A stretch of 59,764 nt of DNA, the filler included, from Dirinaria sp. TL-2023a (taxonomy: Eukaryota), in the NCBI GenBank assembly GCA_051941275.1. It is 5 parts of 5 records of this genome, joined end to end, with 100 filler letters (N's around TTAATTAATTAA, not from the genome) between each part and the next. Parts side by side here need not be neighbours in the genome. Positions count along the whole stretch, not along the records: positions 47,914 to 59,764 come from JAVEBF010000810.1; 4 more parts are not named here. One strand, 5' to 3'. Below are positions 1 through 59,764 of the stretch, in pieces. Positions within the stretch are counted from its first letter, which is position 1, and every line of letters begins with the position of its first letter. Under the pieces are notes generated by a model, which made no database searches, had not been told where the DNA came from, and was given only the letters and a program-made list of their open reading frames with translations. Position numbers and translations under genes: made by a program.

Positions 1-13410: not shown

Positions 13411-13942
13411 CTAAAGTAGCTCTAGCTTGCGCATCACCTTCTTGACGGCATTCATATCACGGTCGCTGTCTATATAGACCGCCCCGATGGTAGCTTCTAC
13501 GGCGGTAGCCACCATTCCATCAGAAACGTGTCCCCACAGCGAAGGTTCGGTAATCACGAGATCGTAAATGCCACTCTTCCGTCCAACCGTGTTCAGGTTT
13601 CTATTGCTCAGGGCGGATGAGATGTTCTGCTGGATGAAGCCTTGGACAAAACTATCAACGCCTTTGAGCGTCCATTCAAAAAGCTTATTTACCCCTGTAA
13701 CTGTCGTGATCCCATTCGCGTTCTACAAGAACAAAACGCAGCGCGGCATCTCCAAGCAAGGCTAATTTTTTATTGCCTTCGCGATGCTCTTTAGTAATAC
13801 CGCTGCGGTCCCGAGGTCCGAAATGCTGCCATGAAGCCATCTGACTTGCAACAAGAGCGCTACAGGCGTTTATAGGATCTGAAAACTGGTAGTCGAGGAT
13901 TTCTTGAAGCCTGGCAGCCACTATTGCAGGTTGAACCGCCAT
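13411..13942 (-). CDS. Stand-alone RNase III catalytic-domain protein, 159 aa, no dsRBD; intron 13641-13692
   Basis: Exon 1 LQEILDYQFSD...GNKKLALLGDAALRFVL (signature NERLEFLGDAVL); exon 2 read manually: LSNRNLNTVGRKSGI...VATAVEATIGAVYIDS...VKKVMRKLELL* (signature LADAFEALIGAIYLD). Confidence 0.85.
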
Positions 13943-14422
13943 TGCAGGGAGCGGCGAGGTCAAACAAGAAAAATGAGAGAGGGAAAATCTACTATTACGG
14001 TGGAAGGAAAATGATCGATATGAATGCTAGATGACATAAAAGCGGGCTATCTTTTCTTGAAAAGTGTGGCTATGACTGGCTTTATGTTTTGACCGTCAGT
14101 CGAAATATACGGGCCTCTTGTGCTCTGAGCCTAGATTGGACAAATCGCGGCATGTTTCCAATGCATGACAAAGAAAGTGCTTTGTGTCTTGATCTACTTA
14201 CTGCATTGGAACGAACCGAAACTGGAGGAAAAGGACTGCAGGATCTGTTCTGTCTGTAAGCAAACATGCGCGTTGAGATATCAGAGCTTGCATCACGCTA
14301 AATGTAATAAACGCGCGGCTGCGCGGCTGATGTTCACAAGCGAAAAGATGAAATGTTAGACATCAATTTTCGTCCTCCAAACTGCTACACAGAATGTCCT
14401 GCTCTCTTTTTCCTAGGTAAGC

Positions 14423-15988
14423 ATGCCTCGTCAAAGCAAAAACCTGCAGCAGCCACTACCATCTCAAACGCTTGTCGTAGATAACGGTGCGTATACAATC
14501 AAGGCTGGCTTTGCCGGACAGGGCACTCAATCTGAAAATTGCCATGTCATTCCCAATTGCATTGCAAGAGACCGTGGCAAAAAGGTATGGGTTGGTTCCC
14601 AGTTGGATCAATGTACCGATTTCGGAGAAGTGGTGTTCAGAAGACCTGTTGAAAAAGGCTACCTTGTCAATTGGGAGGCCGAGAAAGCTATCTGGGAGAA
14701 TACGTTCTTCGATCATGGATCTCAATTGAAGGTCAACAGCCGCAGATTGTGTTCATCGTTTGAAAGTTGCGCTGAGACTCGCAGTGTGATCCTCATGAGA
14801 CAAATATCGTGCTCACTGAAGCTCCCAATGCCCCTGCAGCTCTACAGACCAATTGCGATCAGATGATCTTTGAAGAATTTGAGTTTGCATCAGGCAGTCG
14901 ACATGTTGGTCTGTAATTCTCTCAAATAGTGACGACCGAGAGCGGAGCGTCTGGCTAATGCCAGGTAGGTACATCTCTGAACGCTTATCATGATGTCCAG
15001 CCATTGTTTGGCGCTGCTGCGGGATCTTCAACCTTGCAGGCTTTGCCAACCGAGTGTCTGCTGGTCATTGATTCAGGGTATTCACATACAGTTGTGACAC
15101 CGCTGTATCAAGGCAGACCCATACAGCAAGCCATCCGTCGCTTAGAAATCGGTGGCAAATTCTTGACAAATTATCTAAAAGAGCTGGTCTCGATTCGGCA
15201 TTACAATATGTCTGATGAGACTCACTTAATCAACGAGGTAAAAGAAGCTGTTTCCTTCGTTAGTACTGATTTCAAGAGAGATCTCGAGCGGACATGGAAG
15301 GGATCTACCTACAAAAGTAATGGAGAAGACGATGAGCTTCGGGTCGACTACGTGCTTCCTGACTATAATGCCCGAAAAGAAGGTTTTATGCGAGCCCATG
15401 ATCCGTCATTGAACGCAAAGATGCGGAAAATAGGTGCTCTGACTGGCTCAGCTGGAGTCGTGGAAGACTTCATGACCCTCGGAAATGAGCGCTTCATTGT
15501 GCCAGAGTTAATTTTCAATCCTGGAGATGTAGGCATGAAGCAGGCAGGTCTCCCTGCAGTAGTTTTCCAGAGTTTGTCCGGTTTACCACCTGGCCTCTGG
15601 CCGGCTATGCTTGCGAATATACTTGTGGTGGGAGGTAATTCCAAAATTCAGGGCTTCGTGGAGCGGCTGTAAGAATGTCGCATCTGATAATGATATATTA
15701 GGCTAAGCAAGTGGTAGGGAAACCGAAATAAGACAACTTGCACCAGCTGAGTGCGTCGTTCGGCTTGCTGGAGCATCTGAGTAAGTTAACTTAGCTTCCC
15801 TCGGCCTTGACATTGCGATCCGCACGCTGACATCGCGAAGTCCCATCAAGTCGACGTGGCATGGTGGCGCTATCCTCGGAGCTGATAGCACAGCTCTGAA
15901 AAAGGTGCAAGTGACAAGACAAGAGTACCAAGAGCATGGGGCTGGATGGACAGCACGCGTGTTGGCTGGAGCTGTTCGAAAGCCTTAG
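14423..15988 (+). CDS. ARP6: Actin-related protein 6 (SWR1 complex); 4 introns
   Basis: TLVVDNGAYTIKAGF, FRRPVEKGYLVNWEAEKAIW, LVIDSGYSHTVVTPLYQGRP, GGKFLTNYLKELVSIRHYNM, LGNERFIVPELIFNP, final exon PIKSTWHGGA...VTRQEYQEHG. Confidence 0.95.
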
Positions 15989-18900
15989 AAGAGATGAGGC
16001 ACGCAAAAGCTCTTATGAAATTCGTTTACTCAGCAACATCTCTATGCTGCCAAAACCTTCCAGCAGGCTCATTTGATGGATAACGGATGAGCCATTCTGA
16101 TAGAATCATTCGCAGCCACCGGTCATCATACTTATCAACCCATTCGTGAACGAGCTCATAGTATGTACCATCTCTTCTATGACTATACCAGCATTTCAAA
16201 CAGCTCTGATACCTATTTCCTGACTGGCAACACCTTACTCCAACGCTCGCCTCTGATTATTGCTGCATGGTTCAGATACAGGCTCATATGCAGTTATTAC
16301 GTGCGGAACAGCCGTACCAAGCGCTCTCTAGCTCTCTGTTGACGTACGCGCCTTTACAATTGCTTTGAAGCTACATCATGCTCAAGGTCCATTCTTAATA
16401 CCCAGAAAGGGCTGTGGGCCTGACTTTCAATGTGCAGATTTCTTCGACTTCGTGTGTCGTGGAAAGATCATGTTTGGACTCCCGGATTGCTCAGCAATAC
16501 ATTGATCCTCTGGCCTTGAAGAGTATCCTAAGGCTGATACAATAAGATGCAAAAGCAGCATAGCACCAAGAATTGATAGCGCTATGTTCGATCGTCCTTG
16601 ATTTTCGTCAGAGCTGTCCTAAGCAATTCCCGCTTTTCAGAAAGACAGTGGAACTACAAAAGCGATAGGATGTAGATGTATGGTTCATCAAACGAGGCCT
16701 CAGAGGACGTTGCTTTCACTCAAACAATCTGGTGGATAGCTTTCTACGCGATATTCTCACGAAGCTTTATCGCTGCATACGTAATGGGTTTTCAATGTAC
16801 CTTTACAACTTTCTTCCCATTTGCCATTTCTCTACCGATGATCTGCAAATCACCTACCTCTCTCCATAAGACCCAAAAATGCAAAACCACTTTTTAAATA
16901 GCCACGAAGAGCCCTCATCAAAGCAATCTCTGACCAAACCAGCACCGTTTTGATTGAGCCCTCGAAAATAGCATTTCTGTCTAGTCAAAGATCTCAAAAT
17001 CTTCCATAAAAGCAGCCATACCGCAACTTTATCCTTCGTTCATTCAACATTCATCTCCTTAACAAGTTGTGCTTCTATTCTCACCACAGCAACCTGCTCT
17101 GCATAATGCTAAACAAAAGAATATAGAAAAGGTTATAGTAGCACATTACGCCTAGATTGCCAATCTCTACACTTTAAAAAAGAAGAGAAAGAAAGAAATA
17201 TAAAAAGGAAAAAAAAGGAGCTCCCTTCATACCTCAACAACAAACGCTCAAAATTCCCTGCACCGCAAACCAAATCTCCCACTGCCAGATCCAAGAAGAG
17301 CCTTAACATCCACCTCAATCCCACCGATATGTTAAAAAAAACCCCCACCCATATATCCACTCATCAGCGCAACTGCGTTCAAAAAGCATCACGCGCACCC
17401 CTCTTCAGGAACTCCTTCACAAAGTTCCTTTCCTGCTCAATAATCTCTCTCTCTCTGCACAATCCAATCATAATTCTCTTCGTGACAATGAATCATTACT
17501 CCACCACACTGCTATTTCATATACATATATATTCCTCAATTCATAACTGGATCGTGTTGTTGAGATCATTCTATTCTTTACTCTCGGCGCTCTCTCTGCC
17601 CTTAAGATGAAAAAAGAACTTCTCATAATGATTTAATCATCCTCCTCCTCCTCCTGCTGCTCAATCAATTCGAAATCATAGCATAATGCTGGGCAAAACC
17701 AAATTCATCTCTGTTTCACATATCTCATATATCGAGAAATCCGAGAAAGAGTTTTCGGATTAGCGAGGGAAAAACGGAAGCTGCGCTTTTTTTTAAATAA
17801 GAGGAAAAAATAGCCCTGCATGAAAAGGAATCGTATGTTCAGGCAGTGATTGAATTGCCCGGCTTTTCAACAAAAGAGATAAAGAAAAGGAAAAGGAGAG
17901 AAATGGAGGGAAAAAACACCAAAAATCCCCGCTGCCAAGAGCAACCATAGATCGGACCCTCCCTTCCTCTAATAATAAGGTACTAAATCCCTTTTTCTTG
18001 TTTATTCTGTGTACCAAGGAGAATATAGGACGGCCTGCGATTTGTCCCTTCCACGTGATCATGAAGAGGAGACAGGTCAAGGTATGACGAGCTGCCAGAG
18101 ATGTTTTGTCACTATCGTCAGTTCGGAAAATGTCGTGGACGTGATTGTAGCATAGTAGATGAGCATACTTGACGGTACGAATTTGCTTGAGCGTCCTTTA
18201 CCATTTTCCCGTCCGTTCTCTAGACATGAGACGGTCATAAATATTCTTTGAATCATATAGAGCCTCAAAAGAATGCGATTCTGAGAGAGCACTCTAGGCA
18301 TACAAGACATCTGCTTGATTCAAAGTGCGGATGCAAGACGCTATTGAAATTTCGGTCAGCTTGACGGTACTCAATTGTATCACCGAGGTAGGTGAGTGGT
18401 GGGCGCAACATCCTTTCGTACATGGTCTTGACTTGTCCATGATCAGCTTAGATCTCAATTTGTTGTCATCTGATAACAGCCCAACAATTTGAGCTCCCGC
18501 CTTGATCTATTTGCACATAGGAGCTCAGCGCTTGCGCTCTAGGAAAGCCATCTAGTAAAGTCACACCAAGACCTTTGTTGCTGTGCAGCTTCTACGCTGC
18601 GATCCCAACGTCCTTAGCATTTTTGAGGTTTAAGATATCACGTACATCAGTCCTCCACCGGCTCATAGCCTGGTGCATGTCTGCATTTAGCTCGTCGCAA
18701 TAGGACTAAGCAGTGTGGCCAGCGCTGGCAGTCGCCAGTCACATAGCCGTTCATCAAAGACCTCTAGGAGCCCAACGACAGTTCGCAGTCTCCCAACAGA
18801 GCCTTGGGTGAATCGCAGCAACTGACGGAGGTACCGACAGCTTATGGAATCAAAAGTCGATACTCGAAAATCACGACCCATATGGCTATTTAGCCCATTT

Positions 18901-20354
18901 CGTTTCATTCCAGACCTATCAATATGGATCCTATATTCCTACCGTCTGAGGCATGACCTACGTCCCATCATCTCGTATTGCGGCAGCCGGTGTGCGGCGG
19001 CGAGCGAGACTGTCTTGAGGTAAGCCAATCGCCATGATTGACACCCTATACTTGTTTTGACTGAAATTTCAGCTGGATGTTGTGGTCGTGGCGTTTGAGT
19101 GGCTGAGATTTCCAGACCCCCGTGGGACTTCCTGAAAGATTGTCGATTGATATTTACAGTGCTTGATGATTCAGGAATTCCGACATTTGGCTTGTTGCAT
19201 GTGTGTTGCGAAATCTTGACATCTCAACATTCTTCCTTCCTCTATATGCGAACTTATCACTACTTATGTACTGTCGTCTATCGATGCCTTCTTCCCCAAC
19301 TTCGATGTTTCAGGATCAGAATCGCAAAGCCACATTCTTTTCCTAGCAATTTTTCCATCACTTAACGACTTATGGATTTGGACAGAGACAACTTTCATGG
19401 CGACTCAGCTAGCTCATCGTCACTTCTTGAAAACGTTTATTTGCTTGAACCTCATTCTTTCGCTATAAAGAGGAACAAAAAATCCATTCAATCCTGAGAC
19501 AGCAAAAACGTCGGATGGTAATGATAGGTGAAAAACGAATTTCAAAAAGAATGTTCTTTTGTGACTGCGCATGCAGGGCAGAAAAGAATCTTGAGATGCC
19601 AAGATTTATTTCGCAACACACATGCACATGCCAAAATGAGAGTGTAGCGATACAAAGTAATTGGTATCATGACCCTTGACAAGAACCAGTCAATCTAGAA
19701 AAGAGAAGATCTCGTACAATAATGTCAACCGAGCGATTGAAGGTGGAATGACCTCATCGTAGATCCACGATCTCTTCCTAGGTACATGTACATCAAGGTT
19801 TACGAGTGGCTCGTTTCGCGACGATCTGCAGATCATCGTGCAGAGGTCCGACGCCACGGTCATGGGCGTCAACTGAGTCTCGCCTGGGGGGAACACCCCG
19901 ATGCGATACCCATTTGCTACCTGGGGTGCAGCTGTGCGCTCCAAAGCTTACCTGTAGTCACCTGGACGACTGGTCTTGGCGTACACGACGCTAGCGCAGG
20001 ACTTAAGGTATGGCGTCGATCACATTAATGCAACTCCATGTGCCCTGGTCATAGATCCTTCCGAGGGCATAAATATCGCGGCATCGATATGTGATTGAGG
20101 CACTCGCGCATCTTCTCTTGGTGAAGGACTAAAAATTAACCAATATCATGGCAACATGGAAACTCCCAGGGATGTTTCTGCTCTTCTTCTAAATCCCAGC
20201 TATTTGCTTGCCCATGACGGATTCGTTACTTTCTAGCCCCTCGCCAGTGCCAGTCTGAGAAAAGAACTGACCTGATTTCGTTTGCTCGTGATTGCCAAAT
20301 TACCCTCTCTAGCCTCCTTATATTTCTCTTCTTACCACGGCTCGGGACCTCACC

Positions 20355-21185
20355 ATGGTCCCACCGAGCCCCACCAATGTCTCCCCAAAAAGGGGCACCT
20401 ACATCCCCAGCAAACCCACTGATATTCGCAGTCCCTGCCCCGCCGTCAACGCCCTCGCGAACCATGGCTACATCGCCCGCGACGGGCGCAACATCCGCGC
20501 GAGCGAGCTGCACGCAGCCCTTGGCGAGCTCGGTCTAGGTAGCTTCATGAGCACAGTCTTCACCTATCCACCGTTCATCGAACTGCCCACGGATCCCCAA
20601 CCCTCGCCACCGAGCTGGTGGGACATGATCAGCAGCCCGTTCGCGCACGCACTGGGCGGGTTCGCGATGCGCAGACCGGGACAGACCGACGCGGACGGGG
20701 TTGCGGTGCTGGATCTGGATCAGTTGGCCCGCCCGAATGTGGTGGAGCACGATGTCTCGCTTTCGCGCCGTGATTTCGCGCAGGGCGATAACATCCGCCG
20801 GCAGCCGGATCTGATTTCGAATCTTTTGGCGGCGTCGAGTAACGGGGAGAAAATTACGTTAATTGATTTTGTGAAGTTGAGGAAGGATAGGCTGGCGGAG
20901 CAGAGGCGGGTGAATCCCAAATTGCATTTTCAGGCGTGGCAGAATCAGCTCGCTTGTGCGGAAGTGGCGTTGATTCTGAAGGTTCTTGGGGACGGGAGTG
21001 AAGTTCCGGTCGATTATGTAAAGGCTTTTTTTCAGGAGGAGAGGTTGCCGAGGGAGGAAGGGTGGAAGAAGAGGGTTTGGTGGAGTTTGGGGCTGGTGGA
21101 GCTGAACGTGTTAGCAAGTAAAGTAAAAGGACTTGTTGGAGATTTTGGGGGAAAGGAGGGTCCAGTTGTAGCTGCTGTGCATTGA
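20355..21185 (+). CDS. Heme-thiolate peroxidase (chloroperoxidase / short unspecific peroxygenase family), intronless
   Basis: RSPCPAVNALANHGY (PCP proximal Cys), VEHDVSLSRRD (EHD-S motif of short-type enzymes), FFQEERLPREEGW. Confidence 0.92.
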   Translation: MVPPSPTNVSPKRGTYIPSKPTDIRSPCPAVNALANHGYIARDGRNIRASELHAALGELGLGSFMSTVFTYPPFIELPTDPQPSPPSWWDMISSPFAHALGGFAMRRPGQTDADGVAVLDLDQLARPNVVEHDVSLSRRDFAQGDNIRRQPDLISNLLAASSNGEKITLIDFVKLRKDRLAEQRRVNPKLHFQAWQNQLACAEVALILKVLGDGSEVPVDYVKAFFQEERLPREEGWKKRVWWSLGLVELNVLASKVKGLVGDFGGKEGPVVAAVH

Positions 21186-21905
21186 GTGGAATTACGTGAT
21201 GTCTAGAAGAGCAGAGTACCTATACCGCGACTGGTGCGTGCGTCAGAGATCAAGGAATCGATAATGAAATTATCCATGTAATTTCATCTTGATGATAAAA
21301 AATGCCCTTTGAACTCCGAAACATTTATGTAGCACGCTCGCTCACAAAAGTTACTTCTCATAAAAAAGAGCAGAGGACCTGATTTTCGTAGGATTTTCTG
21401 AATCGCGAGGAAAGAAAAAACATAATAACAAAACCGAGATTGTCTCCTATTTAGAGAGCGCTTGACAGACTCCGCAGGCGATGACGGCATATTTCAAGGA
21501 GGGAGCATGAGTGTAGCTCGGCTATGGCAGCGCTTGAATCAAGCCATCGGAGCTTGGCGAGTCTTTCGACCGGTATGACGATTGGAAGCTCCAATTCATA
21601 GAATAGAATATGATTGGCAGAATGAAGAAGAGATTTGCTACTTCTGCCATGATATGCAGGGCCATTCCGCGATGGGATTGAGGATGATTTTTGGGAAATG
21701 CTTTGAGTAGTTCTCGAGCAATTCATGCTATCTAACTCTCTGTCCAAGTTCATTCGACAGTCTTTTTTTTTTTTTTTTTTTTTTTTAACATCTTCTTCAT
21801 CAAAATTCAGAAGACATGCATCTATGCAAACATATCCGTTGCTAGCCAAACCACCACTTCAACTAGCCCCATCCTTCCGCTCTCATGGCATAATCCTGAC
21901 GCTGC

Positions 21906-22423
21906 TCAGTGCTTACAAGTCGCGGAACTGCACGGGGTGCCGCTCTCGGTATTGTTCTTACAATAGTGCAGCGTACAGAAATGAGTTCCGTAGAAGGTGT
22001 CCGTGTCACATTCATTGCACTGGCGGGATCACGTTCTGGTCAGCCGACTTCGACCTTACAATCGAACAGGAGCAAGTGATGCGAGAGGCGGAGAGAAAAG
22101 CATACAGACTTTATCCCTGCAATCGGGATATGATACACGTAGTTCGTGCCTTTGTCCTATATCGTCCCTTTGTTAGTACAAGCAATACGTAGTCAGGTTC
22201 TGACCCAGCCAACACGGAGAAGAAGACATACGTTATCTCCAGCAGTGAAGGAGCATGATGTAGGCGGCGTGTCAGCATTACCGCAGAAGCCGGGACGGTC
22301 AACGTAATTTGCAGCGTTGGTGACAGGCCCGGTGAAATTGGGGTCGGTAGAGGGGTTGTAGGCTGCTTTGGCCAGGAGAGGCAGGAGTGCGAGTACGAGC
22401 GTTGGATAGAAGGAGAGCTTCAT
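21906..22423 (-). CDS. Small secreted cysteine-rich protein, 118 aa, 8 Cys; exons 22423-22232, 22156-22106, 22019-21906
   Basis: Signal peptide MKLSFYPTLVLALLPLLAKA; two GTATG...YAG introns with TACTAAC and GCTGAC branch points give one open frame ending CNECDTDTFYGTHFCTLHYCKNNTESGTPCSSATCKH*. Confidence 0.85.
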
Positions 22424-23887
22424 TCTGTTCGAGGATAGATGTTTAAGGGTTGTGCAGCTTGGATGGAGTGAAGATTGGGTTTCTTTAAGGTTCAAAGAAA
22501 GGTAGAGAGAGAGAGAGCTAGAATTTCGAGGCTATTGGAAGAAAGAGAGATGCAAGTGAAGGACGCTGAATCATGACTGCTCTTTAAATGCCAGGCTAGT
22601 GTTGAAAAAGGGCTCCGAGGTAACCGGGCCATGGGCGTTAGCAGGAGACGGATGACCGCTCAATCTTCCCGGAGTCGGCGCGGCGACAGGCCGTCTACAG
22701 CTGTATAATGATGGATAGAGTGGAGGCAATGAGCCCGCGTTTCCCTCACCGAACACGGAAGCGGGAGCGGGCTTTTGGGCGTGGGGTTTCAGCCCCCGGG
22801 AGGATCGAGCTGGGGGAAAACCGAAGCGCATCCTCCCGGACTCGTAACCCTCCTCGGGACGACAAAGGAAAAAGGAGCGCAGTGGGTCTAAGCCAGTTGG
22901 TAGAAGGGTTGATTGGTATTTTTTGCCTGATCTTAGAGACATAGCCTGGTAATGAGGGTCCTGAATCCGGATTAGAACGAATCCTGGTAATACGAAGAGG
23001 CCCACAAGCTGAGCACGAGATACGGGCTGCGTGGACTGGTTTCAGAAAATTAAGAAAAGGAGATAAAGAAATGTATGTATAACCGCTTTTGGTATGAGTA
23101 CTCTAGCTATTGAAGGATCTGGTACATAGCTTCAGTGCGTGTTACGTGTCGTCCGTATGGAGTAACCCATGCTCTGTCATTGCTCTTCATTATTAGCACT
23201 GCCAGCCTCCTAATGTAACATTGTCAAGAAATGGGGCATATATGGCCAAGCATCCGTGTGTAGTGATTGCAGAAATTATATGCCAACAATTACCTCATCT
23301 ATACTTCGTTGAATTTTGCAAGTGAAAAAGGTACGTAAGTTGGGTACTCGAACAGAGAATCTGAATTGTCAACACAACGATACTGATGTAAAGCACAGGA
23401 ACTAGGACGAGTTATGTTCGCCAATGGAACGTACAATATGATGAACGAGCGTACCGAGGTCAGGGCAAGCGATCATTCTGGGATTAATTAAAATCATTTC
23501 GCAATCGATGATGCTGTCGATAGTGCTTCTCAAAAGTTTTATTCTGCAGTAGATGTTGCCTTATGCGCAATCTCATGGAAGATGCTAAGATCCCGCCTCT
23601 TATGCCGGGATGACACTGCAGTTAAGGTAAGGGTGTGGTGTAGGCGTAAAAATAGTTGAAGACCAAAGGTGGATGAAAAGCAGAAAAATTATCCTAGGTT
23701 CAGTTTCGGGTTAAGAGAGTGGTTGGTGTTTATATATTATTCTAGTAGATCGAGTTTCTGATTCTGGGCCCATGGTCTTAGTTACAAATGGTCTATCCCT
23801 CGGGTGTACGTGAACCGCACTGTCTAAATGTTGTAATTGCGGGTTAGGCTATCTTCGGATATCGCCTAGTGGGCCGGATGACTCCTT

Positions 23888-23987
23888 NNNNNNNNNNNNN
23901 NNNNNNNNNNNNNNNNNNNNNNNNNNNNNNNTTAATTAATTAANNNNNNNNNNNNNNNNNNNNNNNNNNNNNNNNNNNNNNNNNNNN
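23888..23987. other. Artificial contig spacer
   Basis: N44-TTAATTAATTAA-N44. Confidence 0.97.
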
Positions 23988-24022
23988 GTAAGGTACCGTA
24001 GCAGGGGATTTAACTCAAAAAC

Positions 24023-26371
24023 TCAAGGAAACGACATGGAAAAATCGATACCTTGGAACCCATCCAAATCCAAGCCAGCCGCGGCATTGAAGTCCCATGT
24101 ATCATCGTCTTCTCCATTGTGCAGCATCAGATCCGCCGGGGTGGTGAGGGTGGTGTTGGTGCTATTGGGATGGAGGAAGCCATTGCTGTCGCCGTTGCTG
24201 TCGATCGCCATGCTGTCTATTATCCCCATCCCCGCCGGGCCCATTTCATGGTCGAGGTTGACATTCGCTGTAGTAGAGGAGGAGGAGGAGGAGTTATGAT
24301 TGGTATTATTGCCGGTTTCCGGGTGGTGGGAGGGGTAGTTATGCGAATGGCGGATCCTTAGCGCTTTATCCTTCAGCCGCTGCAGAACAGTCCATTTCGA
24401 TCCCGGCTCGCAGGAAATATCCCTGTGCTTGGCGGCTTCAAACGAGCCATCGATAGCAGCCCACGCGCGATCGACGCTCGGCCCGGAGGGTTTGACGCAC
24501 AGGTGCCACAGCAGGTACGTGAGCAAGTGGTACTGGGTGTAGGTCTCGAAGTACCAGCGGAAGCCGCGCAGAAGGTCTTCGGTCGTGAGCTGCAGGTTCA
24601 TTTCCAGGATGCGGCAGGCTGAGACGAGGGCGTCTTCGTTTGCTTGCGCGGCGTGCTGCTGCGAAGAGGTGGAGGTGGAGGCTTGTTGTTGTTGTTGCTT
24701 TTCGCTGGCACCTGGTGTCGCAGCTTCACCGTCCCCATCCCCACCAGTCCAGCGGTTGCGGAGCCAGGGTTGCGAGATGAGGAACTTGAGTTTTGCAACC
24801 ATCAGCCGCGCGCACAGCAGCGTGGCGTTCTGGATCGGGATGTTGGGGTCGCAATGTCCGAGGTAGTTTTCTTCCAGACGCGTCATTATGCCGTCCACGA
24901 GCTGGTCTTTGGATGAACCGTTTGTGATTATTTCTGAGGATGCGTCGGGCGCCCGGTGCAGGCGCTGGAGTACCTGGCTGGCTTCTATCATAGCGAGGGA
25001 AAAGGTCATGTCCGCCCACTTGGCTTGCTCTACAGGAAGCTCTTGCATGTTAGGAGTCAACTCGCTGTCGTTGAGGTTCAGTGGCAGGTGTGTGTCGGAA
25101 GACTCGTCCGAGTTGCTGAGCGCAATGCCGTGGTCTTCAGCTGCGCGGGAGTCGATCGCGCACATGTACCACCATAGCCGCCGTCGCATTTCCGACTCGA
25201 ACGGTGAGAGGCCGAAGTTTCTGCCGTCTCTGTGCAATCCAATTGATTGCGCCGATCGTATGGCGAGGCCATGGAGTGTCCAACTTGACCGGCCACCGTT
25301 ATAGGCGCGCAGACAAGTCTGAAATGATGCAATGATCAGCTCAGTGGCAGCCTTAGATTTATTGAACGCTACTTACAAGGTATATTGTCATGGCCTGCAA
25401 TGATTTCACACTTGGCTTATCTAGAATCTCAGCACCTGCGAGAGACTGCTCCAGCCCTTGTTTGTAATTGTTTAGAGCGGTTCCTTTATCTTGACAGAGT
25501 AGATTGGCCGCAGCAGCCGATGTTAGACTTGTCGTGGCAGCAAAATAGATGGAGAATAAGAGAGCGTTCAGATCTTGTTCGAGATTTCCTGGGTTATTTA
25601 TGGCTGCGAATATGGTAGCTTGGGTTGTAGGGATATGAAGGATCTTGGCAATTGGGTCAACGTTGTTGACAAATGCTTGCCATAGCTGCATCGCATGCCA
25701 TCGCGAAGGATGATAGCTTTGAGTATCCGTCTTGGATTGATTGAAGCCTGAGAATATCCCTCCGATATCCAAGGATGAAGGTTCTCTAGCGCGACTGCCG
25801 TCCCCCATGACTAATTGAAGCTCCTGTTCCTAGGCGCAATCGTTCAGACTCGGGAAAACCGCGAAGATGGCAGGGGATAACTTACTTCTTCCAAGACTCG
25901 TGAAAGGAGAACGTCGTTGATGTACCGGGTGGAATAGCCGTCTTGTACAAGCAGCTCTTCGGAATTATCTCCCCCGTTCTGTGTCTTGTTCGTATCAGCC
26001 TCGCTTACCGGAGATTTGGCAGCTGAGGTCGATGTATCATTCAGATCTACACGATATGAGTCATTTGATATTGCGGTGATTGTTCGCTCGAGCCGTGCCA
26101 CACGCGCTGCGACTTCAGCGATGGTCGACTTGGGCGGTCGACGACCCGGCGGTTCTGATGCGGGATAGCAACACATGACATCTGCGCGCACACAGTTCGA
26201 ACATGGGGACCTCTTATCGCAGCGGATCTTTCGTTGATGGCATAGTAGGCAAGACCGTACGGCTTTCTTGTGTCTGGACGGTGCCGAAGCAGTTGGAGAC
26301 GCCGGGGCTTGGCCCTCACTCGCAAGAGCTTGGGTTGGGAACTCCCCATTTATAGTAGTTTTATGTGCCAT
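24023..26371 (-). CDS. Zn(II)2Cys6 transcription factor with fungal-specific TF middle homology domain; 2 introns
   Basis: SCLLCHQRKIRCDKRSPCSNCVRADVMCCYP; LWQAFVNNVDPIAKILHIPT; GLHRDGRNFGLSPFESEMRRRLWWYMCAIDSRAAEDHG; LPLNLNDSELTP. Confidence 0.93.
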
Positions 26372-29300
26372 TTCTTACATTTGTAGAAATGATGAACTTT
26401 CTGGTTGTTTTGATAAAAAAAAATTCGCTCGTGATGTACCTACCTTACGTTACTGTATGACGTCCATCAGTCTCGGCGGCGAAACATTTCTCCAGAAGCT
26501 TGGCAATCTCGCAATCTCGGCCCGAGGCCATTCACTCAGATCCTGAAGTAATGTATAAAGTATCTTGCATTGCTTCGTGCTTCACCAACCTTAGGTAACC
26601 CACTGTAACCCAGCTCAGAAATTCCAGGTAAGCAGTCATCAGGTCTAATCTCCTCAACCACCTCAATTATGAACCCTTAGTACCTACTTTGGATGAGGCA
26701 TGGAAAGACTTTGCTTCCGACTCTAAGAACTTACAGAAGTAGCGCACCCACGTATCAATTCCTCCTACGCAGTTGCACATGACCAAAGCCAAAAGTCCAT
26801 TTCCGACACATAGTAGCAATCTGTTATGTTCTAGTAGTGTTCCTAACTCTGATATACTTGCAGTTCTGCTTGCTCTACTACCGGCTGGGACAGAGCTGTG
26901 CAAATTCGGCACAACACACCCATAATTCCCACAGAAGAAACATGAAAGAAAAATAAAGAAGCCATCATTCCATGAACCGTAAACAGGCATTCCGTTTGAG
27001 CTTCGGTCTTTTTTATTTGCCAGGACAGAGTCTCCAAGGGCTAGAGTGGATCTGCTCGCCTGGTGTGCCGGTCTTGCTCTGAAACGGAGTCCTGACTATT
27101 TTGCTATTTGATCAATTAGTGCAGCTGAAGCAGCGTTTAGTTGTAGTTCTGCAAGCCGCGGCTATCCACAGATGTGGCTGGTGGTCGGAAGCAAGGACTT
27201 GATATCACCTTTTATGTACTATGCCCAAGCGAATCGATTGGGACTAAGAATTTGTCTAGAGTAGGTCAATTCTAAATCGCACCTGTCTACAGCGTGTCGA
27301 AGTTTGCCTCTACACGCGCGTCCGCGCTACTCGTACGGCTTCGCACATAGTCTCATGGTAAGTTCCATCCATTGTGCACGGTCGGTTCAAAGTGATCTGG
27401 ATATGCCACTAGTAGCATTAGGAATAGCATCCCACTGCTTTCAGCTTCTTGGTGCTTTTCCTTCGTATACTTGAGGAGGTAAAGCAGCACCCAATCCCAC
27501 TCGCACGGTTACTACTAAGTCATGTGAGCATCTGTAGCTCGTCCAATAACAGTACGGTGGGATGAATGAAGGACGGACACGCAGCCTATCACTACTATTG
27601 AAGCGCTCAAATTTGGGGCTCTTGAGCCGGTGTCTTTACCTTTTGTTGATTCGAAGAACATCGCAATCATGAAAGCTTCGTACCCAATTACATTTTGTTG
27701 GGGCAGATCGAGGATTAGCTTTGACAAGATCGGCGATCGAGATTCCTCAGGTCGGTCATCGAGATTAAAGTGAGACGGAGTCTTTTAACATGAGACACTG
27801 CATTGTCCAGAGATTGACAGGTTGGCATTCGAGGCCTCAGATCATAGAGATCGAGGTCTCTTGGTACTCGGATAATTTCATTCGTAACGGAATACTTCAG
27901 CGAGTGGAACAGTTTACTTGGAATCCTATGATATGATTCCCTTATGACGGTGGGTGAATGCTACCTCGATATACATAATCGACGAAATTTGAATAGTTGA
28001 TTCAAGAACACCTACCTCTATCAGAAATCTGGTAGAATACTAATAATAACATGTTCCAACCACATTGTTTCAACCGTCGCAGAGCCTTATGTATTGCCGT
28101 GTACGACCCTGGATAGTGGATACAGCTTCGAGTTACTTTTAGCGGCATTAGCACGAGTCCAAGTAGGTAGGCTAACGCAAGAGAAGCATGCCTTAGCTTA
28201 CAGAAAACCCACCCCCACGCGGCCCCCTTGGACCGGGTCCGACATGCAGATTGCATCGATAGCATCATTGCGGCTTCGTTGTAATGCTCCCTAGCTTGGC
28301 CGCACAGACGGGAGGGTCGATCAGCCTCGTGAGCGAACATTCTAGGTCCCGTTGCAGTGGCTAGCTTCGAATGGCTACTTCTTTAGCCCTCTCTAGCCCT
28401 AGACTGTGCTGGCCAAGGGTGGCAACAGGTCCTCAGCTTTCTTGTGTCGTACGTTAGGTGGCGATCACGTATAATCTGCGGCTCAATACCTTAGTTACTA
28501 TCTTGCTTTACATTCTGCAGTAATTATGGTTCATATCTTATTTGTTCGTCATCTTCTTTTGAACTCTCTTAGAGGCTGCTTCCAGTTCCCGAAAAGGTAA
28601 TCAAATCTTCACATAAGAATTTTAATGCTTTGAATTAGCGGGCCGAGCTTAGGATTGTTGCCGTTCGGCTCGTATGCGAGCCGTGGGCTTTCTTGATGAT
28701 TAGGCTTCCCAGCTTCCGTCCGGTGTTAATAATGACAGCTAGGCTTATACATTGCCCATTTTTAGCTTTTTCTTGATGTTTTAACTGACACGCAGCGAGA
28801 TACACACTAGTTCGAGACGCCATGCCACTCATTGGGCGAAATCGCTTGGAAGCGATAAATTATGCACCCAATTCCATTCATCTTGGATCATATCCTGCGT
28901 TTGATGGTCATTTAGGGGGATGAATGAACATGATGCTCACCCATTGGATAGATGCGCTGATGCCTTGACTCAAGAAAGTGACTACTTGTAGTCTCCCTCT
29001 TGCATGGCCCCCAAGCTCACGGGTATTGGTAAATCCACCTGCTACGAATAGCGAGATTGCTTCCGATTTACGAGCGTCTGAGGGTTTTGTCAGAAGAGGT
29101 AGTCTAAGCTACTACTGGTCGAATCGATTCCGCTGCTGGGAGTCTATCGACTCTTCTTCCCTTTACTTTCCTCTCTCGCCTAGGCTTGTCGCGTGCGACT
29201 GCCAAAACTTTGCTTTTTACCAAGAATTGCGAAGAATTTAGAGGCTGTTCAATATATCTTAGCGTTTACACTTTACTATAGTGACGTTGATCACCTTCTC

Positions 29301-30740
29301 GAACTCGCTGTCGGCCAAATCCGATGACCTGAGTCTTTTGCAGGTATTGAAAGAGCGCCCACCTGTGGGACTATTCTGCGAATTGAGGAGGTGCAAGTAT
29401 TATAGGACGCGTGCGGAGCTTTCTTCACTCTGATATTGCTGAGCGGTGGCGTTGTAATCTGTAATTCTTAGATGATATGTTCTCCTGCTATGAAATACAT
29501 GAAATGCGTGAAAGTAGGGATTGGACTTAGCAGGTTGGGTTCCCAACCTGCAGAACCACTTCTAAGGTTAGCAGGATCAGCTTAAAATTTAGCAGACCTA
29601 TGCAATTTAGATTAAGGTAGTAGAAGTACCCTTGCAAGCGTCTTTAGATCATGTAGCCAAGACATTCTAGCAACAGCAATATCAACAACAATGACACAAA
29701 TATCGGTTGAGAGGGTGGGAGAAGAACCAGGATGATGCAAGGAGATCCCGCCTCAAGTCGCAGGTGCCCAGGCGGCTAAGGTACTCTCGATTCCGTCCGA
29801 ATAACCCCACGCGAAGTACCACGTATATGGGTTACTCTACTTTGACAGGATAGGTGAATTTTTGTTGTTGTTCTTCAGCTGGATTGCAGACTTCCTATCT
29901 CGGGTAGGCGGACATGTTGATGGCTACCGATGATGGTGGAGCCACTAATGCAACCGGGTCAGCATAGACCATGATCGCTGCCTTGAAGGGGCCTTTTTTG
30001 AGTTTCTACTTTATTGGTACTTTGTCTTGGTGTCAGTGCACTCTGCAGACAGAAGAGCGGAGCAAGTGCTCCGAGCTTTTCCTGGCTGTTGATTGGTTAG
30101 TTCCATTCTTGGCTATTGAGAGATCGCGCCCGCGGGAATCACCTTCCATGAGCCACGGGACGGGTTGCTTATCATAAAGTAGCATCTGCGATATTAGCAC
30201 CAATAACCGTTGGAACTACTCCTCACAGATGGCCTATAACAGTCTAGCGTGGGACTGAGCCGCTCCGGCAGTGGTGATCGTACCACCTCGCGTCAGAAAA
30301 TCTTCAAAGTTGGTGTTGGGAAATTCGGGCCCATCGAAAAGTAGAAGTGCATGAATGGAGAAGTGCATACTTCTTGAAGTTAAGGCAAAGTATGTACTTA
30401 GTCATTTGTTGAAAGACCATACCTAACCCAGATAGACGTTCAGTAGTGCAGCAGGGTACGAGTATGAGTGTACCCAAGAGTGTGAATAAAGATACGGGGG
30501 TGCCAAGCCCTGCCGAGCCCTGCCAAGTCCTGCCAGAAAGCGTAAAGCCCAAGTCTCGTACTTTCAATTACCTTACGTAACACATACAAGAGCGGGTGTA
30601 ACTCTGCGCGCTTACGGCTTGCTAAGCGATGCGTCGTTGCTGACAGTCAAAAGGCCAAGGCGGTGTGAGGTGACTGAGAGACCGAGTCTCGGAATGTACT
30701 TGCTTTATAAATGGAAGAAGCCTTGGCCGAATCACATCGA

Positions 30741-30788
30741 GAATGCGGATGCGATTACGAATGCGGAAGCGATTGCGAATGCGAATGG
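30741..30788. repeat. Imperfect 18-bp tandem repeat built of hexamers, upstream of the AflR-like gene
   Basis: GAATGCGGATGCGATTAC GAATGCGGAAGCGATTGC GAATGCGAATGG. Confidence 0.8.
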
Positions 30789-31430
30789 TAAATCGAGTTT
30801 TGCACCTTGACGGTACACTGATGTTTCTACCTAAGGTACCTGTCACTCCCACAGGACATCGGACTACCCACCCTTCTCGAAGATGCGCTAGATCACCAAG
30901 ATCAGCACACCATCGCGAGGTTGAGTAGGAACGCACAGCAAGGGCCCTAGGATCTCAGAGTCGCCGGTACGCTGGTTGGGCCGATGCGTTCTTATCTAGC
31001 CCTCTTGCCACACGATGTTGGATGGGATGCATATGCAGGGTCATGTTACAGACGGCAGGGAGAAAATCGACGATTGGGTGCGTGAGGATTCTGCGTGAAT
31101 CCTGCAGGCACTGATCAGCCTCACGACGCGCGAAATCGGATGTGTATGAGAAGAGAGCCCTTCGTCATTCAAGAGTACCCATGGACCGTACTTCTACCAT
31201 CTTTCTGCCCGTGACCCACACGCCCTGCAGGGCCACGTGGAAGTCAGATTGTCATCATTGGTTCCCTACCGAGCTGACAGTAAAAGAATTCCTCGTCAGC
31301 GTGTTGATTACATCTTGATAAAGCAGATCCTGTATCTGATACCTGCGAAGGGTAAACTCTCACTACTTTCCCTACCAGAGTCAGCAAAGCATGCTCATCA
31401 TCTCTTTCTGCAACAAGGCGCCTCGTGAAG

Positions 31431-32708
31431 ATGGCGAATTCGAATCCTGCCAGGGGTCGGCCTGGGAAGCCTCCCAAATACCGGGCATCTTGCGATTCTT
31501 GCAACGAAGCCAAGGTTCGCTGCTCCCAGGCGAGACCAAGCTGTGCCCGATGCACCAAGAATGGAGTTCCCTGCGTCTACGGTATCTCTCAAAGGTCGGG
31601 CAAGCATAGTGCAGGAAGCTTTTCTGCAAGAAACAATCCACCAGCACCGCAACTACCAACGCCGACTGCTTCGGGCACTGAAAGCCCACGCTCTACAGAC
31701 ACCGTGAACCTGAGAGACGTTACTCTACCAACTCCAGTGACTCCTGGTCAGAACCCGGACTTTCCGGGCTTCTTCAAGCAGCAGTTGAAGAATGGGCCCT
31801 TTAGTAGCATCATCTTGCCTAACGGGGATCTCAATCCTCAAGAGTTGCCCATGAGCTTCGAATTTCAGTCCATCTCGGGCAGAGATGAAACCCAGGGACC
31901 CGGTCAGCGACACCAACTAAGGCCGCTCTCACGGCCAAGCCCCGAGGATTTTTCTCAGAGTATTGGGAACGAATCAATGCATTCTTACCGCACGGGCGCA
32001 ACACCAAACTTTCTTTCCGACGATCTTTCAGGTCTTGTCGATGCCTCGGTTTCGCATTCTGAGCAAGATGGCAAATTTGAGCATTTCCCATATCAGATGC
32101 CAAACGTACACTGCAGCTCCTGCGCTACAAACCGCCCGAATTTACCCCTGCCCTCGCCAGAAGATTGCCAGTGTAACGAAATCATCATCACGCAGTTGTC
32201 GTCATTGCCAGTGCTTCTCGGTGCGGAGCGTTGCAATGTGGACGTGGAGCTCGTGCAATTCCAGGAAGCCATCAGGCTCTGCACTAGCGCTCTAGCCTGT
32301 ACATGTGCTGGCAAGGACTACACGTCGGTTTTGACCATTGCTATGCTTGTCGCTCGCATCCTTTCAGTCTTCGAGCGTAGCTCTCATAATATAACTAATG
32401 GAGAAACCAACCATACCGGTGACAGCTCTCGAAGCGCTAGTGCGATGTCATCGCCGAAGTTTTCACTTGGCATGTATCAGATGGATCAAGAAGATGAGAG
32501 GAAACTCAAACAAGAGGTCTGGTGGCTACAAGCGCAGAAGGTGGAATCGCTCGTCGCCGGGTTCGGCGAACTAATTAGAAAGACCAAACAGCAAGAACTC
32601 TATCCAGACGTCGCCCAAGTATCCGCGTGGGAAAAACTTCATTTTTTCCTTGATCGGAAAGCGCAAGCAGCCAAAAACAAGTGGGCCGCTAGCCGGGTTA
32701 AAAGCTGA
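31431..32708 (+). CDS. AflR-like Zn(II)2Cys6 pathway regulator, intronless
   Basis: KYRASCDSCNEAKVRCSQARPSCARCTKNGVPCVYG is the AflR-type cluster; C-terminal CQC, ALACTC and FSLGMYQMDQEDERKL resemble AflR-like C-termini. Confidence 0.88.
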   Translation: MANSNPARGRPGKPPKYRASCDSCNEAKVRCSQARPSCARCTKNGVPCVYGISQRSGKHSAGSFSARNNPPAPQLPTPTASGTESPRSTDTVNLRDVTLPTPVTPGQNPDFPGFFKQQLKNGPFSSIILPNGDLNPQELPMSFEFQSISGRDETQGPGQRHQLRPLSRPSPEDFSQSIGNESMHSYRTGATPNFLSDDLSGLVDASVSHSEQDGKFEHFPYQMPNVHCSSCATNRPNLPLPSPEDCQCNEIIITQLSSLPVLLGAERCNVDVELVQFQEAIRLCTSALACTCAGKDYTSVLTIAMLVARILSVFERSSHNITNGETNHTGDSSRSASAMSSPKFSLGMYQMDQEDERKLKQEVWWLQAQKVESLVAGFGELIRKTKQQELYPDVAQVSAWEKLHFFLDRKAQAAKNKWAASRVKS

Positions 32709-35059
32709 TCGGGGGAGGGTCTGGCTTCGGTCTGCTGTAGAATTACCTGAGGTGATGAGGCTCCATATCGACGCGGGAACCGAGTCTAGCGAAATTTAAA
32801 GATCATCGGCACGATCATAGAGTGAATATAGAAAGTACCATGCCTTTCAACCCCTTCACAGCAAGTACTTGGCCAACTGTTCAACTTGGAAACCCCATGT
32901 CGCAGGGGTATGACGACGTTGTGGCAATCTTTTCCAGCACTAACGCACTGTCAGGGTTGTCACATCGACTGATGCCAAGCCCTGACCTCGTTCTTTGGAT
33001 CAATTCCAAGGCAGGTCTACGCTTTCTGCCCCATTGAACGGGGTAGAGGTGGGAGTCTCCTTGCATGATCCTTCGCAAACAGAAGTTGTGAGAGAATGGA
33101 CGTTGGTAGGTCTGCCCAACACGCTAGCTGTTCGAGCCTCCACAGTTGTCCGCAGGCAAGGAGACGCTTCTTCATTGGCCAAGACCGGACGCCGAAAAAA
33201 TTAGGCCACCCACCATCCTTTTCCTTGGATCACAGCTCGGTTATGTGTCAAGGGGCCAAAGCTAGGCTGTGGTTTCTTGTGCCGGAGGAAGGCGATGGAC
33301 AATCAAGACTAGAGAGGACATCAGCTGAGATACGATAAGGTAAGAGGGCAACGTTAGTCAGAGAAGCGCAAGGCAAAGTACATAAGGTCAGGCACGATTC
33401 CATTAGATGGACGCGAAGGTGAACTCGGGATCTAAAGCGGGCCGTTGGAAAGTTTAATTTATAAGGGAGACGGAGTGACGGACTGTGGGATGGATGGCGC
33501 CATAAGGTAGTGTCCATGGCCTCGGAGTCTCGTAAAATCCTTTCCGGAAAAGATAAAGCAGACTGTTCTAGCCGGGCTAAGGCAATGCTAAGCACGCTCA
33601 TCCACCAGGTTTAGTGGTTCACAGGGTACTCGTACCGTATGCCCGCCATCCCAGATTTACCGGTGATCGGGACGCTGGGAGACCGAAGATGTCAGAGATG
33701 CGAAGGTTAGCGTATCCAGAACATGCAACGCTGTGACGCACGGCGCTCGACCCCAAAGGTTCTTCAAACGTCGGTTCGACGACAACGACCCGCGTATCAT
33801 ATAATTTCTCTGACATAATCTGAGTAATGATGTGTTTTCCTATTCAAGTATTGAGGGTTCGGGTTCGGGTTCAATTGGTGTACACCACCTTCTGATAGCT
33901 ACCCTACCGTACCTAACATAAGGTATCTTACCTAAGGTACTGTCTTTGCGGCCGCTAGGTCGAAGCGCACTCCGAGGGTGTCGGTCCGAGGTTCCGCAAC
34001 CCACACTTCCTCCTGTCACGGCCATGGAAACCATTGACATATCCAGATGCTCTGTGTGTTCGAGGAAATCAGGACGACCGAGATCTCCGCGGAGCTTTTC
34101 TGACTAACTACCACCTTAGTTCCGATCCCTTACTTTCTTTCATGCGAAGTCAACCTTTTCCAGCAAGGATCCTCTATCCCATCGATCATCCCCTGTCACC
34201 TGACCTCGGCGTTTGCACCACCGAGACGCCCGAGACACAGTCATCAACCGGTATTCCGAGCTAAGATACCTTCTTTCTCATCTACGTAATTGGAAGCTGA
34301 GCACTCAAGCCCAACAAGGCACCGGACAACCGTCCACGTCGGCTGGCGCGTGGCTGTAAGGCTGACAAAGACATTTTCGAGAGCTCATCGGCCTCGGAAG
34401 GAAATCTTGGGGGGACACGACAGCGCGATACTGACAGCAGCTGCATACACTGCCGAATTTTGTCACTTGTATTACCAATGGAGATGCTTTCTAACTCTCA
34501 TGGGTATAGGGAACGATCGTAACCCCTTGCAGTAGCAGGTAGGCCGAAGTTGGTGTCATGGCAGATCCTGGTGTATCGCTCAAATTACTGATTGAGACTA
34601 ACGAGATACGGAATACAATAACCCCATGAACACACCGGAGAGCGAGCTAGATGGAGCACGTCCGGCGAATGGTAGACGACACAGCGGTAGCTCAGTGAAT
34701 GCCGACTCGGTAATCCCATGCGGTGCCATGATGCACCCGATGACCCCGAGCTTCACCTTACCACCAACACAAGGTGCATCAACATGTACCACCCGATGCG
34801 GTATCATATCATCGTAGGGAAAACAGCTATACTTGTTGACCTTGCTCCTTTGTAAAGGTGCAGACGATGAAGTCCGAGATTCTTAATGTGTTCTCTAAGC
34901 ATATAATTTTTATTCATCGAATGCCATTTCTTTCTTGCGTTGCGCCTTCCTGAGTATCGAAGAGCTCCAGCTTCCAAATCTCCTTTCTCATTTTTCTTTC
35001 TAATCTCTGAGACCCCTCCGAAGAAGCTTTCCTGCCTTTGCATCCCCACGCCCATCATC

Positions 35060-35745
35060 ATGGCTGACTCCGATAAGCACGCGCACGAGCTGCAGCCTCC
35101 GAGGCGTCTCATCACCTCTCATAATCAATCCGGTCAAGGAGTCTTCGTCAGCGAAGATAGTGGCGATCATCAACGCGTGATCATGGGAGGCAAGAGCTCC
35201 GCCCGTGTCATTTACAGCACAAAGTCGCTCCCCATCGACATGAACGACGAAGCCGATCTCGATTTCGCACGCAACAATGAGGTAAACAGACTCTCATACC
35301 CCGAACCTTTGTCTTCTGTGCGAACAAGAAATAGATCCACCCCCTTCGTCAACGAGGGCTATGCAACCCCTAAGTAGAACCTTGATGACTCATGGCAATA
35401 TATTTCCATTTCTAGCCAGGCATCCACATCCCTAGCGGCACCGTCACGCGCATCATCGACTGGGGCTCCGGCATCGAAGGCCCACTTCACCGCACCATGG
35501 CACTCACCTACGCGATCGTGCTCTTCGGCGCTTTCGAACTGATCCTCGACAGCGGCCAGAGCCGCACCGTGCATCCGGGAGATGTGACAGTGGACCGAGG
35601 CACGATGCACAAATGGCGCAACGTGAACCCCACAGGTGGCACTTCGCGGATGCTGTTCGTCATCCTCGACGCCGAGCAATTGTACGTGGATAGCAAGGCA
35701 ATCGACGAGGCGCTGGGACACGTGGCGCCGGAACTTGATAAGTAA
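35060..35745 (+). CDS. Cupin-domain protein, 183 aa; intron 35282-35415
   Basis: PRRLITSHNQSGQGVF, YSTKSLPIDMNDEADL, PLHRTMALTYAIVLFGAFELILDSGQSRTVHPGDVTVDRGTMHKWRN, SRMLFVILDA. Confidence 0.9.
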
Positions 35746-35859
35746 TGTAGTCAGTCGAGTCGAAAATGAAGTGGAGACTTCGGTGCGAAAATTCATCCAA
35801 ATCGATTTCGTACTTACAGACACGATTGATTTATGCCACATCACACCCCATACCCGCCC

Positions 35860-35959
35860 NNNNNNNNNNNNNNNNNNNNNNNNNNNNNNNNNNNNNNNNN
35901 NNNTTAATTAATTAANNNNNNNNNNNNNNNNNNNNNNNNNNNNNNNNNNNNNNNNNNNN
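35860..35959. other. Artificial contig spacer
   Basis: N44-TTAATTAATTAA-N44. Confidence 0.97.
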
Positions 35960-36008
35960 CTAATATACTACTGGCTCACGACTACTGGACCGAGGAGGCA
36001 AAAGCAGC

Positions 36009-36221
36009 TTATCACCTTATCAGGACGACATGCCTTATCTCTCTTTCTTCTTCCAATATCCGGCCATATCTTCACCTTCCAACCCCTCCCCCCCCGAGGA
36101 AAACCCACTCCACTGCTTACGCTCAGACCTGACACCGAAAAAGCATCAATAATATACCGTAATGTCTGTTGATCTTGAGGCTCCAATCTTGCAGATGAAT
36201 CCCCCCATCAGCCCCCCGTGG
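36009..36221. promoter_or_regulatory. niiA upstream elements: three AreA-type GATA sites and two near-NirA sites
   Basis: TTATCA 36009, TTATCA 36017 and TTATCT 36035 (HGATAR on minus strand); CCCCGAGG 36092 and CCCCGTGG 36214 (one mismatch to CTCCGHGG). Confidence 0.55.
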
Positions 36222-36592
36222 CGGGCCCTCTCCCCGCAGTCCATGCCTGTCTTGCGTCGTACCGGCTTGCTCTAACCAAGGCTGCTGATGGCCCTGTTTG
36301 CAACCGTATGCAGCGTTTTCGCGGTTGTCTTGGATCTGATGTAGCTCGTCATCGGATTCAGGAGAACTTCTCCTGTCCAATAGCGCATAGGCTGTTGTTC
36401 GTTTTGACGCCTCCTGAGGACATGCTACTGCCGCCCTGGAAAAGCCCCATCGTGGTCAATCGGGCGGCTCCTTCATATACCTGGCAGCCCCATCCGTGAT
36501 GGACCCGTGAATATCGTCGATCCCTTTTGCCCCTTCCTGGAAACGCAACAATCGTTACCGCCCCCCTGTACACATCGTTGTGCACAACAATC

Positions 36593-39500
36593 ATGTCGTG
36601 GGCCGACTCCTCTCCAGGTATGCAGGCCGGTAAGCTGCCAATCAATGGGCATGACTTAGAAAGGCATGCGCCGCAAGTCCCCCAGCCGCCTGAGGAGAGG
36701 AAGAAGGTTGTTGTCGTGGGACTGGGGATGGTGGGCATCGCTTTTATGTGAGGAAGCTCCCCGATATCCTTGATTTGACCAGCGTGGAAACAGCAGAGAC
36801 TGATGGTCATGGCGGGCAGTGAGAAGTTAATCAAGATGGACGAAAAGCGGCGAGAATATGACATCGTCGTCATCGGCGAAGAACCGCATCTGGCCTACAA
36901 TCGCGTGGGGTTAACGAGCTTCTTTCAGCACCGAAAAGCCGAAAACCTATACTTGAATCCTCAGGACTGGGTGGGCATGCTTTACGCATCTTGAATATCG
37001 GGGAAACTATGCAGTGTACTGATACCTCGGGTCGACTTAGTATTCCGGCAGGCCCGAAGGTGCCTTGAATTACCACCTCAACACCATCGTGACTGAAATC
37101 CATCCTTCTCAAAAGGTGGTCTCGACTTCGAGAGGCGATACGGTTCCCTATGACTATCTAGTCCTTGCGACGGGCTCTGATGCTCTACTTCCACGGCATA
37201 CCCCCGGTCATGACGCAAAAGGCGTCTTCGTGTACCGTACGATTGATGATTTGGAAAGATTGATTGAATATGCAGAGACCTGCAAGGGTAGCACCGGAGC
37301 TGTAGTAGGGGGCGGTCTTTTGGGACTAGAAGCAGCGAAAGCCATGATGGACCTTGAGACGTTTAGCAAAGTCAAACTCATTGAGCGTAATCGTTGGGTA
37401 CTTAGCCGTCAACTTGATGGCGATGCAGGTGGAATGGTGGTAGATCTTGTGTCAAAACTTGGCTTGGATGTTCTGTTGAGTAAACGTGTGGGCAAAATCG
37501 AAGTCGATGCGGATAACACTGTTAAGGGCGTCGTCTTTGAAGACGGTGAACGGATGGATTGCCGTTGCTTAATGTTTGGTATCGGTATCAGGGCGCGAGA
37601 TGAGCTTGCTCGAAGAGCGGGGATCAAATGTGCCGATCGGGGAGGCGGCATCGTTGTGGATCCCAGTCTCATGACCAGTGAAAAAGACATCTTTGCGATT
37701 GGAGAATGTGCAAGTTGGGATAATCAGACTTTTGGACTCATCGCTCCAGGCATCGAGATGGCAGAAATCCTCTCTTTCAATTTGACTCAGGCGAAGTCTC
37801 ACGCTCCTAGGAAATTCAAAAGGCCCGACCTTAGCACGAAGTTGAAGCTCCTTGGCGTAGAAGTCGCAAGCTTTGGCGACTTCTTCGCTGATAGAGACGG
37901 GCCAAAGAACCTGCCCGTCAGAAGGCATGATGCGAAGAAAGGGACACAAGAAGGGGCCCATGATATAGTCAAAAGCATCACTGACGGTCCGCCACCACCC
38001 CCTGTCAAGGCCTTGACCTACAAAGATCCGTTTTCGTCCGTTTACAAGAAGTACCTCTTCACTCTGGATGGAAAGTATCTGCTAGGCGGCATGATGATCG
38101 GCGACACAAGAGACTATGTCAAGTTGGTTCCAATGGTAAAAAATCAGAAGGTCCTCGAAGTGCCCCCGAGTGAGTTCATCATTGGAGCCAGCAAGGGAGG
38201 TGATGATGATGCCAGCGACTTGACCAACGACACGCAAATATGTTCTTGTCATAACGTGACAAAGGGAGATGTTGCAAAGGTGGTCAAGGACGGCACATGC
38301 AAGAGCATTGGGGAAGTCAAATCCTGTACAAAAGCTGGCACCGGCTGTGGCGGATGTATGCCACTGGTGCAGAACATATTTAACGCGGAGATGAAGGCTA
38401 TGGGAGCCGAAGTCTTGAATCACTTGTGCCCGCACTTTGAATACTCCAGGGCCGATCTATTTCACATTATATACGTCAAGAAGTTGAGGACGTTCTCCGA
38501 TGTCATGAAAGAATGTGGGAAGGAACCGGAATCGTTGGGATGCGAAGTATGCAAGCCTGCATTAGCCTCGATTCTTGCTTCGCTGTATAATCAGCATATC
38601 CTCGATAAACCGCTCCACGGGCTCCAAGATACCAACGATAAATTTTTGGCCAATATCCAGAGGAATGGCACATTCTCGGTCATCCCAAGGGTAGCAGCGG
38701 GCGAGATCACAGCGGACAAACTTATTGTCATAGGCACTGTAGCCAAGAAATACGGTCTCTATACTAAGATCACTGGGGGTCAGCGTATTGACATGTTCGG
38801 CGCTAAAAAGCAAGATTTGATCAACATCTGGACGGAGCTAGTAAATGGCGGTCTTGAGTCAGGCCATGCCTACGCTAAATCACTTCGAACTGTAAAATCT
38901 TGCGTTGGCACTACCTGGTGCCGCTTCGGAATCGGCGACAGTGTAGGCATGGCAGTTAGGCTGGAAGAGCGATACAAGAGCATACGTTCACCCCACAAAC
39001 TTAAAGGAGGGGTCTCTGGCTGCGTCAGGGAATGCGCCGAAGCCCAGAACAAAGATTTTGGATTGATAGCCACGGAGAAGGGCTTTAACGTTTTCGTTGG
39101 TGGAAATGGAGGTGCAAAGCCTCGTCATTCGGAGCTGCTTGCTAAGGACGTACCGCCTGACGATGTTATTTCGATACTGGATCGCTACCTCATGTTTTAC
39201 ATGCGTACGGCGGACAAACTTCAGCGCACAGCTCGGTGGATAGAGCAACTGCCTGGCGGAATCCAATACCTTCGAGAAGTTGTGCTTGAAGACAAACTCG
39301 GCATCTGCGACGAGCTCGAAAAACAGATGGGTGAGCTCGTCGGAACATTTTTTTGCGAGTGGACGGAGGTCATCAAGAACCCAGAACGCCAGAAAGTGTT
39401 CCAACAATTTGGCAACACAAAAGACACGCAGGAGACGGTTGAGGAAATTGGTGAACGCGGCCAATCTAGGCCTGCGAACTGGCCTACTGAGTCGGCCACA

Positions 39501-40094
39501 GAAGATTTCCGTGGAGCCAAGTGGAGCTCTCTTTCGTGGCAGCCGATCATCGAAGCATCGCAATTCATCGACACCCCAGCTGGCAGTAGTGTCAACATCA
39601 AACGAGGTGATACGCAATTAGCCGTCTTCAAGATCAAAGGCAAATGGTACGCAATGCAGCAGATGTGCCCACACAAGCGAACGTTCGCAATGAGCGAAGG
39701 CCTAATCGGTGACGACGTCAAGTCCGACAAGTTATGGGTATCTTGCCCTTTCCACAAGCGTAATTTCACGCTGAATGGCGCCGACGCTGGCGCCTGCAGT
39801 AACGACCCGGAACTCAGCGCTGCAACATTCCCGGTGGAAGCACGGGACGACGGTTGGGTATACCTGAAGCTACCGCCTGTAGAGGAACTCGATGCCAAAT
39901 TGGGGACGTCGAAGTGGAAAGTCAAGAAAGGCGAAGGCAAAGACCCCGGGTTTGCGCGGCTCGACGAGAAACTGAAGGGCCTCCGAGGGCGCAAGCCTTG
40001 TGAGGACAGCCATCTGGCAGAAGGAGACGGAGCAAAGGTAGCGGCTAGGAAAATCATTAGCAAGCATGGCGGGGAAGGAGGCATAGACTGGTAA
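36593..40094 (+). CDS. niiA: Assimilatory NAD(P)H nitrite reductase (siroheme, C-terminal Rieske-like domain); 2 introns
   Basis: [44 protein letters not shown]...[51 protein letters not shown]...CPFHKRNF. Confidence 0.97.
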
Positions 40095-40473
40095 TTTTAA
40101 GCATTGGCATTGACAGGCGCCAGAAGACACCATGTGCGTCTTTGTATATTAGATTGGTATTCATTAGTACATATCCGAGCACAGTCAGTGTTCCTTGAGC
40201 TGAAAAGATGAGTCGAACGGGCGACAGGAACGGATCGATTTATATTCCACGTGATTCATGCAATCTTCACATACCACCACAGATACGAGTGTGACGTGGC
40301 ATCAGTCAGGTAACAAGGAAGTATCATAATGTACCTTACCTGGAGGTAGTACATAAAAGTATCGTAACTATCTTACCTATAGTACAGTAGGTCCTCGTAC
40401 CTGAGGTAAGGAGGTAAAGTAGGATTAACTTAGCCAAGGCCACGATGACGGTAGCTGATAGGGCTGAAGTAGG

Positions 40474-40520
40474 TTCGCGAAATTTCCACCTTTCATGATC
40501 GATTCCTGAAGGCTCTAGAA
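40474..40520. promoter_or_regulatory. Heat-shock elements upstream of hsp88
   Basis: Perfect TTCgcGAAatTTC at 40474-40486 and TTCctGAAggCTCtaGAA at 40503-40520, about 300 bp before the ATG. Confidence 0.75.
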
Positions 40521-40782
40521 GGTACCTCTTACTTTACAGGCTACCTCACCCTACAGGCTGCTTTACACGTACTTTACACACAAACACAACAACAACAACT
40601 CTTCTGTTCCGCGATCACATTGCTTGCTTTATCCTTTAGCAATTCTCACTGACTTCTTCCGTATTCGGCTTCGTACACCCCGTCATCACCACCCCGAGTT
40701 TTTCACTGTGCGCCAGCATTCTACTCACTGACCAAATCCCCATTCGTGACCCTCCTCTCACGAGGTCGGAGCTTCGGTCACC

Positions 40783-43318
40783 ATGAGCGTCGTCGGCGTG
40801 GACTTCGGTACTCTCAACACAGTCATTGCTGTTGCTCGAAACCGAGGTGTCGATGTAGTAAGTCAAGCTCCAAATCGAATGTCCCAAGCCTTTTAACTGA
40901 ATACCATATAGATTACCAATGAAGTGTCTAATCGAGCTACACCGTATGTAGCAAGCCTCTGTTGTCTCTGCTTTTGGTCGCTAATGGGAGCAGATCGTTA
41001 GTTGGCTTCGGACCCAAAAGTCGATACCTTGGAGAATCGGCGAAAACCCAGGAAATCTCTAATCTCAAGAACACAGTCGGGTCCCTCAAACGCTTAGCAG
41101 GTCGGTCGCTCAACGACCCAGATGTCCAAATAGAAAAGGATTATGTCTCCGCACCACTGGTCGATGTCAAGGGCCAGGTGGGCGCGGAGGTTACATACAT
41201 GGGCAACAAAGAGACGTTCACCGCCACACAGCTAGTGTCAATGTTTTTAAATAAGGTCAAATCGACTGCATCCGCGGAGCTGAAGCTGCCCGTTTCCGAC
41301 ATTGTCATCAGCGTTCCACCATGGTTTACAGACCACCAGAGGAGAAGTCTGATGGATGCGGCAGAGATCGCAGGCTTGAAGCTCCTGCGGCTCATCAACG
41401 ATACGACCGCGACCGCTCTAGGCTATGGGATCACGAAGCTCGACCTACCCACAGCTGAGGAAAAACCACGGCGGGTCGCGTTCGTCGACGTCGGGCATAG
41501 CAATTATACATGCTCCGTCGTCGAATTCAAGAAGGGAGAGCTGGCGGTCAAATCTACAGCGTACGATAGGCATTTTGGCGGAAGGAACTTCGATAAAGCG
41601 CTTGTGGACCATTTCGCGAAAGAGTTCAAGGAAAAATACAAGATCGATATCTACAGCAATCCGAAGGCGATAGTTCGCGTAGCTACGGCGGCCGAAAAGA
41701 TGAAGAAAATATTGTCGGCCAATGCTCAAGCGCCAATCAGCATAGAGTCTCTGATGAACGATGTCGACGTGTCTGGAATGATGAAGCGGGACGAGCTAGA
41801 AGAGCTTGTGAAGCCTCTTCTTGATCGCGCAACAGTGCCGCTTGAGCAAGCCTTGGCCGATGCCAAACTGAAACCTGAAGACATTGATGCTGTGGAAATG
41901 GTAGGTGGCTGCACTCGTGTCCCATCGCTGAAGGAGAGGATCAGCAAGTTCTTTGGCAAACCATTATCATATACTCTGAATCAAGATGAGGCTGTGGCAC
42001 GGGGTTGTGCCTTCAGCTGCGCTATCCTATCCCCTGTATTCCGAGTCCGAGACTTCTCCATCCACGACATTGTCAACTACCCCATCGAGTTCAATTGGGA
42101 ACAATCACCCGATATTCCAGATGAGGACACAAGCCTGACTGTTTTCAACAAAGGAAACGTCATGCCATCAACTAAGATCCTTACCTTCTACCGCAAGCAG
42201 CCGTTTGACCTCGAGGCCAAGTACGCAAAGCCAGAAACGCTTCCAGGAAAGATGAACCCTTGGATAGGTCGCTTTTCTGTGAAAGGTGTAAAGGCTGACT
42301 CAAAGGACGACTTCATGATCTGCAAGCTGAAGGCGCGTCTAAATCTTCACGGCATCTTGAATGTCGAATCAGGCTACTATGTGGAAGATATTGAGGTCGA
42401 AGAGCCTGTACCGGAAGAAAAGGAAGCCGACAAGAAAGAGGCTGAGAAGAAGGATGCCGAGAAGAAGGAAGGTAAAGAGGGTGCCGTAAGTTACTCCACC
42501 ACTCATAGTGCATTATATTCAAGGCTTGGCGAGATGTGTGATCAGATCTTGCAATCAATGGTTGATGCACAAAGCAGTGTTTTGCTGACAGGAGATTAAG
42601 CAGGCCATGGATACGGATACGCCGAACGGTACAACAGAACCAAAGCCAAAGACCCGGAAAATAAAGAAGCAAGTCCGAAAAGGCGATCTACCACTATCTT
42701 CGGGTACTGCTTCACTGGACCAGGCCAGCAAGGATGCAGCGGCCGAAAAGGAAAATTCAATGTTCATGGAAGACAAACTTGTTGCCGATACGGAGGATAA
42801 GAAGAACGAGCTTGAGACCTACATCTACGATTTGAGAGCCAAAATCGATGACCAGTACGCAGAATTTGCAAATGACGATGAGAAGGCGAAGCTAAAGGAG
42901 AAGCTCGAGCAGAGCGAGGTATACCTATCCTCCTCCATTGGGACCGAATGATCGCTAACCAATGACAAAGGACTGGCTCTACGATGAAGGTGAGGATGCC
43001 ACACGGGGAGTGTACGTATCCAAGATGGACGAGATTCGCTTCGTCGCTGGTCCTATTGTCGGACGATATATGGACAAGATCGAGGAAGAGCGGCAGGCGG
43101 TTTTGAAAGCCGAAGAAGAAAAAGCGGCCAAGAAACGCGCCGAGATCGAAGCCAAGAAAAAGGCCGAAGAGGAAGCGAAGAAGGCGGCGGAGCCCAAGAA
43201 AGCGGAAGGAGCACCAACCGCCAACGGTGCCAGCAATGCCGAAGACACGGAGATGAAAGACGCCGACGTAATCAAGCCCGATGGGGTCGAGGAGCCGATG
43301 GAGGATGCGAAGAAATAG
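40783..43318 (+). CDS. SSE1: Hsp110-family chaperone Hsp88/Sse1; 4 introns
   Basis: MSVVGVDFGTLNTVIAVARNRGVDV|ITNEVSNRATP, LRLINDTTATALGYGITKLDLP, TLNQDEAVARGCAFSCAILSPVFRVRDF, EDKLVADTEDKKNELE, DWLYDEGED. Confidence 0.97.
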
Positions 43319-44660
43319 ACTTAACTTGACGCTTTTTTGGGGGGAGGTGAAGCCACAAACAGGTAGTAGCGTGCATACATTTTGGGCGTTTTATAGCCCT
43401 TTCCACCACCACCAATCCACTCGCCCGCTGCCTGGGGGTTGCTTTTCTTCTCAGCTACCTACTTGCTCCAGCATCCCTTTTCTCGATGATAGACATGATA
43501 GACATATGCAAGTTTCTTGAGCGTCGTCTTTGTCTGGCTTCTCCGGATAATTGATGTTTCGTCCCTGACTCCATTGACAGTGGTTTGTCATTGACACCAT
43601 CCTCTTGCCTCACTGACAGAATGTCGGCCCTGTCAGGGCACAGACTTGGCAGTGATGAACGTTGAACAAACTTCCCCCCCCCCAAAACCAAACCTCTTTT
43701 GGGGAACACTTTCACCCTGTCTGATATTAGATCGTAAATCTTCTGAATAGGAACTTCTCTCCTAGAGCTCAACGAAAGGTTCACTTGCTTTAGTCTTCTG
43801 ATTCACGCTATATACGCCGACACCCATTCCGTGTCTTAGCTGGTGTTTGGTGCTAAGGTATGGGGCATCCAACGATAAAAAAAAGGATATAGTGCTCGAT
43901 GCGAATGTGTGGTATTGTTCCTTGTGTGTAGACATTTACGGAGGTACAGTGCTCAATATCAATTTACTTTAGTTATATGTGTCTTAAGTACATGGTTGGC
44001 TTGGCGATACTTGATTCAAAGTCCAAGTGGAGATTATTACACGAAAAGAGGAATCGATGGAGCTGCTTTTGCTCACCGAGCTCGATTGACAATGTCAGAT
44101 GTGAGATGGGAAATAGTTGGTCTGACAGGGCTCAACGGGATCTCCCGATGAGTGCCTTCACAAATTTTTCTCCTGGGATTCAAGAGACTTTGCTGGCTTC
44201 AGTGTAAGAAGGTCCGTGTGTGTAAGGTGGCGAGTGGAGGATGAGGGGTTGGCCTTGCGCTGCATGCACGAAGTATACTAGGCAGTTCCGAGGCTGATGC
44301 CTATTCGGGCGAGTACATTATCTCTACTTGCATTAGATATCAGGTGGCAGACATGATTGGAGAGATGTAACCAGCAAGGCATTTCTGACACCCCATCTCC
44401 CTCTTGATACTTTGCATTGGCGACCACTGACTGCCTAAATTTGGTACTCGAATCCGGTTTCTAATCAAAGTCTGGTGCGCCTTGTGGCGCAGCTACACCA
44501 TAAAGCTTAAGGAAGCCCTGTGATGTTATAAGTTGAAACGATGGCCACCTACGTGCATGATATGTATCTTTCCATGCCCCGCAGGCGGTCTATGACATCG
44601 CTTCCCTGGCCAACCAAGGTTATATAAAACCACCCTTTAGGTTCTTGCGACTCCGAGACC

Positions 44661-46747
44661 ATGAATTGCACAGTCTCTAATCAACCAGTGCAAGCCGACC
44701 CAGACGTTGCCGGGATAGGAGTGTGTATAAGAACCACTTATTACCATACGAACATTTGGAAGTATTGACCACGTGGCTAGGTACTTATAGCCTTCGTTCT
44801 CAGCGTGTCTCTGGTAATCGGTACCGTTATAGTTGGATATCTCTATGAAAGTCTTTCTGAAACAAGTTTTACGTCGCTGGATCATTTCATCCTAGAACGC
44901 TTGCCACGCATGCAATATAACCCATTTGATAGGATATACGCGGGTCTCAGAACGGTTGGTTCAAGCCTCCAGACCGCTGCTCCCCGAGTCTTTGGATCCC
45001 GGCATTCTCATTCGCCACCTGAACCAGCCTCTTGCCCCAGTGAAGCCAAAGAACAGCGGCGCGAGCGTGTGGAGCGTTTTGTGCTTGCACTTAGCGACCA
45101 GCAGCTCGTCACGGGGCTCGCTATCATGATTGCCGGCTATGCAAGAAGGTACTCAATGTCAGTCTATCACTTCAACATTGTCTCTTCGTTGGCATGGTTC
45201 TCTTCTGCCACTCACCTTGCAACTCTTGGGACGCTGCGCGAATATTTCATTCAACGGCCCTCCGTGCGAAACTGGAGAATCACCGGAATGATCTTGCTTC
45301 TCGGCTTGCTTTTATACGCCCAAATTGTCCAGTTTTCGAGTCAAGATAATTCGGTTCCAGTTCAGTGTGTGTTTGCCTCTCCATCGCTGTACGTGGATTA
45401 CATGGACATGATCCTTCTGGCGGCAACTTTTAGCATTTTATTGATTATATATATGGAAAGAATGATGCCCCTTTTCTCCGATGACCCGGACTGGGCATTA
45501 TCTTTTTGGCTTGCAGAGACGTGTATTCAATGTCTTGTAAGAATAGGATACCTAGAGCCGGTAGACGCCCTGGAAGAGCCTAAGACCCCGCTCAACCTTA
45601 TTGAAAGAGGCAAGAGATTCAGAAGAGAAGGTGAGAAGAAACGTTTTCAAGAACATAAGGAGTTCATGAGGATAAACCGCAACAATCGCTTCCGTTCACA
45701 TATCTCTGCCTTTGTATTCATGACTGTAGAGTCGAGAAGAAGTTTCGTGGGCCAAATCACCACCCTTCTAACGACTTTCGTATACGGTATAGCTCAGATG
45801 TTCGTTCTTAGGAGTTCTATGCCGTTTCAAGGAATATCGGGTAGCCAGAATACAATGACATTTGGCCAAATGTTGCCGCTTCTACTGCTGCTGCTGCCGT
45901 GTTTGACGATCCTTGAATTATATGCCGGTGAGTGATGCGAAGGCTTACGTCCAAATGCCTAGAGCGACGATCTGGCTGACCATAGCACGTAGAGAGACCT
46001 AGCCTCCAGCGTGTTCGCAGAACAGAGAACATGGCTACTAATGGGCTGGATTTCGCCAGTAGTCCCGTCGCTGACAAGGAAGTGGACAGCGTCTTATCAT
46101 CCGATGCAGCCACTAATCAATATATTCCCCACGAGCCTGACCTAGAGAGTCTATTACGATCTGTGAATGCTCATGAAGATACGCATGGAGTAGACAAGCC
46201 CATGCCTCCACAAAATTCTCTTGAGGTAAAATCAATCTCAGCCCCTGGTCGCATTGATACAGGTACTGCTTTAAGGGAGGCACAAGGTTATCAGAGCCAA
46301 CGACCGAAAGCGGAAGAGGGCGTAGCTATTGAGAGCAGTCACCGGCATGACGCAGGCGACAAGCCGTTATCGGACGATCAGGGCTCATGCTCTCAAGCAT
46401 CTGGTTCAAGGCCTGATACCCGCCATGAAATCCCGTTTAAAGAATCTACTACACCTACTAGTCTGGCCAAAGCGACAAATCCACCTCGAGCCCCTCGATT
46501 TCGAATTGGATACGGAAAACTGCTCATCATTTCTCTAGTAAGCCAACTCGGCATCGAAATTTTTTTAACTTTATGTGCGAATGAGATTGTGGGTTGGTAT
46601 GGCTGGGTGGTGGCATGTGCGTTTGTTACGGTCGGCTTTTTCTTTACTCTGTTGAGCATAGTGTTCACAATAGTGAGCGATGTGAAGAAACCGAAATCAG
46701 CACCGATAAAGGGATTCCTCTTTCCACTATTCCGGGCAGACTACTGA
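44661..46747 (+). CDS. Fungal multi-pass membrane protein of unknown function; introns 44721-44780 and 45928-45992
   Basis: Short first exon MNCTVSNQPVQADPDVAGIG, then LSDQQLVTGLAIMIAG, YHFNIVSSLAWFSSATHLATL, QNTMTFGQMLPLLLLLLP; both introns join the ORFs in frame. Confidence 0.82.
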
Positions 46748-47813
46748 GGGTACTATTGCCAGAGATTGCTAGGTGCTGAACATGGTGCTTTCTGTGCTTT
46801 GTGGCTTGGAGCGCCCAGGAGAAACATTACGCTGGTCCAGGCTTTGAATTGGGGTCAATGCATTGTTGCTTGCTCAGCATAGAATGGAATATGACTCTAG
46901 AGCTCCTCCGGTAAGTAGAATTCAGGAGAGCAAAAGAAGAAATCGAAGGCCAGACTTGCGGAGAATCTTTATCAGCGGATTAGTACAGGATATTATTTTT
47001 TCTCTCTCTTTAGCTCTGCTAGCCATGGGAAACGAGCAGGCGGCGTCAGTCCAAGGTGCAATGCCACTTGCAGCTTTACATAGAGACTTTAGTGCTCGTC
47101 AGACGTCTTGTGCTCTTCGCAACCCTTACAATGTAGGCCATAACTTAAGGCGCTCCCAGTCAGTTCTTTTTCCTAGCAACTGGTGCCATCTACCAATGCA
47201 ATGATGAGTTCCGAGCAGCTACTCTGAGCGCCAATACCATCATCCTCTCCGTATTATCTGAATCCATAGACGGGATATGTCGATAATCTATATCAACATC
47301 TCTGCGGCGGATGACTGTGAGTGTGTTATCTACATGGTATCGACAGTGCGTACGGGAGATGTAGTGACAGCAATGTCAGAACGCAGACTCCTAGTATTTA
47401 GCAAGGGAGGCCGGCGCACATCGGAGTGCGATAAAGTATAAGTCCGTGGGAGTCTGACCGAAGAATGCTCGATGCTCTTCATGGGAGACGGGAAACGAAG
47501 ACACGGCGTAGAGTTTCCATGGTACAGTGTTTCTACCGGTCTTCGGGATACTGATTTTGCTGCTCATGGGCTTGACAAAGATAGATATACATCTCTGCGG
47601 TGCTCATGACAGGTCATGTACGGTACGAGTACCTGAATTATGCCCCTCATTTAAATGCAAAGCTGCGAAGCGTCAAATGGGGGAATTTGGGGGTCGAGGC
47701 GGTGGGTATCCGAGGTATCATAATTGGTACTGGGAGTAGTAGTGCGGGGACGTCTGGGCTTCCTTAAGGTACCTTAGTCATGAAAGTGAGAGGCTTCTGG
47801 CTCGGTTGGGTAG

Positions 47814-47913
47814 NNNNNNNNNNNNNNNNNNNNNNNNNNNNNNNNNNNNNNNNNNNNTTAATTAATTAANNNNNNNNNNNNNNNNNNNNNNNNNNNNNNN
47901 NNNNNNNNNNNNN
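47814..47913. other. Artificial contig spacer
   Basis: N44-TTAATTAATTAA-N44. Confidence 0.97.
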
Positions 47914-48060
47914 GGGTGTGCGTTTTGGCGGAAGCGGGTGAAGAGGGAGAAGGAGGAGAGGGCGGAGGGGAGGAGGGGGACCGGGTGTTGGAAGTCATGA
48001 TTGATGGTGGTTAGTGTGTAGTGTGTGAGGATTGCGGTTTTTCTTTTTTTTTGGAATGTT

Positions 48061-48147
48061 GGTTGATATGGTTGGTACTTTGATGGTTGATATGGTGGGT
48101 ACTTTGATGGTTGATACGGTTGGTATTTGATATGGTTGGCATTTGAT
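48061..48147. repeat. Imperfect 24-bp tandem repeat, about 3.5 copies
   Basis: GGTTGATATGGTTGGTACTTTGAT, GGTTGATATGGTGGGTACTTTGAT, GGTTGATACGGTTGGTATTTGAT and a partial copy. Confidence 0.85.
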
Positions 48148-48453
48148 TCGTGGGCTGTTTGAGTTGGAGGTTGGGATTTGGCGTAGGGAGAGAGAGAGGG
48201 AGAGAGAGGTATTTGTAGGTGGAGGTGGAGATGGTGATCTTTGACTCATCGCTCTTTCTATCATGCCGCTGCGAGTCATGTACGTAGTAGCCACGTCTGC
48301 GGAATTGCTCTGTTCGTGTGACTGTGGTGTGGAAGAGATAGGGGCCCCGATCTGAGTGCTTCGGCTATGTATGAGCAATACTCAATGGTGTAATTTGGTC
48401 AGTACCATGTGCCTTAGAAAATTGTTTTCTGTTTGCGACTCGGGTCATCGCTT

Positions 48454-49299
48454 TCACACTATGCGGATGAGCGCGCCGAGTCCCACGGTCCATACAAGTG
48501 TCCATAGCGAGACAGGGGAGCTCGAAGATGAGGAAGTGATATCAAAGGGGGTGCCACCGCTACTGCCGGAATTTCCATTTCGATCATCTTGATCTTTGTG
48601 ATTGGTACTCTTGGGTTTTGCACTCGAGGATGTAGAGGTGGTATGAGCGCCTGTTGCACTGGCCACTGCAACGCTTGACCTCAGCCCAGCCAGGCCAGAC
48701 TGGGTCAGTGTCGAGGCTGAGTCAATGGTCGGGCGCACAGCAGCAGGCGTGTTTAAGACTGTGGACTTCAGGAGAGAGGTCGTAAGGCTGGTCACTGATG
48801 TGGTTGTCTGTGCAGCCTGCTTCGTGGTGCTTACTCCAGCTTTCGTACTTTGTGTCGTTTGGATCGGAGTCGCTCTCGAGGTTTGTATCGCTGTTGTAGT
48901 CGGTGGCGTCTGTCCACCGCCACTGCTGCTGGCACTGCTTCCACCGCTAGAGCTCGACGATCCTCCCGAGACCTGGGCGTTGGGACAAAGAGCTGCGACG
49001 CCGGCATCCTTGAAAAACAAGCCGATCAATGTGTTTGGATAGGCTTTGGTCCCCTTACACTCGGTGTTGATCAGCGCTGACACCTCCTCTAATAATGCGA
49101 CGCAATCTAGTGAGCAAGTCCTGCCTTTCTCGAAATCGGACTCGGTGCATTTCGTGAGAGGCGTGTCATAGGCGTTCGAGCAGGCAGTCGAGAATCCGGA
49201 TATCTGCTGGATTGAGGAAAGAGTCATGAATGACGCGGTAACGTGAAGGAATCGTGACGATAAAGCTGCACAGAACAGCGTCGCTATGGAACGCCGCAT
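48454..49299 (-). CDS. Secreted Ser/Thr-rich, probably GPI-anchored surface protein with an N-terminal 6-Cys domain
   Basis: Signal peptide, Cys domain (CSNAY...CTESDF...TCSLDC...C...ALCP), long S/T tract, GGTPFD then hydrophobic C-terminal tail LWTLVWTVGLGALIRIV. Confidence 0.87.
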   Translation of the reverse strand: MRRSIATLFCAALSSRFLHVTASFMTLSSIQQISGFSTACSNAYDTPLTKCTESDFEKGRTCSLDCVALLEEVSALINTECKGTKAYPNTLIGLFFKDAGVAALCPNAQVSGGSSSSSGGSSASSSGGGQTPPTTTAIQTSRATPIQTTQSTKAGVSTTKQAAQTTTSVTSLTTSLLKSTVLNTPAAVRPTIDSASTLTQSGLAGLRSSVAVASATGAHTTSTSSSAKPKSTNHKDQDDRNGNSGSSGGTPFDITSSSSSSPVSLWTLVWTVGLGALIRIV

Positions 49300-50802
49300 C
49301 TTTGCAATGAAGGTGTATTGCAGTACAGCAAAAAACCCACTTGATCGATAGCGACAATCCTAAGGGACAAGCGCAAAGGGCAAAAAGAGCTTTGAAGTAG
49401 TTCCAGTGGCCAAGCGCCGAGAGTGATGCGCGCGCTCTTGAAGGAGTGAGCGAGTCTATGCTGTGACGAAGCTTGTTCGGGATGCCCGTCGCACAAGCTG
49501 GAAAGCGCAACGATGGACAGGAAAAATGGAATTATGGAGCGAGGCAATGTTGGATAAGTAAACAATCGCCGTATCGGATTCCGCTGAAAGCCCGATGTAA
49601 CCGGAAACACGGTTGTGCAGGAGAGCTTGGCTGTCAGATATGCTAAGCGGATTATGTGAAGTATCTTGGGTAAGATTATGCCTCCTGGATCAGAGGCTCA
49701 CGGAATGCTCCATGGCCTGAGGATGGAGAGAAGCACAGCAGTCACGCCGGCGCGCAAAAGGAGAGCTTGGAAGAGACGGTATGAGATGGCAGTGGGCCTG
49801 CTTCGAAAAGATGGAACCGCAAGCCGCTTTCGACCAAGTCTCGAGTCTAGTCATCCCGATGAATGACAGCGTGATATCACGGGTGCAGCCAATGGTCGCG
49901 TAGAATTGAGATCCAATTCGCAGCAGGGCGTGCATGCAGGAGAGCGCTGCGTGTCAGCACGGACGGCCTGCTGTTCAAAGCCTGCAATCCAGCAAGTTAG
50001 CAGGTGAAGTTCAGACTTGAAACTCAAAGGGGGAAGGTGAAACTCGTGGCGTTGAAGTCATTGGTTCTTCGACTCGGGAGCGCTTGTCCCCAGAAGCCTG
50101 AAGGACCCCCGCGTGCCCCGTCATCACACCTGCCTTCTTCGATCGCCGGCGTGATGGTCGAGGGGGTCCAATGCAAAATGCTGGCTAGCAGTAGTCCAGA
50201 ACACCTGAGACTTCCCCAATGTCCAGGCTAATGCTGGCACCACCTCATTTGTCGGCGAGCGAGAATCAATTGGAGGGAGGAGCATGCGACAAGCGCAATG
50301 ACCCAAAATAGAGACTCACTCGACTAAGAAGCGCCTTGGCAATATCAACGACATGCCATCAGCGTCGTTACACGTCTGTGAAGAACCTAATGAAAATATC
50401 TTCAGTGATTGCCCAGACTGTCAATGTCAGAACCCAGCAATAAGGTACGGTTTTAAGAGTATGACGCAGTGGACGCCTGGCATGCTTGACAACGTGTATC
50501 ATTGTAGGCAACTCTTCAATAGAGAGCAACTGGCTATGTACATGTACTGTAGGTCTCGTTGGCTTTATATGTTATCAGATCAGTGTTTTCTTTGCGCAAT
50601 TGAAGGCTTTGAACTATAGTGCTGTAGTTCTGATATGCATTCGATTTCCTGCCCAATTCAGCTGCAATGCCTATCTTCCCAATCCAAGCAAATCGTGAAC
50701 TCGTAAATTGGTAAACGAGTCCAATGATTATGTATTAAGGTTTTGTGACCAACCTTTTCTTATCTTCCTCAACTTTCGCTCACATTCCATCGCCCAGCAG
50801 AC

Positions 50803-51446
50803 ATGGATCCTCCACCCATGAAGACGACGCGTCGGGCGATCGAAAAGCGTCGTAGCCGTCGTGACAATAAAGCTCTGCACAAGTCACTCAAAGGTACGAG
50901 CAGCTTATGTATGAAACAGTAAGACATTGTCTCAGTTAGAAATACACAGACATCTCCGGCACCCGTACCGCTCGCCAGCTCAGGGAACAATTCAATTACC
51001 TGCAGAGACAGAATCGCGCCTGGCTCCAGCAACAAGTCCAGCTCCCCTCCCGCGGTGGGATCACGATCGACGCGGAGTCTGAACTTAAGATCCTGTTTGG
51101 CAAGAGCACTAAAGCAGACGAACACACCAATCTACCAACGTTGGATCACGGGAAAGAACTGTCACCCAATGCAGAACAGGCTTGGGAACGCTTGAGAGCG
51201 GAGAGAGAGGCGGTTGACGAAGAAACGGGGACGGAATTTACGCCAGATTGGTTTGAACGTGGAGCGTTGGGTGAGAAGAAGACGCGTGGTGAGCGAAGGG
51301 CTAGGGCGAGGGAACGTGAGAGGCTCGAGAATGAGATGAGCAAGGTGAATGACTTGTCACTTGGCGATAATGGCGAAGAACGGGATAGCATGGAGACGGG
51401 TCGGACTGAGCGCGAAGGGGATCATCAGCCTGCTGAAAAACAGTAG
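50803..51446 (+). CDS. Small charged hypothetical protein; putative intron 50894-50949
   Basis: MDPPPMKTTRRAIEKRRSRRDNKALHKSLK spliced (GTACGA...CAG) to an open frame that runs through the 51141 ORF; branch point weak. Confidence 0.6.
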
Positions 51447-51923
51447 ATTAGGCTAATTTGGCGAGCACACGAGCAATGGAATACCACCAAAAACCACTTT
51501 CAAGGTGACACTGCGGTATCTAGTGACTTCAAACCTTTACCGTCATGCTTGGAGGCTTTTATTAACCATTGGTCTGCGAAAACCCGTATCACTACTTAAT
51601 ATGCTTTCCTCTAGACGTGGCTAGGTACAGGTACATATAGGTAATGGACATTAGTAAAAGCTTTTGGCAGCCTCGCACCAGTCACAGGTTTCAGTCATTA
51701 TAAGTGCAATGAAAATTCTCGTAGCATCATCCTAGGTTAGGTGTCATTGCAGAGAATACTAGGAAGTCTACCGTTTGCCAGATACTGAAAATCACGTCGC
51801 TTATGAGTTCAGACGCCTGCATCGAAGATTAATGTATACTGTCTGGGATGGTGAGTGTAGACAGAAGTACAGGAAAAGTAGCTACAACAGCTGACCGTTT
51901 GGAAGTCAGAGAATTTTAAAGGT

Positions 51924-52104
51924 TATATAGAATAATTGCTTGCTAAGTTTTCAAGGAATTCCAATGATGGTGCAGAGGGCTGCTCTAGATATTGTGGATA
52001 AAACCGCACTAGTCCCGAGTGCAGGCGCTGATGTGCAGTTGGATTCCTTTTTGCAGGTTCAATGAAGGTTCTCAGTTCGAATCAGAGGATGCCAATTTTT
52101 TTTT
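51924..52104 (+). repeat. Copy 1 of duplicated Pol III-like / tRNA-like unit
   Basis: TATATAGAA, A-box-like TGGTGCAGAGGG 51968, T-arm-like CTCAG-TTCGAAT-CAGAG 52071, T9 run 52096-52104; 87/91 identity with copy 2 in the core. Confidence 0.75.
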
Positions 52105-52440
52105 CTTCTTGGAACAACTTCATGTTAAATTCGTTTTGGCATTTGCTGCAGGCGCCATCCTCCCTGCGCTGCATAATACAAAAAAGACACACCACTTGAT
52201 CCGCCTGATTGACAGATTTTCAAAAGAAGTCATAGCTGTTTGTACGGACACGTACAAAGTAGACGCTTGCTAATGTGACCACTCTATGTACATGTATATC
52301 TCAATGCTTCTTATCTGTCGGTGAAAGTAAATTAGAAGAGACCATGTATAATCGCTCAACAAAGGATGGACATTAGCGAATGTGAAGAAGAGCAAGAGGC
52401 AAAGCAGATCCTTTGAACTTTGGAAAAAAAAAAAAAAAGA

Positions 52441-52624
52441 TATATAGAATAATTGTTAGTTATATTTCAAGGTATTCCAATGATGGTGCAGAGGGCTGCT
52501 CTAGATATTATGGATAAAACCACGCTAGTCTCGAGTGCAGGCGCTGATGTGCAGTTGGATTCCTTTTGTGCTTTTGGTTCCAAGGTCCTCAGTTCAAACC
52601 ACATCGAACCCCTTGGTTTTTTTT
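52441..52624 (+). repeat. Copy 2 of duplicated Pol III-like / tRNA-like unit
   Basis: TATATAGAA, TGGTGCAGAGGG 52484, GTTCAAACC 52592, T8 run 52617-52624. Confidence 0.75.
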
Positions 52625-53822
52625 CTTTTTCTTTTCTTTCCCTTTTGGTTTCCACAATTTCTGTGCATGATGGATTTGACCTCTAAATTCTGACACTCGA
52701 CTTTGTACACGGAGCAATACGTATATTTCACTCTCTTTCAATCCCAAGGTCATGGTTCTCATTGCTGCCAATGGGATGTGTTGCCCCAATTTCAGACTCT
52801 TTGGCAACCCCAGAATGGATCACTACTGAGTTTATGACGGATTACTACTCCCGTGGACATTTGCAATTGCAATCAACGTCAGTGATTCTTTGATAATAAT
52901 CGTTCTTGTGGCACTAATCGACCATTACTTTCCTTCTCCTACAGCTATCACGAAGCTGCCGCCGCACGGAAGAAATCCTAGTTAGGGCAATATACTGCAC
53001 GTATTCGTTTCAAGGCCAGTAAAAGATTCTCTCTTTTCTGTACGGAGAATCTAGATTAATCATGGATCATAGCTCCTACAGCCGTTCGACTCGGGAACGC
53101 ATCCTCACGATCGGATTGGAGAAGCGAAGACAATGAACAAAGACTTAAAGCGCATTGACCCTTGCAAGTACTTCAACGTTCCTTCTTGCTGACAGGAATG
53201 AGATTGTCTTTGTGAAATGGTATACCTACATCTGCAATGAGTTTCAATTGCTCAAGAGGGTTACAACAGCACGACAGCGGCTGTAGTCTACGTTTAAGTC
53301 GTGGAAAGCTAAAGAGAAACAGCGCTTTACGAGGTCACTTTGGCTTTGTTGGATCGCGCAGACTGACGGTGGAATGCGGGTTTTGGTACTATTGGCTTGC
53401 TCATCTGATGTTCGAGAGGCTGCTTCCGAGGTTCGTCCCTCGGTGGCCTGTTCGCCAAGGCACTGCTGAGTCAGTCGCTCTTCCTTTCTTGGCAGAAGCT
53501 CAGGGGCTGAGCGAGTGCAGAGCTGTAGATGGGAATCGAAAAGTTTACTGAACACCTGTGACAAGCCTGGCTTTAATCGAACAGGTACGGAAGCAGCTAG
53601 CTATCGGTATTGCAAGCGCAGTAAGCTTCTGCCTTTTACTGCATATTTTACACATCAACAGAAGTGAGACTCGACAGACGCCGACATTCCCCAGGTGCAC
53701 CTTGCCTGTTCAATGCACGCCGCTAATCGTATCAAGACCTAGCCAATTTACGTTTCTGCGTCAGCGGCCATAGCTCGTAATCTGTAGTAAAGGATCCGTT
53801 TTTGTCCGCGAGCTGCGCAAGA

Positions 53823-54890
53823 TTATACAACGGATTGGTAGAGGAGCAAGGGCTCGCCGATGTTTTCGATCTCGGGGATGGTGCATTTGAGATCGAATGC
53901 TTTGGAAAGGACAATTTTGAAGATCTGATCCATGAGGATTAGTACTCAAATATTTAAACCAGGGAGCACGACTGCGATACCTTTTGAACGTTGATGCTGT
54001 GACTCGTACTGCTAAATATCAGACTTGCTCGCATGGCTTTTGCGAAGCGACGAGCCTATGGACAAGTCAGCTGGTACTGGCATTTTATGCGAGCAGTCAC
54101 TGACCTGATTCGATATCTCTTCTTGATCCTCTTTCGGAAAGTTGATGAAGTGGTCGTACTTTGTGCCGACAAGGAACGGTATTGCTGTCTTGTTGAAACC
54201 CCTTCCCTGTCTATACCACTCCTTAATCGAATTGAGAGTACTCTTCCTGGTGAGATCGAACATGAATAGAATGGCTACAGCATCGTTGCATACTAAAGGC
54301 AGCATATTGACGAATTCTCGCTGACCACCTAGATCCCAAATCGAGAATGTGATCTCTGTATTCCTTATTGAGATGGTCTTTTCCATGAAGTTGACCCCTA
54401 GCAGCATTAGCAGGTAGCTGGCTCGTGCTTCTGGTAACGCAAGCTTACCGAGTGTTTGGATATAGTCCTCATCCCAGCTTCCCTCCACGTACTTCACCAT
54501 CAAGCTCGTCTTGCCAATCTGCGCGTCTCCCACCATCCCGACCTTGATCACCACGCTATTCTGCCCCTTATCCCCACCGTGCCCTCTCGGATTCTGGTCT
54601 TGGTAGGGTTGAGAATGTGACCCTGATAATCCGGAGGATGGCCTCGAGTATGGCTGCATGGGTTGTTGCTGGTACGATGAGTTCGATGGGTAGCGTGTGT
54701 TGGGGTCATCGTGTAAGGGCGAGAATGTTGTACTCTGATAGTCATTGGATTGAGCTGATTGCCGTCGGCCATTCTGGTAGCCATTGCCGTAGCCACCAGT
54801 AGGTGTGGTAGCCATTGGCTCTTCTACACCACCCATGGCCTCGTCCGCGTGACCTTGGGCCATTGGGTCCAGCTGGTATTGGGGATCCAT
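53823..54890 (-). CDS. spg1: Septation initiation network GTPase Spg1/Tem1; 3 introns, start codon tentative
   Basis: VVIKVGMVGDAQIGKTSLMVKYVEG, FSIWDLGGQREFVNMLPLVCNDAVAILFMFDL, LVGTKYD, last exon IFKIVLSKAFDLKCTIPEIENIGEPLLLYQSVV*. Confidence 0.95.
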
Positions 54891-55129
54891 GAGTTTGCTT
54901 GGGTCATGCAACGTTCAGGCAAAATGTACCATGTAGCGATTGAGGGGATGAGCGGCTGAATGACGATACCACAGTACTTAATCGCAGGGGAAAGGTTTGA
55001 GTGAAACACCGCTGCCGGCCAGAGACGTAGAGTAGGTGCCTGTTCGATGAGAATTCCCCCTATGTTGACAATGCCTTTTGCGGGGAGACCGGTTTAAATT
55101 CAACGCTCAATGCGGGGTCGGAAGATCCT

Positions 55130-55135
55130 ACGCGT
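55130..55135. promoter_or_regulatory. MCB-type element in the spg1/RRB1 divergent promoter
   Basis: Single ACGCGT; could be chance. Confidence 0.3.
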
Positions 55136-55430
55136 AAAATGACCGTGTTACCAGAGCAGGCTGTTCATGTATGCCTTTGGTGACACATGAGTGACTGTTA
55201 ACGAGAGCTGAGGAAGGTTCTCCTACCTTGGCCCTCTGGTGGCATTGAAGGTTCGGATCTAAACATACACTTGATTGGTTCGGTCGATTACTCGTAGCGC
55301 GCCGATTCCTCGCTTGCCTCAAGCCAGCCTTATCGATACCGAAAATATTTCAACTGCTACCTGCATAAGGTACCTTACACACACAACATTCAAACTGCGT
55401 CACTCTGGAGATCTACAACGATACCCCAAA

Positions 55431-57076
55431 ATGGCTAAACGAGCAGTAGAGGATTCCGGCATTGAAGACGCCGTACTCAAGTCTGGCGAACGTCCGGTCA
55501 GACCTGAAGAGGACGGGGACGGTGTAGACTTTGAAGATGAATTCGAAGACGAGTTTGACAGCGAGGATGAAATCATCGAAGCTGGAGTAGACGGGCGGCC
55601 AGACGAAGAAAAGGAGGTAGAGGAGAAGAGGGGTATGTGGTTCTTACCGGAGGCATTGTGCGATTACCGCTTCTCCTAACTTTGTCTAATTACTGACCTC
55701 CCACAGATGCCATGGACGTGGACCAGCGCACATTCATCCCAGGCCGCGATAAATTAGCAGCGGGAGAGTCACTCTCGCCTGACTCTTCTGCATACCAGAT
55801 GCTGCATACTCTTACTGCAACCTGGCCATGCTTGTCCTTCGATATTATACGAGACTCCCTAGGGGACAATCGCAAAAGCTACCCAGCAACGCTTTATGCT
55901 GTAGCAGGCACCCAAGCGGAGAGCCGAAGAGCAAAGGAAAACCAGATGCTCGTCATGAAACTCAGTGGTCTTAGCAGAACAAGCCGTGGGCGGGATGAAG
56001 ACTCCTCGGACGAGGATACCGACGATGAAGAAGATGCCGAACCGATACTCGAGACCAAATCTTTGCCCCTCGGCTCTACCACCAACCGTATACGTGCTCA
56101 CCAGATTTTCTCCGCTGATCCATCCAAGACCCCAAGAACTCTTGTCGCGACCATGCTTGAGAACAGCGAAGTACAACTACACGATATCACGCCTTACGTC
56201 ACCTCATTCGACACGCCTGGCACGATACTAACCCCTCAACAATCTAAGCCCCTTATGACTTTGCGCATGCATAAATCAGAAGGCTACGCTGTTGCGTGGT
56301 CGGCATTGAATCACCAGGGGAAGCTTATCACGGGCGACAATGATGGGAAAATATTCGTCACGAGCTGCGTTGACGGCAAGTGGGCCACTGATATTAAGCC
56401 ATTTACAGGACATGACAGCAGTGTAGAGGATTTACAATGGTCTCCCAATGAGCGTAATGTCTTTGCGTCAGCGAGTAGTGACGGCACTATTAAAATCTGG
56501 GACGTACGTTCCAAGTCCCATGCACCTGCGATCAGCGTCAGCGTCAGCAAAACAGATGTGAACGTCCTCTCTTGGTCGAAGCAAACACCACATCTTCTCG
56601 CTACAGGCGCTGAAGACGGAGAGTGGGCCGTTTGGGATTTGCGGCAGTGGAAGCCCCTCTCTAATGCCAAAACTGACAGCAATGCCAAGCCTAAGCCAGT
56701 CGCCTCGTTTAATTTCCATCAAGAGCAGATTACAAGCTTGGAATGGCATCCGACAGATGACAGCATCGTGGCGGTTGCGGCAGGAGACAATACACTGACG
56801 CTGTGGGATCTAGCGGTCGAGCTGGACGACGAAGAGAGTAGGGATACTGCGGATGTAAAGGACGTACCGCCGCAGCTCCTTTTCGTGCATTTTATGGAGA
56901 GTGTCAAAGAATGTCATTGGCATCCGCAGATCCCTGGTGTGGTGATGGGAACTGGGGCTGGGGGTTTTGGGTAAGCCTCTATCTTTCGGTTATCTATTGC
57001 TTTGATTTCAGAGACGCGATGGAAGTGAGTGCTGACTTCTTAATGTGATAGGGTGTTCAAGACAATCAGTGTATAA
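55431..57076 (+). CDS. RRB1: Ribosome assembly WD40 protein Rrb1 (GRWD1); 2 introns
   Basis: Acidic N-terminus FEDEFEDEFDSEDEIIEAGVDG, WPCLSFDIIRDSLG, GHDSSVEDLQWSPNE, TLWDLAVELDDEES, VPPQLLFVH, last micro-exon VFKTISV*. Confidence 0.95.
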
Positions 57077-57282
57077 TCTCGAGCAAGCTGTGACTGTGAT
57101 ATAACACATGAGAATCACTCTAGCGGACCCAAACTCAGACTCATCAAATTGCCCGACTGTCTTCCGAACCTCCGACTCACCACAATTTACAATATATGAC
57201 TTGCGCAATTCTGTAAAGAACCTGATACCTCTTTTAACCTTTGATTCTTCCCCCTTTCTTCTAAATCTCAACCTTTTCCACC

Positions 57283-58560
57283 ATGCTTCACCACAGTCGA
57301 ATGTCTAACCCAAACGCTGGAGACCGCAATCATATGCAAGGCCGGTCATCAAACCCATCACGCGAACTTGTCGATCTCTACACCATCCCTCCCAGAACTC
57401 TTACCCAGAGACTAACCTCTATTGTCTGCCTCCCCTTCTCTAAGCCCTCCAAACCCCTTCCCATCCTCGATCCCCATTACAGCACCTCCGAGGACCTCGC
57501 TGCGGGTCGAAATCGACAGGAGCGTGTTCCAACTTTTGAAAACTTCTCAAAAGGAAGTATAAGCACATACACTAGATTCCCGCCACCACGCTTCTCCAAC
57601 CATGGGAAGGGCGTCAATATCACCCAAACAGAGCAGGTCGCCTGGCGACGCCCCAGCCAACATACAACCAGCTTGGCTGCATCCCCCCAGCCTTCAGCTC
57701 CCGATGACGGCAGCACCAAAACCGAGGGCATCGATGGAAAGGAGCAGAGCACGCAGAACAGCCCGTTGCACCCTCACACGGAGCGGCACCTCATCACCCC
57801 CAGTCCATCCCCTACCTTACCTTCACTCCCGCGCCAGCCCGCTAATCCACCCACACGTAAGTCCTTCGAGCCACAAACTGCTGCGGAAGAAGAAGCCGAG
57901 CGCTTCATTTACCACGACTCCGTCTATTCCTCGTTCCCTCACGAAGATGAAACAAGAGGATACACAGACCCAACAGACCTCTCCGACTTCCCCGCTCACA
58001 CCCACGCCTTCCTCTCTCGCCGCCCAGGCTTCGATACTCAACTCCGATCGTCGTGCAGGTGCCATCTCTGCCGTCTCGCGTCCGAATGCAGGCCTCCAAA
58101 AGGAAACGAGATCTCGCTTCGTGGCGGTGGCGATAACGGCGGCAATGGTCGTAGGAGACTAGGCGATGAGGAGCGCGTGAACCGGGCACTATGGTTCTTT
58201 GCGGGTGGGGTCGGGGAGCCGCCGACAGGTCAAGAGCTGAGAGAGTGGAAGAGGAAATACGGGGAGCAAAAGCAGCGGCGGAGAACAGAGAAGCAGGCAA
58301 AGCAGGGCGCGGCGAAGGAGAATAAGAAGGATTGGTGGAAACTGGTGCGGGGGAAGTTTGGCAAGAAAAAGGAGAACCCGCCGCAGCCCAACGAGGAGCA
58401 GCCGGCTCCGATGGCTCCTACGGCTCCGACGGGTGCGATGGGTGGGTTTGGTGGGACTGAAGTATCGGAAGTTACGGAAAGAGCGGAGCCGTCATCGGGG
58501 CTCGACGCTGCTGGGTCTTCGGTATCGGAGTTGACGCCGAGCGCGGAGAGTAGAAGGTGA
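57283..58560 (+). CDS. Hypothetical, largely disordered protein of 425 aa (start may be 57301)
   Basis: Long uninterrupted ORF, Pro/Ser-rich, with a Cys cluster, internal LRGG and a basic C-terminal region; no family recognised. Confidence 0.7.
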   Translation: MLHHSRMSNPNAGDRNHMQGRSSNPSRELVDLYTIPPRTLTQRLTSIVCLPFSKPSKPLPILDPHYSTSEDLAAGRNRQERVPTFENFSKGSISTYTRFPPPRFSNHGKGVNITQTEQVAWRRPSQHTTSLAASPQPSAPDDGSTKTEGIDGKEQSTQNSPLHPHTERHLITPSPSPTLPSLPRQPANPPTRKSFEPQTAAEEEAERFIYHDSVYSSFPHEDETRGYTDPTDLSDFPAHTHAFLSRRPGFDTQLRSSCRCHLCRLASECRPPKGNEISLRGGGDNGGNGRRRLGDEERVNRALWFFAGGVGEPPTGQELREWKRKYGEQKQRRRTEKQAKQGAAKENKKDWWKLVRGKFGKKKENPPQPNEEQPAPMAPTAPTGAMGGFGGTEVSEVTERAEPSSGLDAAGSSVSELTPSAESRR

Positions 58561-59070
58561 TTCAAGGTCGGCTGCGTGAGTGACTGCATGCTTGGGGTTT
58601 TGATTGCGGAATTGTGGAACGAAAGTAAAGTAGAGCTTGTTTGATACAAATGCTGAGTGCTTCATACAAACGATGCTACATCAATTCTCTGATTGAGCTT
58701 GCTCACATGCAGTGTGAAATCTGATATCGAATTTCCCTCTTTTGGAGCTAAGAGCGTTTGAAAATACGCATGCCAAAGAATAAATATCTAGAGGTATAAG
58801 CTCTACGATAATAGAACGAAATCCAGCGCTGTCGAAGCCATTATCATAATTCCGATCAATCTAGGTACCGTTTACTAGGTAAAGTCAATTGGCTAATGAA
58901 GCGTCATCAATCCTCCAGGTGTGAGAAGCGCGAAGAAACAAAAGTACGAACTCTGGCGTGGGCATGGTCTGTGTGCTGTCTGTCCATATCCTATCCTCAG
59001 AGCAGAAGTGCTGACAAGTGTGATGGTACTGCAAAACCTCGATCATTTTGCTTCAAAAACCGAGTTCTGA

Positions 59071-59080
59071 GTCACGTGAC
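59071..59080. promoter_or_regulatory. Palindromic E-box upstream of the phytase gene
   Basis: GTCACGTGAC about 270 bp before the ATG; CACGTG is the Pho4/NUC-1 core and is also bound by other bHLH factors. Confidence 0.45.
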
Positions 59081-59348
59081 GTGGATTTGAACAGCGTGAT
59101 TGATCCGCATGACACGACATCATTCCCTCAGGTTCATCTTCGAACTTGAAGTTGCAACACCTATCAACATGGCGCTCTATCTGGTCAGCTCACCCTTCCA
59201 TCCTACCGATAAAAGAGTCCTAAATATACCCACGTTATCAAGCCTAAGGGTCGATAAACTCTTTGCGACGACAGATCCCGTCGGCAGTAATGGTGCGGAC
59301 GCATATTGTGTTTAGTTGATTTTGGTTATACTTCCAATAATAGCAGTC

Positions 59349-59764
59349 ATGGGCTACAAACCGCTGTATAACCCTTCGAAAGGGCACAGAATCTATGGCT
59401 TGCAAGTGTCGCCCTCAAGACGTCTCTCGAGAGCAGGGAGAACTGTGGTTATGACCCTGTGGCTGCTCGTTTTCCTTTGGCTGCTTTTGCGCATTAGAGA
59501 AATGTAGGAATCACTCTCAATATCAGCGGGTTTTGGGTTTATATTTTGTAGACACAGTGCGAAGACCCTGAAATATCGACTGGCTTCGTCCTTCCCTTGC
59601 GATTCTCCAGGAAAAGGCTTCCAATGTAATCCTAATGCTTCCCATATTTGGGGCCAATATTCTCCAGCGTTCACTGTACCGTCTGAAATCCCGTGGGATA
59701 CCCCAGAAGGCTGTCACATCACCTTCGCGCAGCTTCTCTCCAGACATGGTGCCAGGTACCCTAC
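59349..59764 (+). CDS. phyA: 3-phytase / histidine acid phosphatase, 5' part truncated by window end; intron 59504-59551
   Basis: Read manually: [55 protein letters not shown], matching the PhyA N-terminus and the RHGXRXP active-site motif. Confidence 0.9.

What the first reader, a model, noticed from the sequence alone, without database searches (positions are those of the whole stretch)
51924..52624. Duplicated ~180-bp unit with Pol III gene architecture: candidate tRNA-derived ncRNA or SINE
Seen: two copies 516 bp apart in an otherwise gene-free interval. The cores (51961-52051 vs 52477-52567) differ at 4 of 91 positions, all transitions. Each copy has TATATAGAA about 35-40 bp upstream of the core, an A-box-like TGGTGCAGAGGG, a second A-box-like TGATGTGCAGTTGG, a B-box matching GTTCRANNC (GTTCGAATC and GTTCAAACC) after GGTYCTCA, and a T8-9 run. 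The 3' parts diverge but keep the B-box and oligo-T. Copy 1 can form a near T-arm (CTCAG/CAGAG), and the core a hairpin (CTGC-TC-TAG..TGTGG/CCGCA..CTA-GA-GCAG). I could not build a clean cloverleaf. Inference: a dimeric tRNA-derived Pol III transcript (SINE or undescribed small RNA) or a pair of tRNA pseudogenes.
Basis: partly seen in the sequence, partly recalled or inferred. Interest (0 to 1): 0.72.

Follow-up and report, generated by a model that had tools for sequence, protein, structure and literature searches.

The report
Unknown multicopy fungal small-RNA gene family
The two repeats are members of a family of at least 14 similar genes in a lichen-forming fungus that look built to make a folded RNA of about 95 bases of no known family, which matters because it hints at overlooked small RNAs in filamentous fungi, although no transcript has been seen.

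Summary
The duplication is real, and it is the tip of a dispersed family: 14 copies plus one decayed copy in the genome. Only the functional parts are shared: a ~95-nt core (median identity 86%, flanks at shuffle level), the upstream TATA element of this genome's own tRNA genes, an internal A box, a T4-5 run, an extended B box behind it, and a longer T run. This is the yeast SNR6 (U6) promoter layout. The core folds into a rod with compensatory changes at six pairs and an invariant 17-nt block. It is not a tRNA (no acceptor stem), has no Rfam match, and fails the SINE tests; some copies arose by DNA duplication. A second family with a different core uses the same cassette. Best reading: Pol III genes for a stable protein-binding RNA (gene family about 0.8, mechanism 0.45). 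Boldest reading not excluded: the invariant block pairs with U6 where U4 binds (16 bp; found post hoc; 0.12). No transcript and no relative outside this genome could be reached.

The parts
51923..51936 (+). Copy 1 upstream TATA-like element, 45 nt before the A-box T
   Evidence: 10.8 bits with a matrix trained on 28 nuclear tRNA genes of the same genome
51952..51956 (+). Copy 1 start motif CAA|GG; predicted Pol III start at 51953-51955 (inferred)
   Evidence: Motif at the same place in most family copies and in family B; start not mapped
51955..52052 (+). Copy 1 conserved ~95-nt core, rod-shaped RNA ending in T5
   Evidence: Alignment and covariation; model R1 114.8 bits (training member)
51968..51984 (+). 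Copy 1 invariant 17-nt block: holds the A box (51968-51978); complementary to U6 nt 44-61
   Evidence: Invariant in 13 of 13 complete copies; the 16-mer is exact in 14 copies; duplex with U6 -24.7 kcal/mol
51993..52009 (+). Copy 1 apical hairpin, variable, with compensatory changes
   Evidence: Pairs 48/81 and 50/79 of alignment A3 change on both sides
52029..52042 (+). Copy 1 'second A-box-like' motif: 3' strand of the rod, with the tandem G.A partner at 52030-52031 and CTGA at 52028-52031
   Evidence: The CT-to-TC swap in copies C2925 and C330 keeps both flanking pairs in the tandem G.A register
52048..52052 (+). Copy 1 first T run (T5), end of the conserved core
   Evidence: T4-5 at this place in 11 of 13 complete copies; interrupted in C1685b and C2854
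52066..52083 (+). Copy 1 extended B box behind the first T run
   Evidence: B box 100-112 nt from the A-box T in 12 of 12 copies with downstream sequence; median identity 72% against 39% shuffled
52096..52104 (+). Copy 1 second T run (T9), strong terminator candidate
52440..52453 (+). Copy 2 upstream TATA-like element, 44 nt before the A-box T
   Evidence: 12.2 bits
52471..52567 (+). Copy 2 conserved core ending in T4
   Evidence: model R1 108.2 bits (training member)
52484..52500 (+). Copy 2 invariant 17-nt block with A box
52583..52600 (+). Copy 2 extended B box
52617..52624 (+). Copy 2 second T run (T8)

Best explanation
Each unit is an independent RNA polymerase III gene of the SNR6 (yeast U6) layout, one of at least 14 paralogues kept by selection and spread at least partly by DNA-level duplication with birth and death. 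Shown from sequence: shared TATA element, start motif, A box, T4-5, downstream extended B box, second T run, and a covarying rod. Inferred from established Pol III biology: TFIIIC binds the internal A box and the downstream B box and loads TFIIIB on the TATA element; Pol III starts at CAA/G and stops at the first T run, or reads through to the second and is trimmed back, giving a ~95-nt RNA with a 3' oligo-U end of the kind La/Lhp1 binds. Inferred and least certain: the RNA works as an abundant protein-binding (RNP, scaffold or decoy) RNA. Its basal stem with an invariant bulged U and its apical stem are kept for shape only, while the invariant, G.U-rich middle with a tandem G.A pair is the protein recognition surface. 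I put the expressed, selected gene family at about 0.8 and the full mechanism at 0.45.
For: 15 matches in the genome; 14 exact copies of the 16-mer. Identity among copies: core median 0.86 (78 pairs, 13 copies), extended B box 0.72, TATA region 0.62 (shuffled 0.55); flanks 0.45-0.46, equal to shuffles. The upstream element scores a median 14.3 bits at -44.5 from the A-box T (tRNA genes: 11.1 bits at -42); 5 of 2000 random window 70-mers reach the family minimum. Structure: 94.7% of cells paired, 8 pairs with double changes, 0 of 500 shuffles as high, slid controls 36-49% paired; six of these pairs are not alignment shifts, several with G.U intermediates. The basal stem forms with probability 0.90-1.0 in 13 of 13 complete copies. 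Five copies share diverged upstream flanks of 70-83%. A second family with another core has the same cassette (11 matches). Precedent: RUF70, 13 copies with compensatory changes, expressed, function unknown (PMC2566860, passages).
Against: No transcript, Pol III occupancy or protein partner was observed. No relative was found outside this genome, so conservation is within one genome only, and gene conversion could add to core identity. Folding energy is only modestly better than shuffles (mean z -1.4; copy 2 z about 0). The invariant middle pairs never vary, so they say nothing about pairing, and 11 of the 17 invariant bases overlap the A box, so part of the invariance may be promoter. Alignment A3 was fitted to my structure and the copies are related, which inflates the pair counts. 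9 of 27 non-modal pair states break a pair, mostly in the apical stem. The motif seed was chosen by eye after seeing both sets. No Ro60/TROVE gene was found, so the obvious partner of such a stem is missing.
Confidence: 0.45

Rival explanations
1. Pol III-made precursor of a microRNA-like RNA (as Neurospora milR-1 to -4): the invariant 5' arm is cut out as a 19-22-nt guide starting with U and loaded on an Argonaute.
For: Invariant arms with variable loop and basal stem is the pattern of miRNA families. Major Neurospora milRNAs are Pol III products with TATA-like elements and poly-T (PMC3547838, passages). The genome has Piwi-domain genes on 5 contigs (7 matches).
Against: Weak hairpin: MFE index 0.55-0.69, longest stacked helix 5-9 bp, mean z -1.4. 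No clear target excess: 22 non-family matches to the 16-mer at up to 2 mismatches against 14 for the reversed control.
Confidence: 0.13
2. A U6-binding RNA: the weakly paired invariant block opens and pairs with U6 over the AGC triad and the internal stem-loop, the region U4 sequesters, acting as a U4-like chaperone, a decoy or a non-canonical modification guide.
For: The 17-nt invariant block forms 16 bp with the genome's own U6 (nt 44-61), and invariance ends where complementarity ends: -24.7 kcal/mol, against -18.7 for U4 nt 1-16, best -19.4 among 28 tRNA A-box segments, 0 of 41 rRNA windows, 1 of 232 genomic windows and 6 of 500 shuffles that keep the A-box skeleton. Guides for S. pombe U6 C55-C57 are unidentified (PMC10484740, passages).
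Against: Found post hoc. With a 23-nt arm, SSU rRNA gave -25.2 against -25.0 for U6 and one tRNA segment -24.7. Whole-RNA duplexes with U6 were no better than shuffles (80-218 of 300) and cofolding gains were -3 to -9 against -14.4 for U4/U6. A-box-like sequence is partly complementary to U6 anyway (8 bp for two unrelated A boxes). The genome has a normal U4. Only U6, U4, 28 tRNAs, SSU, the 5' 1.9 kb of LSU and its upstream spacer were tried as targets. No D or D' box sits in the canonical place. Fourteen copies are not needed for a guide.
Confidence: 0.12
3. A selfish Pol III element (SINE-like) whose RNA fold is selected for its own stability and copying.
For: Dispersed copies beside unrelated genes, 79-98% identical; one decayed copy (C330); a shared word of 6-7 nt on both sides of 2 of 11 testable copies. 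Low-copy tRNA-related SINEs of 140-493 bp are reported in Aspergillus fumigatus (PMC5063351, abstract).
Against: The TATA element lies upstream of the transcript yet is kept in all 14 copies. Homology stops at the core instead of running to a tail. No shared flanking word in 9 of 11 copies. Five copies share upstream DNA that a transcript could not carry. A real mobile repeat with a B box in the same genome shows the opposite pattern: homology runs on past the B box and its starts show no such TATA element by eye.
Confidence: 0.1
4. tRNA-gene relics kept mainly as DNA elements (TFIIIC/Pol III binding sites, boundaries; like ZOD1 or ETC sites), with core similarity maintained by gene conversion and little role for the RNA.
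For: Promoter parts are conserved; the extended B box looks like a tRNA variable loop plus T arm, and T-stem pairing averages 3.1 of 5. ZOD1 and ETC sites are described in yeast (PMC5356446, passages).
Against: A DNA role does not explain double changes at six base pairs, conservation of ~75 core bases outside the A box, or a T run placed exactly after the basal stem. The core shows no tRNA similarity above shuffles.
Confidence: 0.1
5. A Pol III-made box C/D snoRNA family (like snR52).
For: RUGAUG near the 5' end in 12 of 14 copies and CTGA in 12 of the 14 copies that hold that region, with a terminal stem.
Against: The same TGRTGG precedes the A box of family B, so it may be promoter. The purine of the putative C box covaries as a stem pair and the D box sits 7-8 nt inside that stem, against a C/D kink-turn. 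No conserved D'. Longest complementarity to SSU and the 5' 1.9 kb of LSU is 9-11 nt, as for shuffles (9-12). No Rfam snoRNA match.
Confidence: 0.05

Closest known systems
SNR6 (U6 snRNA gene) of Saccharomyces cerevisiae, promoter layout only (PMC5855946, passages; PMC5356446, passages)
   Same: Upstream TATA box, A box inside the RNA, B box downstream of the first T run.
   Different: A-to-B distance 100-112 nt here against ~200; multicopy; a second long T run after the B box; the RNA is not U6 (the genome's U6 is on C2711).
RUF70 of Yarrowia lipolytica (PMC2566860, passages)
   Same: [quoted passage not shown]
   Different: RUF70 has no promoter of its own and is cut from a tRNA-Trp dicistron; this family has its own TATA, A and B elements and no tRNA leader. 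RUF70 expression is shown; here it is not. I did not compare the sequences.
Pol III milRNA genes of Neurospora crassa (PMC3547838, passages)
   Same: Fungal, Pol III signals (TATA-like elements, poly-T), hairpin precursor.
   Different: Here the hairpin is irregular and weak, the gene is multicopy and the full SNR6-type cassette is present; milR-1 has no predicted A or B box.
Y RNAs and nematode stem-bulge RNAs (recalled, not tested against their sequences except through Rfam)
   Same: About 95 nt, ends joined in a basal stem with one bulged pyrimidine, 3' oligo-U, several paralogues.
   Different: Bulged base is U; no Rfam match; no TROVE/Ro60 gene found; promoter is of the A/B-box type.
AfuSINE2 tRNA-related SINEs of Aspergillus fumigatus (PMC5063351, abstract)
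   Same: Short, low-copy, dispersed units with Pol III promoter boxes in a filamentous fungus.
   Different: No target-site duplication in 9 of 11 copies, upstream TATA conserved, homology limited to a covarying core, DNA-level duplication.
ZOD1, iYGR033c and ETC sites of S. cerevisiae (PMC5356446, passages)
   Same: Non-tRNA loci with tRNA-type boxes; possible tRNA ancestry.
   Different: Those are single relics; this is a family with a conserved, covarying RNA structure.

Membership tests
tRNA gene or pseudogene | Cloverleaf with 7-bp acceptor stem and 5-bp T stem | tested here: not met
   Acceptor 0-4 of 7 pairs, T stem 2-4 of 5, in 11 copies. ARAGORN found 0 genes, but it also missed intron-bearing tRNA-like genes, so it is weak alone.
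tRNA gene or pseudogene | Match to Rfam tRNA model; similarity to a tRNA of the genome | tested here: not met
   No Rfam match; family loci are not among the 44 tRNA matches; best alignment 22 against null median 24.
SNR6-type Pol III gene (promoter class) | Upstream TATA element | tested here: met
   14 of 14 copies score 10.8-18.3 bits; 12 of 14 at -43 to -47 from the A-box T.
SNR6-type Pol III gene (promoter class) | A box inside the RNA, B box downstream of the T run | tested here: met
   A box in 14 of 14; B box in 12 of 12 copies with downstream sequence.
SNR6-type Pol III gene (promoter class) | Transcription by Pol III | not testable with these tools
   No reads could be laid on the locus.
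SINE (tRNA-related) | Target-site duplications | tested here: not met
   No shared word of 6 nt or more in 9 of 11 testable copies; two A+T-rich hits.
SINE (tRNA-related) | Homology covers the transcript to a 3' tail and excludes upstream DNA | tested here: not met
   Homology falls to shuffle level after the B box; TATA kept upstream; upstream flanks shared by 5 copies.
SINE (tRNA-related) | 3' end shared with a partner LINE | not tested
   No LINE of the genome was examined.
Box C/D snoRNA | C and D boxes juxtaposed in a kink-turn | tested here: not met
   Box-like words are present in 12 of 14 copies, but the covarying stem uses the C-box purine and lies 7-8 nt beyond the D box.
Box C/D snoRNA | Guide of 10 nt or more to rRNA or snRNA at D+5 | tested here: inconclusive
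   Nothing above shuffles for SSU and the 5' 1.9 kb of LSU; the rest of LSU and most snRNAs were not available; the U6 duplex has no canonical D box.
milRNA precursor | Long, well-paired hairpin | tested here: not met
   MFE index 0.55-0.69, longest helix 5-9 bp.
milRNA precursor | Discrete 19-24-nt Argonaute-bound product | not testable with these tools
   Argonaute-family genes are present; no small-RNA data.
Y RNA | Ro60 partner and Ro-binding bulged helix | tested here: inconclusive
   No TROVE match in an incomplete assembly; bulged basal stem present but no Rfam Y RNA match.
U4 snRNA | Match to the U4 model; being the genome's U4 | tested here: not met
   The genome's U4 is at C642 (100.3 bits); local similarity of the core to it scores 15, below the top 20 of 200 shuffles.
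SRP RNA | Match to SRP models | tested here: not met
   No Rfam match at E up to 10; the apical loop is a 6-nt A-rich loop, not the GNRA loop of helix 8 (recalled feature). No fungal SRP RNA was found elsewhere in the assembly either.

The most novel reading that the evidence does not exclude
Filamentous ascomycetes carry an unrecognised class of multicopy, SNR6-type Pol III genes for ~95-nt RNAs with interchangeable cores, and this family is one whose invariant, weakly paired arm base-pairs with U6 across the catalytic AGC triad and internal stem-loop: a second, Pol III-made U6 partner beside U4 that could store, chaperone, modify or throttle U6.
Probability: 0.12. Interest if true: 0.85.

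Novelty: new variant of a known kind. Interest (0 to 1): 0.58.

Why it matters
The fungal Pol III transcriptome is usually taken to be tRNAs, 5S, U6, SRP, RNase P, one snoRNA and a few orphans. Here one lichen fungus holds at least two multicopy families (15 and 11 matches) with the same promoter cassette and no Rfam match, and the family studied shows selection on RNA structure. A 14-copy dosage suggests a need for abundance. The alignment, structure and covariance model give direct probes for northern blots and for searches in other Lecanoromycetes. If the U6 pairing is real, it would be a new handle on spliceosome regulation and on the unidentified guides of U6 stem-loop methylation.

Tried and rejected
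ARAGORN on the window: 0 genes. Rfam on the window at gathering scores: 0; on 51700-52800 at E up to 10: two weak lncRNA matches outside the cores; on 12 other loci at E up to 0.1: 0. Sequencing runs: none was listed; this is no evidence either way, and read laying could not be used. Viral contigs: 0. Prokaryote genomes: 2 matches; one scored 24.4 bits with model R1 but lies in an open 224-aa bacterial frame without TATA, T runs or B box, so chance. The covariance model could not be run over the whole genome, so distant members may be missed; the count of 15 is a floor. Model R1 does not match family B, C1237, C18, C493 or U4. Family A against family B: best local score 24, at the 99th centile of shuffles and confined to the A-box region, so no common descent shown. 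rRNA guide: nothing above shuffles. U4 descent: not significant. Whole-RNA pairing with U6: not significant. Earlier findings by sequence or relatives: none. One fold (L230) was taken on the wrong strand and is ignored. Literature searches (listings seen) named no such family; the motif search gave 5 unrelated papers. The library lacks most subscription journals and I searched no supplements, where a small-RNA catalogue could hold it.

Full report
Setting. The window is stitched from five contigs (N gaps); the finding lies on G000:C810, between a reading frame ending at 51446 on the + strand and a Ras-family (Spg1-like) gene on the - strand. The neighbouring WD40 protein is identical to a database protein labelled Dirinaria sp., and the next named relatives are mostly lichen fungi, so this is a lichen-forming ascomycete. 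The assembly has 27.7 Mb in 3105 contigs and is fragmented.

Observation. ARAGORN and Rfam give nothing on the cores.

It is a family. A DNA search of the genome gave 15 matches on 13 contigs. A 16-mer from the core has 14 exact copies, each inside a family copy. Thirteen copies are complete, one (C2151) is cut by its contig end, and one (C330) keeps only the 3' 56 nt and the trailer, its 5' part lying under an opposite-strand reading frame with a DUF7791 match. Neighbouring genes differ from locus to locus. The count is a floor, because the structure model could not be run over the whole genome.

Anatomy. Copies share islands, not a block. Median pairwise identity is 0.86 in the core (range 0.79-0.98, 78 pairs), 0.72 in the extended B box, 0.62 in the TATA region (shuffled 0.55), and 0.45-0.46 in flanks, the same as shuffles. 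I trained a 14-position matrix on the upstream DNA of 28 of the 44 tRNA matches (left out: 15 on contig C26, which looks mitochondrial, and one on C3015, which looks bacterial). The 14 family copies score a median 14.3 bits at -44.5 from the A-box T; tRNA genes, leave-one-out, 11.1 bits at -42; 5 of 2000 random window 70-mers reach the family minimum, and 10 of 1400 shuffled family upstreams reach the family median, 131 the minimum. The seed for the matrix was chosen by eye after seeing both sets. A B box follows 100-112 nt after the A-box T in 12 of 12 copies with downstream sequence, always behind a first T run that ends the core, and a longer T run follows it (8 or more T in 10 of 11 copies with sequence). 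This is the layout described for yeast SNR6: TATA, internal A block, downstream B block (PMC5855946 and PMC5356446, passages). Whether Pol III stops at T4-5 or reads to the second run is open; that T4 is too short for budding-yeast Pol III is recalled.

Structure. RNAalifold gives a rod. With a tandem G.A register in the middle, which alone tolerates a two-base swap in C2925 and C330, 94.1% of cells pair on the MAFFT alignment and 94.7% on the model-fitted one; 8 pairs change on both sides; at most 2 of 500 shuffles reach any measure on the first alignment and none on the second; slid controls pair 33-49%. On a tree of the 13 complete copies, two of the double changes are register shifts in C2925/C2569, while six pairs in the basal, middle and apical stems show real double changes, several through G.U intermediates; 18 non-modal pair states keep pairing and 9 break it. 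The basal stem forms with probability 0.90-1.0 in 13 of 13 copies and carries an invariant bulged U. Stability is modest (mean z -1.4; copy 2 about 0). The middle is invariant and G.U-rich, so its pairing is untested; a 17-nt block on the 5' arm never changes. Related paralogues inflate such counts, so I take this as good but not proven selection on structure.

What it is not. Not a tRNA: acceptor 0-4 of 7 pairs, T stem 2-4 of 5, no similarity to the genome's tRNA 5' halves above shuffles. Not a dimer: each copy is a full cassette. Not a SINE by the tests I could run: the TATA element lies outside the transcript, homology has no tail, 9 of 11 testable copies have no flanking direct repeat (C150 and C1685a have a 6-7-nt A+T-rich word), and five copies share 70-83% identical upstream DNA up to about 330 nt away, which shows DNA-level duplication. 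A real mobile repeat with a B box in the same genome shows homology running on past the box in tandem units. Not U4 or U6, which are present elsewhere. Box C/D-like words exist but fail the geometry and guide tests.

A wider class. Earlier notes of this scan mentioned similar layouts in this genome, so I searched for the extended B box: 47 matches against 8 for the reversed control. Besides tRNAs and this family they revealed family B, with the same TATA, start motif, A box, T run, B box and T run but another core (11 matches), a single gene on C1237 with a similar basal stem, and two longer RNA-like units on C18 and C493 with the same trailer; none of the loci tested matches Rfam or model R1. 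Unchecked notes describe the same layout in other ascomycete genomes; I treat them as leads only.

U6 complementarity. The invariant 17-nt block pairs with nt 44-61 of the genome's U6 (16 bp, one bulge on each side), the stretch holding the AGC triad and stem-loop that U4 sequesters (PMC5855946, passages; placing the triad on this U6 is my inference). The energy is -24.7 kcal/mol, against -18.7 for U4 nt 1-16 and at best -19.4 for 28 tRNA A-box segments; 0 of 41 rRNA windows, 1 of 232 genomic windows and 6 of 500 A-box-preserving shuffles reach it. Against this: it was noticed post hoc; with a 23-nt arm SSU rRNA scored as well (-25.2 against -25.0); whole-molecule tests were not significant; and few targets were tried. 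I give it 0.12.

No paper listed in ten searches names such a family; supplements were not searched. The closest precedent is RUF70 of Yarrowia (PMC2566860, passages). Other papers seen: PMC3547838 (passages), PMC9757828 (passages), PMC10484740 (passages), PMC5063351 (abstract and outline).

Verdict. A real, probably functional family of Pol III small-RNA genes of no known RNA family, with a known promoter type. I commit to a stable protein-binding rod RNA as the most likely mechanism (0.45), ahead of milRNA precursor (0.13), U6 partner (0.12), selfish element (0.10), DNA-level relic (0.10) and snoRNA (0.05). Expression and function are not shown. Interest 0.58.

Noticed in passing
G000:C1412, C1111 (2), C697, C1507 (2), C235, C1624, C2104, C745, C1295 (L255-L265); divergent copy on C2451 (L249): Family B: 11 matches with the same Pol III cassette (TATA, start motif, A box, T5-7, downstream B box, T run) around a different ~95-nt core; no Rfam match in the loci tested.
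   Followed up: partly
G000:C1237 (L244, minus strand, upstream of 7472-7489): Single gene with the same cassette and a similar basal stem and T run, but an unrelated centre.
   Followed up: partly
G000:C18 (L217:1190-1545) and C493 (L228:1480-1810, minus): Two longer (~270-290 nt) RNA-like units ending in T4-5, extended B box and T run; no Rfam match at E up to 0.1.
   Followed up: partly
G000:C16, C812, C875, C1361, C2447, C2500, C2829, C2968, C3083; a related start right after the C2854 copy (L011:446): A short mobile repeat in tandem units, starting with TG and preceded by a purine-rich tract, with a B box inside; it looks like a small non-autonomous LTR element (TRIM-like; label recalled).
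   Followed up: partly
G000 whole genome: No match to the fungal SRP RNA model and none to TROVE/Ro60; the assembly is incomplete and the search heuristic.
   Followed up: no
G000:C330 (L015:1502-1612, minus): Decayed family copy: 3' half, T5 and B box intact, no TATA, 5' half under a 412-aa opposite-strand frame with a DUF7791 match.
   Followed up: partly
window:48057-48144: Four tandem copies of a 24-nt unit near the start of contig C810, in frames that read as a short Q/P/Y-rich repeat.
   Followed up: no
G000:C3015 (L190): A tRNA-Leu gene with CCA-like end, G+C-rich flank and no TATA element; looks like a bacterial contig in the bin.
   Followed up: no
window:11909-12008, 23888-23987, 35860-35959, 47814-47913: N gaps: the window joins five separate contigs, so distances across them mean nothing.
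   Followed up: yes
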